Shown: in pieces, positions 1-64,000 of the stretch
Layout of the letters: each line of letters starts with the position of its first letter
How positions within the stretch are numbered: position 1 is the first letter of the stretch
DNA from: Akkermansia muciniphila
GTDB taxonomy: Bacteria > Verrucomicrobiota > Verrucomicrobiia > Limisphaerales > UBA11320
Length of the DNA stretch: 64,000 nucleotides
Direction: 5' to 3'
Assembly: GCA_945861575.1 (NCBI GenBank)
Contig: CAMAVD010000002.1
Location: 6,667-70,666, forward strand
The notes under the pieces: model-generated
What the model saw: the letters and a program-made list of their open reading frames with translations, nothing else
What the model was told of the DNA's origin: nothing
Databases searched by the model: none
Made by a program: the position numbers and the translations under genes

Positions 1-3000
1 CACAGCGAAAGCCTCCAATTCCTCGAGCGTTTCCCGGCTCGGGGTAAGGTCCCACCGGCGCACCGAGCCATCGACTCCGGTTGCAATGAAAGCAGCGGCC
101 CCCTTAACAAAGGACATGGAAGCAATCCCGCTGGTAAAGGCGTAAGAGGCCATCAGGGGGTGGCCCGAACGTGCATCCCAGAGACGGACGTGTCCCTTGC
201 TTGTTCCTGTCGCCAGGAGAGTCCCCTTCTGGTTGAAGCACAAGTGCGTCACCTTGTTCTCATGCTGCATCTTTGGGGTCAAAGGCTGACCCTCGGGCAC
301 GCTCCAAAGCCTCGCCACCGCGTCCTCTCCCCCCGTCGCGACCCTTCTCGAGTCCGGCGAGAAAACAGCAACGGCCACGCCGTCTTCATGGAGCATTTCA
401 GCTCCAACGCCTTCATGGCTTTGCACCGACCAAAGCCTCGCCGATCTCGGCAGAAAGGAAACATCTGTGCATGGAGTAACAATCCACTTTCCGTCCGGAC
501 TGAAGTGAGCGGGCGGCATTTCAAAACCCATCTTGAACGGAGGCTTGGATTCCTCTCCGGTCTCCGCATCCCAAAGTCGGGCGATTCCGAAAGGGGAAGT
601 GGTCAGCAACCATCGGCCGTCTGGGCTGAACTCCGCATGCGCCAGAACTTCGTCGGGGTATCCTGGAAGCGATCGCGCTTCTAACGTGGCAGCATCCCAG
701 ATCGACAACCGAGGAAGCCACCACTGGTTCGGACCCTTTTCCAAAGTGACGAACCGCTTGCCTTGCCCATCGAACGCCATGAAACCAATGAGACCCTTGT
801 CGGCCTTACGTTGGATCGATCGAACCTGTTTACCGTCCTTCCAAATGTGGAGCGAGCCCTCCTCCGTCAGCGTGAGGGTGACTCTTCCTGTGGGATCGAA
901 AGCCTCAGCAACCACTCGATGAGCATGCGGAAGTAGCGGCCCCACCTGGCCCGTTTGAAGCGACTCGCTCTCCATGGATCCGTCGGCCCCTGCCCAAGTC
1001 AGACGCGCTCCCTGAGCGTCCACGCGCCCGACCCCTTTTCCGGTCCCGACCGTCCTCGAATCATTCTTCACCCCCCGTTTCAGCGTCCACAACCGTACAC
1101 CTCCGTCCTGGCAGGCTGTGACGATCTGGCGACCGGAGGACGAAAAGGCTGCATCCACGACATAAGCGCCATGCCTCAGAAAGGATTCCACTACCTCGCC
1201 GCTTCTTGCATCCCAGACACGAGCCGTGCCATCGAAACTACCCGTCACTAAGCAGTCCCCGGTGGTGTTCCATCTGAGGAGAACGACTCCCCGTGGATGG
1301 GAGATCTGCCGATTCAGAAGCATACCCGACTTGCTGTCCCAGACCCGGATGGAGTTATCAAAGGACAGGGTAGCTAGAAGGTTGTCGACAGGACTGAACG
1401 TGGCCTGCCCCATACGGAGTCGGGAGGTATGGTGCAGAGGGCCCGCGATCAAGGCACCGCTGGCCGGTTCCCACAAATTGGCTTCGGCATCCCTGCTGAC
1501 GGAAACCACCGTTTGTCCGTCGAATGAAAAACTCGCGAATTCCCCACCACCGACATGCCGATGTTTTCCCAAAGGGCGAAGCCCTTCCTGGGTCAACTCC
1601 CAGACTCCAACATTACCGCTGATCGCCGAAACGACCACACGCTTGCCGTCGGGGCTGAATGCCGCATGAGACGCCGGTTCACCGATATCCAGGACGGGAT
1701 AGGCGAACTCACCCGTGTTGGCATATCGAATCTCGACATGGTTCAACGAAACTCCCAGCAGCAAAGTTCCATCCGGACTGAAGGAGGCATTCGGACTCAA
1801 GCCCACTTTCCAGTAGGGATCACGAATCATCCACTCTGAACCTACCTGAAGACCCGTGGCCGAACTCCAGCAACGAGCTCGCCCCCCGCGACAAATGGTC
1901 AACACCAAAGACCCATCCCTATTCATCGTCGCAGAGAGCACCGAATGCTCGTGCTGGAACACCAACCCCTCCTTCCCATCGTCCACATTCCAAAGCCGAG
2001 ACGTTCGATCGGCTGACGCGGACAGGACCCATCTTCCATCCTGGCTGAATGTGGCCGAAGTGACGGCATCACCGTGTCGCCAGACGCGATCGAGTGACGG
2101 CATACCCCGCAGGGTAAGGCCCAGCCGAATACGATGCATCTCCGAGCGCGAAGGATCAGCAACGTCCAGACGGAGAGCGGCGAGTTGATAGGCGAGGGAC
2201 GCCCCGGAATCATTCTGTTCCGCGAGACGATTGGCGCTCTCCACGTTGAACTGTAAGAGGGATTCCCTCTGGAGCTGGCTCGCGAGCTGGCGATTGCGAC
2301 TGACCTGCCAGGCACCGAGCGTGATCACCAGAAGCGCGACTGCGAGCAGCGACAACAATGAAGCGACCAGGGGACGACGGCGCACCCATCTAGCCGCACG
2401 TTCCAGCGGATGGATTGCCCGCGCTTCAATCGGCATCCCTTTAAGCCAGCGATCTAGGTCATCGGCCAAGTCATCGCATGTCAGGTATCGCGATCGAGGC
2501 TCCTTTGAGATCGCCTTCAAGCAGATGGTTTCTAAGTCCAGATCCAGCGTTTTTCTAAGTGCGGAGGGACGTCGCGCCTCACCCTCCGTCACCTGCCGGA
2601 GTATTTCGAGCGAGGTCTTGCCCTCGAAGGGAGGCCGACCCGTCAGAAGCTCGTAGAGAACTGAGCCGAGTCCGTAGATGTCGCTCGAAACCGTCGCTTC
2701 GCCCGATCCGCCCAAGGCCACTTCGGGTGCCATATAGGTGGGGGTGCCGAGCGAGGCGTTGGTGCCCGTGAGACGAACATCCGTCTCCACGAGGCGCGCC
2801 AGACCAAAGTCGGTGAGGAACGGTTCGCCCGTGGCGTCCAGCAGCACATTCGCAGGCTTGAGATCGCGGTGAAGGATACCACGCTGATGTGCGTGATGTA
2901 CAGCCTGAGAGATTTTCTGGAGTATCTCCGCCGCCCGGCGGTCCACTTTTCTCGAACTCTGGGGAACACCCTCAAGATCGCAGAGGCGACTCCAAGCGGC

Positions 3001-3420
3001 GAGAGATCCTCCCTCGATCAGACGCATCGCAATGAAGAAGTTCCCGCCCTCCTCGCCAAACGCGTAGACGGGTACGATGTTCGGATGCACCAAGGATGCG
3101 GAGGCTCGTGCTTCCGTGCGAAAGCGCTCCAGCAGGTCGGAAGATGCCCACTCCCCGCCCTTCAGAAGCTTCAGAGCGACCGTGCGCCCAAGCCGTCGGT
3201 CCTGCGCGCGGAAAACGACGCCCATTCCACCCCGAGCGATCTCATCCATCAGCTCGTAATCACCCACCTGACGTCTCCCGGTTTGGGCGTCGCTGACATC
3301 TCCGGCCGCGTCGGAGGACGCAGGCTGGAGCGCCCGCAACATCAGGCAGCGAGGGCACAACCCCTCCGCGATGGCATCCCGGACATCGTTCCCACACTCG
3401 ACGCAAAGAGTCTCCGCCAT
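1..3420 (-). CDS. Serine/threonine protein kinase with transmembrane segment and C-terminal WD40 beta-propeller (3' end beyond window)
   Basis: Not in the ORF track because there is no stop inside the window. Minus-strand frame from ATG at 3420 reads MAETLCVECGNDV, GDYELMDEIARGGMGVVFRA (Gly loop), VALK, GILHRDLKPANVLL, DFGLAR and GTPTYMAPE. A hydrophobic LVASLLSLLAVALLVITLGAW segment follows, then WD40 units (e.g. GHVRLWDARSG, DGSVRRWDL at 1-250). The frame stays open to base 1. Confidence 0.9.
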   Translation of the reverse strand, partial: MAETLCVECGNDVRDAIAEGLCPRCLMLRALQPASSDAAGDVSDAQTGRRQVGDYELMDEIARGGMGVVFRAQDRRLGRTVALKLLKGGEWASSDLLERFRTEARASASLVHPNIVPVYAFGEEGGNFFIAMRLIEGGSLAAWSRLCDLEGVPQSSRKVDRRAAEILQKISQAVHHAHQRGILHRDLKPANVLLDATGEPFLTDFGLARLVETDVRLTGTNASLGTPTYMAPEVALGGSGEATVSSDIYGLGSVLYELLTGRPPFEGKTSLEILRQVTEGEARRPSALRKTLDLDLETICLKAISKEPRSRYLTCDDLADDLDRWLKGMPIEARAIHPLERAARWVRRRPLVASLLSLLAVALLVITLGAWQVSRNRQLASQLQRESLLQFNVESANRLAEQNDSGASLAYQLAALRLDVADPSRSEMHRIRLGLTLRGMPSLDRVWRHGDAVTSATFSQDGRWVLSASADRTSRLWNVDDGKEGLVFQHEHSVLSATMNRDGSLVLTICRGGRARCWSSATGLQVGSEWMIRDPYWKVGLSPNASFSPDGTLLLGVSLNHVEIRYANTGEFAYPVLDIGEPASHAAFSPDGKRVVVSAISGNVGVWELTQEGLRPLGKHRHVGGGEFASFSFDGQTVVSVSRDAEANLWEPASGALIAGPLHHTSRLRMGQATFSPVDNLLATLSFDNSIRVWDSKSGMLLNRQISHPRGVVLLRWNTTGDCLVTGSFDGTARVWDARSGEVVESFLRHGAYVVDAAFSSSGRQIVTACQDGGVRLWTLKRGVKNDSRTVGTGKGVGRVDAQGARLTWAGADGSMESESLQTGQVGPLLPHAHRVVAEAFDPTGRVTLTLTEEGSLHIWKDGKQVRSIQRKADKGLIGFMAFDGQGKRFVTLEKGPNQWWLPRLSIWDAATLEARSLPGYPDEVLAHAEFSPDGRWLLTTSPFGIARLWDAETGEESKPPFKMGFEMPPAHFSPDGKWIVTPCTDVSFLPRSARLWSVQSHEGVGAEMLHEDGVAVAVFSPDSRRVATGGEDAVARLWSVPEGQPLTPKMQHENKVTHLCFNQKGTLLATGTSKGHVRLWDARSGHPLMASYAFTSGIASMSFVKGAAAFIATGVDGSVRRWDLTPSRETLEELEAFAV

Positions 3421-3613
3421 ACACATCCGCTTCGCCCCTCGACACCCAGGCCGTCCTTTCTGTGAAACAGCGCCTGATCACAGTTCAAGTCGGCATCGAA
3501 GGCAAATCCTGCACCCCTCATCTCCATCCATCACGAAGGAAGCCCGAAGGAGAGTGCGCCTCGGAAGGCCAAGCCGGGCAAGGGGGCGCATTGCACAGAT
3601 CGAGGAGGCAGAG

Positions 3614-4942
3614 TCAGCGGCCCTTCCCAGGGAAACAAAACAGATGCTTGTCACCTCGCACCAGGAGTCGATCCTGCCCCACCGCAGGGGAAGCGACCAC
3701 CCGCTCGCCGAGTGGATTCTCACTGAGAAGTTCAAATCTATTCCCCACCCTGGCGGCAAAGACCACTCCATCCTCACGCGCGGCATAGAGAGTTCCGTTG
3801 GCAATCACCGGAGACGCATAGTAGCTGGCGGTTCCCTTGGGCAGGGACTCCGCCCACAAAGTCTTCCCGGTGGCAGGGTCCACACAGGCTACCTCACCTC
3901 GATGCCGCAACAGATAAACCCTTCCCTTGTATTCGACCGGAGTCGTCACAAAAACACCCAGATCATCCCGCTTCCAAACCTGATGCGTCGCGGACACATC
4001 CCCACTGCCGTCCAAACGCACGCCATAGAGACTGGCCTGCCCGGGACGGTCATCCCTTCCCACCGGCAGGACAGCAAGGTCTGCATGAACGAGGGGCGTG
4101 GCGATGGCAGGCCAGTAGGCAGTTCCGCCCGGATTGACGCCCCCAAAGGACCAGAGCAGGCTCCCGTCCTCGGCCGCATGCGCCGTTAAATGGTCCGCAC
4201 CCCATACCAATAACGCCTTGCGCCCCTTATGCTCGAACAACACGGGTGTCGTGTAGGCATTATCGTTCTCCGAAGGTACGGTGTAGTTGCGCTTCTGCTG
4301 CCAGCGCAGTTCCCCTGTCGCTTTGTCAAAGCCCGCGATCCACGACTCTCCCTGATGCATCCGGCTGAGAATGACATGACGCTCGGTAAGCACAGGAGAG
4401 CTGCCCTGATCCCAAAACAACTTCTCCGGGCCGAACCGCTCAACGACGCTGAACTGCCAGCGCACAGATCCGTCCAGGCTCAGCGACGCCAACCGCCCGC
4501 TCCGAAAGTAGACAAACAAGGATCGACCGTCCGTGACCGGGGACGCGTTGCAACTCGAAGCCAGGGTGCGGTGTTTTGCCTGGCTTTCGGCCCCCAGTTT
4601 GGTGAGCCAAGTTTGACTGCCAGAGAGACTCAGCGCCAGGACGGCATCCTGCCCATCCGACGGGGTGGTTAGAAAAATGTGGTCTTTGAGAATGACAGGA
4701 GTCGATCCTCCTTTCCCGGGAAGGGCAAACTTCCATGCGATATCGTTTGTGGCCAGTCGAACAGGGTAGTTCCCAACAAGCGTGCTTCCATTGCCCTTGG
4801 GTCCGCGCCACGAAGGCCAGTCCGCCGCCTCAAGACTCCCAACCAGCCCACAAGCCACGGCCGCCAGATGCAGCGTTGGAGAAAGGCAAAATCGTAGAAA
4901 ATTCACGCAGTAGGCACGGGGTGTTAAAGCGGTCATACACAC
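3614..4942 (-). CDS. Secreted PQQ-like (BamB/YVTN-type) beta-propeller repeat protein
   Basis: 442-aa ORF with N-terminal hydrophobic signal, ADWPSWRGPKGNGS motif and repeated propeller blades. Paralogous to 53680-54951. Confidence 0.75.
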   Translation of the reverse strand: MCMTALTPRAYCVNFLRFCLSPTLHLAAVACGLVGSLEAADWPSWRGPKGNGSTLVGNYPVRLATNDIAWKFALPGKGGSTPVILKDHIFLTTPSDGQDAVLALSLSGSQTWLTKLGAESQAKHRTLASSCNASPVTDGRSLFVYFRSGRLASLSLDGSVRWQFSVVERFGPEKLFWDQGSSPVLTERHVILSRMHQGESWIAGFDKATGELRWQQKRNYTVPSENDNAYTTPVLFEHKGRKALLVWGADHLTAHAAEDGSLLWSFGGVNPGGTAYWPAIATPLVHADLAVLPVGRDDRPGQASLYGVRLDGSGDVSATHQVWKRDDLGVFVTTPVEYKGRVYLLRHRGEVACVDPATGKTLWAESLPKGTASYYASPVIANGTLYAAREDGVVFAARVGNRFELLSENPLGERVVASPAVGQDRLLVRGDKHLFCFPGKGR

Positions 4943-5070
4943 TGAATACCAGAGCGGTTAGGGGAAGCTGAAGTAAAAACAGCCCTAGGCAAGAAGACGC
5001 CGGATCCGCCGTACGAATCAGAATTGTCTTTTCAGAACTCCGCGAACCCCTGACGATCGATCAACAGCCA

Positions 5071-5874
5071 TTGGTGAGACATCAAACAAGCCCGTCGACC
5101 GCCATGTTAATTCACAATCCAGCCGGCCACTACCGCTTCCTCTCTGGCATCGATCCCTATTCCTGCGGGGTGACGGCAGATGCAGGCTGGGAAATTGTTC
5201 GGGTGACCCCTGAGCGGTGGCTGCCCTGGCGGGAAGGCTTCGATTGGATCGACGCCCAGCTCCAACAGGCCGGATTAGGCCGCCCTGCGCTCTGCGCTAT
5301 GGAACTCCGATCCCCCAAGCCCTTCAGCATGGAAGGCTTCATCCAATTCAACCAGGGCTATTGCTCCCTCCTAAAGCAGTGGGATCTCCTGTTGGATGGA
5401 CGGAATCCCATTGCCCGAACCAATGTAGCGCCGGAAGTTGATCCACCCGCGGAGGTTTGCCTGCATGCGTTTTCGTTCGTGCGACCCAACCCGTCACTCC
5501 AAAGAGGAACCTTCGTGGTGGCCGGTGCCGGTGAACTGAGGGAAGGAACGCTGGTGTCGCAAGGAATCATCCGACGCGGCGACACCTCAACCGAGGCGAT
5601 GCTGGAGAAGGCGGACTATGTCCTCGACGTCATGGAGAATCGGCTGACGGGCCTGGGTTTCGGATGGAACGATGTCACCGCTGTCGATGTTTACACGGTG
5701 CACCCCCTTGAAGATGGGATCCGTGAGCATGTGGTGACACGTGTTGGCCCCGCGATGCGCCGCGGTCTCTGCTGGCACCTGACGTATCCGCCCGTGATCG
5801 ACATCGAATTCGAGATGGATCTCCGAGGCCTGGCCTGCGAGCTGGAGATGCCCGCAAAGCAAAAATCCCTATGA
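5071..5874 (+). CDS. Uncharacterised protein, possibly YjgF/RidA-like fold
   Basis: 267-aa ORF (TTG at 5071; alternative ATG at 5104). The C-terminal VDVYTVHPLED...VIDIEFEMDLRG resembles a RidA-type end. Its TGA overlaps the next ATG (ATGA at 5871-5874). The fold call is from memory only. Confidence 0.55.
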   Translation: MVRHQTSPSTAMLIHNPAGHYRFLSGIDPYSCGVTADAGWEIVRVTPERWLPWREGFDWIDAQLQQAGLGRPALCAMELRSPKPFSMEGFIQFNQGYCSLLKQWDLLLDGRNPIARTNVAPEVDPPAEVCLHAFSFVRPNPSLQRGTFVVAGAGELREGTLVSQGIIRRGDTSTEAMLEKADYVLDVMENRLTGLGFGWNDVTAVDVYTVHPLEDGIREHVVTRVGPAMRRGLCWHLTYPPVIDIEFEMDLRGLACELEMPAKQKSL

Positions 5875-7142
5875 GTCTAACTCGCCGCGCCTTTCTCACC
5901 GGAACCACAGCGGCTGTCACGCTGGGATCAAAGCTCCTGGCGGCTGAAGTCCGACGGCCTCGCATTGCGGCCCTGACCACCATCTACCACAAGTACTCGC
6001 ATTCTCAGCACATCGTCGACCGCTTCCTGGAGGGCTACGGATGGGAAGGGGCGCATCATCGCCCTGCCATGGACATCGTCTCTCTCTATGTCGAGCAAGT
6101 GGGCGACAACGATCTGAGCCGTGAGCGGGCCTCGCGCCATCCCGGAATGAAGCTGTGCCCCAGCATCGCGGAAGCCCTGACCCTCGGGGGCAAGGAACTC
6201 GCCGTCGACGGCGTCCTCCTCATCGGGGAACACGGCAAGTATCCGGTCAATGAGAAGGGGCAAACCCTCTATCCTCGTTACGAATACTTCCAGCAGATCG
6301 TGGAGGTGTTTCGACGCACCGGACGAACCGCACCTGTCTTCAATGACAAGCATCTTTCTTGGAGCTGGGACCACGCCAAGCAAATGGTCGAGACGTCTCG
6401 GACGATGGGTTTCGGACTCATGGCAGGGTCGTCGCTGCCGGTGACCTGGCGACAGCCCGCCGTGGATCTGCCCTTCGGCGCGCAGGTCGAGGAGGTGGTT
6501 GGAGTCTGGGGCGGCGGGATTGACGGCGGGGATATCCATGTCATCGAGGCGATGCAATCAATTGTCGAGCGTCGCCGCTCCGGCGAAAGCGGAGTGCGGG
6601 CAGTGGAAGCTTTCCGAGGGGACCGATTTTGGAAGGCGATGGCGGCTGGATCGTGGGAAGCGGGCGGATGGGACAAGCGTTTACTGGAGTCGGCGCTAAG
6701 CAGGAGCAATCAGCTGAACCCGGCGAGAGAGAGCTACAGCAATGTCTTCCCTAGTCTCGCGGACTTGCGTCGGCTTGCGCCTGAGGCCTATGCCTACCGT
6801 TTCGAATATGCCGACGGTTTGAAAGCCACCATCGTCCAACTCCAGGGCAAGGTGGTCGGCGATTGCACCCTAGCGGCCCGACTCAAGGGCGGCAGGCAGT
6901 TTTCAGTGCTGTTCTATCTTCCCTATTACTCCATGCGGAATTTCTTCAGTCCCTTTGTCCATCATATGGAGTCATTTTTCCTCACCGGAAAGTCCCCCTA
7001 CCCCATCGAACGCACCCTGCTCACCACCGGCATGACGGCCGCCGGAATCGAGTCGTTGTACCAGGGACAGCGACGTCTCGAAACGCCCCACTTAACCCTT
7101 GGCTACCAACCGACACGGACATCCACTTTCTGGAGGACTTGA
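5871..7142 (+). CDS. Tat-signal periplasmic protein, divergent Gfo/Idh/MocA-like (paralog 1)
   Basis: Starts MSLTRRAFLTGTTAAV (twin-arginine leader). Roughly half its residues match the next gene by eye (AVDGVLLIGEHGKYP, LYPRYEYF, NDKHLSWSW, AGSSLPVTWR). No GxGxxG dinucleotide motif is seen. Confidence 0.7.
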   Translation: MSLTRRAFLTGTTAAVTLGSKLLAAEVRRPRIAALTTIYHKYSHSQHIVDRFLEGYGWEGAHHRPAMDIVSLYVEQVGDNDLSRERASRHPGMKLCPSIAEALTLGGKELAVDGVLLIGEHGKYPVNEKGQTLYPRYEYFQQIVEVFRRTGRTAPVFNDKHLSWSWDHAKQMVETSRTMGFGLMAGSSLPVTWRQPAVDLPFGAQVEEVVGVWGGGIDGGDIHVIEAMQSIVERRRSGESGVRAVEAFRGDRFWKAMAAGSWEAGGWDKRLLESALSRSNQLNPARESYSNVFPSLADLRRLAPEAYAYRFEYADGLKATIVQLQGKVVGDCTLAARLKGGRQFSVLFYLPYYSMRNFFSPFVHHMESFFLTGKSPYPIERTLLTTGMTAAGIESLYQGQRRLETPHLTLGYQPTRTSTFWRT

Positions 7143-8401
7143 TGAGAATCCATCGTCGCAACTTTCTCGAATTGCTGGGAGCCACCGGACTCGTCGCCGC
7201 CGTTCCACCTACCCTAGGCGCATCAGTCCGCCCCAAGCGAATCGCCATCGTCGCCAGCATCTGGACCTATCTCTCCCATGCGCAGCATATGGGAGACCGG
7301 TTTCTGATCGGTTATCCCCGGCATGGAAGCTGGCACACCTCCCCCCTGGAGGTGGTCTCTCTCTACGTCGATCAGAAGCCGGAAGGCGATCTCAGCCAGA
7401 AGCGAGCCGCAGAGCACGGCTTCAAGATCTACCCCTCTATCTCCGAGACGTTGCGATGCGGGGGCGAAAAGTTAGCGGTCGATGGAGTCGTCATCATAGC
7501 GGAACACGGCGACTATCCGAAGAACCCGAAGGGCCAGATCCTCTATCCTCGCTACGAATTCTTCCAGGAAGTCGTGAAGGTCTTTGAAAAAGATCGTCGC
7601 GCTGTACCGGTTTACAACGACAAGCATCTCTCCTACAGCTGGGAGAAGGCGCGTCGCATGGTCGCCGACTCCAAGCGCTTGCGCTTTCCATTTCTCGCGG
7701 GCTCCTCGCTCCCCGTGACCTGGCGGCTGCCAGCGGTTGAGATTCCTTACGGAGCGAAGGTGGATGAGGCCCTCATGGTGGGTGTCGGAGGATCGGACCC
7801 GATGGACTACCATGCGCTCGAGGCGATGCAATGTATGGTGGAACGCCGCCGAGGTGGCGAGACTGGAATCAAATCGGTGCAAGTCCTGGAAGGCGAGGCT
7901 GTGTGGAAGGCCGGTGAAGAGGGCCGCTGGTCAGCCCGCTTGCTTGAAGCGGCTCTGTCGCGTTCCGATTCGCTGCAAGGCGACTCCGAGAGGGACTCCC
8001 GCCCGCAGGATCTGGTACGCAACGGACAGCTGCCCAAGCTGGTCAAGGATCCGGCCGCCTATTTCATCGAGCGCAACGACGGGCTGCGGACCACGCTCTT
8101 GATGCTCAACGGAGCCCTGCAAGACTACTGCTTCGCGGCACGCATGGCAGGTGGACGGATCGTCTCCACCCAGTTCTTCCTGCCGCCCACCCCGAACGTC
8201 ACCTACTCTGCGTGCCTCGTAGCGCAGATCGAGGAGATGATTCTGAGTGGACGAGCCCCTTACCCTGTGGAGCGGACACAAATCGCCAGCGCGATGCTCG
8301 ACCGCTGCCTGGACTCGAAAGTCGAAGGCCACCGCAGGATAGAAACCCCTGAACTAGCCATCCGGTATCGGGCACCCAGAGCGTCCATTTTTGGAGGATA
8401 G
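7142..8401 (+). CDS. Tat-signal periplasmic protein, divergent Gfo/Idh/MocA-like (paralog 2)
   Basis: The ATG at 7142 shares 1 nt with the upstream TGA (TGATG). Starts MRIHRRNFLELLGATGLVAA. The track's longer 6863 start lies inside the previous gene and is rejected. Ends at TAG 8399-8401, at the position homologous to the paralog 1 stop. Confidence 0.7.
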   Translation: MRIHRRNFLELLGATGLVAAVPPTLGASVRPKRIAIVASIWTYLSHAQHMGDRFLIGYPRHGSWHTSPLEVVSLYVDQKPEGDLSQKRAAEHGFKIYPSISETLRCGGEKLAVDGVVIIAEHGDYPKNPKGQILYPRYEFFQEVVKVFEKDRRAVPVYNDKHLSYSWEKARRMVADSKRLRFPFLAGSSLPVTWRLPAVEIPYGAKVDEALMVGVGGSDPMDYHALEAMQCMVERRRGGETGIKSVQVLEGEAVWKAGEEGRWSARLLEAALSRSDSLQGDSERDSRPQDLVRNGQLPKLVKDPAAYFIERNDGLRTTLLMLNGALQDYCFAARMAGGRIVSTQFFLPPTPNVTYSACLVAQIEEMILSGRAPYPVERTQIASAMLDRCLDSKVEGHRRIETPELAIRYRAPRASIFGG

Positions 8402-8471
8402 CCGAGCCTTGAGAGCTCGCGTTTCTGCTTGTTCGATCCACGCCTGATTCCTAGCTTGGTCCCGCACTAGA

Positions 8472-11400
8472 ATGCATTCGCCTCCGACACAGTGGTCAAT
8501 CGCACACCTCCTTCTTCTCACAGGAGTCCTCTGCCTTATCCATGAGCCAATCGTGCGCGCGGCGGAGACCACGGGAACGCTCGGTTACAATCGAGACATC
8601 CGCCCCATCCTTTCCGACCACTGCTTCGCCTGCCATGGTCCCGACGCCACGCAACGCAAGGGAGGCCTGAGACTGGATCAGCGCCAGGAGGCGCTTCGCC
8701 CGGCCAAGTCGGGAAGACCGGCGATCGTCCCTGGCCGTCCGGACGAGAGCCGACTGCTGGAAAAAATCCACGCGAAGGAATCGGACGACCTCATGCCTCC
8801 GACGGAGACCCAAAAGCCGCTCACCGATCGACAAAAGGAGCTGCTGCGCCGTTGGGTCGTTGAAGGGGCGCGTTATGAGTCTCACTGGGCGTTTGCGCTT
8901 CCAAGCCGACCGAAGCCACCCCCCATACGCAAACGCCGATGGACGCGCAACGAAATCGACTACTTCATTCTAGCTCGGCTCGAGGACGAGGGACTCAGCC
9001 CTTCACCGGAAGCAGATCGGAGCACTCTCATTCGACGCCTCTCGCTCGACCTCACCGGGCTGCCCCCCAGTCCCGGGGAGATCGATATGTTCCTAAGCGA
9101 TCGCTCGCCTAAAGCTTATGAACGTGTGGTGGACCGCCTGCTAGGCTCCGTCCACTACGGGGAGCGGATGGCGGTCGACTGGCTGGACGCAGCCCGCTTC
9201 GCCGACACCAACGGGTATCAGGTTGACCGCGACCGCGAAGCATATGGCTGGCGTGACTGGGTCATCCAGGCCTTCAACAGCAACAAACCCTTCGACGTAT
9301 TCACACTCGAGCAACTCGCGGGCGACCTGCTCCCGAACGCCAGCCTGGATCAACGGATCGCCACCGGATTCCACCGCAATCACATGGTCAACGAGGAAGG
9401 CGGAATCATCCCGGAAGAATTCCTGGCTGAATACTGTGCCGATCGGGTCGAAACCACCGCCACCGTCTGGCTCGCGCAAACCTTCAATTGCACTCGCTGC
9501 CACGATCACAAGTTCGACCCCTTCACCCAGCGTGATTTCTATGGATTGTATGCCTTCTTCCACAACGTCACGGAGAAGGGTGTCGGGGACTACTCTGCCA
9601 ACATTCGCCGCAACAACCCTCCTTTTCTCCAACTCCCCGCACCTGAGGCCGAAGCAAGGCTTGCCCGTATCAAGAGGGATCACGCGGACACTCAGCGTCA
9701 AGCGCAAGCACTGAGCGCGGCGCTCGCCGCGTCCCAACCTGCCTGGGAGGACCGCGTGCTGCGAACTTCGATCCCCTGGGCTCAGGCACTCCTGAAGTCC
9801 GCCCTTTTAAATTCCAACGCGCTGGGAATCGCGAAAGACGGCATGCGGTTGACGGTCCCGCCGCTTCCAAAAGGGCGCCATGCGCTCAGCCTTACCCTTT
9901 CGCCAAACACATCCAACGCCACCGCCCTGCGCATCGATCTAAGTCATTCCAACCTGGCGGTGGGCGGGATAACCATTCCTCTGACTGCGATATCCCTCCG
10001 TCGCCGGACGGCAATAGCGCCCGAAGGCATTCAGACAAACTGGACCCTGCATGCGGCCGAAGTTCCTGGGTCCATCCCCGCCACCGAGGCAGCCATCGCT
10101 CTGGATCTGAAAGCAAAACAGTCGGTAAAGCTCACCGCCGCACAGAACACAGCAAGCCCTCTGATCTACCGACTGGAGCCCACAACAAACACTGCAAGCC
10201 TACCCCTTCAGCTGGACTTCATCGTTCCAACCGACAGTGATATTCCCGCCATCGACATCACGCTGAGCTTCACCGATGTCCCTCCGGAACAGCTGCCGCC
10301 AAACTCCGTTCGATCCACGCTCGCCAAAGAGAAAGCCCATCGCACACCCGAAGAGGTCAAACAGTTGACCGACTTCCGCCTAGCGATGTCCGTCGAAAAC
10401 GTGCTGCTATCTCGCCGCCTGGACCTACTCTCCCGCCAGATTGATGTGGCGGACCTGCAGATCCCCACGGCACTGGTGATGCAGGAGATGGCCGCCCCCC
10501 GCCCAACGCATATTCTCATCCGCGGTGCCTATGACAGGAAAGGGGCGACCGTCACTGCCCAAACCCCGGCCTCGCTGCCCTCCATGGCCGAGGAGCTCCC
10601 GCGCAATCGGCTGGGGCTGGCCCGATGGCTGACCGACCCGGCCAATCCCCTGACCGCACGAGTGGCGGTCAACCGCTTCTGGCAGTCTCTCTACGGTGTG
10701 GGTCTTGTGGCTACCTCGGAGGATTTCGGAACGAAAGGTGAGCCGCCCAGCCACCCTGAGCTCCTGGACTGGCTCGCCGCTGAGTTCGTGAGCTCGGGTT
10801 GGGACGTCAAAGCTCTGATGAGACTGCTGGTGACCAGCGCCACCTATCGACAAAGCTCACGACTCACGCCCGAACTACGGGCGCGCGACCCGCAGAACAG
10901 GCTCTTGGCACGCGGGCCCCGGTTCAGGCTGCAGGCGGAATTTGTGCGCGATCAGGCACTTGCTGCGGCGGGACTCCTTGTACGCAAGATAGGCGGGCCT
11001 TCGGTGAAGCCCTATCATCCCCCCGGACTCTACGAGCAGGTGGTCGCCGGAAGCAGCGCGAGCAGCTACGTCGAAGGCCAAGGTGACGACCTTCATCGAC
11101 GCAGCCTTTACACCTACTGGAAGCGATCCGTCCCCAACCCCGCGATGCTGCTGTTCGACGCGCCCTTCCGCGAGAGCTGCACCGTCAGGCGCCCTCGGAC
11201 CAACACACCGCTCCAAGCCCTCAATCTCCTGAACGATCCCACCTTTCTGGAAGCCGCTCGAGGGCTAGCCCAGCGAGCCATGCACGAAGGGGGCGACCGC
11301 GCAGACACTCGATTGTCCTACGCCTTTCGCCTGGCCACATGCCGACCGCCCCGCGAGGCAGAACTATCCGTTCTGCGAAAGGCCCTCGCTCGGTCCCTGG

Positions 11401-11552
11401 GGGAATTCTCCAGGGACGCCGAAACCGCCAGCCAGCTGTTGAAGATAGGTGCCACAGCCCCCGACCCCTCATTGGATCCCGTGCAGTTGGCCGCCTTCAC
11501 GACCGTGGCCAGCACCCTTCTCAATCTCGACGAGGTCCTCACCAAGGAATAG
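8472..11552 (+). CDS. PSCyt/DUF1549/DUF1553 (PSD1-type) protein with N-terminal CxxCH
   Basis: 1026 aa. Signal peptide, CFACHGPD heme motif and domain order typical of the planctomycete cytochrome C / DUF1549 / DUF1553 family. Followed 5 nt later by a DUF1501 gene, the canonical partner. Confidence 0.85.
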
Positions 11553-11556
11553 TAGT

Positions 11557-12999
11557 ATGATCTCCATCGAATCCCTCCTGTGCGCACGTCGGCAGTTCCT
11601 TAGCCGTCTCTCGGGAGGCGTAGGCATGGCGGCGCTGGCTTCGCTCATCAACCCCCGACCAGCATCAGGCACGGCCCCGGAGCAGCCCGTTCTCACGTCG
11701 CATTTCGCCCCTAAGGCCCGCCGCGTGATCTGGCTCACGCAGGCGGGCGCGCCCTCGCAATTGGAACTCTTCGACTACAAGCCAGGGCTCAAGGAGCGTT
11801 TCGATCAGGACGTTCCCGCCTCGGTGCGGGGCACTCAGCGCTTGACGGGGATGACCTCCGGGCAAGCACGCTTTCCAGTCGCTCCATCCGTTTACACTTT
11901 TCGTCAACACGGCCGGTCAGGCCTATGGCTCAGCGAGCTGCTGCCCCATCTGTCGCGCCATGCCGACGACATCTGTGTGGTGCGCTCGCTTCATACCGAC
12001 GCCATCAACCACGATCCGGCGATGACCCTGCTCCAAACGGGTCACGCCATCGCAGGCCGACCCTCCTTCGGCGCCTGGATGTCCTACGGCTTGGGATCGG
12101 AGAATGCGAATCTGCCCGCCTTCGTGGTGATGATCTCACGTCCGAGCGGCCCGACCAACGCGCAGCCTCTGCACGAGCGCATGTGGGGATCCGGCTTTCT
12201 GCCCTCTCGCTATCAGGGTGTCCGCTTCAGCCCCGGCAAGGATCCGGTTCTCTTTCTCTCCGACCCGGCAGGCATGACGCGGGACAGACGCCGAGCCATG
12301 CTGAATGATCTTTCCGCCTTGAACCGTATGAAAGCGCGTGACTGGCAGGATCCCGAAACGGAAGCACGCATCGATCAGTATGAGATGGCTTTCCGGATGC
12401 AGTCCGCCGTTCCGGAACTGGCCGACCTCTCCCGTGAGCCCGCCTCGATCTTCGAAAGCTACGGACCGGAGTCCCGAAAGCCCGGCAGCTTCGCAGCAAA
12501 CTGTATTCTAGCCAGGCGTCTTGCCGAACGAGGGGTGAGATTCATTCAGCTCTACCATCGAGGCTGGGATCAGCACGACAATCTCCCCAGCGGGATTAAG
12601 AGCCAGTGCTACGACACCGATCAACCCAGTGCCGCACTGCTGTCGGATCTGAAGTCACGAGGGTTGCTGGACGATACCCTGATCGTCTGGGGTGGAGAAT
12701 TCGGCCGCACCGTTTTTTCTCAAGGGCGTCTCACAAAAGAGAACTACGGCCGGGATCATCACCCACGCTGCTTCAGCGTGTGGCTTGCTGGGGCAGGCAT
12801 TCGCGGCGGGTTGACCTACGGTCAGACTGACGACTATTCCTACAACATCGTCGAAAACCCCGTGGAAATCCATGACCTCAATGCGACCATGCTTCACTTG
12901 TTGGGCCTGGAGCACAAGCGCCTCACCTATCGACATCAGGGACGTGACTACCGCCTGACCGATGTGCATGGGAATCTGATCCGGGACCTTCTCACCTAA
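11557..12999 (+). CDS. DUF1501 family protein (sulfatase-like fold), Tat signal
   Basis: ATG at 11557 with RRQFLSRLSGGVGMAALASL leader. DUF1501-like motifs TQRLTGMTSG, VRSLHTD, GWDQHDNL, GGEFGRT and GRDHHP. Confidence 0.85.
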   Translation: MISIESLLCARRQFLSRLSGGVGMAALASLINPRPASGTAPEQPVLTSHFAPKARRVIWLTQAGAPSQLELFDYKPGLKERFDQDVPASVRGTQRLTGMTSGQARFPVAPSVYTFRQHGRSGLWLSELLPHLSRHADDICVVRSLHTDAINHDPAMTLLQTGHAIAGRPSFGAWMSYGLGSENANLPAFVVMISRPSGPTNAQPLHERMWGSGFLPSRYQGVRFSPGKDPVLFLSDPAGMTRDRRRAMLNDLSALNRMKARDWQDPETEARIDQYEMAFRMQSAVPELADLSREPASIFESYGPESRKPGSFAANCILARRLAERGVRFIQLYHRGWDQHDNLPSGIKSQCYDTDQPSAALLSDLKSRGLLDDTLIVWGGEFGRTVFSQGRLTKENYGRDHHPRCFSVWLAGAGIRGGLTYGQTDDYSYNIVENPVEIHDLNATMLHLLGLEHKRLTYRHQGRDYRLTDVHGNLIRDLLT

Positions 13000-13186
13000 T
13001 TGAGGAGGAGGTTCACCAAACGAGATAGGGTCAGAAGGCATGAACGGACAGGGAGTTGCAAAAGTCACCGACCTCCTTGTCGCTTGCACTCGACGCCTCG
13101 TTGTGACTAGAAGAGGCTTGTGAATCCACCCGTAGACGGCGTTTCCCTCGGAGAGACATGCCGAGCCCTCAAGCATCCATCGCCCA

Positions 13187-13549
13187 ATGAATCGCATCGA
13201 TCACTCCATCAGCCTGCACCCCTACTTCAAGATCCGTCCCGGAAAGACGGACGAGGTCAAATCACTCCTGAGGGAGTTCGTCACCCGGACGGCGACCGAG
13301 CTACAGGTGCTCTACTATGAATTCACATTGAGCGACGACATCGTGTTTTGCCGCGAAGCCTACAGCGATGCGGAGGGTGCCTTGGCCCACCTTGCCAATG
13401 TGGGCGACTTGCTCAGCCGAATGCTAACTCTGTGCGACATTGTCCGCCTGGAGATCCACGGGCCTTCGACCGAGCTGGAGAAGCTCAAGGGTCCCGTTGG
13501 AAACCTGAATCCTGTTTGGTTTGCCTATGAGTGTGGCATACGGGCTTGA
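13187..13549 (+). CDS. Small ABM/Dabb-like (ferredoxin-fold) protein
   Basis: 120-aa ORF. The pattern HPYFKIRPGK...FCREAYSDAEGALAHL resembles antibiotic-biosynthesis-monooxygenase-like domains. Family assignment is tentative. Confidence 0.5.
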   Translation: MNRIDHSISLHPYFKIRPGKTDEVKSLLREFVTRTATELQVLYYEFTLSDDIVFCREAYSDAEGALAHLANVGDLLSRMLTLCDIVRLEIHGPSTELEKLKGPVGNLNPVWFAYECGIRA

Positions 13550-13641
13550 CTAGGGCGGCCCCGGAACCCTTGGGTGCAGGTTTCACCCCATACCCAGAAT
13601 GCCTCCGTCCCAACAAATATCCTCCCCACCCTTTGTGCGCC

Positions 13642-14121
13642 ATGAATCTGACACATCTCCATCTCATGCTGAACCACCTGCCCGTGCTCGGCATTCCCTT
13701 CGGGTTTGGCCTGCTCCTTTACGGAGTCTTCAAGAAGAGCGAGGAGCTTAAGAGGACCGCCTTGGGTACTCTGGTGATCATCGCGGTGCTCACGATTCCA
13801 GCCTACCTCACCGGAGAGTCGGCGGAGGAGGCTGTGAAATCGCTTCCGGGCGTGGAGGAACCCTTCATCGAGAAACACGACGACGCGGCTGCCATCGCAT
13901 TTACCGCCTTGCTCGCGCTAGGCGTGACGGCCTTTGTTGGACTGATTCGCTTTCGGGGCGCGAGAACCCTCCCCTCCTGGTTCACCCATCTAGTGCTAGC
14001 GACCTCCGTCGTCGTCGGCGGGCTCATGGCCTGGACTGCCAATCTGGGCGGTCAGATCCGGCATACTGAAATTCGTCCCGGGGCCGTGCTTCCCGCCACA
14101 AGGGATACCAAGGATCACTAA
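13642..14121 (+). CDS. Integral membrane protein (about 4 TM helices), unknown function
   Basis: Internal ATG at 13642 (MNLTHLHLMLNHLPVLGIPFGFGLLLYG) gives a coherent multi-TM protein. The upstream part of the track ORF overlaps the previous gene. Confidence 0.6.
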   Translation: MNLTHLHLMLNHLPVLGIPFGFGLLLYGVFKKSEELKRTALGTLVIIAVLTIPAYLTGESAEEAVKSLPGVEEPFIEKHDDAAAIAFTALLALGVTAFVGLIRFRGARTLPSWFTHLVLATSVVVGGLMAWTANLGGQIRHTEIRPGAVLPATRDTKDH

Positions 14122-14208
14122 GGGATGGACAAACTCTGCGAAGCAGCTCTCCATGCCTTTCTCTAGACTCCCCATCCAGTTCAGCCACAAAACCTCACTA
14201 CACTGCCT

Positions 14209-15186
14209 ATGAGCCCGCGATCATTGAAAAAGCCCACCCAAAAAAAGCGAAAAGCGAAGTCACCAACCGAGCAGACTCGGCTATCGACACTACTCACCAC
14301 CACAGACTTCTCGAAGGAATCGCTCGTTGGGGTTCGATACGCAATGCGCCTTGGCAAGAGGCTGCGGGCCTCGGTAGTGCTCCTGCATGTTGTCGAAACG
14401 CAGCCCACGCTGCCCGGGGCGGAAACCGTTGGCCTGGACCGCATCGCGCCAAACCGTGCGGCCCTTGCTGAGAAGCAACTGCAGACCCTTGCCCGTAAGG
14501 AAGGCAGGGGTGTCATAAAGATTTCCACCCTCGTTCGGTCAGGCAAACCCTTCAATGAGATCGGTATCGCGGCTGCGGAAGTCATCGCCGACTTGATCGT
14601 GATTGCAACACACGGGCACACAGGCATTCAGCGCGCCTGGCTGGGAAGCACTGCCGAGCGAGTCGTGCGCCACGCCCCCTGCCCCGTACTTACAGTGCCC
14701 GCAAACAATCCATTCCAAACCACAAGCAACGCTCCCCCCCTAGGCCTCAAGAAAATTCTGGTGCCGATCGATTTCTCTCAGCTCTCCCAAGACGCGCTGC
14801 CTTACGCTCTTCAGGTCGCGGCGGACTTTGACGCGGAAATCACCTTGGTCCACGTTGTTCAGCTGTTTCCCATCGACCGTCTGCTGGGTGCGGAAATGAC
14901 TCACCAAGCGTTGATTCCCAGCATCAAGCAGGCGGAGGCAGATTTGCAAAAGATGGCGGCAGAACTCCGCGCTTCAACGGGCATCCCAACGAGTGTTTCG
15001 GTCCTGACGGGCACTCCACATAGTGCCTTGTGCGAGGCTGCGCGGTCTCTCGAAGCGGATTTGGTCATCCTCACAACCCATGGCTACACCGGCCTGAATC
15101 GCTTCTGGCTCGGCAGCACCGCGGAACGCGTCATACGACAAGCCCCCTGTCCTGTGCTAGCGGTACGCGGCCTCGCCACTACTTAA
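14209..15186 (+). CDS. Tandem universal stress protein (two UspA domains)
   Basis: Two repeats end in ATHGHTGIQRAWLGSTAERVVRHAPCPVLTV and TTHGYTGLNRFWLGSTAERVIRQAPCPVLAV, classic Usp ATP-binding ends. Confidence 0.85.
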   Translation: MSPRSLKKPTQKKRKAKSPTEQTRLSTLLTTTDFSKESLVGVRYAMRLGKRLRASVVLLHVVETQPTLPGAETVGLDRIAPNRAALAEKQLQTLARKEGRGVIKISTLVRSGKPFNEIGIAAAEVIADLIVIATHGHTGIQRAWLGSTAERVVRHAPCPVLTVPANNPFQTTSNAPPLGLKKILVPIDFSQLSQDALPYALQVAADFDAEITLVHVVQLFPIDRLLGAEMTHQALIPSIKQAEADLQKMAAELRASTGIPTSVSVLTGTPHSALCEAARSLEADLVILTTHGYTGLNRFWLGSTAERVIRQAPCPVLAVRGLATT

Positions 15187-15187
15187 C

Positions 15188-15492
15188 AGCGAGCAGGTGG
15201 AAGCAACCCTGAAGCGCGTCAGCGCTGAGTTTCGCACTAAAAAGAAATGAGCGGCTAGTTCGTCGCACCAGAGGCACAGGACGATTTGCTGGTCGTTTGG
15301 CGGCGCTATGCCGAAGAGGTGGGCGACCCGGATTTAGCCGACCGTATGGTCGGCGAGATAGTCACCGGGTTTCACAAGCTCGCACGCGTGCCGGGGATCG
15401 GGCATTCGCGCAAGGATCTGTGCGAAGAGCCGCTGCTATTCTGGACGGTGCGGAGTTACCTGATTATTTATCGCGGAGAAAAGCGTCCTTGA
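15188..15492 (+). pseudogene. Degraded ParD/ParE-type toxin-antitoxin remnant
   Basis: Only about 20 C-terminal codons of an antitoxin-like frame remain (..EQVEATLKRVSAEFRTKKK*). Its TGA overlaps ATG 15247 of a ParE/RelE-like frame reading MSG-TAG(15256-15258)-FVAPEAQDDLLVVWRRYAEEVG...SYLIIYRGEKRP. That frame has an in-frame amber at codon 4 and a short C-terminus. Confidence 0.6.
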
Positions 15493-15582
15493 ACGTTTTA
15501 GACACGCAATTTTAGGAATTCCCGCTCCTCACGGCTCAACGGCCAGCCTTTTCCGTTCCGAGGGCGTGACCGCGTTTAGTGG

Positions 15583-15683
15583 TGATAATGCTTAGCGATG
15601 TATCCGGCGTGGCCACATGCCTCGTGCGTGCCTGAGCAAAACCAGCGTGAAGGCCACGCCGGATACATCGCTAAGCATTATCA
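15583..15683. repeat. Perfect 32-bp inverted repeat with 37-nt spacer
   Basis: TGATAATGCTTAGCGATGTATCCGGCGTGGCC (15583-15614) is the exact reverse complement of 15652-15683. No flanking T-tract. Lies between two toxin-antitoxin remnants. Confidence 0.9.
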
Positions 15684-15783
15684 TGCGCGAAGGAGCAGCA
15701 GGGGAGCCAAGTCGATCCAACCTGGCTGTGTGAGTCGTTACCCTATTGCGTAAGGCTGTGTTTGCCTGGGATGCTATCCTCAT

Positions 15784-16041
15784 ATGGGAAGCACAGTCTC
15801 AACCGTCACCTCCAAGTATCAAGTCACCTTACCTGAGTATGTTCGGGAGAAGTTCCCGATTGCCATCGGGGAGAAAATTCAGTGGGAGGTTCAAGGCGAC
15901 CTGCTTGTCGGCAAGCGGCTGCCGTCGCTCGTGGACCTGGCTGGGTGCCTAAAGTCCCGCAAGGCTCCGGCTGCCGATGAGGACATCACCAAGGCATGGG
16001 CAGAATCTGCCAGAGCTCGCGATAAGCGCTCCAAGAACTGA
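15784..16041 (+). CDS. AbrB/SpoVT-family antitoxin (VapB-like)
   Basis: 85 aa. SKYQVTLPEYVREKFPIAIGEKIQW matches the SpoVT/AbrB swapped-hairpin motif. The stop overlaps the stub of a PIN gene. Confidence 0.75.
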   Translation: MGSTVSTVTSKYQVTLPEYVREKFPIAIGEKIQWEVQGDLLVGKRLPSLVDLAGCLKSRKAPAADEDITKAWAESARARDKRSKN

Positions 16042-16121
16042 AGCGCCTCATCCTCGATACCAATGTCATGGTCCGCTTCCTAGTACAGGACCATCCAAGA
16101 AGCTGCACCGGGCAGCCCTGA
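16038..16121 (+). pseudogene. PIN-domain (VapC) toxin N-terminal stub
   Basis: Frame LKRLILDTNVMVRFLVQDHP carries the PIN first-Asp motif but stops after 27 codons. It starts at CTG where an ATGA overlap would be expected. Confidence 0.55.
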
Positions 16122-16327
16122 ATCATTTCTTTGATTCTCAGGTGAAACGTCACGCCGTGGTCCTGAACCCGGTCAGCTCCGTGCAAAACGAAAAGCATTC
16201 GGTTGATGAGGACGGAAGAACCCCGGAAATCCCGGTAAAGGATGCCAAGAAGCTTTTTGGGTCCCCGCGCTGCGGGCGGGTGGAGTTCTTCGTTGATGGG
16301 ATTGGGGAGGAGTTTAGACCACGATGA
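16115..16327 (+). pseudogene. Tyrosine recombinase/integrase N-terminal (SAM-like) fragment
   Basis: Frame FFDSQVKRHAVVLNPVSSVQNEKHSVDEDGRTPEIPVKDAKKLF resembles the core-binding region of phage/ICE integrases. No catalytic domain follows. Confidence 0.45.
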
Positions 16328-16475
16328 TGCCGCCTAACTCCCCCTCGCCGCTCTAGCGACCGCCAACGCTCTTCAAGATCGAGACAGATGCCCACCGGTG
16401 ATTCAGCACGCTCCTGGTTTCCAGAAATGCTAGCTCCAAAGACCTCAAGAGATCGCACCGGATGGTGGGGACGCT

Positions 16476-17432
16476 CTAAAAAGCAGCGGCCAGACCCACG
16501 CGGACATACGCCGCAGAATCAAACTTCACCCGCTCGTCAATCCGGGTATAATCAATCTGGCGATGGATGGAGGACCCGCCTTCGGCCTCGACACTCAGCG
16601 TTTCAGTGATCTTGAAACCCAAGCCCGCGCCCAAGCGGATATCCCGATAGGTTCCGAGGGCGTCGTTATAGGCCGGGAGCGCTATCGAATCGCCAAGACC
16701 GTCCTTACTCCGGAATGTCATGGCGTTGACATTCACTCCCGCATAGAGCCGCCAGCGATCATCGATGCGATAGGTGAGTCGCGGCTTCGGATAGACCAAA
16801 CTGAGGTCGAATCGATCATTCATCCTCCAAATTAAGCCCACCACTGGCAGAACCGGCACATCGCTGTCCGGGTTCATCAGCAGTCCGAAAGCCCAGGTGA
16901 GCTTGGGGCTCGAGTTCCAGATGGCGGTCAGACCACCCGATACCCCGATATCATTGGAGCGGATATCCTCCAACTTGTAGAGGGTGGGACTCACAGTTGC
17001 TGAAATCGTCCAGCGATCGTTCAACCGCCGTCCCAGGCCTGTGCTGAAGCCGAGCGTATGGACATGATCAGGCACCGGAGTCCCTGCGAGGCTGTTCATG
17101 GTAAGGTTCTGGGATTGCAATCCCAGAGGGACCATCCATCCCTCGCCGAGCGAAACACGTCCGCCAATGCCCAAACCAAGACTAAATGCGTCACTTTTTT
17201 CGCGTTTCACCCCAAGGAATTTCGTACTTCCGCCTCCCGTGTAGGAGGCGTCCACCCAGGCATCTACGGTTCGGCGTGCCCCACCGGCATCGGCCTTGGA
17301 TGCCTGTTCAGGAGAATCGGCCACTTGCCCGCTCATCAAAGCGGGCACAAGGAGGGCTGAGAGCCACAAGAAGCGTTGGAGGTCAACACGAGGCGAAGCA
17401 AAATTCAGTCTGTTCATGAGTGTCAGTTTCAA
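16476..17432 (-). CDS. Outer-membrane beta-barrel protein
   Basis: 318 aa. Signal peptide, alternating amphipathic strands and a C-terminal ...VGLAAAF ending in Phe (OMP beta-signal). Confidence 0.65.
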   Translation of the reverse strand: MKLTLMNRLNFASPRVDLQRFLWLSALLVPALMSGQVADSPEQASKADAGGARRTVDAWVDASYTGGGSTKFLGVKREKSDAFSLGLGIGGRVSLGEGWMVPLGLQSQNLTMNSLAGTPVPDHVHTLGFSTGLGRRLNDRWTISATVSPTLYKLEDIRSNDIGVSGGLTAIWNSSPKLTWAFGLLMNPDSDVPVLPVVGLIWRMNDRFDLSLVYPKPRLTYRIDDRWRLYAGVNVNAMTFRSKDGLGDSIALPAYNDALGTYRDIRLGAGLGFKITETLSVEAEGGSSIHRQIDYTRIDERVKFDSAAYVRVGLAAAF

Positions 17433-17592
17433 TTCAGGAGGTACAGCAGCAAAGACGGATCAGTGATTCACAGCTCGGACCCACCCGTCAAGCCACAGCA
17501 ACAAAGTAGCGAAGATAGTGAAGATCCATAGACAGCCAAATATAGCTTCTAGGCATACTGAGGCAAGAAACATAGGCTTTCACTCTTGCTAT

Positions 17593-17610
17593 ACAGACAG
17601 ACCTGTCTGT
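17593..17610. promoter_or_regulatory. Palindrome ACAGACAG-AC-CTGTCTGT upstream of the OYE reductase (candidate operator)
   Basis: Perfect 8+2+8 inverted repeat 35-52 nt upstream of ATG 17645, in an AT-richer intergenic region. Confidence 0.3.
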
Positions 17611-17644
17611 TCTCTTTTAACTCAATCGCCTGAATATCATTCGT

Positions 17645-18730
17645 ATGCAAACAACCCTCTTCACTCCGCTACAACTCGGCTCTCTCCAAACCCCAAACCG
17701 AATCTTCCTGGCACCACTTACGCGCTGCCGTGCAGCGCAAGGGAATGTGCCCACTGAGCTGAATGCGGAATACTATCGGCAGCGAGCGACTGCAGGCCTG
17801 CTGATTTCCGAAGCCACCTCGGTCTCGCCGCGAGGCTTCGGGTATCCCAACACGCCGGGGATTTTTACCGAGGCGCAGGTGGAGGGTTGGAAGAAGGTCA
17901 CGGGCGCGGTACACGCAGCGGGCGGCAATATCTTCCTCCAACTCTGGCATGTCGGCCGGATCTCCCATCCGTCCTATCAGCCAGACGGAGGCTTGCCCGT
18001 GGCACCTTCCTCCATCAAACCGAGGGGAAAGATCTTCACCGGAACTGCCATGGAGGACTACGTCGCCCCAAGGGCTCTGGAAGCCTCGGAAATCCCAGGG
18101 GTGATCGCTGAATATGTCCACGGTGCCCACTGCGCCAAAAAGGCGGGGTTCGATGGCGTTGAGATTCACAATGCGAACGGATATCTGCTTGATCAGTTCC
18201 TCCGTGACGGAACGAATCAACGGACGGACTCCTATGGGGGGGCTGTCCAGAACCGAGCACGGCTGACCTTGGAGGTAACTCGCGCGGTGGTGGAAGTCTG
18301 GGGTGCGGATCGTGTTGGCATTCGATTATCCCCGGGAGGCGTATTCAACGACATGAAGGACTCGAACCCCCTACAGACTTTCGGACATGTGCTGCGTGAA
18401 TTGAGCCCAATGAACCTAGCCTACGCGCATGTCACACAGGTCACCGCACAGGATATCGCGCATGGTGCGACCTCAGGTATTGGACCCAAGGAACTGCGCC
18501 CCTACTACCCAGGGAGAATTGTAACCGCGGGAGGATTCACTCAGGAGAGTGGGAATCAGGCGCTTGCTGAGGGTTGGGCGGATGCCATTGCCTTCGGCGT
18601 CCCCTTCCTTTCAAACCCAGATCTTCCAGAGCGCTTTCGCCGAGGTGCGGCGCTCAACACACCGGATGAAGCCACCTTCTATGCGTCCGGACCGAAAGGC
18701 TACACGGATTATCCGACGTTGGCCCAATAA
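17645..18730 (+). CDS. NADH:flavin oxidoreductase / alkene reductase (Old Yellow Enzyme, NemA-like)
   Basis: 361 aa. LFTPLQLGSLQTPNRIFLAPLTRCRA, GFDGVEIHNANGYLLDQFL and RTDSYGG are canonical OYE motifs. Confidence 0.9.
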   Translation: MQTTLFTPLQLGSLQTPNRIFLAPLTRCRAAQGNVPTELNAEYYRQRATAGLLISEATSVSPRGFGYPNTPGIFTEAQVEGWKKVTGAVHAAGGNIFLQLWHVGRISHPSYQPDGGLPVAPSSIKPRGKIFTGTAMEDYVAPRALEASEIPGVIAEYVHGAHCAKKAGFDGVEIHNANGYLLDQFLRDGTNQRTDSYGGAVQNRARLTLEVTRAVVEVWGADRVGIRLSPGGVFNDMKDSNPLQTFGHVLRELSPMNLAYAHVTQVTAQDIAHGATSGIGPKELRPYYPGRIVTAGGFTQESGNQALAEGWADAIAFGVPFLSNPDLPERFRRGAALNTPDEATFYASGPKGYTDYPTLAQ

Positions 18731-18771
18731 TCCACTCTCCAACAATCACCCACACTCCGCCTCACAAAACC

Positions 18772-19227
18772 ATGAGCACTTCCCCAACAATCGACCTCAC
18801 TCAACGTCCCCCTCGCAGTATGAGGGTTCGCCTCGGCGGCTACGCCATCCTTCCTCGGATGCTCGATAAATGCCGGGCCAGTTTGGCGGGCAAGAACGGC
18901 GAATTCCACTACAACTGTCCCCTCGACAAGCACTACTTCAACTTCGTTGGGGTGGACCCTGAGGCTCTCAAAGCCGAGGTGGCTAAGGGCAAGGGCGATG
19001 GCGAAATCCTAGAATGGATCCAAGCGAACGCCACGCTCAAGCGCAGCCCCTGGGAAATCGCCCAGTGGAGTGATTACCAGGAACGTCGGGGACCTGACAG
19101 CGATGCTGAGACGTTGGGCTATTTCGCAGGGATGCTGGCGAAGGTAAGCACCACCCGGGAAGACATCCGTTCCTGGGCAGATCTACTAGATTTGGATGAC
19201 CACTGCAGCTACGGTGGAAAACCCTGA
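18772..19227 (+). CDS. DUF5069 domain protein
   Basis: 151 aa. RSMRVRLGGYAILPRMLDKCRASLAGKNGEFHYNCPLD matches my recollection of the DUF5069 signature. Confidence 0.7.
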   Translation: MSTSPTIDLTQRPPRSMRVRLGGYAILPRMLDKCRASLAGKNGEFHYNCPLDKHYFNFVGVDPEALKAEVAKGKGDGEILEWIQANATLKRSPWEIAQWSDYQERRGPDSDAETLGYFAGMLAKVSTTREDIRSWADLLDLDDHCSYGGKP

Positions 19228-19255
19228 TCGGAGAGTCGCAGAGGCTATCTACCAT

Positions 19256-19287
19256 CCACCTCAACCCCGCGAGCAGGGTTGAGGTGG
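19256..19287. terminator. 12-bp perfect hairpin between convergent genes
   Basis: CCACCTCAACCC-cgcgagca-GGGTTGAGGTGG lies between the 3' ends of 18772-19227 (+) and 19382-20890 (-). No clear U-tract. Confidence 0.4.
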
Positions 19288-19381
19288 ACGGGCGGCACAG
19301 CCGCCAGCAATAGCCCTCCCAGAGGTGCCCTACCCCGGGCCTATAGCATAAGTCATCAAGCCCCCTTTTCTCCTGCCCGCC

Positions 19382-20890
19382 TTAGTCTGGATGATATTCG
19401 ATTCGTACCAGCTGAGTGTCACGATTTCCCTGCCAAGCGGTACCATTTTCTAGCAGGTAGAGGCATCCGTCCGCGCCGAGTTCTAGGTCCATAGGCCTGC
19501 GGAACGTCATCTTCGGGCAGAACTTGTCCATCGCTAAAGATCCATCCGCTCGTTTGGCGATCTGTTCATTCTCGTCCAGGTGAACGGCGACGATCCAATT
19601 GCGCGACCACTCGTAGATGAAAAGAGTGTGGTCGAACTCCTTCGGAAGCTTGTGTGGAGATTTCAAAGCCGGGTCGAAGTAATAAACTGGACCAGCCATG
19701 GCCGTCCGCCCGCCCCCTGCATTGAGGACCGGGAATCGCGCGGACGGTCCCGAAGGATACCAAATCAGCGCCGGTTGGCCCGGAGGCAGAATCTCCGGTC
19801 CTTTGTTGTAGCGAGACGTGTTGCGCGGTTGTGCCACATCGTAAATGAAGTTGGTCTTGCCGGTGGCAAAATCCCAATTCCAGTAGGGGCGATTGTCCCC
19901 GGCAAACATCGGCCATCCAAAGTTTCCTGCCTTCTTGGCCTGATTGATCTCATCAAAACCGGCAGGACCTCGCACCGGGTTCGGGCCACCCGCGTCGGGT
20001 CCAACGTCACCCCAATACAAAATGTTCTTCTTCTGATCCACAGAAATGCGAAACGGGTTCCGACACCCCATAGCGTAGATCTCAGGTCGAGTATTCAGAG
20101 TGCCCGGGGGGAAAAGGTTCCCTGGCGGAATTGCGGCGGTCCCGTCGGCTTGCGGAGTGATGCGGAGAACTTTTCCTCGAAGATCATTGGCGTTGGCGGC
20201 CGACTTCAGCGAGTTGTAGGCATGACGCCCATCACGCTCATCTACCGGCGCATAGCTTCCTGAGTCACCGAAGGGATGGGTGTTATCTCCAGTGGAAATG
20301 AACAAGTGACCGGCCGAATCAAACGCCAGCGATCCACCGCTGTGACAGCAGTCATCGCGCTGGGTGACCACTCGGACGAGGATTTTCTCGGAATGAAGGT
20401 CGAGCTTGCCGTCCGTCACTGTGAAGCGCGCCACACGATTCTCGCCCGTCTTGAGTCCGGACGCGTTGGTCGTGGTGACCGGGTCGGAATACATCAAGTA
20501 GAGCCATTGATTGCTCTCAAACCGCGGATCAAGGGCGATGCCGAGCAGCCCATCTTCCAAACCACCAAAAACTGAGATCTTTCCAATAGGCTGCGCAGCC
20601 CCCCCCTTCGCATCGAGCCTCTTCACTATACCCGAGCGCTCCGCGAGAAAGACGCTTCCGTCGTGAGCCACCGAGATCTCCATGACATCCACAACTGTAT
20701 CGTCGATCTTCCCATCTCCATCCACGTCCCGGTCAGCATCCAGAATCACCTTGCGAAAGGGTCCATATGATTGAGGCCCCGAGGGCGGCGGAGACGCCTT
20801 CTCCTCGGCTGAAGCCGGGCCAGAGTACAAGGCGGCAGTCACCGCTAACGACACCATGCAAATGTAAGAATGAGAGCGACGCCAATTCAT
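19382..20890 (-). CDS. PQQ-dependent sugar dehydrogenase (GSDH-like beta-propeller), secreted
   Basis: AMGCRNPFRISVD, WGDVGPDAG and DEINQAKKAGNFGWP motifs. Start chosen at MNWRRSHSYICMVSLAVTAALYSGPASA (signal peptide); the track start at 20941 is possible. Confidence 0.75.
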   Translation of the reverse strand: MNWRRSHSYICMVSLAVTAALYSGPASAEEKASPPPSGPQSYGPFRKVILDADRDVDGDGKIDDTVVDVMEISVAHDGSVFLAERSGIVKRLDAKGGAAQPIGKISVFGGLEDGLLGIALDPRFESNQWLYLMYSDPVTTTNASGLKTGENRVARFTVTDGKLDLHSEKILVRVVTQRDDCCHSGGSLAFDSAGHLFISTGDNTHPFGDSGSYAPVDERDGRHAYNSLKSAANANDLRGKVLRITPQADGTAAIPPGNLFPPGTLNTRPEIYAMGCRNPFRISVDQKKNILYWGDVGPDAGGPNPVRGPAGFDEINQAKKAGNFGWPMFAGDNRPYWNWDFATGKTNFIYDVAQPRNTSRYNKGPEILPPGQPALIWYPSGPSARFPVLNAGGGRTAMAGPVYYFDPALKSPHKLPKEFDHTLFIYEWSRNWIVAVHLDENEQIAKRADGSLAMDKFCPKMTFRRPMDLELGADGCLYLLENGTAWQGNRDTQLVRIEYHPD

Positions 20891-21000
20891 CTGAGGATTT
20901 AAGCAGAGAGGCCCAAGCTTGTCACGGGCTGCATCGCGCAACGGTCAGGCTCGCAAGTCATGGTTCTTGTCACCTCTGTTCATGCGGTAGGGAAAAGCCC

Positions 21001-21987
21001 TCACCCCTTGCGGTCGGGAAGATCGGACCCTCCCTGCCGGTTACGCCCGCGGTTCCGTTCCAACTGGACGTCCTCCCAAGAGGCCGGATCTTCCACTGGC
21101 TCCATATGCGTAAACACGATCAGGCCCGGAATTGCCGTCTCCAGATCACTCTCCACCCGCTCTGCAACGTCGTGGCCTTTCGCGATCGTCCAAGCCCCAG
21201 GCATCAGAAGATGCACAGACATGAAACGTTTGGTCCCTGCAGTGCGGGTGCGCAGGGCGTGATGCTGTATTCCATCCGCTGCATACGCCTTCAAGACCCG
21301 GGTGATGGACGCTAGATCCGCTGCCGCCAGTCCTTTGTCCATAAGTCCATTGGCGGATTCATGAATCAACCTGGCCCCCGTCGCGATGATGTGGAAGGCC
21401 AGCAAAAGCCCGATGAGAGGGTCCAACCACCACCAACCCGTTGCCCCAACGAGGAGCACCGCAGCGACCACCGCAGCTGAGGTCCATACGTCCGTCATCA
21501 GGTGTTTGGCACCCGCCTGGAGGGCGATGGATTGACACCGTTTTCCCACGCGGCCGAGTACGATCGCCGTCGCGCAGTTGATCAGAGAGGCCAAACCGAT
21601 GATGAGGAGGCCTAGTGCTGGGGCGTGGAGAGCCTGCGGTTCGAGAAAACGCCCGATCGATGTCCAACCGATGGCAACCGCCGCGAATAGGATGAGCAAG
21701 CCCTCCGTTCCCGCAGCGAAGTACTCCGCTTTGGAGTGACCGAAGGCGTGCTCTTCGTCCTCAGGCCGGGCCGCGACCGACAGTGTGGCCAGGGCGATGA
21801 AGGCCGCAGCGACATTGGCGAGGGATTCGAGGGCATCGGAAAGCATGCCGACAGAGTCGGTGAGCCGCCACGCGAGCAGCTTCAGAAGAAACGTGACGAC
21901 CGCGACGCCTAGCGAGAGCATCGCGTAGTGCGTGAGCGGACGTTCAGAAGCAGATTGGCTCGTCGGAGGCGACATGCGATACAGCAC
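21001..21987 (-). CDS. Cation diffusion facilitator (CDF) metal efflux transporter
   Basis: 328 aa. Six TM helices, SDALESLANV and HLMTDVWTS metal-site motifs and a cytoplasmic C-terminal domain. GTG at 21987 or ATG at 21975. Confidence 0.9.
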   Translation of the reverse strand: MLYRMSPPTSQSASERPLTHYAMLSLGVAVVTFLLKLLAWRLTDSVGMLSDALESLANVAAAFIALATLSVAARPEDEEHAFGHSKAEYFAAGTEGLLILFAAVAIGWTSIGRFLEPQALHAPALGLLIIGLASLINCATAIVLGRVGKRCQSIALQAGAKHLMTDVWTSAAVVAAVLLVGATGWWWLDPLIGLLLAFHIIATGARLIHESANGLMDKGLAAADLASITRVLKAYAADGIQHHALRTRTAGTKRFMSVHLLMPGAWTIAKGHDVAERVESDLETAIPGLIVFTHMEPVEDPASWEDVQLERNRGRNRQGGSDLPDRKG

Positions 21988-21992
21988 GCTAG

Positions 21993-22253
21993 TTTAACGA
22001 ACCGCTGTTTAGCAACCCAGAGGTCGCGGCGGCCTACGAGAATGCTAAGAAGGAAGGACGATATGATCGGGTAAAGCGCCGCGATTCGGAGGGGAGCGTG
22101 ACGCTGGATCGAGCCTATGCTCTGGTGAATCCGATGGAGTATTTCGCTGAAACCACCGAAGCCTTCTTCTCTCGCAACGACTTTTTTCCTTTCATCCGCT
22201 CTGAACTCAAGCAGCAGGATCCGGAGATGGATGGGCTCCAACCTTATGGTTGA
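21993..22253 (+). pseudogene. C-terminal relic of a zincin-like metallopeptidase
   Basis: 87-codon open frame with no start: ..AYALVNPMEYFAETTEAFFSRNDFFPFIRSELKQQDPEM... The NPxE[FY]FAE..E.FF pattern recalls MtfA/M90-type peptidase tails. The CDF gene start occupies where its N-terminus would be. Confidence 0.35.
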
Positions 22254-23818
22254 CGGACCTGATAGAATGCGCCACGTGCCAGGGGTGAAGTGTCCACTAG
22301 GCGAATCGTCGGGCCCAACGCTCGCACTTCCGCACTTGTCACCTGCACCCAATCGGGTCGATCCGGATTCACCGTCCGCCACAGTGTGAAGGACGCCTCT
22401 GCGAACCAACCCACGTCCAGCTGCAGGTGACCTCCCACAACCACCGGATCTTGGATGCGCGGAATGTTCCGCCATCCTGCCAGCTTCGCACGCAACTCAT
22501 CCAAACTGCGCTGCTCCTCTGCTGACAGCACGCGGCTCAATAGATCGGTGCCCTCGAGCGGATCCGCCTCCAGATCGTATAACTCATCAGGCTCGGAATC
22601 CAATTCAAGGAGCTTGTAACGTCCCTGCCGCGCGGCACGTCCCGTGGAGCTACCCGTGGGCGTGGCGCTGGTGTCCTCGATGAGCACGGCGAGCTGCTCT
22701 GGCTGAAAGGGACGATTTTCCAAGATAGACACGAGGGAGCGAGAGTCGTTTACCAAGCCCTGCGGGAGCGCCTGCGACGGAGTAACGCCCCCGAGCTCAA
22801 GGAGTGTCGCAAACAAGTCGACCACATGCACCACGGCATCACTGGTGCGCCCGGGCTGGACAACACCCGGTCCAGCCACGATGAAGGGCACGCGAACGCC
22901 GCCTTCATACAACGTATCCTTGGCCCTGCCTGCCCGGGTGTAAGGCGGCTGTATGAGACGCGGCACTGTGCCATTGTCGCCAATGAACACGATTGTGGTG
23001 TCGTTGGTGTCGATCCCGGCGATCATCCGGCCGAGCTCTGTGTCCATGGCCTCCACGGAGGCTTCGAAGTAGCTCCGAGGATTTCGTTGCAGATCAGCCG
23101 CACTCCCCGAGAGATGAGCATAGTGCGGGCAAAGATTCGTGGGCGGGAGATGGTGAGGAGAATGCGGCGCGTTGAAGGCAATCCATGCGAACCAGCGATT
23201 GGTTCCCTGCGATTTCGTCCACGTCAGAGCGTCGTTGACGTTGTCTGTCGTGGCGTAGCCTGAATAGTTGGCACGCGTCACTCCATTGGAGGTCTTGGTC
23301 CAGGTGTAAAAGCTCGACGCCGTCTGACCCAACACGGCAGGGAGCGAGCCAGAGAAGGAGGACCAACCTCCCAGCAACTTGGGCCCTGAGGCATCCCCGC
23401 CCAGATTCCATTTCCCAAAGCTGGCGCATCGATACGTGGGTGACAGCAGGTCAGGTAAAGTGACCTCATTGGTGTAGAGACCTTGCTCGGCGGCGCTCGC
23501 TATCACCTGAGTCACTCCAGTTCTAAAACCATAGCGCCCCGTCAGCAAGGCCGCCCGCGAGGGCGAACACGTAGGGTAGGCGTAGGCGTTGACGAACCGC
23601 ACCCCACGTCGGGCAAGGGCCGTGATCGTGGGGGTTGGCGGAATCGAGGCGCCGGAGTTGGTATTGTAGAGCTCGTGACCATCAAATCCATAGTCGTCCG
23701 CAATCACCAGCAGGACGTTCCGTGGGGCTGCCCCTTCGGAAGCCTCAGTGATAAAGAGACCAAGGAAAGTAAACAGCCAAGCCAACCCAACCGACCATGC
23801 TCCTCTTCTAGTTGGCAT
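22244..23818 (-). CDS. Cys-type sulfatase (arylsulfatase family) with extra C-terminal FYQV module
   Basis: Start MPTRRGAWSVGLAWLFTFLGLF (signal), NVLLVIADDYGFD, and the CSPSRAALLTGRY formylglycine signature. The ATG overlaps the upstream gene by 11 nt. Confidence 0.9.
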   Translation of the reverse strand: MPTRRGAWSVGLAWLFTFLGLFITEASEGAAPRNVLLVIADDYGFDGHELYNTNSGASIPPTPTITALARRGVRFVNAYAYPTCSPSRAALLTGRYGFRTGVTQVIASAAEQGLYTNEVTLPDLLSPTYRCASFGKWNLGGDASGPKLLGGWSSFSGSLPAVLGQTASSFYTWTKTSNGVTRANYSGYATTDNVNDALTWTKSQGTNRWFAWIAFNAPHSPHHLPPTNLCPHYAHLSGSAADLQRNPRSYFEASVEAMDTELGRMIAGIDTNDTTIVFIGDNGTVPRLIQPPYTRAGRAKDTLYEGGVRVPFIVAGPGVVQPGRTSDAVVHVVDLFATLLELGGVTPSQALPQGLVNDSRSLVSILENRPFQPEQLAVLIEDTSATPTGSSTGRAARQGRYKLLELDSEPDELYDLEADPLEGTDLLSRVLSAEEQRSLDELRAKLAGWRNIPRIQDPVVVGGHLQLDVGWFAEASFTLWRTVNPDRPDWVQVTSAEVRALGPTIRLVDTSPLARGAFYQVRQP

Positions 23819-25322
23819 AGGGTGCAATGGATGAGCGGGAGACCCTGTAAAAACGAGTCGCAGGCTTTGCCCCCACGGTCGGCTCGCTGACTCGACTCGT
23901 GCTGTTCGTCGCCGTGTGCACAGCGACACTCGCAAGCAAGCCCTCCTTCAAAGTGTCCCCGGCCGTGACCGAATAGCTCCCTCCCTCAACACTGCTCCAA
24001 GTGAGCGTAACGGTCCCATCGTCGTCCGACACGACCGGGCTTTCCATTCGCAGAGTGCTGTTGGCCCCTCCAACAAAGTTGGTGGAAACCGTCTCGGGGT
24101 AATTCCCGCCCAGAATCACCCCTCCGGTTGGATTCCCATAATACTGTCGGCCCACATTGTAGGGGAAGGCAGGTGTCCCATCGCTGTGTAGAGAGGTAAA
24201 GTAGGCATAGGTTCCGTTGGGGAATTCAGGAGTGACGCAGAAGCGGCCATTGTGCTCATCCAGATCGAAATCAGCACCCTGCTTGCGACCGAGATCTCCG
24301 AGGTAATCGTTGTCCTCCAGGTAGCGACCGAAGGGACGTACGGTGCTCACAGCAGGTCCGGCCTGTGCTGCAGTGAGGGTGGTGCTGACGCGACTCTGAG
24401 CTCGGGCTGCCCAGGCCGGTAGCGTCGTTCGATTCGCGACCGCCGAGATGCTGACGTCCCTGGGTACAAAACCGGAAACCATACGACGGACACCGCTAGC
24501 CGCATTAGTGGGATTGGCAAACGCATAAGGTCCATAAACCGGAAAACCATCACGGACCCATCCAAGAATAGGCGAGTGACGGGGAGGGACAGAGCCCGGC
24601 GCTTCACTATACAGCTTGGTGACCGGGTCAAAGTTTACGTGATCGCCTAGCCGATGCCTCAAGGCGATCGCATTGGCGTGGTAGTGATACTGCCCACTTC
24701 CCGGCTGGTGCGCGTTCGCCGGATCGAAGGTCACACCCTCATTCACAAACGCATCCCGGTTCCAGATGCCAAGCCCAGGATTTCCCTCTGTGCCGCCTAC
24801 CGCAGTGACCGAGAAGGCGTCCCGACTATCGAACTGAATCACCCCATCCACAAAGACTCCGATGGGACCCAGACCGGTTAGCGTCTTGGAGGCAGGGACG
24901 GTTGGTAGGAGTGGGAAGCGGTAGAGCGTCGCGGAGCTCTTGGGCAGGTTCATGAACAAAGCCGTATGGGCCGCATTTCCATACCAGGGACCCATGACAT
25001 GGCTGCCTAGCCCTGTTGTGCGGACATAGATCCAAGTGGGGGACGAGGAGACCTCATAGACCCCACAATAGGCGGGAAGGGTCTGGCTGATCGCCCCGCG
25101 ACTCCACGTGCTGACCGCACGGCCCGCAAGCCGATCGCCATCCGTCAAAAAAACGCGTCCATATTGGCCAGATGCTTGGGTAAACCAAGAGTCGATACGG
25201 GGGTCAGATGCCTGTGCAGACAGGGAGATCGACCCCAGAGAGATGGCCAGTGCCGCAACCGACTGCGCACGACAACTCCTCGCCGGTTTCCTTCGGATTT
25301 CCATGGATAGCATCAATAACAT
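23808..25322 (-). CDS. YHYH-domain secreted protein with C-terminal FYRV module
   Basis: 504 aa. Signal peptide, PGSGQYHYHANAI motif. Ends ...ATRFYRVSRSSIAPYAN. Confidence 0.7.
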   Translation of the reverse strand: MLLMLSMEIRRKPARSCRAQSVAALAISLGSISLSAQASDPRIDSWFTQASGQYGRVFLTDGDRLAGRAVSTWSRGAISQTLPAYCGVYEVSSSPTWIYVRTTGLGSHVMGPWYGNAAHTALFMNLPKSSATLYRFPLLPTVPASKTLTGLGPIGVFVDGVIQFDSRDAFSVTAVGGTEGNPGLGIWNRDAFVNEGVTFDPANAHQPGSGQYHYHANAIALRHRLGDHVNFDPVTKLYSEAPGSVPPRHSPILGWVRDGFPVYGPYAFANPTNAASGVRRMVSGFVPRDVSISAVANRTTLPAWAARAQSRVSTTLTAAQAGPAVSTVRPFGRYLEDNDYLGDLGRKQGADFDLDEHNGRFCVTPEFPNGTYAYFTSLHSDGTPAFPYNVGRQYYGNPTGGVILGGNYPETVSTNFVGGANSTLRMESPVVSDDDGTVTLTWSSVEGGSYSVTAGDTLKEGLLASVAVHTATNSTSRVSEPTVGAKPATRFYRVSRSSIAPYAN

Positions 25323-25331
25323 ACCCCAAAC

Positions 25332-25362
25332 CTAGCCCACGTCACCTTAACAAAGCGTGAAG
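25332..25362 (-). promoter_or_regulatory. Conserved upstream element, copy 1 (YHYH-sulfatase operon)
   Basis: Minus-strand CTTCACGctttgTTAAgGTGAcgtgGGCTAG ends 9 nt before ATG 25322. 24 of 31 positions match the copy at 25961-25991, ungapped and at the same distance from the ATG. Confidence 0.45.
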
Positions 25363-25417
25363 ACATTTCAGCAAGGGTGGTGAACGCACCACGGATGACC
25401 TGTCCCCCTATCGCGCG

Positions 25418-25450
25418 GCAAAGAAAAGGGCCAGGCGCGAACGCCTGGCC
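25418..25450 (-). terminator. Rho-independent terminator of the EF-hand gene
   Basis: Minus strand GGCCAGGCG-ttcg-CGCCTGGCC followed by CTTTTCTTTG, 34 nt past the stop at 25484. Confidence 0.7.
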
Positions 25451-25483
25451 TCTTTCATCCAAACAAAGGTGTTCTCTTACGGA

Positions 25484-25951
25484 TTAGTTCTCACCCGTGG
25501 GGCGCGGAGGGCGATTTCCTTCTCCACGAGGTCCTCGACCCTCTCCACCAGGGCCACCAGGACCACCGGGACCACCGGGACCACCAGGACCACCAGGACC
25601 ACCAGGACCACCAGGACCACCAGGACCGCCGGGACGCTGCGGCCGGAACTCATCCACCGTGATCTTGCCGTCGCCATTCTTGTCGAGTTTCTTCAAAGAC
25701 TCGCTTGCCTTGGCGATCTCATCGGCATCGATGATGCCATCCTTGTTGAGGTCCAACGCCTCGATGATCGGATTCATCGGACGCTGTCCACCGGGACCGC
25801 CTCGTTCGGCTCTTGGACCTCCAGGGCCCGCTTCGCGACCCGGAGGGCGCTGTCCACCAGGGCCACCGGGACGAGGGTTGCCCTCTTGGGCTTGAAGGAC
25901 ACAGAGCGAGACACCGAGTGTCAGGGTGAGTAGAATTGCTGTCGTTTTCAT
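25484..25951 (-). CDS. Secreted EF-hand pair protein flanked by Pro/Gly repeats
   Basis: 155 aa. Signal MKTTAILLTLTLGVSLCVLQA and two EF loops (DLNKDGIIDADE, DKNGDGKITVDE). GGP/PGG-rich arms include a run of 10 consecutive GGP triplets. Confidence 0.85.
   Translation of the reverse strand: MKTTAILLTLTLGVSLCVLQAQEGNPRPGGPGGQRPPGREAGPGGPRAERGGPGGQRPMNPIIEALDLNKDGIIDADEIAKASESLKKLDKNGDGKITVDEFRPQRPGGPGGPGGPGGPGGPGGPGGPGGPGGPGGEGRGPRGEGNRPPRPTGEN
25545..25634. repeat. 10 x 9-bp tandem repeat (CCACCRGGA) encoding (PGG)n
   Basis: Ten head-to-tail 9-bp units counted directly, in frame inside the EF-hand gene. Confidence 0.95.
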
Positions 25952-25960
25952 GAATCCACA

Positions 25961-25991
25961 CTAGCCTAGCTCACATTAAGACAACGTGAAG
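25961..25991 (-). promoter_or_regulatory. Conserved upstream element, copy 2 (EF-hand gene / divergent TCS region)
   Basis: Minus-strand CTTCACGttgtcTTAAtGTGAgctaGGCTAG ends 9 nt before ATG 25951. Lies in the divergent intergenic region shared with the response-regulator gene. Confidence 0.45.
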
Positions 25992-26080
25992 CCTGACCCG
26001 AAAGTCGTTCATCCCTTCTTAAGGTTTGGGGCCTTATGCTGGGAGGCTATGAATCGGATCGAGCGGATCCGAGAGTTGCT

Positions 26081-26749
26081 ATGAGAATTCTGATCATCGA
26101 AGACGAGCCAGACCTGTTGAATAGCCTCGCAATGGCGTTGCGCGATGAGGGGTATGCGGTCGACACGGCAGCCAATGGAGAAGACGGCCTTTTCAATGCC
26201 GAGACCATTGCCTACGACGCCATCCTGCTCGATGTGATGCTTCCCAAGCTCGACGGCTGGAGCGTCCTGCAGCGTCTGCGTAAGACCCGCAAGACGCCCG
26301 TCCTGATGCTCACAGCACGCGACACATCGGTTGATAGGGTCCGCGGTCTGGATACCGGGGCTGATGATTACTTGGTGAAGCCCTTTGATCTCGCAGAGCT
26401 GTTGGCTCGACTCCGTGCGCTCATCCGTCGGACCTCTGGACAGGCCACCACTCAGATCAGGAGCGGAGCGGTGATCCTCGATACGGCCGCCCGCACCGTG
26501 AGCCACAATGGATCGCCCGTGGACCTCACCGCTCGAGAATACGTCCTTCTCGAATTCCTCATGGTTCATCAAGGAGAGGTGGTCACGCGTACGATGCTTT
26601 ATGAACATCTGTTTGACGAGGATGACAGCACCTTGTCGAATCTACTGGACGTGCATGTCTCCAATCTTCGGAAGAAACTCGGGCACGAGTTCATCACCAC
26701 GCGCCGGGGGCACGGTTATTGCATCGAACGTTCAGCCAAAACAACATGA
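26081..26749 (+). CDS. OmpR/PhoB-family response regulator
   Basis: MRILIIEDEPDLL, phospho-acceptor DAILLDVMLPKLDG and a winged-helix C-terminus (LTAREYVLLEFL...RGHGYCI). Confidence 0.9.
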   Translation: MRILIIEDEPDLLNSLAMALRDEGYAVDTAANGEDGLFNAETIAYDAILLDVMLPKLDGWSVLQRLRKTRKTPVLMLTARDTSVDRVRGLDTGADDYLVKPFDLAELLARLRALIRRTSGQATTQIRSGAVILDTAARTVSHNGSPVDLTAREYVLLEFLMVHQGEVVTRTMLYEHLFDEDDSTLSNLLDVHVSNLRKKLGHEFITTRRGHGYCIERSAKTT

Positions 26750-28209
26750 TTTTCCATTCCATACGCTGGCGGTTGCAACTGTGGTATGGTGTGCTGCTTT
26801 GCATCGTGTTGGCGGGCTTTGGCGTCACCGCTCATCAGCTGCAGCGCCGAGGGGAGATGCGTCGGGTCGATCAAGAGTTGCAGCTCCGGATTGTCCCCTT
26901 GCTGGAAAGTATACGCCGTCCCCCGCCAGGAGAACGTGGAGGTCCTCCAGGCGGACCGGGGGGACCTTTAGAGGGCCGTGGCCGAAGAGGCCCACCCCCT
27001 CGGGAAGGTGGGGACGGACTACCTCCAATGCCTCGGGATTTTCGCCTCAACCCAAATCGCGCTCAACTCTTCGCAGGCGAAACGAATGCGTTTTACTACA
27101 TCGTCTGGACACGCGAGGAACGGGAGCTGTCCCGCTCCTCCTCCGCACCGATGAGCGTCCCTCTCCCTGGCCGGATCAAAGGCGGTCTGATGATGGCGTC
27201 GGCACGCACACGGGCAGGTCTCCGTGAGTTCTACCAGTTCACACCTCCCGGAGAATGCATCCTGGTCGGACGCTCCATCGAGCCCGAGATGGCCACTCTC
27301 CAGCAGTTCGCCTACGGACTGAGTGGTCTAGGTGCGGGAGTGCTCATCCTCGGTCTCGCGGGAGGATGGTGGGTTGCCACACGAGCAATCCAACCTATTC
27401 ACGACATCAGCGCCGGAGCCACACGTATCGCGGCCGGGGACCTCTCCCATCGAATCAACACCCAAGAAACGGACAATGAGCTCGGGCAGCTTGCCAAAGT
27501 GCTAAACTCAACCTTTGACCGCCTCCAGTCTGCTTTCGACCGCCAGAGAGCATTTACGGCTGACGCCTCTCACGAGCTTCGAACTCCAGTAGCCGTCATC
27601 CTAGCGCAGACGCAGGCCACGCTTGCGCGTGATCGCAACCCTGAGGAATACCGCCAAACCCTCGAGGCCTGCCAGCGCGCAGCCCTTCGCATGAGATCGC
27701 TCACCGAGTCCTTGCTAGCCCTGGCTCGCCTCGACGCCGGCCATGAGACCCTCCACCGCGAGTCTATCGACCTGGCCCGGATCGCTGAGCAAACGGTAGA
27801 CCTGCTGCGCCCGATGGCGGAGAGCCGCAGTGTAACAGTTCACTGCGATCTGATGCCGACTGGATGCAAGGGCGATGCCGAGCGGATAGCGCAAGTCGTT
27901 ACAAATCTCTTATCCAACGCAGTCGCGCACAACCAGCAGGGAGGAGAGGTCTTCCTGAGCACCTGCATGGAGAACGGAGCAGCGATCCTCAGCGTTCGGG
28001 ACACCGGTCCGGGCATTCCCTCAGCCGAAATGCCTAAGCTCTTTGAACGATTCTATCGGGGCGACGCATCTCGAACTACCTCGACTGGGGGGACGGGACT
28101 AGGCCTGGCCATCTCCAAAGCCATCACGGATGCCCATGGAGGCTCCCTGTCCGCAAGCAGCACCGAAGGGGAAGGCACAACCTTTACCTTGCGGCTTCCC
28201 CACACTTGA
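26746..28209 (+). CDS. Sensor histidine kinase (HAMP-HisKA-HATPase) with Pro/Gly-rich periplasmic segment
   Basis: ATG overlaps the regulator stop (ATGA). Two TM helices, H-box FTADASHELRTP, N/G boxes (LLSNAVAHN, DTGPGI, GTGLGLAI). Periplasmic RRPPPGERGGPPGGPGGPLEGRGRRGPPPREGG. Confidence 0.9.
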   Translation: MIFHSIRWRLQLWYGVLLCIVLAGFGVTAHQLQRRGEMRRVDQELQLRIVPLLESIRRPPPGERGGPPGGPGGPLEGRGRRGPPPREGGDGLPPMPRDFRLNPNRAQLFAGETNAFYYIVWTREERELSRSSSAPMSVPLPGRIKGGLMMASARTRAGLREFYQFTPPGECILVGRSIEPEMATLQQFAYGLSGLGAGVLILGLAGGWWVATRAIQPIHDISAGATRIAAGDLSHRINTQETDNELGQLAKVLNSTFDRLQSAFDRQRAFTADASHELRTPVAVILAQTQATLARDRNPEEYRQTLEACQRAALRMRSLTESLLALARLDAGHETLHRESIDLARIAEQTVDLLRPMAESRSVTVHCDLMPTGCKGDAERIAQVVTNLLSNAVAHNQQGGEVFLSTCMENGAAILSVRDTGPGIPSAEMPKLFERFYRGDASRTTSTGGTGLGLAISKAITDAHGGSLSASSTEGEGTTFTLRLPHT

Positions 28210-28383
28210 GCCGGGATTACTTCGCGGAGGCTGTGGCTATGCCCCCCATGAGGGGCACCGATGATGTTCAGTTCTGCTTGTAGCAACCGATTAAGATCTG
28301 TGACGCTTGCTGGCGGCTAGCGTCGGCCATGCGGCTAGTAGCTTGTCCCTGAGCCTCCTGCGCTGAAAGACCGCTCGTTCCAT

Positions 28384-28926
28384 ATGCAATTTGCCAGCAA
28401 CAAACTGATACGAGGGATCACCTCACTATTGGACTTCGGCACGTGGTTCCACGCGTTTCGAATACTCCATTACTACGGCTACAGCCATGTCCGCGAGAAG
28501 CGCAAGATGACCATCGGCGCGGGGAGCCACATGGCACCCAATACCTCCATCAGCAATGGCGAGCGGATTGTCATTGGCGAGAAGTGCCATATCGGTGAGC
28601 GGTGCTATCTTTGGGCTGGCGACTCGAAAGGTCGTATCGTTATCGGAAATCTGGTTTCGCTAGCTCCCGAGGTTTTCATCACAGCGTCTGACTACGGATT
28701 TGTGAAAGGACGCTCGTTCCGTGAGCAACCGCGCCGGGAGCGGGATGTCGTGATCGGCAACGATGTCTGGCTGGGTGCCCGAGTCGTGGTCACCGCGGGC
28801 GTCACCATCGGAGACGGGTGCATTGTTGGCGCAGGGGCAGTGGTTACCAAGGATCTCCCGGCAAACTGCATCGCAGCAGGTGTTCCAGCGCGTGTCATCG
28901 CGCAACGACCGGAGGCAGAAGCCTGA
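28384..28926 (+). CDS. Hexapeptide-repeat (LbH) acetyltransferase
   Basis: 180 aa. Repeated [LIV]G motifs (VIGNDVWLGARVVVTAGVTIGDGCIVGAGAVV) typical of WcaF/Vat-type O-acetyltransferases. Confidence 0.8.
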   Translation: MQFASNKLIRGITSLLDFGTWFHAFRILHYYGYSHVREKRKMTIGAGSHMAPNTSISNGERIVIGEKCHIGERCYLWAGDSKGRIVIGNLVSLAPEVFITASDYGFVKGRSFREQPRRERDVVIGNDVWLGARVVVTAGVTIGDGCIVGAGAVVTKDLPANCIAAGVPARVIAQRPEAEA

Positions 28927-28962
28927 GCTCCCACATCATCAAGAACGCAACTTAAGACTTTC

Positions 28963-29865
28963 ATGATCAGCGTTGTTATTCCGAATTACAACCGCCGGGA
29001 CTGCGTTTTGGCTCTACTGAAGGACGTCTACCTCCAGGAAGGAGTCGAATTCGAAGTCATTGTTGTGGATGACTGCTCGCCCGATAACAGCGTCGAGGCC
29101 TTGCGCAAAGCGTTCCCGCAAGCGACTGTATTGGTGAACGAGAAGAACAGCGGCCCCGCCGTTTCACGAAACAGAGGAGTGAAGGCAGCTCGCGGTCAGA
29201 TCATCGTAGGACTCGACAACGACGTGACCGTTCCTGATCGTCACTTACTCGCCAAACTCGCCAAGAAGTTCGAAGAGAATCCGAACATGACGGGGGCCGC
29301 CTCTAGAATCTTCCAACCCGATGGCCAGACGCTAGACGCGCCCCGCTGGTGGCACCCCCAGCCCATCAAGGACTATGCAACACGTGAGTTCCAAACTTCC
29401 TATTTCAGTGGAACCGCCTATGCCTTTCGCCGTGCCGAGATGCTGGCAGCAGGCCTGTTTCCTGAGATCCTCTACATGCACTACGAGGAGGTCGAGTTGG
29501 CTTTTCGAATCCTCGACAACCAGGGAGAGATCCTCTACCTGCCAGACTTTCAGGTCGTGCATCATGCCAACAAAGTTTCTCGCCGCAGCGAGATTCAGAT
29601 CTTCTACAAGCCGAGGAACCAGATTCTCATCACACTTCGCTGCTACCCAATCCTGCGCGGCCTGGCTTACATTCTGCCTCGCTTCGCCTTCGGCGGAACA
29701 AGAGCGGCCGTCCGGGGCCATTTCAAAGACTTTTGCCGCGCCTTGCGGTCCGCCAGGGCACTCGCCCCCCTCTGCCTACAGCAGCGAAAAGCGCTCGCGA
29801 AGGAAACGTGGCGACGGATCGATCTCATCAAAAAGGGGATCCACCCTTTGCCCTTAAAGCGCTGA
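28963..29865 (+). CDS. Family 2 glycosyltransferase
   Basis: MISVVIPNYNRRD, VVDDCSPDNS, GPAVSRNRG and LDNDV (DxD) motifs. Confidence 0.85.
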   Translation: MISVVIPNYNRRDCVLALLKDVYLQEGVEFEVIVVDDCSPDNSVEALRKAFPQATVLVNEKNSGPAVSRNRGVKAARGQIIVGLDNDVTVPDRHLLAKLAKKFEENPNMTGAASRIFQPDGQTLDAPRWWHPQPIKDYATREFQTSYFSGTAYAFRRAEMLAAGLFPEILYMHYEEVELAFRILDNQGEILYLPDFQVVHHANKVSRRSEIQIFYKPRNQILITLRCYPILRGLAYILPRFAFGGTRAAVRGHFKDFCRALRSARALAPLCLQQRKALAKETWRRIDLIKKGIHPLPLKR

Positions 29866-29954
29866 GCAAACCGTCCGACGTGGGTTGTCCTTTTAACGGG
29901 AGGCCGAACAATGTCTGGATCTCAGAGCGCTTCGAGTCTAGTTTTAGCCTGATT

Positions 29955-30363
29955 TTGGAAGGGCGGAGAATCGCTCTGGGCGCAAGCCCGGGGAGGAAAG
30001 TCCGAACTTCACAGGGCGCGATGCCACGTAACTCCGGTCGACAGGCCGGAGATACACGTGGGAGTCCGGCGTAATACCGGGCGACGGAGAGTGCCACAGA
30101 AAACAAACCGCCTGCCTGCGGGAAACCGAAGGTGGGTAAGGGTGAAAAGGCGGGGTAAGAGCCCACCGCCCGTCATGTAAGTGGCGGGGCACGGAAAACC
30201 CCATCGGAAGCAAGGCCAAATAGGGGACCTCGAAGCGGCCCGCTTCATTCCTGGCTGCAAAGTCAGGTGGGTCCCGGGTATCGGCTGCTGAGACAAATGA
30301 TTCTCTCCCTCCAGGCGCTTCGGCGCAGGGAGGAAGACAGAACTCGGCTTACAGCCCTTCCAA
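29955..30363 (+). ncRNA. rnpB: RNase P RNA, bacterial type A
   Basis: P1 pairing TTGGAAGGGC / GCCCTTCCAA. Universal blocks GGAGGAAAGTCCG, AGTGCCACAGAAAA, GGTAAGGGTGAAA, GGTAAGAGCCCACC, AGGCCAAATAGGGG and ACAGAACTCGGCTTACAG appear in the correct order. Confidence 0.95.
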
Positions 30364-30401
30364 AATCATTCTTTCTGGCAGCCTGTCGAACGCGCCCCGG
30401 T

Positions 30402-31505
30402 TCATGAAATCTCCACGACGCGCTTACCCAGCACCTCCATCCTCGGCTGAATACCTAGGCCCGGCAACTTGGAGGCCGCCATGCGACCGTCCACTCTTTG
30501 TGGAGCGCCATCCGCCGTGCTCACTGTGACATAGCTGTTGAAGACGGTGGTGCTAAACAAGAACTCAGGCGGCGTGCTCTGAGCAAGATGGGCGATGGCA
30601 GCGGTGGCGATATCGCCACCCCAGAAGTCCTCCAGGGTCATTCCGATTCCCATACTGACGCACAGGTCGCGGGCCTGCTTGATCTTTGTAAGACCGCCCA
30701 ACTTACTGATCTTCAGATTCACCACGTCCATCGCAAGATCCGCCTTGGCCCGCAGGAGGATGCCCAGGTCATCGATGTTCTCATCCAGCACAAACGGATG
30801 CGGGATCTGTCGACGCACGGCCAAGCACTCTTCGTAGGTCAGACACGGTTGCTCGATGTAGACATCGATATCCCGCACAGCTTTGGCAATACGGACGGCT
30901 TCGTGCTGCACCCAACCCGTGTTTGCATCCGCCACAAGACGATCGCCAGGCTGAAGCCTCTCAGCGACCGCAAAAATCCGCGCAATGTCGGTATCGGGGT
31001 CCCCGCCTACCTTCAGCTGAAACCGCCGATATCCCTGGGCGCGATACACTGCGACCTTGGCCGCCATCTCCTCTGGAGACTCTTGAGAGATGGCTCGATA
31101 GAGCGCCACATCCTCACCATAACGCCCGCCAAGCAACTCACACACCGGCAATCCGGCGACCTGACCCAAAATATCCCAGCAGGCGATATCGATCCCGCTT
31201 TTCACATACGGATGCCCCCTGAGCGCTGCATCCATGACTCGATTCAGCTTAACCAATTGCCGCGGATCCTAGCCTAGCAAAAGAGGGCCAAGCTCACGCA
31301 GGCCCGCGCGAACTCCCTCCGCATATGCGGGTAAATAGAAAGGCCCCAGCGGACACACCTCACCGTAGCCGATCAAGACCGTGTCCGTCTCGACGCCAAC
31401 AATCGTGCTATCGAATACAGTCACCGACTTGCCCCCGCTCCACTTATAAGTCGTCTCGTGAAGCGGGAGTTCCACACGATAGGCAAAGATACGCGCAATT
31501 TTCAT
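30402..31505 (-). pseudogene. Enolase-superfamily (mandelate racemase/muconate lactonizing enzyme) gene interrupted by in-frame TAG
   Basis: The two track ORFs (31505->31269 and 31256->30402) are one frame: ...[12 protein letters not shown](31269-31271)[18 protein letters not shown]... Capping domain plus barrel motifs [24 protein letters not shown] and NLKISKLGG. Confidence 0.8.
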
Positions 31506-31792
31506 AGCAAAGGGATCAAGTTGTCAAAAAGGGCCCCCATGGACCACAAGCGACCAAACCAATACCGCAACCGGTCAAAAGACTGGAACACCATAAACCG
31601 TTGCACCACCAAATGGCGGTTTTGGTTTTTGTACTACGCGACTCAATTCATATAGAACGAAGGGAAAGGACAAAACAACTTTGAAAACAGGGAGCCAATG
31701 CATGCACTCAGAAAAGTCCGAAACTGTCGAACCGGGAGGAAGGGTCTCATAAACGGAACACCGTTACTCGGCGGAGGCTGGTTTCGTCGCAA

Positions 31793-32029
31793 TCACCGCG
31801 AGCCAGTCCTCGGCGAAGGGCGCGGTGAGTGTTCCCCTGCTGCCACCCGCGAGCCTTGTGCTTTCGGAACCTGGTAGAGCAATTCAGCGTCGAAGCCCTC
31901 GCGTATCGTGATGCCTGTGTCCGCATCCAGGACCAGTCGGGCGGCGCCGGGTGCGCCGCTCACGCGCGACAAGGCCGATGCGAGGCAGCAGAGGACGAGA
32001 GCCTTGCCGGTCCGCTGGGCGAACCGCAC
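31793..32029 (-). pseudogene. N-terminal stub of a PVC-type membrane-bound-dehydrogenase-domain protein
   Basis: Signal peptide plus ITIREGFDAELLYQVPKAQGS resembles the start of such proteins. The frame then degenerates and stops after 78 codons. Confidence 0.3.
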
Positions 32030-32033
32030 TCCT

Positions 32034-33218
32034 TCATTTCAGCGGATTCTGGTACCAGACCACGTTGCCGGAGCCACGGCCCGCATTGAGCAGATCCGCA
32101 TCGCCATCGCCATCCATGTCCACGCTTCGCAGATCGTAGCTCTCCTGGTTGTCGTCCAGGGTATGGATCTTGAACTTTCCCCTTCCATCGTTTTCATACC
32201 AGCGCAGCCACTTGCTCTCGTAGCCGCAGGCGGCGGCATCCATGTCACCGTCACCATCGTGATCAAACACCGTCAGGCTGTGAGGTTGCCGGATCTCGAC
32301 GTCAATCTCGTGAATTTTCCATCCCGGGTTTTCAAACCAGAGCACACCCTTGCTATGCCCGCGGGTGGCCAACCAATCGATCTTTCCATCGCCATTTACA
32401 TCACAGGGAAGAATGTTGGTCGCGGCCTCCTGGTTTTCGGCGAGGAGGATCTTTTTCCATGCTCCCTTGACTCGGTCTTTTCCGGGGTTCTTCCAAAAGG
32501 CGAACCAATTGCCGTCCGCAAAGGGCTTGCCCTTGGCGCCCACCGCGATTTCCTTCCAGCCATCGCCATCGATGTCCCCGGCTCCCATGTAGTGACTGCC
32601 CCCGCGAGCGTCCTTGTCGGCAAAGACATGGCGATCCCAACGCTCCGCTGTCAGCACATTTTTCGGAATGCTAAACCACGCCATTGAATCTCCCAGCCCT
32701 TTGTCAGGCTCGAAATTGTTGATGATCAAATCATCCCGACCATCGTTGTCGATGTCTGCGCGGAGGATGCAGTGAATGCCGGTGATCTCAGGGTCGATGA
32801 CCCGCGAGCGCCAAAAGCCTTTGTCGAAGCGCCCGGGACCGGGATTTTCGAGCCAGAAGGGATGGGCATGGGAAAGTGTGCCCACCCAATCCATGTCCCC
32901 ATCGCCATCCGCATCGATCACCTCACTGTGAATAGCGCTGTTGACTGCATCCAGGCCGAGAAAACGATGGATGACGATTTCACGCCAGCCCGGCGCGACG
33001 AACAGGCTGACCCGGCCATTGAAACTGGCTACTACATCCAGCGCCTTATCTCCATTCACATCCAGCGCCACGGAGGTGTAGCAGTGGCCCTGCTCCATGA
33101 CCAGGTGCTTTTTCCAGGCCGCCTTTTTCTCTTGTGCGGAGGCCATCAAGCCGAGGCTGGACAAGACCGTCAAGCCAGTGCCGAGAAACCGGAAGGTGCG
33201 CGGAAATAACTGAGTCAT
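32034..33218 (-). CDS. FG-GAP/VCBS repeat (integrin-alpha-like propeller) secreted protein
   Basis: Start MTQLFPRTFRFLGTGLTVLSSLGLMASA. Repeated Ca-binding loops DVNGDKALD, DADGDGDMD, DIDNDGRDD, DIDGDGWKE, DVNGDGKID, DHDGDGDMD and DMDGDGDAD. Confidence 0.8.
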   Translation of the reverse strand: MTQLFPRTFRFLGTGLTVLSSLGLMASAQEKKAAWKKHLVMEQGHCYTSVALDVNGDKALDVVASFNGRVSLFVAPGWREIVIHRFLGLDAVNSAIHSEVIDADGDGDMDWVGTLSHAHPFWLENPGPGRFDKGFWRSRVIDPEITGIHCILRADIDNDGRDDLIINNFEPDKGLGDSMAWFSIPKNVLTAERWDRHVFADKDARGGSHYMGAGDIDGDGWKEIAVGAKGKPFADGNWFAFWKNPGKDRVKGAWKKILLAENQEAATNILPCDVNGDGKIDWLATRGHSKGVLWFENPGWKIHEIDVEIRQPHSLTVFDHDGDGDMDAAACGYESKWLRWYENDGRGKFKIHTLDDNQESYDLRSVDMDGDGDADLLNAGRGSGNVVWYQNPLK

Positions 33219-33523
33219 GCCTGAGGGTAGGATGTTTCCACGAGCGGAGAAAACCAAATACTTCGAACCCGCACGCTCACGTGGGCAGCCCAAAAAGCCA
33301 CGCGTTGAGGCCTGGGCTATATCCGAACGAGGCCCAAATCCGAGTTTTCCAAACGCTTTGCCTGGCCGCGATCACCCCGGAGGGAACATCCCGTAACGAG
33401 ATCGCCCAACATCAGCCTGCCTCGCTGCTCAGGTTTCGTATCGCTGGCAGGAGTTCAGGCGAGTCTATGCAGAGCGCTACCAGGAGCGTTATGGCTTATG
33501 GCGCGACACACTAGGCGCCAACG

Positions 33524-34048
33524 TCACGGCCCCTGGCGCGCGCGGTAGAAACGATACGGGTGGCTGGGCGCGGTGAAGTCCCAGAACTCATAGGGACTGG
33601 TCGTGTTCGTCCGCAGCGGCGTCCAGGAGGAGAAGTCGGTTGAGCCTTCGATGATGTAGCTGGGCACGGCGGTGGCCGTGACGGTCACCTTAAAGGGGCC
33701 GATGCTGCTCGCGTGGATCATGCTCAATTGGATACTACCCATGACATCGAAGTCGATTTGATCATTCCAGCGCGCGAAGTTGTAGGCTTGTTTGAGTCCG
33801 GAGAGCGTGAATGGCCCACCGAAGAAAACATCGTTGCCCAGCCAGGCGAAGTCGTAAGGCACGATCAATCCGCCACTCAACCCCGGAAGCACCGTCCAAT
33901 GCGAGCCGTCCCAGATGTCCACCTGGTTGTTCGTGGCGCCTCCGGGCGGGGTGAACAACCCGCCGGCGTAGAGGCGACCTTCATGATGGCGCAGTGTTGC
34001 GTCGGACGGTCTGACGGTCCGGGGGGTATCGGGCAGCATTGCCCCCAA
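33524..34048 (-). pseudogene. 3' remnant of a Kelch/propeller-like secreted protein retaining the C-terminal FYRA module
   Basis: 174 aa with no signal peptide. Begins mid-repeat (EGRLYAGGLFTPPGG..VDIWDGSHWTVLPG...FFGGPFT...FARWN) and ends ...STDFSSWTPL...HPYRFYRARQGP. It may still be expressed. Confidence 0.45.
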
Positions 34049-34123
34049 GGCATGGGAGGCACCGCATGGCCGGGCCGCTTCACCTGCCGCGAAGACGCCT
34101 TCGTAGCGTTCCTCGCATGTTTG

Positions 34124-37100
34124 TCACTTCAAGAAGCCCGGAAGCTCCGGTGCTTTCGCGTCAGGGGAGGCGTGGAGGATGATGGTGTGGTTCAGGCGGT
34201 AGATGTCGCCTTTTTTCACCTCGATGCGACTCAGCGTGCCCTGCTTCATCGCCTGGCGGCCAAAGGGATTCGAGACGAAGGCGCCGTAGTCGCGGTTGTG
34301 CCACCAGCTCGGCTGTGGGTTGGCGGGATCGGGGACGATCATCACGCCGACATGTTTGCCGTTGATGACACCGGAGTAGTCGCACCAAGCGGCGGGCTGG
34401 CCCCAAGTGTTCTTCGCGGTCTTGAGTCCCGCGCTGCTGGTGATGACGCCGCCGTTCTTCTCCGTGATGGCCGTCGCGACGCGGACGCCTAGGCCCATCT
34501 CTTCCTGGTCGCCGAAATAGAAACCGTCGCTCACCGGGGTGAAGGCGCTTTCCCACGTGATATGCCACGCGCCGCGCTTCTCCATCAGCGCGAACCGGCT
34601 CGTGAGGCTGGCGAGCTTTTCTCCATCGGCCCTGAGCAGGACCGATTCGGTCGTGAAGCGCAGCGCGCCGTTCTCGAGCCCCGGCGGCTGGCTGAAGCGC
34701 CCATGCACGATGCGCCCCTTGTTGCGCCAGAAGTCCGCCCCGCCGATCTCGCCAAACGCGAGCCAGATCCCAGGATGCATCGTGTCGTGGTCGGTGGCAT
34801 CGACGCCAGGGATGGGTGGATGATTGCGCGTCGTCTTCAAGCCGCCGGGCGCGTGGACGTTCGCGAAGTAGGGACGAAGAATCTTTTCGTCACGGAAGAC
34901 AAACTCGGCCAAGGGCTGGCTGGAATGGGCGATGACGAGCCGGTTCGCGCTTTCGGAAAAACGAAACCCGTCGCCCTTCGGCCACACGGGCGGTGTGACC
35001 AAGGATTCGAAGCGCCCAGCATCGCTCGGCTTGGTGGACGGGGCAGAAGAGTCTGTGCGAACGATGCTCGGTGCTCCGCTTTTCTGAGCGAGCAAATATG
35101 CGGCAAGGTCCGCGACGCATGGCGGCGTGAGCACCGTGTCGTAGGCGGGCATCGCAGAAGTTGCGGCAGTTTTCCGCGAGGTGATCTCTGACTTTGGAAT
35201 GACCTGCCGTTGTCCGGTCGCCAGGCCGAGCGTGAGACTGAGACCGCTTTCCTCGATCAGGATTCCGGAATACTCGACGTCGGCCGTCTCCACATTCTGC
35301 AGGTTGAAGCCCTCGGTGATGACGGCGTTCGGTTCCAGCATGGACTGCACGATGTGCCAGGCGGTGGCCCGGTCGCCCAGCGCGGCAAGGTCGGGACCGA
35401 AGCCGTTGCCATGTTCATCCAGTCGATTGCAATTGAAACACCCGACGCCGCCGCGAGCGTGGAAGAGCCATTCGCCCCGTGCGCGGTCGCCCTGGTTCAA
35501 GAGCGCCAGCGCCGGTTCGGTGGCGCTTGGTGTAGTTGGAGTCGAGAGCGGGAGAGGTTCAAGCACAACGAGGTAGTTGCCCTTCCCACCGTCTTGGCCG
35601 TCATCAGTGTTCCCACCGAGTTCGATGCGACCCGCCGGGAACTGGCGTGTGTAAAGGTGGAAAGTCCAATGGTCGGCTCGTATGGACTGCGTGGACTGCT
35701 GGAAGTGTTCGCGCAGCCACGACGGCACCGCCGCGGCGCGGGCGTCAAACGCGACATGAACGCGCACGGGCATCAACGCCTCGAACCCGAGCCAGCCATC
35801 GCCGCGCGATCCGTCGTCGTTGTTGGCAGTCTGGATGAAGTCCAGGCCCACGAGCGCGGCGGGCACTTGCTTCAGATCGTAATTGCGATCGGTGTAGGGC
35901 TTGGCCCCCGCGCGAAGCCCGGCGGGCGCGAGCGTGTAGCGGGCTCCAGAGCGGGCCTTGATGTTCCGCGCCAAACCGACTCGAACAATAGGGGGCGTAG
36001 TGTCCGATCCTAGGGCATCGAGTGGACGGCCGCGTACGACGGCGGCCTCGCCACCGCCGGATGCCTTGCGGATCCACAGTGCCGCGACTTCACGCACACC
36101 TGAATCACGGTCGCTGGCGAGTGGACGAACCTCCGTTTCCTGAAGGGAATGGGCTTCGAGCAGCGCAAGTAACGCCGCCTTCCGCACACCGTTGCGAGCA
36201 TCGGTCAGAAGCGGCTTGATCGCCTGCGCCCCCTGCAAGCCGCGCAAGGTCTGCCATGCGGCGTAGAACGTGGTCGCGTCACCCTCAGCCGCGAGCCACT
36301 CCAGCAGCGCCGGAAGGGCGGAGTGCTGCCGTGCCTGTCCGATCGCTTGCGCCGCCTCGAAGCGAAGTCGCGGCTCTGCGCTGTAGACCACGTTGACAGC
36401 AGAAGCAGGCAACTCACGTCCAACGCCCCATTGGCGAACTCGATGAGCGAGGATGCGCAACGACTGCACCCGCAGATTCAGCGTCCCGGCAGAGTCCGCC
36501 AACTTTGTCTCGAACCACTCGTCTATTATGCGATCCTGCGGCGTCATTCGGCCCAGGGTCCACGCGGTCCAGGTTTCGCGGGCCTCGTTCAGCCCGCGAG
36601 TTGCCAACGTCGTGAGGAGTTCGGTCTTTACGCTGGCGCCCCGCCGCACGAGTTCGTCCTGCGCATCACTGCGCCACACCGGCAGCGGACCGTCGAAGTC
36701 CTCCACCAGTTGGGCCACGGTCCATTGTGCGATCGGTTTGCTGCGCTTGAGCGTCTGCCACCGCGCTGGCGGCGATGATTTCGAAACGACGCGGAACACG
36801 CGGCCTTCGCTGGTCATCTGACCGTCCTTGTATTCCGCGCCGTAGCCGCTGCTCCAACCAAGAATCCACAGCGCGCCGTCGGGGCCGACCTCGAGATCCG
36901 TCGGACGAAAGAGCGACGGGCCGCCTTGCACGAAGGGTTCCCAGTCGCCGACGGACCGCAGCAATGCGCCGTCCCAGCGCGGGCGCCACACGAACGTGGT
37001 CTTGCGCAACCAGTCGTTGATGAAGAACACGCCGCGATGCAACGGGGGATCGAGATTGCGCCCGCCGTCATCGCAGCGGAGCACGCCGCCTTCGCGGCCC

Positions 37101-37780
37101 CAGTCGTCTTCGGGATCGTGATATGCCTTTTGATACGCGCCCTTCGTGAACGTGCGCGGCTCCGGAAAGTCGGGTGAGCCAATCGCTGCGTTGACACCCC
37201 ACAAGTCTCGAAACGCTTTCGGTGCGATGCGGCCTGGCTGCGTCAGTCCCTTCGAGTTGCCCTTGCTCATGTAGAGCTTGCCGTCGGGCGCCCAGTTCAA
37301 GCCGTGAAGCCCGTGCTCCAAGTTGCCGAGGTCGGTGAAAACTCGGACATATTCATCCGCCTCGTCGTCGCCATCGAGATCGCGCACGACGGTGAGGTCC
37401 GGCGCGTTGGCCACCCAGAGATCACGTCCATGCCAGGCGAGTCCCTGGATGGCATTGAAGCCAGTCGCGAACGTTTTCGTGCGATCCGCTTTGCCATCGC
37501 CGTTGTCATCAAGGACGAGCACAACGCTGTCGCCCGGCGTGTTGGGCTTGGGATTGCGATACTGCGGTCCCATGCCGACGCAAAGACGGCCCTTCGCATC
37601 GAACGTCATAGAGCACGGCTGCCGCACCAGCGGTTCGCGCGCGAAAAAGGAGACCTCGAAGCCGGCTGGCACAGTGGGCAATGCGTCGCGGTCGGCATTG
37701 GGGTCGTTGAAATTAGCGGAATGACCGGCATCGACGATGGCGAGCCACGCGAGAATGCAGACCGGGTGACGAATCTTCAT
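34124..37780 (-). CDS. Giant secreted fusion: PVC-type dehydrogenase-like propeller + HEAT repeats + degenerate cytochrome c domain + DUF6807/PmoA-like domain
   Basis: 1218 aa. Signal peptide; N-terminal FEVSFFAREPLVRQPCSMTFDAKGRL...DDNGDGKAD; HEAT-like middle. The heme-domain consensus reads GCFNCNRL instead of CxxCH. The C-terminus RPYFANVHAPGG...DHDTMHPGIWLAFGEIGGADFW matches DUF6807. Confidence 0.8.
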   Translation of the reverse strand: MKIRHPVCILAWLAIVDAGHSANFNDPNADRDALPTVPAGFEVSFFAREPLVRQPCSMTFDAKGRLCVGMGPQYRNPKPNTPGDSVVLVLDDNGDGKADRTKTFATGFNAIQGLAWHGRDLWVANAPDLTVVRDLDGDDEADEYVRVFTDLGNLEHGLHGLNWAPDGKLYMSKGNSKGLTQPGRIAPKAFRDLWGVNAAIGSPDFPEPRTFTKGAYQKAYHDPEDDWGREGGVLRCDDGGRNLDPPLHRGVFFINDWLRKTTFVWRPRWDGALLRSVGDWEPFVQGGPSLFRPTDLEVGPDGALWILGWSSGYGAEYKDGQMTSEGRVFRVVSKSSPPARWQTLKRSKPIAQWTVAQLVEDFDGPLPVWRSDAQDELVRRGASVKTELLTTLATRGLNEARETWTAWTLGRMTPQDRIIDEWFETKLADSAGTLNLRVQSLRILAHRVRQWGVGRELPASAVNVVYSAEPRLRFEAAQAIGQARQHSALPALLEWLAAEGDATTFYAAWQTLRGLQGAQAIKPLLTDARNGVRKAALLALLEAHSLQETEVRPLASDRDSGVREVAALWIRKASGGGEAAVVRGRPLDALGSDTTPPIVRVGLARNIKARSGARYTLAPAGLRAGAKPYTDRNYDLKQVPAALVGLDFIQTANNDDGSRGDGWLGFEALMPVRVHVAFDARAAAVPSWLREHFQQSTQSIRADHWTFHLYTRQFPAGRIELGGNTDDGQDGGKGNYLVVLEPLPLSTPTTPSATEPALALLNQGDRARGEWLFHARGGVGCFNCNRLDEHGNGFGPDLAALGDRATAWHIVQSMLEPNAVITEGFNLQNVETADVEYSGILIEESGLSLTLGLATGQRQVIPKSEITSRKTAATSAMPAYDTVLTPPCVADLAAYLLAQKSGAPSIVRTDSSAPSTKPSDAGRFESLVTPPVWPKGDGFRFSESANRLVIAHSSQPLAEFVFRDEKILRPYFANVHAPGGLKTTRNHPPIPGVDATDHDTMHPGIWLAFGEIGGADFWRNKGRIVHGRFSQPPGLENGALRFTTESVLLRADGEKLASLTSRFALMEKRGAWHITWESAFTPVSDGFYFGDQEEMGLGVRVATAITEKNGGVITSSAGLKTAKNTWGQPAAWCDYSGVINGKHVGVMIVPDPANPQPSWWHNRDYGAFVSNPFGRQAMKQGTLSRIEVKKGDIYRLNHTIILHASPDAKAPELPGFLK

Positions 37781-37925
37781 AGCTTGAATAGTTGCCGCGC
37801 ATTGCCACTAAGAATCTTCGCCTCGGTGGCGGCGGGTAGGTTGAGACTGCGGAGAGGGGCACCGCAGCTAGGGCGGAGCCGGCGGTGGCAAGAAAACGGC
37901 GACGGTTGAGGAATTGGGGGTTCAT
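37777..37925 (-). pseudogene. Ghost gene: Tat leader plus amidohydrolase-type C-terminal tail, interior deleted
   Basis: Frame 1 from ATG 37925: MNPQFLNRRRFLATAGSALAAVPLSAVS (Tat leader, similar in DNA to the leader at 39168). A second frame reads ..LNLPAATEAKILSGNARQLFKL-TGA, an amidohydrolase-2-like tail. Its TGA overlaps ATG 37780 of the giant gene. Confidence 0.5.
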
Positions 37926-37956
37926 GGATCTGGCATGCAGGTTCGGGAACTACTCC

Positions 37957-39168
37957 CTAAACCAGCGAAAGGGGATGGTCTCGCGTTTGCAGCGGCAGGG
38001 TGACGCGGGCCCCGCCACGACGATGGGATTCAAAGACAGCACAAAGCATTTCGATTGTCGTCCTGCCTGCCGCCGCGTCGCAGAGAGGAGCACGGTTTTG
38101 CTCGATGGCTTCGATCAGATCCTCGCCGGCGGCCTGATGACTGGCGATGCGCGTGGCGAGATCAGCGATGGTCTCAGATCGATCAATCCCCGCGCTGGTG
38201 ATTGGCACCCACGGGTCGGTTGCGGCAGCCGGGTTGTGCGGATTGCCGCGTCGAAGGTGGGCGAAAGCTTCCTGGTCCGGCCGGAGATGGATGAGCCCCG
38301 TCGTGCCGATGAACTGAAGGCCGAATCGAGACGCTTTGTCACCACGATTCTGGATGGAGTCGAAGAAGAGCGCAGCACCGTCGGCCATCTCGAAGCGTGC
38401 GTGGACCGCGTTGCCAGCAATCGGTCCGATGCCTTCGTCCCCCTCGCGGATGTCTTCCCGGCTGCAGGGTTTGCTATTTTGATAAAGCATCGCGCTGCAA
38501 GCCGTCGGCGGACCCGCCAACGATGCGGCAAGATCTAAGAGATGGCTGCCGAGCACCCAAAGGTCTTGCGCGCCGCTGCGGGTGTCTTCCTTTCCCCGCG
38601 CACGGATCTCGAGAAGTGTTCCAATTGCCCCGGCGGCGAGTTGCTGTTTGATGACCGGCAGCACGGGGTGATAGCGATTGCGATGAGCGACGGCGAGTTT
38701 GACGTTCTTGTCAGCGCAGGCGGCGACGATCTCATCCGCCTCACGCGGAGTGCGACAGAAGGGTTTCTCGATGTAAATGCCCCGCGCCCCGGCGACAATG
38801 GCAGCGTGACACATGGCGTGGTGTTGATCGACGTGCCGCGGAGCGATGGAAACGATGTCGGGCTTCGTCTCAGTGAGCATCTTGCGGTAGTCGGAAAAGC
38901 CCTGCACCCCACCCAGCCTCTTGCGCGCTGCGGCGAGTCCAGTCGCATCGGCGTCGGCGACGGCAGTGATCTCTGTCCGCGGAATGCGTTGCCACATGAC
39001 GTCGAGCCCGTGGCCGTAGTCGCCGCGCTGGGTGTGACCGATGACCGCAACATGCCAGTTACGGGCTGCCGCAGCGGTGACGGTGAACGGCGAGGCCAGC
39101 CTGGCGGCGGCCAGGGCGGAGCCGGAAGCGGCCAAGAACTGGCGGCGATTGAGGAGTTGAGTTTTCAT
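37957..39168 (-). CDS. Tat-exported Gfo/Idh/MocA-family oxidoreductase
   Basis: MKTQLLNRRQFLAASGSALAAA leader, VAVIGHTQRGDYGH Rossmann start, YIEKPF motif and a C-terminal alpha/beta domain. Confidence 0.85.
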   Translation of the reverse strand: MKTQLLNRRQFLAASGSALAAARLASPFTVTAAAARNWHVAVIGHTQRGDYGHGLDVMWQRIPRTEITAVADADATGLAAARKRLGGVQGFSDYRKMLTETKPDIVSIAPRHVDQHHAMCHAAIVAGARGIYIEKPFCRTPREADEIVAACADKNVKLAVAHRNRYHPVLPVIKQQLAAGAIGTLLEIRARGKEDTRSGAQDLWVLGSHLLDLAASLAGPPTACSAMLYQNSKPCSREDIREGDEGIGPIAGNAVHARFEMADGAALFFDSIQNRGDKASRFGLQFIGTTGLIHLRPDQEAFAHLRRGNPHNPAAATDPWVPITSAGIDRSETIADLATRIASHQAAGEDLIEAIEQNRAPLCDAAAGRTTIEMLCAVFESHRRGGARVTLPLQTRDHPLSLV

Positions 39169-39231
39169 GATTAGCACCTCGGGTCAGGAAACAGAACCAC
39201 GGCTGGGGGAGTTAAACCTTCGGGGATCGGT

Positions 39232-40506
39232 TCATGCGTCTAGTTTCTTGTCAGTGGTGTCGGGCGCCCACCAGATGACAATCAGGCCGAGCAGGTAAAT
39301 GAGCCCGCAGGTCGCGCCGACTTTGGGATACGAGCCGCCCATCGCGGCGAACAACCCACCCGCAGCCAGCACGCCCAGCGCGGTGGCGAAGCGGCCGACA
39401 TTGTAGGCAATGCCGCTCCCAGCGGCGCGCACGCGGGTGGGAAACAGCTCCGGCAGATAAAGCGGCAGCCAGCCGAAGAAGAGCGTGGCCACGAATCCTT
39501 GCGCGAACACGATGGGCAGGAACGAAGCCTGCAACGGAGCGGTCCCGAGAAACATCAACGACGTGAAGACCGTTGCACCAGCGCTGATGATCGCATAGGC
39601 GCGGCGGCGTCCGAGCCACGCGGCGATCTGCGCGCCGAGGAAACTGCCCAGCACCGCGCCCAGCGCCCACCATCCTTGGGTGATGGCCTTGTAGCCCGCC
39701 TCGGTCGCGCCACCGACCTTGTCCGCCCAGGGAATCATCCACTTGCTCGCCGCCCACGCGCCGACCATCGGGATGGAGCCAATGAGAATGCCGATCAGCG
39801 TGCGGCGGAGCAGCGGCGGACGGAAGAGTTCCCGCAGCGCTGATGTGGATCGTGGAGCGGCGGAGCCAGAGCTTTCCCTTTTTCGGCGAGCGTTTCGGGA
39901 CGCCAACCACAGCGGAGATTCCGGAATCACCGTCAACGCGAGCACCCCGAGCACGGCGGGGGCGGCAGCGAGTTGGAAAATCCACCGCCATGACTCCGGC
40001 GTGATGTGCCAGGTGCGCGCGATCTGCGACAGCATGAGAATACCGCCATTAAGCGCCGCGCCCATCAGCCCGGCGATGATCGGTCGCGACTTGTCCGGCC
40101 AGCATTCCGCTGCGAGCGCCACGGCGTTGGGCCACACGCCGCCCACGCCCAGGCCCACCATGAATCGCAGCACGAGCATTTGCTCCTGTGTTTTCACCAA
40201 CGCGCCCAGTCCGGCAAACACGGAGTAAAACAGAACGCTCACACCGAGTGCGCGGGTGCGACCTATGCGATCGCCCAGGCTGCCAAGAAAGATTCCTCCT
40301 ACCGCTGCGCCCAGCATCAGCGCCGCGGTGAAGCGCGCGAACCAGTCGCCCCCCAGAGTCGGCGTGAAGGCGTCGCCGAGCAGGCTCTGCGATACGGAGA
40401 GGGATGCCACGGGCATCAGGCCGAGTTCCACGCCGTCAAACAGCAGCCCGCCGATTGCCGTGAACAAGACGACGTAGCGGGAGGATCTGGAGAGCGAGTG
40501 GGTCAT
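39232..40506 (-). CDS. MFS transporter
   Basis: Real start MTHSLSRSSRYVVLFTAIGG at 40506 (ATGA overlap with the upstream gene). 12 TM-like segments and a GDRIGRTR loop motif. The track's 659-aa version adds an Arg/Pro-rich shadow frame. Confidence 0.85.
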   Translation of the reverse strand: MTHSLSRSSRYVVLFTAIGGLLFDGVELGLMPVASLSVSQSLLGDAFTPTLGGDWFARFTAALMLGAAVGGIFLGSLGDRIGRTRALGVSVLFYSVFAGLGALVKTQEQMLVLRFMVGLGVGGVWPNAVALAAECWPDKSRPIIAGLMGAALNGGILMLSQIARTWHITPESWRWIFQLAAAPAVLGVLALTVIPESPLWLASRNARRKRESSGSAAPRSTSALRELFRPPLLRRTLIGILIGSIPMVGAWAASKWMIPWADKVGGATEAGYKAITQGWWALGAVLGSFLGAQIAAWLGRRRAYAIISAGATVFTSLMFLGTAPLQASFLPIVFAQGFVATLFFGWLPLYLPELFPTRVRAAGSGIAYNVGRFATALGVLAAGGLFAAMGGSYPKVGATCGLIYLLGLIVIWWAPDTTDKKLDA

Positions 40507-41444
40507 TGAGACTTGGACCACGGGCGTTGCGTTTCGATGGCACGGAGGATGGCACTGTTGTCGAGCGTGCCTAGGCCGAGTCGTTCGGCGAGTTCCAGCA
40601 GGTCGCGATGTGTTTCGCTCAGAGGTAGGCGTTGTCCGGCAAGGGCGGCGGCCTCGATCATGAGGCGCACGTCCTTCAAGTGCTGCGACAGCCGGGCCTG
40701 CGGCTCGAAGTCGCCAGCGATCATCTTGTCGCCCTTCGTATCCATGACCCGCGAGTAACCCATGCTGTCCCGCAACACGGCGAGCGTTTGTTGTGGGTTG
40801 AGTCCCAGCTTTCCGGCAAAAGCCAGCCCTTCGGCCAGCACCGCCCGGTTCAAGCCCAGAACCAGATTGCTCACCAGTTTCAACTTGGAGGCGCTGCCCC
40901 AATCCCCGACGTGCTGAACCTTGCTCGCGAAACACGCGAACAGATCGTCGCACTGCGCGATCCCTTCCGCAGTCCCGCTCGTGATCACCAGAACTTCGCC
41001 CCGGCGGACCTGGCTGCTGTTTCCGGAAACCGTGCCCTCGACATAAGCCACCCGATGTCCGGCCAGCCGGTGACCTGCGGCGACGGCAGCTTCCGGGCAG
41101 CCGGTCGTCGTATCCATGATCAGCTGGCCGGGACGAAGATGGGGCTCCAGTTGTTCCAGCACCGTTTGCACGGCATCGCTGTTGGGGAGACTGAGAATGA
41201 TTCGCCGGCAAGAGACGGCCAACTCGGCGAATCCAGCCGTAACGCGCCCTCCCTGACTTACGAAAGTGGCCTGAGAGGCTATGTCGATATCGAAGCCCAC
41301 CACATCGAAGCCGCGCGCGAGGAAACGTTCCGCCATCGCGCTGCCCATGAGGCCCAGGCCAATCAACCCGATCGGCTCCAGGTCGGGAGCCTCTGCCACA
41401 GGGGCAGCAGGAATGGTTTGCAGACCATCGGATGACAAGGGCAT
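40503..41444 (-). CDS. NAD(P)-dependent beta-hydroxyacid dehydrogenase (HIBADH/6PGDH-NAD-binding family)
   Basis: IGLIGLGLMGSAMAERFLARGFDVVGFD dinucleotide fold, GSASKLKLVSN and a C-terminal all-helical domain. Confidence 0.8.
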   Translation of the reverse strand: MPLSSDGLQTIPAAPVAEAPDLEPIGLIGLGLMGSAMAERFLARGFDVVGFDIDIASQATFVSQGGRVTAGFAELAVSCRRIILSLPNSDAVQTVLEQLEPHLRPGQLIMDTTTGCPEAAVAAGHRLAGHRVAYVEGTVSGNSSQVRRGEVLVITSGTAEGIAQCDDLFACFASKVQHVGDWGSASKLKLVSNLVLGLNRAVLAEGLAFAGKLGLNPQQTLAVLRDSMGYSRVMDTKGDKMIAGDFEPQARLSQHLKDVRLMIEAAALAGQRLPLSETHRDLLELAERLGLGTLDNSAILRAIETQRPWSKSQ

Positions 41445-41710
41445 ACCGGGAAGCCTAGTGATCGCGCCCCGATGTGAACATACGAAAAGTGCCGATTCTC
41501 ATGCGGAATCTGTCAGGGTAACGCCGCCATCTGACGTCATCGCCTCGCTTTCAGATTCAGGCTGGGCATTACCCCGCGGATTCAAATTTCCGAAGAACGC
41601 TTGATTGTCGAAGCATTTTTCGCCGGTCTCTTCACGCGAAGAATTTTTGAATGACCGTGCCACCGAATCGGCAGAGCTGTTTGAGGGCGGCGATTGACCG
41701 TGCCGAGGCC

Positions 41711-41929
41711 TTAGTTCACCCACGCGCCGATGCCAGGATCGCCGCCGAAGCGATTGCCACTGTTCATCCTAATCGGAGTTACGGAGGCCGTGGGGTCCCA
41801 TTCAACCCGCACACGCCGACCAAGCGTGTCCACTATGGTAGACGCATCGCCGGTGGCCATTACCGTCGCGACCAGTTTTTCAACCTCACCCTGGGAGTGA
41901 ACGGGGATCCATGCCCTTTCTGATTCCAT
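41711..41929 (-). CDS. Hypothetical small protein
   Basis: 72-aa ORF only. No recognisable motif. The overlapping 41499-41723 ORF is low-complexity. Confidence 0.2.
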   Translation of the reverse strand: MESERAWIPVHSQGEVEKLVATVMATGDASTIVDTLGRRVRVEWDPTASVTPIRMNSGNRFGGDPGIGAWVN

Positions 41930-42075
41930 CCACTACTTCCACAGCATCTTCCGAAGTTTCGTAAGCGAAACAACTCAGGTTTCTAGGATAAACTCCCTGC
42001 GGGACGCGATCACGACAAGGCTGCAACTTTTCTGCATCCGACCTCATTTCTGGAACGTAGTCTCCAAGTAACCGT

Positions 42076-42585
42076 GTGACGAAGACCGCTCAACAACTGA
42101 CTTCCTGCTTCCTGGCCTTGGGGTTAGTCCTGGCTGGCTTGGTGGCATTCAGTCCTGTACTGCATGTCGCCATCGAACATGGCGGGCGTGGCCCGGCCCA
42201 CACCCATGGATGCGGAAATCCCACCATATCGCCTGGTCGGCTCGCCCGCGAAGGTAATCAACGGATAATCAGCACCCACCGGCCATTCACACTTCCGAGG
42301 ATCCCGGTCCGAGCGTTTTTGCAGGCCCTGAGTCGCTTGGCTGAACCATCGACTGACTCCGCAGCCACTGGTTCAGACCCGGCTCCGTCGCCCGCTGCCC
42401 ATGATCATCACAGTCTCCCTCAAACACTCGCCAGTGGCGGACTGGAGCAAAGCCTCGAAATCGTTCTCCGGGAGTTGGGTTTCGCTGGATACGAGTTCCT
42501 GCTTTCCGCTTCCACGCTAGTTCGTCCTAGACGCATCTTTGATACGCAGACCGCCGGTCGCGCTCCGCCTCTGCACTGGAGCTGA
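42076..42585 (+). CDS. Membrane-anchored His-rich hypothetical protein upstream of a TonB-dependent receptor
   Basis: GTG start, one N-terminal TM helix, His clusters (LHVAIEHGGRGPAHTHG, AAHDHHS). No family recognised. Confidence 0.4.
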   Translation: MTKTAQQLTSCFLALGLVLAGLVAFSPVLHVAIEHGGRGPAHTHGCGNPTISPGRLAREGNQRIISTHRPFTLPRIPVRAFLQALSRLAEPSTDSAATGSDPAPSPAAHDHHSLPQTLASGGLEQSLEIVLRELGFAGYEFLLSASTLVRPRRIFDTQTAGRAPPLHWS

Positions 42586-42780
42586 GTTCCGTGGCTCTCG
42601 GCTGGTTGAACCTTTTCCCGTTGGATGTCCCCTTTTGACGCCCATGCGCTTGAGGGAACAGGGGATCTCAACTCGTTGGTTGCGGTGTCAGCTCCCTCCT
42701 CCTGCCGGTCTGCCTTTGTCAACCAAACCAAAATGTGGAGCACGTTTGCGCACTGCCACAACCCTTTGCTCGGCCGACTT

Positions 42781-44976
42781 ATGAAATTTGTAAGAACCTT
42801 AAGTAACGAAAGTCCTGATCGATCCATTTCCCGTCGCTCTCACGCTTTCTTCAATGCAGGAGCATTTGCGCTGGCCTGCTCCATCTGCCAATCCGCTCAG
42901 GCTCAGGAGGCCCCAGGCGCAACCACAACCAACTCCCCGCCAGTCCGACTCCCGGAGGTGGTCGTGCAGGGCCGGGGAGACAGCTTGTTAGGCATCGCCG
43001 ACTCAGCCACTCAGGGAACCGTGGGCGCAGCGCAGCTCGAGCTGCGTCCGATTCTGCGTTCGGGCGAGATTCTGGAGACGGTCCCGGGGGTGATCATCAC
43101 CCAGCACGCCGGAGGGGGTAAGGCCAATCAGTATTTTTTGCGCGGCTTCAACTTGGATCACGGCACCGATTTCGCCACATCGCTCGACGGCATGCCCATC
43201 AACCTGCCAACCCATGGCCACGGGCAGGGTTACACCGACCTGAACTTTGTCATCCCTGAATTGGTGCAGCGGGTGAACTATCAGAAAGGTGTCTATTACG
43301 CGGAAAATGGAGATTTCGCGTCCGCGGGAGCGGCCCACCTCGACACGTTCCGGGTATTGCCTCAGAGCCTGGCGATTCTGGAGGCCGGCACTTTTGGCTT
43401 CGCTCGCGGGGTGTTCGCGTCGTCGCCGAAGCTGGGTGATGGACATTTGCTCTATGGTTTCGAGGCCCATCACCATGATGGACCTTGGAAGAACCCTGAC
43501 GACTACCAAAAGTTCAACGGCGTGTTGACTTACAGTCAAGGGGACGAGAGCCGCGGATACAGCATCACAGCCCGCGGGTATCACGGCCGATGGGACTCGA
43601 GCGATCAAGTCGCCGAGAGTGCGGTCAGCTCCGGGATTGTTCCGTTCTTAGGCTCGTTGGATGACACGACGGGTGGTGACTCCCAACGCTACAGCCTCCA
43701 GGCTGAGTGGCATCGCAGCGACGACCAGTCGGCCACGAAGGTCATGGCCTACGGCTTATACTACGATCTGGATCTGTTCTCGAACTTTACCTACTTCCTG
43801 ACGGACACCAATCGCGGGGATCAGTTCGAGCAGCAGGACAAGCGCTTCGTTTCCGGACTTCAGGCCAAGCATACCCTGTACCACGAGTGGTGGGGCAAGG
43901 AGGTGGAGAACGCGTTTGGCCTGCAGGTTCGCAGCGACAGCATTCGGAATGGGCTGTATCAGACTGAAGCCCGCCGCAGGGTAGACAAAATCGACGCCGG
44001 AAGCGGGGATCCGCTGCCCGCAACCACCCGGCAGGATGATATTTTTCAGAACAGCATCGGCCTGCACTATGAGAATAAAGTCCAGTGGGGGGAGAAGTTC
44101 CGGACGGTGGCAGGAGTGCGGGGTGACCTCTACAACTTTGATGTAACCAGCATTCGTGACCAGAACTCGGGCGATCGGTTGGATGCCATCGGAAGCCCAA
44201 AGCTTAGCTTGGTCTTTGGGCCTTGGGCCAAGACTGAAATCTACGTTCAAGGAGGACTAGGGTTTCACAGCAACGACGGACGCGGTGTGACAACCCGAGT
44301 CGATCCCGTGACCGGCCTCGCAGTCGACGCCGATGGGAACGCAATCCAACGTGCCGATCCGTTGGTCCGGACGTATGGAGCAGAGGTGGGGGTGCGCACA
44401 CTCGCGATCGACCGACTGCAGAGCACGCTGTCCCTCTGGTGGCTCGACGCCGATTCGGAACTCTTGTTTGTCGGTGACGCCGGGGCGACCGAGGCTGGCC
44501 GCCCCAGCCGACGCTACGGGGTGGAATTGGCCAACTACTACCATTTGACACGAGACTTGACCCTGGACGCGGATTTCTCCCTGTCTCACGCGGAGTTCCG
44601 TGACAACGCAGTCGAGGGAGACCGCATTCCCGGCTCCATCGAGAGCGTCGTGGCTGCCGGGATTTCGTATCGGGGTGATTCCGGTTTGTTCGGCAGCGTG
44701 CGGCTCCGGTACTTTGGACCGCGACCACTGATCGAGGATGATAGCCTCCGCTCCGGGGCGACGATCCTGCTCAATGCCCAAGTCGGCTATCAATTCAATA
44801 AGACCTGGACCTTCACCGCCGAGCTTCTCAACCTGCTTGATCGACGCGACCATGATATCGACTATGCCTACGAATCGCGCGTTCGCCCCGGCGATGCCGA
44901 CCCCGCTCGTCCGACGGTTCACTTCCACCCGGTGGAACCGATTCAAGCTCGCTTCGTGCTCACCGCTCGGTTCTAA
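42781..44976 (+). CDS. TonB-dependent outer-membrane receptor
   Basis: ATG 42781 with signal. Plug motifs ETVPGVIITQHAGGGKANQYFLRGFNLDHGTD and a long beta-barrel ending ...LTARF. Confidence 0.9.
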   Translation: MKFVRTLSNESPDRSISRRSHAFFNAGAFALACSICQSAQAQEAPGATTTNSPPVRLPEVVVQGRGDSLLGIADSATQGTVGAAQLELRPILRSGEILETVPGVIITQHAGGGKANQYFLRGFNLDHGTDFATSLDGMPINLPTHGHGQGYTDLNFVIPELVQRVNYQKGVYYAENGDFASAGAAHLDTFRVLPQSLAILEAGTFGFARGVFASSPKLGDGHLLYGFEAHHHDGPWKNPDDYQKFNGVLTYSQGDESRGYSITARGYHGRWDSSDQVAESAVSSGIVPFLGSLDDTTGGDSQRYSLQAEWHRSDDQSATKVMAYGLYYDLDLFSNFTYFLTDTNRGDQFEQQDKRFVSGLQAKHTLYHEWWGKEVENAFGLQVRSDSIRNGLYQTEARRRVDKIDAGSGDPLPATTRQDDIFQNSIGLHYENKVQWGEKFRTVAGVRGDLYNFDVTSIRDQNSGDRLDAIGSPKLSLVFGPWAKTEIYVQGGLGFHSNDGRGVTTRVDPVTGLAVDADGNAIQRADPLVRTYGAEVGVRTLAIDRLQSTLSLWWLDADSELLFVGDAGATEAGRPSRRYGVELANYYHLTRDLTLDADFSLSHAEFRDNAVEGDRIPGSIESVVAAGISYRGDSGLFGSVRLRYFGPRPLIEDDSLRSGATILLNAQVGYQFNKTWTFTAELLNLLDRRDHDIDYAYESRVRPGDADPARPTVHFHPVEPIQARFVLTARF

Positions 44977-44991
44977 TTCCCGCTTCATCGA

Positions 44992-45723
44992 ATGTTCAAC
45001 TCTGTGTCCATGAGCAACGGGGGGGTTCCGCAAGAGGATCCCAACCCAATCTCCGTTTGGACACTGGTCCTGTGGTTGGTGTGCTTCGGCGTGGGTATGC
45101 TCGGCTTCGTGCTTCCCTATGAGCATCCCCGACCACTGGCTCCTGAGGCGGAGCCCGTGGTCGCACAGCACCTGAAAGCGGAGCTCACGCCCCAGCCGCT
45201 CGTCCCACAAGAGACGCCTCCTCCGGCTCTGGAGGTCCTGAGCCCGCCACCTCCGCCGGAGGCGATGAGGCCCGTTCCGATAGTGCGACCGATCGCCGTT
45301 GCACTGCCGACCCCGGCGATCGAGTTTGCGCTGCCCGTTGAGGCTCCGACGCGAATTGTCGCTCTGCCTCGCGCGGAGCATGCGGTGCCAGCCAAGACCG
45401 TGCCGGTGGTTGTAGCGGCCCCAGCTGCCCCAGCCGCCCCACCCGCGCCGAGCGCCCAGCCCTTGATCTTCGGCGAGGGTGAAGGAAAGCAACCGGCACC
45501 GGAGTACCCGCGCCAGGCGGTCCGCCAAGGGCAAGAGGGAACCGTGCTGGTGCGCTTAAAGGTGGATGGTGGCGGGCGGGTGGTGGAGGTTCAAGCCGCC
45601 GTCCCTTCACCGTGGACTTTGTTGAACCAGGCGGCGCTGCGCGTGGTGCGTGAGCGCTGGCGATTCCGCGAAGGACCACAGCGGTCCTATGAGGTAGCCA
45701 TCCGTTTCGAACTCGCAAAATAG
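44992..45723 (+). CDS. tonB: TonB energy transducer
   Basis: N-terminal TM, Pro-rich spacer, and a C-terminal EYPRQAVRQGQEGTVLVRLKVDGGGRV TonB_C domain. Confidence 0.85.
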   Translation: MFNSVSMSNGGVPQEDPNPISVWTLVLWLVCFGVGMLGFVLPYEHPRPLAPEAEPVVAQHLKAELTPQPLVPQETPPPALEVLSPPPPPEAMRPVPIVRPIAVALPTPAIEFALPVEAPTRIVALPRAEHAVPAKTVPVVVAAPAAPAAPPAPSAQPLIFGEGEGKQPAPEYPRQAVRQGQEGTVLVRLKVDGGGRVVEVQAAVPSPWTLLNQAALRVVRERWRFREGPQRSYEVAIRFELAK

Positions 45724-45741
45724 ACCCTCCCTTTCTTGATC

Positions 45742-46425
45742 ATGAATCCCATGCTTGCTCATCTCGCCGTCGATTTCTTCCTGAAGGGAGGAGTGCTGAT
45801 GTGGCCCTTGTTGCTCTGTCTTTTGGCCGCGCTCTTCGTGGTGTTTGAACGTGGTCTCTGGTGGTGGGGCCTCAACCGGCGATGTAAGCCGGCCGTGCTC
45901 AGCCAAACATTCGACGCGATCACCGCCGGCGACTTTGGTCTCGCCGGGGATCTGACCAAGCGGAGCGATGATCCCTTCCTTCGCACGATCCACGAGGGGT
46001 TGGTCCACGCGCACTCGTCGATGCTCGGCGCGATGCAGCTGCGCGCCACCGAGGAGATTGAACGGGCGGAGCAGCGGCAGTGGGTGCTCGGAACCTTTAT
46101 TACGCTGGCCCCGCTCCTGGGCTTGATGGGCACGGTTATCGGCATCATGAATTCGTTCCACTTCGTGGGGAATGAGGAGTTGGCGGCAGTGAGGGTCAGC
46201 GGCGGGATTGCGGAGGCGTTGATCGCCACCGCGGGCGGATTAGGAATCGCGATCCTGTGCTTGTTGCCCTACAACTTTCTCAATCGGAAGCTTTCCCGGT
46301 TCCGTTCCAGACTGGAGCGCACCATCAACCACGTTGAACTGCTCGTGCAGTCGGCCAGGCACCATGGTCATGATCTGGACGCCTTCGCCAGGGCCAGAGC
46401 GGTCTCGGGTGGTGTTCGGTCATGA
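45742..46425 (+). CDS. exbB: MotA/TolQ/ExbB proton channel
   Basis: Three TM helices and the [14 protein letters not shown] / [18 protein letters not shown] motifs. ATG 45742 preferred over TTG 45736. Confidence 0.9.
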
Positions 46426-46446
46426 TGGCTAAACCGCGATTCTCCC

Positions 46447-46887
46447 ATGCCTGTTAAATTGACACCCCAAGCTCCCAGCGAGAGCGAAGCGAGGATCGAG
46501 ATCATCCCACTCATCGACATCATGTTCTTTTTGCTGGCGAGCTTCATGCTGGTGAGTTTGAGCATGGTGCATTCCAGGAGCGTGAAGGTAAACCTCCCGA
46601 CCGCGACCACCGCGAGTCCTGACACCAAGACCGATTTCGTGAGTGTGTCGGTTGATAAAGTCGGAATGGCCTTTATCGACAGGCAGCCGATCGGTCCGAA
46701 CGAGCTGGTCCAGCGACTCAGCGCCTGGCAGCGAACCAACGACCAAGCGAGAGTATTCATCAGCGGCGACCGGGAAGCTCGCCATGGGGACATTATCCGG
46801 GTGCTGGATCTGGTGCGGTCCGCGGGCATCCAGAAGGTGGCGTTCGAGATTGGGCCGGGAGCAGCGCCTTCGACGATCTTGCCATGA
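46447..46887 (+). CDS. exbD: ExbD/TolR biopolymer transport protein
   Basis: IEIIPLIDIMFFLLASFML TM with the conserved Asp, plus a periplasmic domain. Confidence 0.9.
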   Translation: MPVKLTPQAPSESEARIEIIPLIDIMFFLLASFMLVSLSMVHSRSVKVNLPTATTASPDTKTDFVSVSVDKVGMAFIDRQPIGPNELVQRLSAWQRTNDQARVFISGDREARHGDIIRVLDLVRSAGIQKVAFEIGPGAAPSTILP

Positions 46888-47408
46888 AACGGCTCTCCTA
46901 TTTCAATCTGCTGGGGGTGATCTGTCTGGGCGGGCTCTGTGTCGCTCAATGGCGTCGCGACTGCGAACTCAACCTCGAGCTGAACCGCCTCCAGCGTGAT
47001 GCTTATTTGCAGGCTTCTCGGCTGGAGGAGCAGGAGAAGTCGAGCCGTGGACTGAGCGTCGACCTCACCGAGTTTAGGAAGCACTACGACGGCGCTGCGA
47101 CCGAACTGGCGCAACTTCGCGAGAAGCTGCGCAATGCCGAGCGGGAGGTCCGTCAGCTGGCGGCCGAGCGCGATCAGCTCAGGAACAGCGTCACGAACTG
47201 GGCGGCAGCGGTGTCGGTTCGCGATGAGCGGCTAAAGGAAGCCGTTGCCCAAGTGCGACGAGTCGGGGAGGAGCTCAACGTTTCAGTGGTCAAATTTAAC
47301 AGCTTGGCTTCGAATCACAACGTGGTGGTCAAGGATCTCAATGACCTTCGGTTGCGCTTGAGCCGGCCACCGCCAGCGACCTCTCCCCCCGCTGCACGCA
47401 TCCCGTAA
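46884..47408 (+). CDS. Membrane-anchored coiled-coil protein translationally coupled to exbD
   Basis: ATGA overlap with the exbD stop. One TM (YFNLLGVICLGGLCVAQW), then about 130 aa of heptad-like charged helix and a Pro-rich tail. No known family recognised. Confidence 0.6.
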   Translation: MKRLSYFNLLGVICLGGLCVAQWRRDCELNLELNRLQRDAYLQASRLEEQEKSSRGLSVDLTEFRKHYDGAATELAQLREKLRNAEREVRQLAAERDQLRNSVTNWAAAVSVRDERLKEAVAQVRRVGEELNVSVVKFNSLASNHNVVVKDLNDLRLRLSRPPPATSPPAARIP

Positions 47409-47576
47409 CCTCAACCCTGATGAGGGTCCTGCCTCCATGCTCATGGCTCATGAGAATCTCTGAAAGCGGTTGCACAGTTCTTGGTTTGGACCGGTGTGGC
47501 ATTTTGCCGCACCGACTGGTGTTTTCCAGGCGGGTGTGAGTTGAAGTGGGTGAGATTCAAATCGTGCTCCGCGCGA

Positions 47577-47611
47577 CGAGGTAGGGCGAACCTTTGTCGT
47601 GCCCTACCTCG
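47577..47611. other. Stable hairpin between the Ton cluster and the second receptor gene
   Basis: CGAGGTAGGGC-n13-GCCCTACCTCG, with no U-tract on either strand. Confidence 0.3.
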
Positions 47612-47720
47612 GTGACGATTTCCTTTCAAGTCTCACCTTGAACGAATCACACCCGATTCCCTGCGCAGTCCCGTTTGAAGTTGACGGAGGGAAGCTGGGT
47701 CTTTGAAGCTTTCCCCTCGG

Positions 47721-49886
47721 ATGAAACACGTTCTCTTCATTTCCTCAGGGCTGTTCCTGCTGGTCGGCGAGGCCTCGAGCCAGAACGCAGTTGGCAATGC
47801 CTCCGATTCCTCCGCCAGTACCACTGGCGCATCGAGTTTGTCGACAAACGTCGTTTCCAAGCTGGACGATTTGGTGGTGACCGCGACTCGCCGCGAGAAG
47901 AGTCAGATGTATCTTCCGTATAGCACGCAACCGCTCACTGCCTCCCAACTGCGCCGGGAGTCTATGGCTTCCAGCGTTCCTGAGGCCATGATTCAGGTCC
48001 CTGGTGTGATGGTTCAACAGACCGCTCGGGGCCAGGGGTCACCGTATTTGCGCGGCTTCACCGGCTTTCGCACTCTGGCTTTGGTGGATGGCATTCGACT
48101 GAACAACTCAACGTTTCGGGATGGCCCGAACCAATACTGGAGCACGATCGATGCGCTGGCTATCGATCGGTTGGAGGTGATCAAGGGGCCTGGTTCGGTC
48201 ATGTACGGCAGCGATTCCATCGGTGGGACCGTCAACGCGCTGATGCGCGCACCGACCTACCACTCGATCCCCGGGGCGCAGTGGGGTGGGGCAACCTACT
48301 ATCGATTCGGGTCGACTGAGCGAGCCCAACTCGCCCGAGGGGAAGTGAGCGGTTCCGAGTGGGATCGGTGGGGATTCAATCTAGGATTCAGCGGCAAGTC
48401 TTTTGGCGACGTCCAGGGTGGGGACGAGGTGGGGCGACAGCTGCACACGGGATACGACCAATGGGATGCCGATGCCAAGGCGCAATATTTCTTCAGCCCG
48501 AACACCAAGCTGACCCTAGCCTATCAGCGGACCGAACAGGATGACGTGCAGCGGACCCACCGCACCATCTACGGGCTGACCTGGGAGGGGCTGTCCCGAG
48601 GAACCGATCAGCAGCATCTCTTTGATCAGCAGCGTCAGCTCAGCTACGCGCGGCTGGCTCATACCACTGACCGCGGGGATGAATTCACGGCGACGCTCTC
48701 GTGGCAGATCCAGGATGAGCGCCAGTTTGTGGAACGGAGCAACCAGACGACCCAGCGCACAACCGTGGACGTGGATACTCTGGCGTTGTCACTCCAGGGC
48801 TTGAGCCCTTCTCACGTAGGGCTTTGGACCTACGGGATAGAGCACTATCACGATTTTGTGGGCTCATCGCAGCGAAACTACAACGCTAGCGGGATTCTCA
48901 CTTCCACGGCCATCCAGGGGCCCGTCGCTGACGATTCGGCTTACGATCTTTTTGGGCTCTATGTTCAGGACGAGATCGAATTGGCAGATCGCCTGAGCTT
49001 CATAGCGGGTGGTCGATTCACCTGGGCTGGAGCTGACGCGGGGCGTGTTCGAGACCCGGTCACCACGCTCGCTACCGAGTTTAGCGACGATTGGGCGAAT
49101 GCGGTGGGTAGTGGCCGATTGCTGTGGCATCCCGATGAACAGGAGCGCTGGAGTCTCTACACCGGAGCTTCCCAAGGATTTCGAGCGCCGAACTTGAGCG
49201 ATATGACCCGCTTCGATATCGCCCGTAGCGGCGAGTTAGAAACGGCAGCCTTCAACCTCAAGCCGGAAAGGTTTTTGACTTTGGAACTCGGTGCCAAGAC
49301 CGGCCAGCAGTGGTGGGAAGCCGAAGCGGCTTACTATCACACGTTCATCGAAGATTTCATCGTGCGCACCCCTACGGGAGCGGTCATTGGAGGGGCCAAC
49401 GAAGTGACCAAGCGGAACGCCAGCGAGGGATGGGTTCATGGTGTGGAAGGCTCCGGCCGTCTAAGGCTGGGTTCAGGGATGAGCCTGTTTGGACAGGCCA
49501 GCTGGCAGGAAGGCGAGGCCGATGCATTTCCTACCTCGGCTGCCGCCAGTGTGCGCGTGCCGTTGAGCCGACTGAATCCCGTCAGCGGGTTGGCCGGGTT
49601 GCGTTGGGATTCTCCGAAGAGAGGGTTTTTCGCCGAAGTGTTTGGTCAAGCTGCCGCCAAGCAGGATCGCCTGTCACCCGATGATGCGCGAGATACTCAG
49701 CGAATTCCCCCTGGCGGGACACCAGGATGGGCCACCCTGAACTTTCGAGTTGGCTACGCCTGGCGTGAACAGCTCTTCCTAACGGCCGCCCTGGAGAATG
49801 CGCTCAACGAGGACTACCGACTGCATGGCAGCGGATACAACCAGCCCGGACGCAATTTCAAGGTGGGGACAGAATGGCGGTTTTGA
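47721..49886 (+). CDS. TonB-dependent outer-membrane receptor (second copy, different subfamily)
   Basis: Signal peptide, TonB-box-like DDLVVTATR, plug QGSPYLRGFTGFRTLALVDGIRLNNSTFRDGPNQYW and a barrel ending ...GTEWRF. Confidence 0.9.
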   Translation: MKHVLFISSGLFLLVGEASSQNAVGNASDSSASTTGASSLSTNVVSKLDDLVVTATRREKSQMYLPYSTQPLTASQLRRESMASSVPEAMIQVPGVMVQQTARGQGSPYLRGFTGFRTLALVDGIRLNNSTFRDGPNQYWSTIDALAIDRLEVIKGPGSVMYGSDSIGGTVNALMRAPTYHSIPGAQWGGATYYRFGSTERAQLARGEVSGSEWDRWGFNLGFSGKSFGDVQGGDEVGRQLHTGYDQWDADAKAQYFFSPNTKLTLAYQRTEQDDVQRTHRTIYGLTWEGLSRGTDQQHLFDQQRQLSYARLAHTTDRGDEFTATLSWQIQDERQFVERSNQTTQRTTVDVDTLALSLQGLSPSHVGLWTYGIEHYHDFVGSSQRNYNASGILTSTAIQGPVADDSAYDLFGLYVQDEIELADRLSFIAGGRFTWAGADAGRVRDPVTTLATEFSDDWANAVGSGRLLWHPDEQERWSLYTGASQGFRAPNLSDMTRFDIARSGELETAAFNLKPERFLTLELGAKTGQQWWEAEAAYYHTFIEDFIVRTPTGAVIGGANEVTKRNASEGWVHGVEGSGRLRLGSGMSLFGQASWQEGEADAFPTSAAASVRVPLSRLNPVSGLAGLRWDSPKRGFFAEVFGQAAAKQDRLSPDDARDTQRIPPGGTPGWATLNFRVGYAWREQLFLTAALENALNEDYRLHGSGYNQPGRNFKVGTEWRF

Positions 49887-49953
49887 AACCCGCACAATGC
49901 TCCTTTTTTGGATTAATTCCGATAGGCCTTGTGGCAACTGCTGCAGCTCTTAA

Positions 49954-50187
49954 TCACCCTGTGAAAGGCGGCATCTCGCGAGGGAGACGGAGATCGACCA
50001 CAACCGACACAAAGCTGCCTCGTCCGAGTTGCTCAACTGCGGAAGTTGAGTCGGCGACCGACTCTACCTCCAACCCTCGCTTTCTGAGTGCGCTGGCCAG
50101 ACACTCCCGGAAACGCGGGTCATCGTCGACAAAAAGGATGGGGTCGAGCCTGACTTGAGCGCCATCAGATTCGTGGAGAGCTTTCAT
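49954..50187 (-). pseudogene. Truncated response-regulator receiver domain
   Basis: ILFVDDDPRFRECLASALRKRGLEVESV...VVVDLRLP, then a stop after 77 codons. The last third of REC and any output domain are missing. Confidence 0.6.
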
Positions 50188-50617
50188 GGGAGGGAATGCG
50201 GAACGATGGGGAGTTGGAGGGATACTGTAGTGCCGCGGCCTGATTTGGAGTCAATCGCCATGCTGCCGCCTGACTTTCCGACGCGGTGGCTTCGATCCTT
50301 TGCCCGGGATTGGCAGTTTCCTTGGCCTTTTCAGAGCACTTTCCCTAGGACACCAACTTGCACAGACGGCAGGGATGCTGCCCGTCGAAGGTCTTGGCTT
50401 CAGAAAAGGATGAATCCTGCGAGTAGCTGATGATCATCCCTACCCAGGCGGCCGACTGCAGAACCGTCCACTGCATGCCCAGCAGGAGAGCAAGCACGAT
50501 CGCGACGACTGCTTTTCCCGCAGGCTGGACAGGGGAAAACGATGGGCAGAGTTCTTGGGATTCTTTGGAAGGTGGCCTAAAGTTGGCCGAATTGGGTGAG
50601 ATGTGTGGAGGCTTAGA
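50165..50617 (-). pseudogene. Membrane protein relic (LQSAAW...FDGQHPCRLC family) with in-frame TAG and no start codon
   Basis: Frame ..AVVAIVLALLLGMQWTVLQSAAWVGMIISYSQDSSFSEAKTFDGQHPCRLCKLVS-TAG(50345-50347)-GKCSEKAKE... No ATG/GTG/TTG lies upstream of the TM helix. Confidence 0.45.
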
Positions 50618-50726
50618 CTATCGGACGGTGGGCATAGCGGTTACGAAGGCGATTGCGCGGGTTGGGAAGCACCGAGAATTTCAGAAAGCTGACACATCCG
50701 TGCAGAAGCGATTAACCGTAAACTAG
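50580..50726 (+). pseudogene. Helix-turn-helix tail fragment resembling the DnaA-C-like end of REP-associated/IS200-like transposases
   Basis: LKLAELGEMCGGLDYRTVGIAVTKAIARVGKHREFQKA. Only this tail is present. Assignment from memory. Confidence 0.25.
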
Positions 50727-50782
50727 CCATGAACGTGCACAATAGCTGAAAGAAGAGATCTGATAACCCGCATGGCAGTTAG

Positions 50783-50873
50783 TTACTCGCACACGACGTC
50801 GGCGGCTGCCCGGTGCGCTATACGGTAAAGCCACGAAGCGAGGATCGTGTCCGGTGTAAGCCGGTTCGCTGTC
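50783..50873 (-). pseudogene. ECF sigma-70 region-2 fragment
   Basis: ..TPDTILASWLYRIAHRAAADVVCE-stop matches the WLYRIA.N...D region 2 motif. Nothing upstream or downstream of it survives. Confidence 0.45.
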
Positions 50874-53396
50874 TTACTGGCGCCGACCTGGGGGTGGTGG
50901 CTCATGATACGGTTTGCCACCCCGATAGAGCTCCAGCAGTTGCCGATTTTTCGCGAGCAGCACCTCATCCCCGGACTCAGAGGCCAGAGCGCACGCCTTC
51001 TCGGCGGTCGTGACCGCATCCCCAAATCGACCCGCCTCTGCATAGGCCGCCGCTAAGGTGCCGACCAGGAAAGTCCTTCGATACTCGGTGAGTTGGCACG
51101 CCCGCTCGGAGAGCCGGACTGCCTCTACGCCATCGCGCACTGCAGCATCCGGTCCCGCGGCCAACAGCCAAGCGAGATTGTTGAGCGGCTCAAGAGCATT
51201 GGGGTTCTCCCGCAGAGCGGATCGATACCGAGCAATCGCACCCGCGTAGTCCCCGCGTTGCGTCAGAGCGTCCGCCTCGGAGATATGCGTCTCAACGGAG
51301 GCATCCTTTTTCTTCCCTTCAGTGCTGGGCCTCAGGATCCGGTAGATGCTCGCGAAATCGTCCGTCCAGAGTGGAACTTGGGAAGGTTGAGACCGCGCGG
51401 GCACGCTCACCGCTTTGAGGAGCGGACCTTGGAAGAGAGACGGATCCTTGCAGAGCACAATCCACACGGAGGTCATCAGCCACCACTTCTCAATCGGCGT
51501 TTCATTTCGAATCACCCCCGTTTGGTAGCCAAAACGCTCGGCCACATTTGCTACGACCGGTTCCAAGTTCAAATGCCTGTTCGAAATATGAACCGCGATC
51601 ACCGCGTTCGGCTTGAGGTGCTTCTCATAGAGCACGAACGCCTCCTGGGTGAGCAGATGCATCGGGATGGCATCGCCGCTGAACGCATCCATGACAAACA
51701 GATCGAACTGCTGCGAACTCTCCCGTTCCAACGCGAGGCGGGCGTCCCCCAAAACAACCTCTATTGAGCCGGCACACTCCGAGAGATAGGAGAAGTGCGT
51801 CCTCGCCAGGTGCTCAACCTCGGGGTTTATTTCGTAAAGGCGGAGCGAGTCCCCTGTGCGCGCATAGGTCGCCAACGTGCCGACTCCGAGTCCGATCACA
51901 CCGATGCGCCGCGATTCCCCCGAAAGGGAGCGGAGCACCCGGCCCACGCCACTCTCCTCACTGTAGTAGGTGGTTGGTACGGCCTTGAGGGCCGGGTCGA
52001 GCAACTGCAGGCCGTGGGTCGTGATGCCATGAGCGAGTTTCAGTCCATAGGAGCTCGAATGGCTAGGATCCACCCTGAGAACGCTGAGAACGCCATAAAA
52101 GTTACGCGTCCGCTGCACCATCTCCGCTCCCGCACTAAACGCTTGGATCCATAGCGCCACCGCCAGGGCAACAAGCCCCACCACACCACCGAGCGACGTG
52201 ATCCAGCGCCATCGGGCGAACCGCCCCCAATCCGAGCCACTCAGCCAGGCGGTCATCGCCAAGACTCCGCACAGCAGAAGTCCCCAGTGCAGCTCATGGT
52301 AGTCGCTAAACAGGATCGGAGCCACCAGAGTTACAAAAATCCCCCCCAACGCTCCCCCCGCCGCGATCATCAGATAGAAACGGGTCAGCTGAGCAGGAGC
52401 CGGTCTAAGTCTATAGAGCTCCCCATGACATACCATGCAAGCCACTAGGAGCCCGACCGAATAGACCCCTAACTGCAGGGACATCGAGAGAACCGTATCG
52501 CGGGACAAGACCCAGCAGATCCCGGCGAGGGAAATCACGAGAGCCACCGCGAAGGGGATTCGCAGATACCATCGAGGACTGTCGAAACAAATGATGAAAC
52601 TCAACAGGTATAGCGCGAGCGGTATCACCCAGAGCAATGGAATGACCGTGACGTCCTGGGACAGCTTGTTGGTGATGGCGATCAGAAGCACCGACGCACA
52701 GGCAGGGAGCAGGAGCCAGAGTGAGACGTTCAGCAAGGAAGGCTGCCCAGGAGAGCGCTCGTTCCTCACCTCGCCGCCCTCCACATGAGCGTGGGGAGAA
52801 GCCGGTGGAACGTTCGAGATCTTCCAAACTCGAGTCCCGCACGCGACGCAGCAGACCGTGAACCCCAATAGCCCGCCCCCCCACATCCCTGCCTGCGCCA
52901 GCCGGGAGAATTCGGTCTCGAAGTAAAAGGGATAGCTCAGCAGTGCGAGAAGAGATCCCGCGTTCGACAGGGCGTAGAGCCGATAGGGCGAGGCGACTGG
53001 GTTGGATCTACTGAACCAGTGCTGAATAAGCGGACCGGTCGCGGAGAGGGCGAAGTAGGGAACCCCCACCGTGGCGGCAAGGAGACTCAAGATCTGCAGC
53101 CTCGGATCGCCGCTGCCCTGCGGTTTCCATGAATCCGAAGGAATGACCGGGAGCATCGACAACGACACCCCGAGCAGCGCGAGGTGAATGATGACCTGTC
53201 GACGAGGCTGGCACCAACGTGAAATCAGATGTGCGTACGCATACCCACCCAGGAGGAGTACCTGGAAGAAGAGCATGCAGGTGGTCCAGACGCCGGGCCC
53301 ACCTCCAAACCAGGGGAGGATGAACTTGCCGATCATCGGCTGGATTTGGAACAGCAAGAAAGCTCCAAAAAAAATCGTCAGCGCAAAAAAAATCAT
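50874..53396 (-). CDS. Fused polytopic-membrane / spermidine-synthase-like methyltransferase-fold protein with C-terminal TPR repeats
   Basis: 840 aa. MIFFALTIFFGAFLLFQIQPMIGKFILPWFGGGPGVWTTCMLFFQ start, about 12 TM helices, GVIGLGVGTLA and DLFVMDAFSGDAIPMHLLT motifs, then TPR units. Confidence 0.85.
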   Translation of the reverse strand: MIFFALTIFFGAFLLFQIQPMIGKFILPWFGGGPGVWTTCMLFFQVLLLGGYAYAHLISRWCQPRRQVIIHLALLGVSLSMLPVIPSDSWKPQGSGDPRLQILSLLAATVGVPYFALSATGPLIQHWFSRSNPVASPYRLYALSNAGSLLALLSYPFYFETEFSRLAQAGMWGGGLLGFTVCCVACGTRVWKISNVPPASPHAHVEGGEVRNERSPGQPSLLNVSLWLLLPACASVLLIAITNKLSQDVTVIPLLWVIPLALYLLSFIICFDSPRWYLRIPFAVALVISLAGICWVLSRDTVLSMSLQLGVYSVGLLVACMVCHGELYRLRPAPAQLTRFYLMIAAGGALGGIFVTLVAPILFSDYHELHWGLLLCGVLAMTAWLSGSDWGRFARWRWITSLGGVVGLVALAVALWIQAFSAGAEMVQRTRNFYGVLSVLRVDPSHSSSYGLKLAHGITTHGLQLLDPALKAVPTTYYSEESGVGRVLRSLSGESRRIGVIGLGVGTLATYARTGDSLRLYEINPEVEHLARTHFSYLSECAGSIEVVLGDARLALERESSQQFDLFVMDAFSGDAIPMHLLTQEAFVLYEKHLKPNAVIAVHISNRHLNLEPVVANVAERFGYQTGVIRNETPIEKWWLMTSVWIVLCKDPSLFQGPLLKAVSVPARSQPSQVPLWTDDFASIYRILRPSTEGKKKDASVETHISEADALTQRGDYAGAIARYRSALRENPNALEPLNNLAWLLAAGPDAAVRDGVEAVRLSERACQLTEYRRTFLVGTLAAAYAEAGRFGDAVTTAEKACALASESGDEVLLAKNRQLLELYRGGKPYHEPPPPGRRQ

Positions 53397-53679
53397 GCGG
53401 ACTAGTCCACTGTCATTCCCTCTGCTGTGTCCGGCTTCCTAAGCGAACCGGGCCTCTTAGGCACCTGACATCAAGAACGTCGGGCATCAGTGAGGATCGA
53501 TTGAGGCCGGGTGACAAGAAGAAAACAGGCTCGGGCTCCCAGACTACGCATCAGAAGCCCACAGGACACCCCGAACCACAAAACCTGGAATTGCCTCAGC
53601 TTCTCCGGACCGTCATGGCGCACATCCGTTTGAATAAGCAAATTCCTATCAGTTAAACGCTAGCGGATCCCTTTCGCAT

Positions 53680-54951
53680 TTAGCTTCCCGCACCCGCTCG
53701 TGACTCCACTCGGAAGAGCTGCGTCTTTGAGCGTAGGAAGAGCGCGTTGCCCGCCGCGGCCGGTGACGCCATGAAGCCATCGCCCACGTTGCTTTTTGTG
53801 AGAACTTTGAAGCCCTTGCCTGCTTCGATAACGCTGGTCGCCCCCGCTTGATCAAAGCAGTAAATGCGATTGCCAACCCCCAGGGGCGACGCGGAGAAAT
53901 CTCCCCCCAGGCGCTCGCTGTAGTGGATGTTTCCCGTCTTGGCATCCATGCACGTGAGGATGCCGCTGTCCGACAGCATGTAGAGCTCCTCACCTACCAG
54001 CAGCGGTGAAGGTTTCTGCGGGGCCTGACGTGCGACTTTCCAGGCCACGTGGGTTGCGCTGACGTCGCCCGTGCCACCGGGGCGGACGGCCCACATCTCC
54101 GGCTTCATAAAACCGGTGGCCAGGTAGATCAGACCATGGCCGTAGACGGGCTTGGTGACATTGGAAAACCCAGGGATGTCGATCCACCACAGCTCGCGGC
54201 CTGTCATTGGATCCAATCCGCTGAGGCGAAAGGCCCCCATGCTGATGAGTTCCTCGTGGTTGCCGACCTGGATGACGGACGGAGTATGATAGGCTTTCTT
54301 GAAATCGCCCGCTTTTCCCTCGAGCTGCGGGTCATTGCTGCGAGGTGTGGTCCATTTCCGCCTGCCCGTGTTCTTGTCGAGAGCGGTGATGAAGCGATGC
54401 TCTGTCCCGTCGCAGGTCAGGATCAGCAGGTCGCGATGGAGGATGGGTGAGCTGCCAGGGCCGTTCTTGCCGTGGTCGTGCTTTAGACCCTCGTTTTTCC
54501 AGAGGATGCGCCCGGATTCGCTGTCCAGGCAGGCTGCTCCATACATTCCGAAAAAGAAGTAGACCCGCCCTTTTTCGATCACAGGTGAAGGGGAGGCATG
54601 GCTATTCAGCTTGTGGATGCTGTCCGGCGCGGGGACTTTGAAGATCTCAAGATTGTGGAGCAGCTTTCCAGTCTTGCGGTTCACGCAGATCCCTCGCAGC
54701 GAATGCCCTTCATCCGTGGCCGTCGCCATCCACACACGGTCCCCCCAGATAACGGGGGAGGACCAGCCGGTCCCCGGGATGTCCGTCTGCCAGGCGATGT
54801 TTTCGGTGGGGCTCCAACTCAGCGGAATCTGGCTGGCATCGGTGTGCCCATCGCCCGACGGGCCGCGGAACTGCGGCCAGTTGTCGGAGGCGGTCGCCGC
54901 GACAGACGTGAGTGCCAGGACGGTGGTGAGGCTGAGCAGCGTTCCGATCAT
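53680..54951 (-). CDS. Secreted PQQ-like beta-propeller repeat protein (paralog of 3614-4942)
   Basis: Start MIGTLLSLTTVLALTSVAATA, then DNWPQFRGPSGDGH, with the same blade pattern as the other copy. Confidence 0.75.
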   Translation of the reverse strand: MIGTLLSLTTVLALTSVAATASDNWPQFRGPSGDGHTDASQIPLSWSPTENIAWQTDIPGTGWSSPVIWGDRVWMATATDEGHSLRGICVNRKTGKLLHNLEIFKVPAPDSIHKLNSHASPSPVIEKGRVYFFFGMYGAACLDSESGRILWKNEGLKHDHGKNGPGSSPILHRDLLILTCDGTEHRFITALDKNTGRRKWTTPRSNDPQLEGKAGDFKKAYHTPSVIQVGNHEELISMGAFRLSGLDPMTGRELWWIDIPGFSNVTKPVYGHGLIYLATGFMKPEMWAVRPGGTGDVSATHVAWKVARQAPQKPSPLLVGEELYMLSDSGILTCMDAKTGNIHYSERLGGDFSASPLGVGNRIYCFDQAGATSVIEAGKGFKVLTKSNVGDGFMASPAAAGNALFLRSKTQLFRVESRAGAGS

Positions 54952-55116
54952 GAGGTGTAGTCTGTACCGCAGTCGATGGACTTGACAAGTCCGGCGACGG
55001 GATCGCCAGCAGTTCTCATTGTGAAAATCGGCGTTCCAATTCGGATTGTATGAACGCACCACCCCCGGATGATTTCTCTCCATGACATCTTCTGTTCCTG
55101 CTCCGAATCATTCCCT

Positions 55117-56749
55117 TCAGAACTCCGGATGCGCCTTGGTCACCTTCACTCGATAGAACCGCACGGCGGGGTTCGGTAACGCTGACGCCTCCACCAGGCT
55201 CACCAGAACCATCCCATCGGCTTGGAGCTGCTCAGTCGTCGTCGCGGCCGGGGCCTCCCAAGTCACCAAGTCGGACGAAATCTCAACCGCGTAATGGACC
55301 GCGTGTCCAAGCGGACGGCGGCGATACTCGAGAGTGATGGAGGACGAATTCCCCGCCACCACTCGCCGTATCCAGACCCAAGGTTGGAAGCTTGGTATCC
55401 TGGGATCGGCCCCAGCGGCATACTCAACAAGGTTTGAAACTCCATCGCCGTCCGGATCCGAATCATCCCCGGAGAGGGCCACGTGTGCCAGTTCGTCATT
55501 GCTAAAATGGCGCCGCCGCCACGCTTCGTAGGAAAGCGTCGCCTCAAACAAGTCGTTGGTAGGCCGAGGCCACGATGTATCCGCCGTTGGAATACACGAA
55601 GACGTCGCCTGGGTTATTCTGCAAGGGGAACCCCGCCAGCCAGCGGGCCATATCACGAGGGGTGAGCTTGAGCATATCAGCAATCCCCAGATCCTTGGCA
55701 CATCGGGACGTCCAGGAGACCGGGTTAAAACCGACCCTGCCCTCTGGGTTAGTGGCCGTGGCTGGGTCGAATCCCGCTGTATGGTTCAGAAGGTGTCGGA
55801 GCGTGATGGCGTTCAATCGAGGGTCCACCTTCGCACCCGCGAACGTCGGATATGGGAGATTCATCTTTGGGAACACCTGCTCATCGAGGCTTAGCCTCCC
55901 TTGTTCTGCAAGCTTCAGTGCGACGGTAGCAACAATCGCTTTCGTCATACTGGCGATACGAAAAATTGAATCTGGCTGGGTACGCTCGTTGTTCTCGGGA
56001 TCGGCATATCCATAACACCTGGCGGCGACCAAACGCCCATCCTTCATCACAGCGAGCGACGCTGCTGGCACTTGGTGATCCAGCATCATCGAGGTAATAG
56101 ACTTCTCGAGATTCGTCAGATTGACGAAGCTGACGCCCGTTGCAGGAGGCATCGTCTTGATCGTTATTTTCGCAACGGCACTGGTCAGACTCCCTGCGGG
56201 GTTGATTAGGACGATTCGATAGTCACCCGCGTTCGTGAGTTGGACCTTCGCGATGGTCAATGTTTGGTTGGTTTTGGAGGGAAGATCGGCCCCCTCCCAC
56301 TGCCACCGGTATCTCATTCCTGTCGTAGCGTTGGTGAACCGCACTCCGAGCGAGACAGATTGACCAGCCCAGGAGAATTGGGTCAGGGGCGGATCAAGGA
56401 TCCCGGGCGGATAGACCAAAACAACACGGGCAAGTTGGCTTGTGGTCGCCCCCTCAGAGTTTGTAACGACCACCCCGAATCGATAACCACTGATTTGGAG
56501 ATTGCTCAGGAGAAGCATCGGTTCCTTGGCGCCCGGGATGTTGGTGAAGGTACTGATTGTGGGGAAAGCGCGCCATTGGTATCCGAACGGCGGCGTGCCT
56601 TGAACTGCCACGGATAGAGTCACATCCGCTCCCACGCCATTGGTCTGGCCCTGGGGTTGCTGAGTAATGACCGGTTGCGAGCGAAGGGAGAGTGTCGCCG
56701 CAATCCAAAGGAAGACAAGCAGCAGGTGGATTCGAAAAGGTTTCATCAA
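55117..56749 (-). pseudogene. Ig-like repeats + class C-type serine hydrolase, truncated and frameshifted before its DPDGDG/FYRV C-terminal module
   Basis: Frame 1 (56749->55544): signal, three Ig-like units, ASMTK (SxxK), VYSNGGY (YxN), then a stop with no KTG motif. Frame 2 (from about 55570 to 55117): LSYEAWRRRHFS..DSDPDGDGVSNLVEYAAGADP...SSDLVTWEA...AVRFYRVKV. Confidence 0.6.
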
Positions 56750-56753
56750 CTCG

Positions 56754-57416
56754 TTACATACCTGTTGGCAATGGCTCGTGACAGGAAAAATTCAGGGACC
56801 TACAAGAGGCCCCTCCGTGGGTAGGTTCACTTACCGCGAGGGAACGGAAGCCGAAGGTGCCTGCCCGCAGAATCGCGGTGATTGCGTGGGTTGTCGTATC
56901 CCATAGGCGCACGGTGCCATCGGCGCTCGCTGTGATCAGCGTTCGGCCATCGCGAGTGCGACGTATGCTCTTGACCCTCTGCTGGTGGGCCTCAAACCGT
57001 TCAGACTCGGCGCTTCCATCCAACCGCCATAGCAGCGCGTGACCGTGAATATGCCCGGAAAACAGGCTGAGGCCGTCGAACGAGAAATCGAGTCGACTTA
57101 CATACTCGCCACCCCTCAGCCCGGGAATTTGGAGCGACAGAAGCGCACCCCCATCGGCCGCGTCCCAGATTTTGATCTTGCCGTCAGGTGAGAAAGCAAC
57201 ACCGACCCGGTATGCTATGTCCTGCTCGGCGGAAAACCGGGTGATGAGGTCTCCAGTTTCGACGTCGAACAAGACATGCCCAGCGGCGCCGGCGGCTAGG
57301 AGGCAAGTCGAGTTTAGGGAAAAGGCAAGCGATTGAACCCAGCCGCTGTTGGTCACCGTTCCAGATTCGGTCGGCACCAATCGCGTCTTCGTTCCAATGA
57401 CCCCGGAGCACGGCAC
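56754..57416 (-). pseudogene. WD40-repeat fragment
   Basis: 220 aa, GTG start, no N-terminal domain. One repeat is collapsed (AFSPDGK-IKIWDAADGG lacks the inter-strand segment). ASADGTVRLWD is intact. Confidence 0.4.
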
Positions 57417-57612
57417 CGTGTTCTATCGGCTGGCCATACCTGGCCGGTAGCTGCGGTTTAGCGCGGACTTATCCCCACTGGATATTCCTATCCCTGTTCG
57501 TCTCCCCCCTAGGGTGGCGTGAAGGAAAAGAGGCGGCATGCCACGCGCAGTCCAGAAGGGGACTGGAGACATTTCAGGGTGTTCGGTCGGCGGAGAGTTG
57601 GGTAAATGCGGA

Positions 57613-57776
57613 GGCTGGCTTGCCAATCCGTCGCTCGCATGTCCGATGTCGGACGGGTCCGCCTATGCCGAGGCTTCCGCCTACGCCGAGGCTTCCGCCT
57701 ACGCCGAGGCTACGGCGTGACGAGACGTCGTGACGAGACGGCGTGACAGCCTTCGCTTCCACTGCGTGGCGAGCGC
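57613..57776. repeat. tRNA-linked repeat, copy C (diverged, internally expanded)
   Basis: Same ends as copies A and B (GGCTGGCTTGCCAA... ...CAGCCTTCGCTTCCACTGCGTGGCGAGCG). Inside: 18-bp CCGCCTAYGCCGAGGCTT x3 (57659-57712) and GTGACGAGAC duplicated (57717-57739, part of a 13-bp repeat tract to 57747). Confidence 0.9.
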
Positions 57777-58019
57777 TTAGAAGTGTTTCTTCGCGAAGGC
57801 TCTTCCAGAAGCTGTCTTGAGATACTGTTCGAAGCTGGCAGCTCGCTGGCGATCGCCCATCGCGACCGCAGCTCTCACTCGCCATGGCCTATAGCGCCTC
57901 GTGTGCGCCACATCTCCGGCATTATGTCGCTGGAGGCGTTCCTTCAGATCGTTCGTCAGTCCTACATAATGCCGTCCCGCATGGGCACAGCTCTCCAACA
58001 TGTAAACGTAGTGAAACAT
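57777..58019 (-). CDS. Small GIY-YIG nuclease family protein
   Basis: 80 aa from MFHYVYMLESCAHAGRHYVGLTNDLKERLQRHNAG...FEQYLK (GIY/YIG, Arg and Glu motifs). The track's longer start reads into repeat copy A. Confidence 0.8.
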   Translation of the reverse strand: MFHYVYMLESCAHAGRHYVGLTNDLKERLQRHNAGDVAHTRRYRPWRVRAAVAMGDRQRAASFEQYLKTASGRAFAKKHF

Positions 58020-58038
58020 CCCCCCCTTTTCTCCATCT

Positions 58039-58141
58039 GGCTGGCTTGCCAAGCCGTAGCTCGCGTGTCCGACGTCGGACCGGTCCGCCTTCGCCAAGGC
58101 TTCGTCGTGACAGCCTTCGCTTCCACTGCGTGGCGAGCGAA
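58039..58141. repeat. tRNA-linked repeat, copy A (103 bp)
   Basis: Identical to copy B at 102 of 103 positions. Nested palindromes GGCTTGcCAAGCC, GTCCGACGTCGGAC and CTTCGCT-n14-AGCGAAG. Confidence 0.95.
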
Positions 58142-58166
58142 ATGTAATTCGGGATCATTCTCCTCA

Positions 58167-58269
58167 GGCTGGCTTGCCAAGCCGTAGCTCGCGTGTCCGA
58201 TGTCGGACCGGTCCGCCTTCGCCAAGGCTTCGTCGTGACAGCCTTCGCTTCCACTGCGTGGCGAGCGAA
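58167..58269. repeat. tRNA-linked repeat, copy B (103 bp)
   Basis: Ends 3 nt from the CCA end of tRNA-Arg. One C/T difference from copy A. Confidence 0.95.
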
Positions 58270-58272
58270 GGC

Positions 58273-58349
58273 TGGTGCGCGCGGCGGGAGTTGAACCCAC
58301 AACCTACGGCTTCGGAGGCCGGCACTCTATCCAATTGAGCTACGCGCGC
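58273..58349 (-). tRNA. tRNA-Arg (anticodon CCG), CCA encoded
   Basis: Reverse complement GCGCGCGTAGCTCAATTGGATAGAGTGCCGGCCTCCGAAGCCGTAGGTTGTGGGTTCAACTCCCGCCGCGCGCACCA. 7-bp acceptor, D and T arms, anticodon loop CU-CCG-AA. One C-U mismatch at 27-43. Confidence 0.93.
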
Positions 58350-58466
58350 TCCAAATGGCTGCTCAAGAAAAACCTTTCCGCATTGGAAAAGCCAGACTCT
58401 TTTCGCAGGGATCGCTTGCCCCTTGCTCCCTCCCTTCCCTCTCCTTAGGCTGACGCTCGTCATCTT

Positions 58467-59870
58467 ATGCGAAAAACCAAGATCATCGCCACGTTGGGGC
58501 CTGCCACAGACTCACCAGAAATCCTGGGTCAACTCATGGATGCGGGAATGGATGTGGCACGTCTGAACATGTCTCACGCCCCCCACGATTGGGTGCGACG
58601 GGTGGTGAAGGATCTGCGGGCTGCTGCCGCTGCGCGCCAGCGCCAGTTCTCCATCCTCATGGATACCCAGGGACCCGCTATCCGCACAGGTGACCTCCCC
58701 GCCGCACTCGACCTCAAGCCAGGCCAAAAGTTCACTCTCACGGTGCGTGGAGAAAAGAGCGAGGAACTCCACTCTGTTGACGTTAATTACGAGGAATTCG
58801 TAAACGATATCAATATCGGAGACGTTGTCCTGCTGGACAATGGCGAGATGCACATGAAGGTGCTGGCCAAATTCGCCAACAAGGTTGAATGCGAAGTCCT
58901 CACGCCAGGAAAACTCGGAAGCCGTCGCCATATCAATCTCCCCGGTGTCAAAGTCAGCCTACCTGCCCTCACTTCGAAGGACTTGGCCGATATCCAAGTA
59001 GGACTGGAAGTTGGAGTCGATTTTATCGCTCTGTCCTTCGTGCGCGAGGCCCGCGACATTCAGCAACTCAGGGCAGTGGTGGAGAATGCTAAGCATCGCC
59101 CCTTACTGATCGCCAAGATCGAGGATCAGCAGGCGGTCGAGAATCTCGAATCAATCGTGGCCGTAGCAGACGGCGTCATGGTGGCGCGAGGCGACCTCGG
59201 GATTGAATGTCCCTATGAGGACCTGCCTCTCATCCAACGACGTATCGTCAAGACCTGCCTCCGTGTTGGCAAGCCCGTCATCGTAGCCACGCATATGCTG
59301 GAAAGCATGATCGATAACCCCATGCCGACCCGTGCAGAGATATCCGATATTGCTAACGCTGTCTTCGAACAAGCGGATGCCATCATGCTGTCGGGAGAAA
59401 CAACCGTGGGGAAATACCCGATCAAATGCGTGGAGGTTTTCGACAAGATCACGCGTCGGATTGAACGAAGTGGTGCGCCTACGAACCCCTTACGAACGGA
59501 GCTCACCAGCGCGCGTCAGAAACTGGTAAAGAGTGCTGTTGTCCTGGCAGAAGACCTGAAGGCAGAGGCGATATTGGTGTTTACCGTGCGGGGGAACATG
59601 GCACGTCAGACGGCTTCGTTCCGTCCGTTCCATTCCAGAATTTTCGCCATCTGCGAGGAACCTGGTATTGCACAGTCGATGGCGCTTATCTGGGGTGTAA
59701 ATAGCTTGGTTCTGGCCTTTAATCATCAGCAACCCGAGGAGACCATCGAGCGCGCGCTCAAGATGATGGTGAAGGACGGTCAACTATCGCCTGGCAATCA
59801 GGTGGTGATCATCAGCTCCATCACCGGCGGTGAGCAACTGGTGGATGTGGTGGAGATGAGAACTGTCTAG
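58467..59870 (+). CDS. pyk: Pyruvate kinase
   Basis: MRKTKIIATLGPAT, ARLNMSH, MVARGDLGIE and ATHMLESM motifs. Confidence 0.95.
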   Translation: MRKTKIIATLGPATDSPEILGQLMDAGMDVARLNMSHAPHDWVRRVVKDLRAAAAARQRQFSILMDTQGPAIRTGDLPAALDLKPGQKFTLTVRGEKSEELHSVDVNYEEFVNDINIGDVVLLDNGEMHMKVLAKFANKVECEVLTPGKLGSRRHINLPGVKVSLPALTSKDLADIQVGLEVGVDFIALSFVREARDIQQLRAVVENAKHRPLLIAKIEDQQAVENLESIVAVADGVMVARGDLGIECPYEDLPLIQRRIVKTCLRVGKPVIVATHMLESMIDNPMPTRAEISDIANAVFEQADAIMLSGETTVGKYPIKCVEVFDKITRRIERSGAPTNPLRTELTSARQKLVKSAVVLAEDLKAEAILVFTVRGNMARQTASFRPFHSRIFAICEEPGIAQSMALIWGVNSLVLAFNHQQPEETIERALKMMVKDGQLSPGNQVVIISSITGGEQLVDVVEMRTV

Positions 59871-60111
59871 ACCCTGTCGGACTTATCCCCCACGGACGTG
59901 AGTTCCGCTGTGACGCTCGTTTGTGCTGAACTCTCCCTTAGGAATCGTCGGGACAGGGTCTGGATATTTTCCTGCGGAAAAAGAGCCGACTCCCAGAAAG
60001 CCATGGAACCAAGGAATATCCCTAGTGGGCACCCTGCAAAACGACACTCAAAGTCCGACGGACTGCTGGCCTCGAGCCATCGCCTGCGCAGGAGCCTTGG
60101 CGCATCCATCC

Positions 60112-60148
60112 GCAATAAAAAACCCTGCCGTCCTTTCGGACGGCAGGG
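60112..60148 (-). terminator. Rho-independent terminator of the VPDSG-CTERM gene (also closes pyk)
   Basis: Minus strand CCCTGCCGTCC-gaaa-GGACGGCAGGG followed by TTTTTTATT. Confidence 0.8.
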
Positions 60149-60171
60149 TTGTGAAAGACGATGAAGGCTGA

Positions 60172-61011
60172 TTAGGCCTTACGATTGCGTCGAACGAAGA
60201 AGGCCATGCCGGACATCGCAGCACCCATCAGTGCCAGCGTGGTTCCACCGTCAGCCACACGGCCAACGAGGGAGTCATTGCCGCACTCCTGGGTCAGCTT
60301 GAATAGCGTGCCGCTCTTGAGCTCGCCAGGCGCGAGGAAGTCGAGAGGGATATCGCTGCTGATGTAATGGGGAGCCTTGACAGAGCCGCCGGTCAAGGTT
60401 GTGCCATCTGCGTCGATTCTCCAGTTGGTATCCGCAGTGAGCGTGAGGTTACCGGAAGAAATCTTCTTGGCGCCCTGGCTACCATCCAAATCAAGGATCC
60501 AGGGATTCGAACCTGCCTTGTATTTGGTTTCGAACAAACTCACCGACTTATCGCTCGCGAGGCTGTAGACATCATAGTCACCCGTGACTGTGGTACCTAC
60601 ACGGCCTGTGAAGTGAATGACGTAATCATACTTGAAAACGCCGTTGTCGGTTTTGCCCTTGATGCTGTTGTCCGCACCGGGTTTCCAATTAGCATCGCCG
60701 TTTACATCGATGAAGATGTCGCCGACGCCGTAAGGATTGTTCCCGGTAAGGATGTTGTAACCTCCGTAAACCTTGAGGTTGCTGCCGTTCAGCGTGAAGG
60801 CTTCGAAGTCCCAGCTCTGAGAACCGACTGTCCCGACCTCAGTTTCCTGGTCTTCACCGCCCTGCCCTACACCGCCAGCTGGGTTAAAGCCAACACCTGT
60901 TCCATTACCGCCCTGAAGGTCGTTAATGGTGATGTTGACAGCGCCTGCCTGGGAGACAGCTCCCAGCAGAGCGACCGCCAAGGTCAGCTTTGTGATTGAA
61001 GAGTATTTCAT
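60172..61011 (-). CDS. Secreted protein with VPDSG/PEP-CTERM-type sorting tail
   Basis: Signal peptide. The C-terminus VADGGTTLALMGAAMSGMAFFVRRNRKA has the motif, TM and basic tail of exosortase substrates. The body has no recognised domain. Confidence 0.75.
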   Translation of the reverse strand: MKYSSITKLTLAVALLGAVSQAGAVNITINDLQGGNGTGVGFNPAGGVGQGGEDQETEVGTVGSQSWDFEAFTLNGSNLKVYGGYNILTGNNPYGVGDIFIDVNGDANWKPGADNSIKGKTDNGVFKYDYVIHFTGRVGTTVTGDYDVYSLASDKSVSLFETKYKAGSNPWILDLDGSQGAKKISSGNLTLTADTNWRIDADGTTLTGGSVKAPHYISSDIPLDFLAPGELKSGTLFKLTQECGNDSLVGRVADGGTTLALMGAAMSGMAFFVRRNRKA

Positions 61012-61334
61012 AAGACAAAGGAAATAAGCGACTATCGTGCCAAAACTAGAGAGAACTGCTTTTTACTGATCCTGAACCACTTACAACCCGAGAAGCCTCC
61101 CTTACTAGCCCAGCTTTCCACTCAAGTTCGTAAATCGTAAACTATTCTTACACAGTTGGGCGGGATGCCGTACAGGGCGGGGAGCTCCACAATGGTTCGG
61201 ACGACTTACAGCCTTCGACCGATCCGACGCCTGACAACTCGCATTTTTCGCGTCATTCTGGAGGCCTGGAGTTTGAAGGAAATCAGCAAGCAAAGCCCGA
61301 TGCCGACCCGTGGCTAGCTCCCTAGCGAAAGGAG

Positions 61335-61367
61335 GGGAAGAAAAGGAGAAGCACTCAAAACGAGTGC
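61335..61367 (-). terminator. Candidate terminator after ugd
   Basis: Minus strand GCACTC-gtttt-GAGTGC followed by a TTCTCCTTTTCTTCC pyrimidine tract. Confidence 0.45.
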
Positions 61368-61376
61368 CAAACCGGG

Positions 61377-62666
61377 CTAACGGCCGATGGAACGATAGAC
61401 AAAACCCATCTTCTCCAGCTCTTGCGGATTGAACAGATTGCGCCCGTCAAAGACGATCGGATGGGTCAACTCTCGGCGAGCCCGCTGCAAGTCCAGCTGC
61501 TTGAACTCAGGCCATTCCGTAGCAATGACCAAGGCATCGCACCCGACGGCCACCTCGTTCATGTCAGAGACATAGGTGACCCCTTTGAGGACCGTTTTGG
61601 CCTTTTCCATGGCCTGTGGATCATAAACCCGCAGAGCAGCCCCTTCCGCCAGCAGGCGGCGGCACAGTTCAATAGCGGGCGATTGCCGGATATCGTCGGT
61701 GTTCTGCTTGAAAGCCAAACCTAAAACACCAAGCGTCTTGTCCTTGGCCACCCAGAGAGTTTCGATGATTTTCTTAACGAAACGATCCATTTGATCGCCG
61801 TTAATGCGCTCCACCTCTTTCAGCAATCGAAAATCATAGCCCAACTGCTCGGAGATCTTAATGAAGGCGCTGATGTCCTTCGGAAAACAACTGCCGCCAT
61901 AGCCAAGACCCGCGTCGAGAAACCGTCGACCAATCCGAGCGTCCATCCCCATGCCATTGGCAACTTCAATCACGTTGGCGCCCGAGGCTTCGCAAATGAC
62001 CGAAACGGCGTTGATATAGGAAATCTTGAGTGCGAGAAACGAGTTCGCCGCATGCTTAATCAACTCCGCTGAGTTGATGTCGGTCACGATGAGCGGCGCT
62101 TTGATCGGCGAGTAAATCTCCCGCATGGGCGCTACCGCCCTCTCGTTACGCACACCAATCACGACGCGGTCCGGCTTCAGAAAATCCTCGATCGCGAATC
62201 CTTCCCGCAAAAACTCAGGATTACTAACAACGTCAAACTCGACCTTGGATTTGCAATATCTCTTGATCGTCTCCGCCACCTTGTCGCCCGTCCGCACCGG
62301 CACTGTGCTCTTATCAACCACCACCTTATACTGGGTCATGGCACCAGCAATATCTCGAGCCACTTTCTCGATAAAGCTGAGATCAACCGAGCCATCCGGT
62401 TGTGGGGGCGTGGGAACGGCTATAAAGATAACGTCTCCATGTGACACCCCTTCAGGTGTGGAGGCCGTGAAGCGAAGCCGCCCCGCTTGAACGTTCTTTT
62501 TGACGAGATCCGCTAAGCCGGGCTCGTAAAGTGGCATCCCGCCCGACTGAAGGATCTTAACTTTGGCCGAGTCGTTATCGACACACGTAACGTCGTGACC
62601 GATCTCCGCGAAGCACGCCCCGGTGACCAGACCGACGTAGCCCGTCCCAATGATGCAGATCTTCAT
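61377..62666 (-). CDS. ugd: UDP-glucose 6-dehydrogenase
   Basis: MKICIIGTGYVGLVTGACFA and GGSCFPKD catalytic Cys motif. The GTG at 62681 is an alternative start. Confidence 0.93.
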   Translation of the reverse strand: MKICIIGTGYVGLVTGACFAEIGHDVTCVDNDSAKVKILQSGGMPLYEPGLADLVKKNVQAGRLRFTASTPEGVSHGDVIFIAVPTPPQPDGSVDLSFIEKVARDIAGAMTQYKVVVDKSTVPVRTGDKVAETIKRYCKSKVEFDVVSNPEFLREGFAIEDFLKPDRVVIGVRNERAVAPMREIYSPIKAPLIVTDINSAELIKHAANSFLALKISYINAVSVICEASGANVIEVANGMGMDARIGRRFLDAGLGYGGSCFPKDISAFIKISEQLGYDFRLLKEVERINGDQMDRFVKKIIETLWVAKDKTLGVLGLAFKQNTDDIRQSPAIELCRRLLAEGAALRVYDPQAMEKAKTVLKGVTYVSDMNEVAVGCDALVIATEWPEFKQLDLQRARRELTHPIVFDGRNLFNPQELEKMGFVYRSIGR

Positions 62667-62705
62667 CCGTTCAATTCCCACGTGTCAAACCAGCACTAGG
62701 GCCGC

Positions 62706-63539
62706 TCAGGGCAGCTTCGGAGCATTGGGGACCGTGCCAGGTGCTTTATTCAGCAGATTGGTGGCGACCTTTTGTACCGCATTGGAGCCAGCGGCAACGG
62801 CCCGCTGCACCACTCCCGTAGCGGTCGCAGCGGCATTCATCGCGACCGGAGCCGAGGCACGGGTCGGAGCAGAGTTGCTCTGAAGGTAGGGGTATTTTTG
62901 GAGGAGCTCCATACGCTTGGAGAAGAGCTCCTGCATTCCTGAGCCTGCTTTGCCCGATTCCATGATTTCCTGGTAGAGCTTGTAGGCCAACTCTGGCTTG
63001 TTCTGCGCCACGTAGATGTTCGCCAACGCCAAATTGGCCTCTTCGGCCACCGCATCCGCGGAGTATTGCTTCACAACGGCGTCATACTTTGCCCCCGCTT
63101 CAGCGGTCTTGCCCGCAGCCTCAAGCGAGGCAGCAACCCCAAAGGCCGCCACCCCAGCGAAAGGACTGGAGGGATTCTGGGCTAGAAATTTTTCGAACTG
63201 GGCCTGCGCTTCGGCAAACTTTGAATCGGTGTACAAAGCATTGGCAGCACGGAGGATAGACTGGTTTCCAGCCGGAGTCCCAGCGTGCTCTTGAGCGACT
63301 TTCAGAAATCCGGAAGCCAGCTCCGCCGGCGGGGTGGTTTCCGTGAACTTGCCAAGGGCGACTTTGGAGAGAGCGTGGCCTGCTGCCACCTCCTGGCTCG
63401 CCCGATAACTCAGATAGGCATAGCCCACCAAGCCAAGCGCGACAGCCGCAAGGATTCCGTTAATAATGCGCTGTTGATGATCCAGAATCCAATTCCAGAG
63501 CCTCAACATGCTTTCCGACTGACCAACTTCCGGTTCCAT
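62706..63539 (-). CDS. Membrane-anchored TPR-like protein (YfgM-like architecture)
   Basis: One TM (IINGILAAVALGLVGYAYL), then Ala-rich TPR-like helices. Alternative start at 63509 behind a GGAAAG tract. Confidence 0.6.
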   Translation of the reverse strand: MEPEVGQSESMLRLWNWILDHQQRIINGILAAVALGLVGYAYLSYRASQEVAAGHALSKVALGKFTETTPPAELASGFLKVAQEHAGTPAGNQSILRAANALYTDSKFAEAQAQFEKFLAQNPSSPFAGVAAFGVAASLEAAGKTAEAGAKYDAVVKQYSADAVAEEANLALANIYVAQNKPELAYKLYQEIMESGKAGSGMQELFSKRMELLQKYPYLQSNSAPTRASAPVAMNAAATATGVVQRAVAAGSNAVQKVATNLLNKAPGTVPNAPKLP

Positions 63540-63637
63540 AAGGGGGCAAAATGTCCTGTTCAACACTCGAAAACGCAAGCTTGAAAATCGTATCTTCTGC
63601 AGTCGAAGCTCCTTTTGGGACAAAATGCCCGACAAAA

Positions 63638-64000
63638 ATGCAGATCGAACTTATCAATACCGGCTCCGAACTCCTCCTTGGCCGCGTGCTTAACACCCAT
63701 CAGCAATGGCTGTGCCGAAAGCTGGCGGACCAGGGCTATAAGGTATCCCGCCAGATGACGGTTTCGGACAGCGGTCCAAGCATCAGGGATGCCGTTGCCG
63801 AAAGCCTCCAGCGCTCGGATTTGATCATCACGACGGGCGGGCTTGGCCCCACCAGCGACGATTTGACGCGCAACCATGTCGCTCAACTTCTGGGCCTATC
63901 TCTTCGTGAGGACCCTGCCGCACTCAGTAACATCGAAGCCTTCTTCCAGGCTCGCAAACGAGCTATGCCCCTTTCCACGAGAGTGCAGGCACAAGTTCCA
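63638..64000 (+). CDS. cinA: CinA-family competence/damage-inducible protein, N-terminal MoCF domain (3' end beyond window)
   Basis: MQIELINTGSELLLGRVLNTHQQWL...LIITTGGLGPTSDDLTR is the canonical CinA start. Confidence 0.85.
   Translation, partial: MQIELINTGSELLLGRVLNTHQQWLCRKLADQGYKVSRQMTVSDSGPSIRDAVAESLQRSDLIITTGGLGPTSDDLTRNHVAQLLGLSLREDPAALSNIEAFFQARKRAMPLSTRVQAQVP

Follow-up and report, generated by a model that had tools for sequence, protein, structure and literature searches.

An uncatalogued Ig/FN3-like module at the C-terminus of exported Verrucomicrobiota proteins with unrelated bodies, a likely accessory domain

The locus described here raises the question of why proteins with unrelated bodies should end in the same kind of tail. 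The window analysed is a stretch of 64,000 nucleotides from a Verrucomicrobiota contig. The Verrucomicrobiota are abundant polymer degraders in soil, freshwater, and gut; to our knowledge, their secretion and surface display of proteins are poorly understood. An earlier note on this DNA had described four secreted proteins that close with a similar strand-rich segment. The four open reading frames and their tail sequences were all recovered at the places given there, and every feature described below lies on the minus strand.

The sulfatase gene (22244..23818; Pfam Sulfatase, 1.1e-40; SGSH_C, 1.9e-9) has its likely start, by inspection, at MPTRR (23818). It encodes the signal peptide MPTRRGAWSVGLAWLFTFLGLFI, in which TRR is possibly Tat-like, and ends in a beta-sandwich tail (about 22247..22459) of the form ...FTLWRTVNPDRPDWVQV...IRLVDTSP...AFYQVRQP-stop. 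The YHYH-domain protein (23808..25322; Pfam YHYH, 2.1e-36) also has a signal peptide, and its gene lies 5 bp upstream of the sulfatase start. The synteny of this pair, both members being tailed, is kept in three other loci (L004, L005, and L008). The tail of the YHYH protein (about 23811..24041) belongs to a subfamily written VTLTWSSVEGGSY ... RFYRVSRSSIAPYAN-stop. The third carrier is a kelch-like/beta-propeller remnant (33524..34048), N-truncated, with a canonical tail (33527..33739) that reads GSIQLS...SYIIEGSTDFSSWTPL...RFYRARQGP-stop. The description of four secreted proteins therefore holds by inspection for the three with an N-terminal signal peptide, but not for this remnant, which has none.

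The fourth carrier is a disrupted serine hydrolase, for which the claim of secretion applies to one half of the gene. The N-terminal part (55544..56749) encodes a signal peptide and two Ig_3 domains, together with the first half of a domain of the beta-lactamase family, for which the Pfam Beta-lactamase match covers only model positions 3-152 of 329. The tail (55120..55389; ...ITLEYRRRP...HYAVEISSDLVTWEA...RFYRVKVTKAHPEF-stop) lies in a separate open reading frame (55117..55701), split off by a deletion and a frameshift. This frame also carries the TSP3-like calcium-loop linker DSDPDGDGVSNLVEYAAGADP (55402..55464), immediately upstream of the tail. In the intact orthologue P0019, Beta-lactamase positions 225-313 precede the linker and the tail, and Pfam TSP3_bac matches the linker motif (E 7.5e-4); the arrangement of linker and tail recurs in P0003, P0035, and P0005. 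Three-frame translation placed the N-terminal part and the tail in different frames, and the gene is therefore a pseudogene. The same lesion is present in an independent contig (L001). Two of the four carriers in the window are thus decayed genes.

The consensus of the tail is G.f.Lt..G..G.tY.iqAStDL..Wt.l.Tnt...G...ftD......RFYR, spanning ~65-75 residues. Three features are conserved, namely the Tyr of the third strand, a hairpin of the form S-x-D-L-x-x-W, and the F-Y-R of the final strand; the working name "FYR module" is used here. The [ST]xD[LF]xxW strand that had been ascribed to three of the tails is clear in the kelch-like (STDFSSW) and hydrolase (SSDLVTW) tails, degenerate with the same spacing in the sulfatase (NPDRPDW), and lost or degenerate in the YHYH tail (GDTLKEG). 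It is retained in 15 orthologous YHYH tails.

Pairwise BLASTP among the four tails gave no significant match (best E 0.011), and a four-sequence MAFFT alignment was likewise not significant. The similarity seen by eye therefore could not be proved from the window alone, and homology was established by family-level tests. The first HMM iteration on the initial match set drifted to classical fn3 units, and an "independent" model made by dropping all units similar to the window tails was essentially fn3; the family was rebuilt from BLAST-supported units after this drift. The resulting external HMM (71 units, none from the window) was searched against all 716 window ORFs of at least 50 aa. It recovered the kelch-like (E 6e-21), hydrolase (E 8e-8), and YHYH (E 4e-7) tails, with no other ORF below E 0.5. 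About 140 units match the kelch-like tail by BLASTP at E<1e-3, and its orthologues include P0021 and P0155. The YHYH tail matches those of P0075, P0078, and P0084 at 1e-9 to 1e-10 by BLASTP, and still reached E 2e-5 against an HMM from which four rows bearing the VTLTW motif of the YHYH type had also been left out. A word-indexed search with the hydrolase tail gave three matches only; orthologous hydrolase tails are found in P0002 and P0019.

The sulfatase tail forms a divergent subfamily, and as a single sequence it did not match the external HMM significantly (E 0.9). However, five orthologous sulfatases from Verrucomicrobiota MAGs have tails that match the family model at 1e-4 to 2e-9, and when the profile of these tails was aligned with that of the family by hhalign, the probability was 97% (E 4.9e-11, 68 columns). 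The tail is too diverged on its own, yet it joins the family by way of its five orthologues. It is kept in 5/5 orthologues, with 22-36% identity as compared with 48-55% for the body, and thus evolves faster than the body. These sequence comparisons establish that the four tails are homologous copies of one module. A chance or compositional likeness of short strand-rich C-termini that happen to hold F-Y-R would fit the non-significant pairwise BLASTP and the single-sequence result for the sulfatase, but this extremely improbable reading is refuted by the three external-HMM matches, found in no other ORF of the 716, and by the profile-profile match, with a common fold that is also predicted with confidence. 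The claim of a common tail on unrelated, mostly signal-peptide-bearing bodies is therefore upheld.

AlphaFold (AF2) predicted a six-strand Ig-like sandwich with pLDDT 90 for the kelch-like tail, and five main strands (five long plus two short) with pLDDT 80.5 for the YHYH tail. According to the DSSP strings, on which these counts are based, nothing follows strand F in either model. The YHYH-type ending RTALAxYD was considered as a G strand that would finish an FN3 fold, and AF2 predicted no separate strand there. A Foldseek search of both models against the PDB gave no significant match; the best non-significant matches were FN3 domains (TM 0.55-0.62), a de novo Ig domain, and C-terminal glycosidase sandwich domains, with TM about 0.55-0.64 overall. 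By hhalign, the family profile matched bona fide fn3 units (P0024, P0121, and others; Pfam fn3 224 and 122 bits for the two named) with 94.5% probability (E 7.8e-8, 58 columns), these units having been retrieved by the tail profile and hence being the most similar fn3 subtype. The profile comparison points to superfamily-level homology of the module to fn3 over strands B to F, and the models predict that the FYR module is an immunoglobulin/fibronectin-III-type beta-sandwich.

The module and fn3 share an Ig-like beta-sandwich, a similar size, and an occurrence in tandem arrays. Strand B (fn3 l.l.W; module f.Lt.G), strand C (Y.ie.S), the hairpin W, and strand F (YRV; FYR) can be aligned. In contrast to fn3, a seven-strand sandwich (A-B-E / C'-C-F-G), the module appears from the predicted strand strings to have six strands and no G strand, with the chain ending 4-6 residues past the F-strand motif; its Trp lies in the C-C' hairpin rather than in strand B; and its bias towards the extreme C-terminus is strong. 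The Pfam fn3 model (PF00041) matched none of the four window proteins at E<=1 and none of 74 family units at E<=0.1. The absence of a named family, which the earlier note could only surmise, was borne out, as neither Pfam nor NCBIfam has a model for the module. A literature search found nothing relevant on a described Verrucomicrobiota C-terminal domain or on DUF3999. The note had also allowed that the tails could be an ordinary annotated Ig/FN3-type domain that occurs internally as well. This is half true: the fold is of Ig/FN3 type and internal copies exist, but the domain is not in Pfam or NCBIfam, and its C-terminal bias is far above that of a generic Ig domain. It is a real, uncurated FN3-like C-terminal module, probably an accessory one.

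In a search of 1.84 billion proteins, 383 cluster representatives were found at E<=1e-3. Multiple copies were present in 130/151 matches listed, in a best-150 list ordered by summed score that over-represents multi-copy proteins. Counting true-family units, 97/124 proteins were multi-copy; in a second sample, 26/96 were multi-copy and 70/96 single-copy. Overall, 27-78% of the carriers hold 2-9 tandem copies, with a median unit period of 78 aa. In 92/96 and 96/124 proteins the last copy ends no more than 10 residues before the stop, and the protein ends exactly 4-6 residues past FYR in 169/227 cases, usually with P or Q. The expectation that the module would always be C-terminal holds for these proteins, but fails for the earlier copies of tandem arrays and for some YHYH orthologues (P0096 and the 787-aa ORF of L008), in which the module is internal and another Ig-like domain follows. 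Outside the window, the bodies include Ig, fn3, NHL, LVIVD, RHS, DUF11, EEP phosphatase, phosphoesterase, sulfatase, YHYH, and beta-lactamase-type domains; one protein (P0007) consists of a signal peptide, fn3, and three FYR units, without any "cargo". The named carriers are mainly from Verrucomicrobiota MAGs (Limisphaerales and Pedosphaera), with one Terriglobales MAG match. Orthologues of the sulfatase, YHYH, hydrolase, and kelch-like proteins in other MAGs bear the matching tail subtype, a pattern which shows, at the sequence level, each tail to be inherited along with its own body. Around the carrier loci (including six of 12-21 kb), the only recurrent neighbour was a TonB-dependent receptor, in one subfamily only; Ig+FYR proteins are encoded downstream of such receptors.

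Taken together, it is fairly likely that the four tails represent a single uncatalogued module of Ig/FN3 fold, which acts as a retained, non-catalytic accessory domain. The module is attached, either as one copy or as a tandem array, to the far C-terminal end of proteins whose N-terminal bodies are unrelated. Judged from the motif pattern, the conserved positions (an Asp-box-like hairpin and a tyrosine corner) look fold-determining rather than like a surface site, from which we infer a retained non-catalytic domain outside the cytoplasm. Its likely roles would be to keep proteins at the surface, to bind proteins or polymers, or to serve as a spacer or stabiliser; repeated copies would raise avidity. 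A C-terminal bias stronger than that of a generic Ig domain is a hallmark of sorting tags, and was counted against the accessory reading.

The alternative that keeps most weight, though it is rather unlikely, is that the FYR module genuinely serves to sort or anchor proteins by their C-terminus, with a function like that of the CTD of the type IX secretion system (T9SS). A putative Verrucomicrobiota outer-membrane export or attachment machinery would recognise the module once Sec had exported the protein, and would then remove it or use it as an anchor. The module resembles the T9SS CTDs, which are ~70-100-aa Ig-like sandwiches, in fold and size, in its extreme C-terminal position (77-96% of the carriers, with the set ending 4-6 residues past FYR), in its presence on many unrelated, mostly signal-peptide-bearing proteins, and in a distribution centred on one phylum; four carriers in 64 kb also make it a frequent module in this window. 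However, for T9SS CTDs a single copy, always C-terminal, would be expected, whereas the tandem arrays of 2-9 copies are common and unlike known sorting domains, and the module is internal in some YHYH orthologues. Neither the window proteins nor the 74 units matched Por_Secre_tail (PF18962/TIGR04183) or the CHU_C/type B model TIGR04131 in Pfam and NCBIfam, and no PEP-CTERM or other NCBIfam CTERM model matched at E<=0.1.

The surroundings of the carriers, within the loci covered, also speak against sorting. No sortase-like or secretion genes are present in the 64-kb window, no T9SS machinery (PorU/PorV/SprA etc.) was seen there or in the carrier loci inspected, and no recurrent machinery gene was found beside the carriers, nor any candidate machinery beside about 15 loci inspected. 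T9SS is not known from the Verrucomicrobiota. PEP-CTERM, which is common in this phylum, is likewise a C-terminal element on diverse exported proteins; but PEP-CTERM and its kin consist of a short motif, a TM helix, and a basic tail, whereas the FYR module folds as a domain of 65-75 aa, its tails end ...FYRxxxP, and they contain no C-terminal TM helix or other hydrophobic anchor. The conserved residues, moreover, appear to be of core type. An OMP beta-signal, which closes on an aromatic residue, was also considered and was rejected because P or Q is the usual last residue of the tails.

The analogy with T9SS CTD and PEP-CTERM tags drawn in the earlier note was therefore not sustained, given the Ig/FN3 fold, the tandem arrays, the internal copies, and the lack of a model match. 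The sorting-tag reading is disfavoured, and the module is most likely not a cleaved signal for a dedicated sorting machine. A more specific version, in which the module would be the recognition or anchoring domain of an undescribed sorting or surface-attachment pathway of the Verrucomicrobiota and some Acidobacteriota, as a PVC-lineage counterpart of the T9SS CTD, is unlikely. Such a pathway would explain the near-constant stop 4-6 residues past FYR, and the tandem copies would then be anchoring repeats, not signals.

It is quite improbable that the FYR module is a small CBM of discoidin/CBM32 (F5/8 type C) descent, tethering exported enzymes to polysaccharide or to glycans of their own cell. 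CBMs on hydrolases are typically C-terminal and tandem, as are discoidin domains on secreted enzymes, and one carrier in the window is a sulfatase. The family profile matches the chitosan-binding discoidin domains of a Paenibacillus glucanase/chitosanase (4zy9 and 2rv9; E 6e-4, 55 residues, profile positions 11-61). A common stretch, "..l.W....Y.iq.S.D...W..v.t...g", is shared with discoidin (PF00754; PF22633) and with the central part of DUF3999 (PF13163), and sub-threshold matches were found to F5_F8_type_C_2 in 9/74 units, F5_F8_type_C in 3/74, and DUF3999 in 13/74. However, only about 50 residues align, and no unit reached the discoidin per-domain gathering score, the matches being partial (positions about 47-91 of 91 or 64-88 of 127). 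What is shared is the Y.ie.S.D..W hairpin, a region over which F5_F8_type_C_2 also scores on the fn3 units of P0024 and P0121. The module is half the size of the discoidin jelly roll (65-75 aa against 130-150 aa) and is predicted to have a six-strand Ig-type topology. Many of the bodies are of types that do not act on carbohydrates (Ig only, NHL, LVIVD, RHS, beta-lactamase-type, and EEP phosphatase), and no conserved surface aromatic platform is evident.

In summary, the FYR module characterises the C-terminal end of many functionally unrelated exported proteins, of which the 64-kb window encodes four. It is missing from Pfam and NCBIfam but recognisable by a simple HMM, and deserves a curated model. 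Such a model would better annotate many "hypothetical" and "immunoglobulin domain-containing" proteins, would delimit a candidate subset of the exoproteome, and would open the sorting-tag question to direct tests by phylogenetic profiling or proteomics. Should the module prove to be no more than an Ig-like accessory domain, which is the reading favoured by the evidence, better annotation would be the main gain.

All four genes bearing the C-terminal FYR segment (about 65-75 residues) are encoded on the minus strand. The sulfatase (22244-23818; Pfam Sulfatase, 1e-40, plus SGSH_C) most likely starts with MPTRRGAW at 23818, which gives it a signal peptide. This opening (23795-23818, minus strand) may be of the twin-arginine (Tat) type instead of Sec. 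The neighbouring YHYH-domain protein (23808-25322; PF14240, 2e-36) also has a signal peptide, and its gene ends 5 bp ahead of the sulfatase start. Synteny of the two genes, both of them with an FYR-type tail, is kept in three Verrucomicrobiota MAG loci (L004, L005, and L008), and two metagenomic gene calls (P0078 and P0034) read through YHYH and sulfatase as one. The conservation, the short spacing, and the read-through calls suggest that the two proteins form a functional couple. The sulfatase orthologues came from Verrucomicrobiota MAGs.

The other two carriers are incomplete. The kelch-like ORF (33524-34048, 174 aa) consists of about two blades and the tail. It lacks a signal peptide and starts directly past the stop (34124) of an upstream 1218-aa DUF7133/DUF6807 gene; therefore, it is an N-truncated remnant. 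Its orthologues P0021 and P0155 are known only from contigs of about 1 kb. In the serine-hydrolase gene (55117-56749), the 5' part (55544-56749) codes for a signal peptide, for two Ig_3 domains, and for a beta-lactamase-family domain limited to positions 3-152 of its 329-position model. The frame changes after position 152, and the 3' part is an out-of-frame ORF of 194 aa (55117-55701) with a TSP3-like linker and the tail. The orthologue P0019 retains the second half of the domain directly ahead of 'SWPTNDLF...', the linker, and the tail; the window gene is without about 170 of these residues. The identical lesion was found in L001, an independent metagenome contig of 99.9% identity, so a sequencing error can be discounted and the gene is a true pseudogene.

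The earlier note had proposed that these unrelated proteins share a common tail, for which it knew no named family. From the window alone, a common tail cannot be shown (best tail-versus-tail BLASTP E 0.011), and the four tails lie outside every Pfam and NCBIfam model. Among 1.84 billion cluster representatives, the profile of alignment A1 (the four window tails and two homologues) matched 383 proteins at E<=1e-3, of which 25 reached E<=1e-10. Units were taken from these matches where BLASTP supported similarity to a window tail; about 140 were linked in this way to the kelch-like tail, 27 to that of the hydrolase, 11 to that of YHYH, and none to that of the sulfatase. The aligned units give the consensus G.f.Lt..G.aG.tY.iqAStDL.tWtpl.TnT....G...ftDp.aa..p.RFYRvr, with over 90% conservation at the W, F, Y, and R. 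An HMM of 71 rows from outside the window, searched against all 716 window ORFs, recovered the kelch-like (6e-21), serine-hydrolase (8e-8), and YHYH tails (4e-7; 2e-5 without the four rows bearing the YHYH-type VTLTW motif). The sulfatase tail scored 0.9, and no other window ORF fell below E 0.5. All five orthologous sulfatases retain the tail, as Y.LWR....l.W.p......tnG..vtL.D......FYrV. These tails match the family model at 1e-4 to 2e-9, and their profile matches the family profile with 97% probability (E 4.9e-11); the sulfatase tail is a diverged subtype. On the HMM and profile-profile matches, all four window tails are thus homologous, with confidence graded by tail. Both the shared tail and its lack of a Pfam or NCBIfam family were upheld.

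The tail subtype follows the body type. The YHYH-type tails have in common VTLTWSSVEGGTY and RFYRV.RTALAxYD, and the sulfatase tails form a separate subtype. The sulfatase tail evolves faster than the catalytic body (22-36% versus 48-55% identity). At 23934-23960 (minus strand), the window YHYH tail has lost the near-invariant Trp and the Asp of the SxDLxxW hairpin, reading GDTLKEGLL where 15 orthologous tails read AS[TS]DLxxW; the AlphaFold2 confidence dips at this region.

Placement was analyzed in two samples. In the best 150 matches of the A1 profile search, a sample biased to multi-copy proteins, 97 of 124 proteins with true units contain 2-9 copies, and the last unit ends within 10 aa of the protein end in 96. 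The second sample, 100 matches to the four-unit protein P0006, has 96 carriers: 70 have one copy, 26 have several, and in 92 the protein stops no more than 10 aa from the last unit. Over both samples, the protein ends exactly 4-6 residues past the R of FYR in 169 of 227 cases. Pro is the final residue of 84 proteins and Gln that of 66, the latter largely members of an Ig+FYR subfamily (...YYRAKIQ). The median tandem period is 78 aa. The C-terminal placement claimed earlier thus holds for most carriers, but not always: in two YHYH orthologues (P0096, 607 aa, and a 787-aa ORF in L008) a Gly/Ser linker and another Ig-like domain come after the unit, and P0200 extends 200 residues beyond its unit.

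The bodies include sulfatase, YHYH, beta-lactamase-type, and kelch-like proteins in the window, and elsewhere Ig_3/I-set, fn3, DUF11, CARDB, Big_2, Big_7, Big_9, RHS/YD, NHL, LVIVD, proprotein-convertase P domain, EEP phosphatase, and phosphoesterase. Many of the Ig_3/I-set bodies belong to 'immunoglobulin domain-containing' proteins of about 210 aa from Limisphaerales. One canonical FYR tail, on P0162, a C-terminal fragment of the Phosphoesterase family (PF04185), bears the label of a Terriglobales (Acidobacteriota) MAG; therefore, unless that bin is contaminated, the module extends beyond Verrucomicrobiota.

Elsewhere in the window, the gene content is typical of the PVC group (PSCyt1/PSCyt2/PSD1, DUF1501, DUF6807/DUF7133, TonB-dependent receptors, and ExbB/TonB). 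In four different Limisphaerales-type contigs (L011:7899-10654, L012:7828-10624, L015:1670-4472, and L019:2916-8654), a gene for a protein of about 207-217 aa (signal peptide, Ig_3/I-set, and one FYR tail) follows that of a TonB-dependent receptor at 35-50 bp downstream; L019 has an IS element between the two. A DUF4154 gene is divergently upstream, as is a CHASE8-HAMP-GAF histidine kinase in three of the four. This layout looks like a conserved operon of receptor and accessory protein.

The earlier note had suggested predicting the tail structures. AlphaFold2 gave a confident model of six β-strands for the kelch-like tail (74-unit alignment, pLDDT 90, pTM 0.75), and the same strand order for the YHYH tail (pLDDT 80.5). 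In searches at E<=0.1, not one of the 74 units passes the threshold of a Pfam or NCBIfam model, and no Foldseek match in the PDB was significant. The top non-significant matches (TM 0.55-0.64) were FN3 domains, a de novo Ig domain, and glycosidase C-terminal sandwich domains. The family profile aligns from strand B to strand F with the fn3 units of P0024 and P0121 (94.5%, E 7.8e-8), which are classical fn3 proteins (Pfam fn3, 224 and 122 bits). The F-strand 'YRV' of fn3 is the counterpart of FYR; unlike fn3, the family ends at this motif.

The FYR module is thus real, phylum-centred, uncurated, and FN3-like, with an unusually strict C-terminal habit. It is probably a retained accessory module, which would serve in surface retention, interaction, or as a spacer. 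This reading is favoured because the units occur in tandem and internally, the conserved positions (the Asp-box-like hairpin, the Tyr, and the last-strand FYR) look structural from their motif pattern, and the tail has no hydrophobic anchor. Moreover, no sorting-domain model in Pfam or NCBIfam appears for any of the 74 units, and no recurring machinery gene lies beside carriers at the inspected loci; the 64-kb window itself contains no sortase, exosortase, or dedicated secretion genes. The analogy to T9SS and PEP-CTERM tags is not supported, on the same points. A dedicated sorting or anchoring domain is therefore unlikely, although the positional statistics exceed what we would expect of a generic Ig-like accessory domain and the unrelated signal-peptide bodies are wide-ranging; cargo-less proteins such as P0007 (a signal peptide, fn3, and three FYR units, nothing else) also speak against it. 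A sorting function would go beyond what these sequence data establish. A CBM-like role is improbable: the likeness to discoidin/CBM32, F5_F8_type_C_2, and the middle of DUF3999 is weaker and partial, at the Y.ie.S.D..W hairpin region, and the fn3 units of P0024 and P0121 likewise score with F5_F8_type_C_2.

Accessory domains of the Ig/FN3 type on secreted bacterial proteins are already known, both in fold and in general logic. Pfam (2025 copy) and NCBIfam (2026) lack this particular family, with its truncated six-strand form and its rule of C-terminal placement, and no description was found in the open-access literature. The FYR family would be surprising only if the sorting reading were true; it is useful for annotation and offers a handle on the Verrucomicrobiota exoproteome.

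Follow-up and report, generated by a model that had tools for sequence, protein, structure and literature searches.

Introduction

Why should the gene for an 80-aa nuclease lie among repeats directly behind a tRNA gene? The question is raised by a locus in the 64,000-nt stretch of DNA analysed here (the window), in which a first-pass annotation had described three copies of one repeat (A, B and C), tRNA-Arg(CCG) and an 80-codon GIY-YIG ORF. All of these features are present, and on the minus strand they run in the order tRNA-Arg(CCG), repeat B, repeat A, GIY-YIG gene and an expanded repeat C (Table 1). The explanation that we favour, with moderate confidence, is a widespread two-part system: a hairpin element of ~100 nt anchored precisely at tRNA and tmRNA gene 3′ ends, and a cognate 80-aa GIY-YIG nuclease encoded within arrays of that element, a pair that would move among tRNA-anchored repeats through break-induced recombination.

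Results

Layout of the locus

Table 1. Features of the tRNA-Arg(CCG)/GIY-YIG locus, in window coordinates.
Feature	Position	Strand	Basis or remark
tRNA-Arg(CCG), CCA encoded	58273..58349	-	ARAGORN; Rfam tRNA 66.1 bits; 3′ end CGCGCACCA at 58273-58281
Element copy B, complete, tRNA-proximal	58167..58272	-	directly after last tRNA base 58273
Copy B, alpha GCCTTCGCTCGCC	58260-58272	-	
Copy B, P1 loop and beta′	58241-58260	-	
Copy B, P2 helix	58211-58240	-	5′ strand 58228-58240; 3′ strand 58211-58221
Copy B, small hairpin	58195-58208	-	
Copy B, alpha′ and box GCGAGCTACGGCTTGGCAAGCCAGCC	58167-58192	-	
Spacer between B and A, ~25 nt, TGAGGAGAATGATCCCGAATTACAT (minus strand)	58142..58166	-	read from sequence
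Element copy A, lacking GCC, the first three bases of alpha	58039..58141	-	blastn; box 58039-58064
Leader with purine tract GGAGAAAAGGGGGGG, putative ribosome-binding region	58020..58038	-	sequence
GIY-YIG gene, 80 codons and TAA	57777..58019	-	Pfam PF01541; family alignment
Element copy C, expanded, directly after TAA stop	57613..57776	-	repeat search and blastn

Copies A (58039-58141) and B (58167-58269) share 99.03% identity over 103 nt, with a single mismatch (blastn), and recent duplication or gene conversion is a plausible origin of this near-identity. Copy C matches A and B at 87–89% identity over a 66-nt end and at 97% over a 37-nt end. Within it, an 18-nt unit, corresponding to the 3′ strand and loop of helix P2, is present three times (57658, 57676 and 57694; span 57658-57711), the P2 5′ strand is repeated three times, with 13-nt units in 57712-57737 (duplication at 57712 and 57725), the GCCTTCG of module alpha is absent and the box is degenerate (CGACGGATTGGCAAGCC, 57617-57633). 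Two long sub-patterns of the repeat were each found three times across the 64 kb, where 0.00 occurrences would be expected by chance, and neither sensitive BLAST nor degenerate-pattern scans recovered a fourth copy there. The array differs in a strain of 97% identity, which carries two copies of the 18-mer compared with three in the window; a further locus behind tRNA-Arg(CCG), L002, was checked for synteny with the window and is not syntenic. A search for sister strains by exact match to the pyruvate kinase encoded in the window returned none. Between the tRNA and the ORF, no sigma-70-like promoter or terminator was found on the ORF strand of the window.

Copy B had been thought to end 3 nt from the tRNA CCA. 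Comparison with relatives corrects this: the element abuts the tRNA, since the intervening GCC (58272-58270) is part of the element in every relative, and it is these three bases that are missing from A and C.

Architecture and covariation of the element

The repeat is a composite of ~100 nt in which a pair of covarying helices is combined with a box that hardly varies, CTACGNCYYGGCAAGCC (consensus CTACG-N′-C-YYGGCAAGCC). It opens with module alpha (G-N-C-TTCG and an extension), to which beta′ is perfectly complementary; helix P2 has a GNA/GNA internal loop and encloses a variable hairpin. The module set of copy B recurs in 56 parsed relatives. Two module orders are found among relatives, 36 being of type I and 24 of type II; the window copies are type II. 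The palindromes that the first-pass annotation had seen stacked in each unit do exist, although as parts of these conserved helices rather than as independent palindromes. In 73% of copies the last four bases of the box are GCCA, and a reading of the box tail as a mimic of the CCA|GNC junction was weakly supported and set aside, the full match occurring in 10/71 (14%).

Covariation had been proposed as a check on the repeat copies, and it is pronounced. P2 was 98% paired, with two pairs showing CG39/UA14 and CG35/GC11/UA5; alpha/beta′ showed four pair types at one position; and the alpha/alpha′ extension was 87% paired, with double changes in 5/6 pairs. Three measures (paired cells, cells with changes on both sides, covariation score) were each compared with 500 shuffles, of which 0 reached the observed value, and slid controls gave 30–48% pairing. 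The pattern held among 122 distinct P2 copies (CG90/TA28 and CG86/GC21/TA9). Moreover, the variable base of alpha covaries with both beta′ and the box. On the sense strand, G-U outnumbered A-C in those P2 copies (15 vs 4), compared with 26 vs 22 in a second count; this modest excess is compatible either with an RNA or with one folded DNA strand. A search of Rfam 15 with the window region and 33 related loci returned, at E ≤ 1, solely tRNA, tmRNA and one unrelated riboswitch, leaving the element unmatched.

Anchoring at tRNA and tmRNA 3′ ends

Alpha began at offset 0, that is, at +1 after the tRNA or tmRNA 3′ end, in 58/61 loci found via the nuclease gene (>90%) and in 57/73 loci found via the box (78%). 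A same-strand tRNA or tmRNA end lay 86–476 nt before the ORF in 58/80 loci retrieved; in the remaining assessable loci, either a tmRNA is truncated where the contig ends, or a 3′ fragment of a tRNA or tmRNA immediately precedes the element. The anchored element is found in relatives belonging to >10 phyla, behind at least 16 tRNA isotypes as well as tmRNA, the latter being strongly over-represented (14/61), and its orientation always matches that of the tRNA. Where CCA is not encoded (L003, L062, L076 and L080), the element begins after the discriminator base. In L015, L044, L046, L067, L061 and L070, the cassette is flanked on both sides by tRNA genes belonging to a single cluster.

A single variable hairpin, GCTCGCTTCGCGAGC, was found behind five different tRNA isotypes, and ectopic copies of the element bring along a tRNA or tmRNA 3′ fragment. 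Partial tRNA 3′ duplicates lie beside copies in L011, L052 and L076, that in L011 accompanying a 1.3-kb insertion. Among the loci compared, no allele of a filled tRNA site without the motif was found.

The nuclease

The gene product, 80 aa long, is a GIY-YIG nuclease whose core is of the SLX1/UPF0213-like type (Pfam PF01541, E 1.2e-14), and GIY-YIG was the sole domain detected in it. An alignment of the family shows no variation among 24 relatives at the conserved GIY-YIG positions Y4, Y6, Y18, G20, R28, H32, N33 and E64. The ATG start fits that alignment; a public gene call (P0001) takes a TTG start, giving 106 aa and running into copy A. An AlphaFold2 model (pLDDT 96.3) has the predicted order strand-strand-helix-helix-strand-helix-helix, and the best sequence and structure matches (HMM, Foldseek) were UPF0213 BH0048 and Slx1, the latter superposing at TM 0.70–0.75 and rmsd about 2 Å with 30–33% identity (Foldseek). 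The NCBIfam model ‘group I intron endonuclease’ scored E 0.054 against the 80-aa protein, the PHROGs phage library gave one weak generic match, and the PADLOC defence-system library gave none.

Relatives of the nuclease are encoded at at least 540 genomic sites; complete genomes with the gene include Desulfosarcina variabilis NZ_CP159846, Paludibaculum fermentans T20B24 and Bradyrhizobium strains. No homologue was found on 72,556 plasmids, so horizontal spread, if any, is not plasmid-borne. Two paralogous nuclease genes of one genome (L030, L052) were 82% identical.

Linkage of nuclease and element

The nesting of a nuclease gene within a tRNA-linked repeat family generalises well beyond the window. 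The box was located just upstream of 77/81 nuclease-family genes, and a second element copy lay directly after the stop codon in about 12/80 loci, forming a direct repeat in L008 (133 nt, 100%), L021, L035, L040, L067 and others; tandem element-ORF cassettes occur in L013, L041 and L047. Solo elements are common: a scan starting from the motif recovered 28 loci with a tRNA and a solo element without nuclease, compared with 15 with a tRNA and the gene. The empty sites for which a search had been suggested do exist, as shown by orthologous pairs of filled and empty loci (L031 vs L096; L186 vs L182 and L161), which differ by the ORF and one element copy, no integrase being involved.

Relationship to Ssn nucleases and NTS repeats

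Literature searches on GIY-YIG proteins linked to tRNA, tmRNA or RNA motifs, and on the motif sequences by themselves, returned one relevant study and no description of the element. That study concerns Ssn proteins, single-domain GIY-YIG nucleases which are flanked by hairpin repeats (NTS/SRM) and cut only ssDNA, beside the repeat (Chenal et al., Nat Commun 2025, PMC11893778). The two systems have in common a single-domain GIY-YIG protein of about 80–100 aa with no extra domain, and hairpin repeats in the same orientation on both sides, a few bases from the start and stop codons, with solo copies also occurring. The protein families are homologous (hhalign probability 96%, E 4.8e-9, with 32% identity, over the core only).

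There are also differences. Membership of the SsnA clade was defined by E < 1e-10 to N. meningitidis SsnA or by assignment to cd10448 (PMC11893778); with P0174, whose gene is flanked by two canonical NTS repeats (L206), taken as a stand-in for SsnA, BLASTP gave E 6e-5 over 40 residues, which by this proxy places the window family outside the clade. The C-terminus is FERYLKTASGRAFAKKHF in the window family and REKQLKxWxRxWKxELIE in Ssn types. The window repeat is a ~100-nt composite of two helices and a box, whereas the Ssn repeat is a 28-nt hairpin. The SRM pattern HGTCWYN(0-2)YYVSBRHN(0-5)WNVSBRGN(0-2)RNCYNB gave 0 matches on both strands of the 400-nt flanks of 81 loci, while the same expression recognised the NTS consensus and the two repeats that flank the Ssn-type gene of L206. 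Finally, anchoring at tRNA and tmRNA 3′ ends characterises the window system and is not mentioned in the Ssn paper, in which the word ‘tRNA’ occurs 0 times (PMC11893778). On balance, and with the same moderate confidence as the explanation of which it is part, the window system is regarded as a sister of Ssn/NTS and not a member. Given the distant relation of the proteins and the absence of the SRM pattern, carrying ssDNase activity over from Ssn is an analogy.

Discussion

By that analogy, the nuclease would recognise the folded single-stranded element on the tRNA-sense (non-template) strand and nick nearby. Recombination or annealing repair between element copies would then duplicate or delete units, from which the near-identity of A and B, the slippage-expanded copy C and the tandem cassettes would follow, and by the same repair a solo element could acquire the ORF from an element-ORF-element donor, since the arms of homology on both sides are furnished by the element itself. 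No promoter of its own is recognisable for the ORF, which lies co-oriented directly behind the tRNA, so transcription probably reaches it by read-through from the promoter of the tRNA. The earlier proposal of a selfish homing-type cassette that targets the repeat stands in part: the nuclease gene is nested in a tRNA-linked repeat family and probably colonises or targets that repeat, but a classical double-strand homing endonuclease is unlikely, because the protein is an 80-aa catalytic core without a DNA-binding domain and its nearest characterised relatives, the Ssn proteins, are single-strand-specific. For the alternative offered with that proposal, a structured RNA array, the evidence is divided: covariation is strong, whereas G-U exceeds A-C mismatches only weakly. 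Two features, the exact tRNA junction and the covariation of alpha with both beta′ and the box, are beyond what this model explains, and two others, the strict co-orientation with the tRNA and the strong covariation, are expected equally of an RNA.

An account at the RNA level, which we consider unlikely, would make the element a structured 3′ trailer of the tRNA and 5′ leader of the nuclease mRNA, with the nuclease gene a passenger exploiting the transcript. In this role the element would set where the tRNA 3′ end is processed, for instance by being a substrate of the RNase P, RNase Z or RNase E type from +1, punctuating tRNA, leader and ORF, and might toggle between alpha/beta′ and alpha/alpha′ pairing to control termination or translation. 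Such a role fits a junction placed exactly at the tRNA processing site, also where CCA is not encoded, together with the constant co-orientation, the strong covariation in which two mutually exclusive alpha pairings are both kept, the cassettes between two genes of a tRNA cluster, the lack of a promoter or terminator between tRNA and ORF in the window, and the preponderance of G-U over A-C in P2. It sits poorly with the equal frequency of G-U and A-C in P1 and alpha/alpha′, which is unusual for a selected RNA helix, with the lack of any Rfam family at E ≤ 1, with folding energies of single units marginally better than those of shuffles (z −0.3 to −2.2), with the two module orders, which change the RNA topology, and with copies A and C, which lack the 5′ part of alpha yet are otherwise maintained. 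In addition, the Lentisphaerae locus L054 has a canonical intrinsic terminator within the element, formed by its first hairpin, upstream of the box, beta′ and P2, so those parts would rarely be transcribed from the tRNA promoter. Slightly less likely still is a transposable element of a new type, site-specific for tRNA and tmRNA 3′ ends, in which the GIY-YIG protein would act as a strand-specific transposition nuclease and solo elements would be non-autonomous copies, after the logic of IS200/IS605 with PATE or MITE-like elements. GIY-YIG enzymes hydrolyse DNA and strand transfer is not known for them; with no motif-less allele of a filled site, the insertion boundary and any target-site duplication are undefined; the L030/L052 paralogues, at 82% identity, make no recent burst visible; plasmids are without a homologue; and the full CCA|GNC echo is confined to 14% of boxes. 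In its favour are the offset-0 junction behind so many isotypes and tmRNA, the strong over-representation of tmRNA, the tRNA and tmRNA 3′ fragments carried by ectopic copies, the one variable hairpin behind different isotypes and the GCCA box end, a weak echo of the CCA junction; an IS-like architecture was also remarked upon by the Ssn authors for their own system (PMC11893778).

That the repeat is an ordinary intergenic repeat or terminator (REP-like) lying beside a nuclease gene by chance, or the leftover attachment site of an island, is largely refuted and highly improbable. It is indeed hairpin-rich and GC-rich, lies behind a tRNA and has no Rfam match, its first hairpin is a terminator in Lentisphaerae, and L011 has the 1.3-kb insertion with a duplicated tRNA 3′ end. 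But the box sequence is conserved across >10 phyla and accompanies nearly all of the nuclease genes, filled sites are distinguished from their empty counterparts by nothing more than the ORF and one element, without an integrase, and a generic genome-wide repeat unenriched at tRNAs or nuclease genes, the outcome the first-pass annotation had named as contrary to its own reading, is not what the +1 starts in both sets of loci and the lack of a further copy in 64 kb describe.

The two-part system of element and nuclease resembles several known systems in part. With Slx1 and UPF0213 proteins (BH0048, EF2693; YhbQ-type) the window protein shares the HN-G motif and the core Arg and Glu; unlike Slx1, it lacks a RING or zinc-finger domain as well as an Slx4 partner. 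The substrate of Slx1 is branched double-stranded DNA, and we know of no repeat or tRNA linkage for proteins of the Slx1/UPF0213 type. REP/REPIN with RAYT (TnpA-REP), and IS200/IS605 with PATE, likewise have one small nuclease gene amid cognate hairpin repeats, the non-coding copies outnumbering the gene and recognition of a folded single strand being the likely logic. Their enzyme is an HUH/Y1 transposase, however, whereas the only ORF between the window repeats is GIY-YIG; and REPs lie inverted around RAYT in hundreds of copies genome-wide, whereas in the window system the copies are direct repeats linked to the ends of tRNA genes. Free-standing GIY-YIG homing endonuclease genes, such as phage T4 seg, also place an ORF in or next to a conserved target, with filled and empty sites and spread by break repair, and the segB gene is located in the T4 tRNA cluster. 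Seg proteins and I-TevI, in contrast, have 200–250 aa with a DNA-binding domain and cut dsDNA, whereas the window protein is the catalytic core alone, and ORFs of the Seg/I-TevI type are not flanked by direct repeats of their target, as the window gene is. Genes for tRNA and tmRNA are classic hot spots at which mobile DNA integrates, and few loci of a cell are transcribed more heavily. Islands and prophages that integrate there share with the window element a preference for tRNA, and especially tmRNA, 3′ ends, but the window unit has no integrase, measures 0.1–0.4 kb and joins after the last base of the tRNA rather than inside the gene.

If the two-part system is real, the Ssn principle described in 2025, whereby a minimal GIY-YIG nuclease is paired with a hairpin repeat of its own, extends to a second protein family with a different and much larger repeat, a family present in Verrucomicrobiota, Planctomycetota, Acidobacteriota, Alphaproteobacteria, Desulfobacterota, Lentisphaerota and others. 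The exact position of the system, at the base with which a tRNA or tmRNA gene ends, would provide a handle on the in vivo role of nuclease/repeat pairs, which the Ssn paper left open. That many tRNA genes are followed by a conserved ~100-nt element so far missing from annotations matters for annotation and possibly for tRNA 3′ processing, and by analogy with Ssn the family may hold candidate site-specific single-strand nucleases with new specificities. We entertain, tentatively and as an unlikely case, the stronger proposition of a new class of mobile DNA, a second nuclease/repeat lineage independent of Ssn/NTS with one universal, defined location in genomes, which would insert at exact tRNA and tmRNA 3′ ends via strand-specific, structure-guided nicking, with solo elements as MITE-like non-autonomous copies.

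Two further readings of the repeat were rejected. An HDV-like self-cleaving ribozyme at the junction is superficially suggested by the type II order, which fits P1-P2-P3-P1′-P4-P2′, but the majority type I order breaks this topology, and no HDV-family match was found at E ≤ 1. A tRNA-like or permuted-tRNA origin was likewise discarded, ARAGORN and the Rfam tRNA model finding nothing in the repeat units on either strand; the only resemblance to a tRNA was between the 17-nt box and the antisense of the tRNA-Gly(GCC) anticodon arm.

Organisation of the locus

The three-copy repeat array and GIY-YIG ORF reported behind tRNA-Arg(CCG), the only tRNA in the window, proved real. On the minus strand the tRNA comes first, then copies B and A with ~25 nt between them, and after these a purine-rich leader, the ORF and copy C. 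Copies A and B of this hairpin-rich element (103 nt each) differ at a single base, and copy C keeps both ends and is enlarged by an 18-nt unit present three times and a 13-nt duplication. The first-pass annotation left 3 nt between the tRNA CCA and copy B; in fact the element starts immediately after CCA, its first base being 58272. Long sub-patterns of the repeat occurred three times in the 64-kb window, against zero expected, and neither a further copy (sensitive BLAST and degenerate patterns) nor a second GIY-YIG gene was found in those 64 kb. Downstream of copy C, a WD40-repeat ORF of only 220 aa with a GTG start may have been cut short by the cassette or array. In the divergent pyruvate kinase/tRNA control region, a terminator-like hairpin with a T-run lies only ~20 nt ahead of the tRNA and is probably spurious or a part of the promoter region.

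Features of the window and of other loci (L-numbers), with the modules of the element
Feature	Source	Position	Strand	Details
tRNA-Arg(CCG)	window	58273-58349	minus	
GIY-YIG ORF	window	58019..57777	minus	80 codons; Pfam E 1.2e-14
Terminator-like hairpin	window	58371-58393	minus	
WD40-repeat ORF	window	56754-57416	minus	
Box	window	58171-58187		17 nt, CTACGGCTTGGCAAGCC
Related-strain match	L211	1-1186		window 58103-57676
Post-stop repeat	L008			133 nt, 100%
Post-stop repeat	L021			56 nt, 100%
Post-stop repeat	L040			86 nt, 99%
Tandem cassettes	L013	3240-3560		
Tandem cassettes	L041	2519-3240		
Tandem cassettes	L047	3240-3460		
NTS repeats of P0174	L206	2969-2996 and 3297-3324		
Minihelix-like sequence	L037	2780-2822		Bradyrhizobium
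Terminator hairpin	L054	2821-2847		Lentisphaerae
Viral-contig box match	L081	5076-5092	box strand	
Viral-contig box match	L083	4645-4661	box strand	
alpha	element	from +1 after tRNA		G-N-C-TTCG + extension
beta'	element			complement of alpha, 7-19 bp
P2	element			G(C/T)C-R-CGNC-GNAG, variable hairpin, CGNAG-N'CG-G(G/A)C
Box	element			CTACG-N'-C-YYGGCAAGCC; preceded by alpha' (second complement of alpha's extension)

A composite element with covarying helices

The repeat is far more than the local palindrome array first described: the same modules recur throughout the aligned tRNA-to-ORF spacers, forming a conserved composite element, and the box lies upstream of 77/81 nuclease genes. Two module orders were seen. 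The box comes after alpha's hairpin in 36 loci (type I); in the 24 type II loci, the window among them, the loop of that hairpin contains beta' and P2.

Its helices covary. Among 54 element instances cut down to fixed columns, P2 was 98% paired with compensatory changes (CG39/UA14 and CG35/GC11/UA5), one alpha/beta' position showed four pair types (CG34/UA13/GC4/AU2), and the alpha/alpha' extension was 87% paired, with both-sided change in 5/6 pairs. None of 500 shuffles matched the observed paired cells, both-side-changed cells or covariation score, and slid controls were 30-48% paired; the P2 pattern was upheld in 122 distinct P2 copies. Alpha's variable base agreed with beta' in 53/54 instances and with the box in 46/54, and in seven of the eight box exceptions it agreed with P2 instead. 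No Rfam family matched the element. In Lentisphaerae (L054; also L019, L030, L052, L055 and L056) the element contains a canonical intrinsic terminator (A-run, 12-bp stem, T-run) as its first hairpin, still with alpha and box on either side.

A nuclease family tied to tRNA and tmRNA genes

A scan for relatives of the nuclease, with one genome per species, gave at least 540 sites, the best 80 of which were used for locus counts. Homologues are ~81 aa long and 59-73% identical to the window protein, and the conserved GIY-YIG positions are among the residues invariant throughout the family alignment. The best 80 loci came from Verrucomicrobiota, Planctomycetota, Acidobacteriota, Alphaproteobacteria (Bradyrhizobium, Rhizobium, Caulobacter), Desulfobacterota, Lentisphaerota, Nitrospirota and others. 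The supposed link to tRNAs was borne out, a same-strand tRNA (Val, Ala, Met, Arg, Tyr, His, Ile, Lys, Ser, SeC or Pro) or tmRNA ending 86-476 nt upstream of the ORF in 58 of these 80. Three further loci had a tmRNA truncated by the contig end, and 12 without a full tRNA had a tRNA/tmRNA 3' fragment (...CTCCA or ...CCACCA) abutting the repeat. The tmRNA gene, which is single-copy, accounted for 14/61 cases of a tRNA/tmRNA-linked element. The family is thus large, tightly conserved and tied to tRNA and tmRNA genes. In Bradyrhizobium locus L037, a minihelix-like sequence (acceptor-stem-like GGAGCC...GGCTCC pair, degenerate T-arm, CCA) precedes the element instead of a full tRNA-Ala.

The gene is an optional occupant of the element

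A box-first metagenome scan recovered 120 loci, 65 of them with enough flanking sequence: 28 had a tRNA without a nuclease gene, 15 a tRNA and the gene, one the gene only, and 21 neither, several of these last being chance coding-sequence matches or placed after tRNA fragments. Solo elements stood behind tRNA-Leu, Thr, Cys, Glu, Gly and Asp, besides the isotypes of nuclease loci; minimal ones (~35-50 nt; L143, L144, L193, L199) comprised alpha, a hairpin and the box only. Alpha lay at offset 0 from the tRNA end in 57/73 cases of the box-first set, and because solo elements also adjoin the tRNA exactly, this junction belongs to the element itself and does not result from a promoter requirement of the gene. 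Despite 53 different variable hairpins in 78 copies, one hairpin, GCTCGCTTCGCGAGC, was found behind five different isotypes, which argues that copies have spread or been homogenised among tRNA loci.

Orthologous sites with and without the ORF, which the first-pass annotation had proposed looking for, were found. At L031, tRNA-Lys is followed by the element, the ORF, a decayed element and the flank, and at L096 by the element and the flank. At L186, tRNA-Ala precedes the element, the ORF, a partial element and the flank; at L182 and L161 it precedes the element and the flank. In each comparison the filled site has the ORF and one element copy extra, with breakpoints within the repeat. The proposal that a nuclease had colonised a tRNA-linked repeat was essentially right: the element is primary, and the gene its optional occupant.

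The element, whole or in part, is repeated right after the stop codon in ~12 loci (L008, L021, L040, L013, L035, L067, L074 and others), copy C of the window being one such repeat. Tandem pairs of element-ORF cassettes follow a single tRNA or tmRNA in three loci: L013 and L047 each have a decayed second gene, and L041 holds two diverged genes, 41% and 60% identical to the window protein. Cassette context varies even between close strains: related-strain contig L211 (1.2 kb, Logan SRR20217172; gene 97.4% identical) breaks within the upstream repeat, differs in its P1 loop, carries two 18-mers against the window's three and an additional upstream P2 half, and has an unrelated downstream flank.

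Relation to Ssn and possible mechanism

Mini GIY-YIG nucleases with cognate hairpin repeats are a kind of system known since 2025. Ssn proteins (cd10448) are ~94-aa single-domain GIY-YIG proteins, encoded between NTS/SRM hairpin repeats, that cleave ssDNA alone, beside the repeat; tRNA and tmRNA are nowhere mentioned in that report (Chenal et al. 2025, PMC11893778). An Ssn-type family was retrieved with a probe sequence. The gene for one member, P0174, carries CGTCATTCCCGCGAAGGCGGGAATCCAG 32 nt ahead of the start and another NTS 3 nt beyond the stop, and these flanking repeats validate both the retrieved family and the SRM pattern as implemented. P0174, which sits within an atuA/acyl-CoA dehydrogenase/enoyl-CoA hydratase operon, has no tRNA nearby, in contrast to the window's family. 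The two families are homologous (hhalign probability 96%, E 4.8e-9, 32% identity over the core; pairwise BLASTP of the window protein with P0174, E 6e-5) but differ in their C-terminal helices, and the published SRM pattern had no match in the flanks of 81 window-family loci. The structures nearest to the window protein model (pLDDT 96) were UPF0213 BH0048 and Slx1 (TM 0.70-0.75). Judged by these comparisons, with P0174 as proxy for SsnA, the window protein falls outside Ssn as defined in PMC11893778; the element's motif strings were absent from the literature searched, and the protein family, composite element and strict tRNA/tmRNA address appear undescribed.

By analogy, the window nuclease very probably works similarly to Ssn. 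It would bind its element as a folded single strand and then nick it; repair of the break between element copies could yield tandem cassettes, the near-identity of copies A and B and the expansion of copy C, which is of slippage type. The same repair could copy the ORF into solo elements, since the element supplies both homology arms. Neither a sigma-70-like promoter nor a terminator was found between tRNA and ORF on the coding strand of the window, and some cassettes have a tRNA gene of the same cluster on either side (tRNA-Val...tRNA-Asp in L015, L044, L046 and L067; tRNA-Ala...tRNA-Arg in L061 and L070), which together point to read-through from the tRNA promoter as the likely source of expression. 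In the cluster loci, tRNAs would bracket the nuclease mRNA in the primary transcript.

Two other readings of the element are live rivals to a DNA target of the nuclease: that it acts in RNA, as a processing or punctuation signal or a leader switch, and that it is a transposon. Mismatches were about equally G-U (16) and A-C (14) in P1, and in P2 showed a moderate G-U excess (15, against 4 A-C).

The window's box is the exact reverse complement of a tRNA-Gly(GCC) anticodon arm, a resemblance that may be coincidence or a vestige of the element's origin. Inspected by eye for a T-arm and an anticodon arm, the box matches on viral contigs appear to be opposite-strand tRNA genes.
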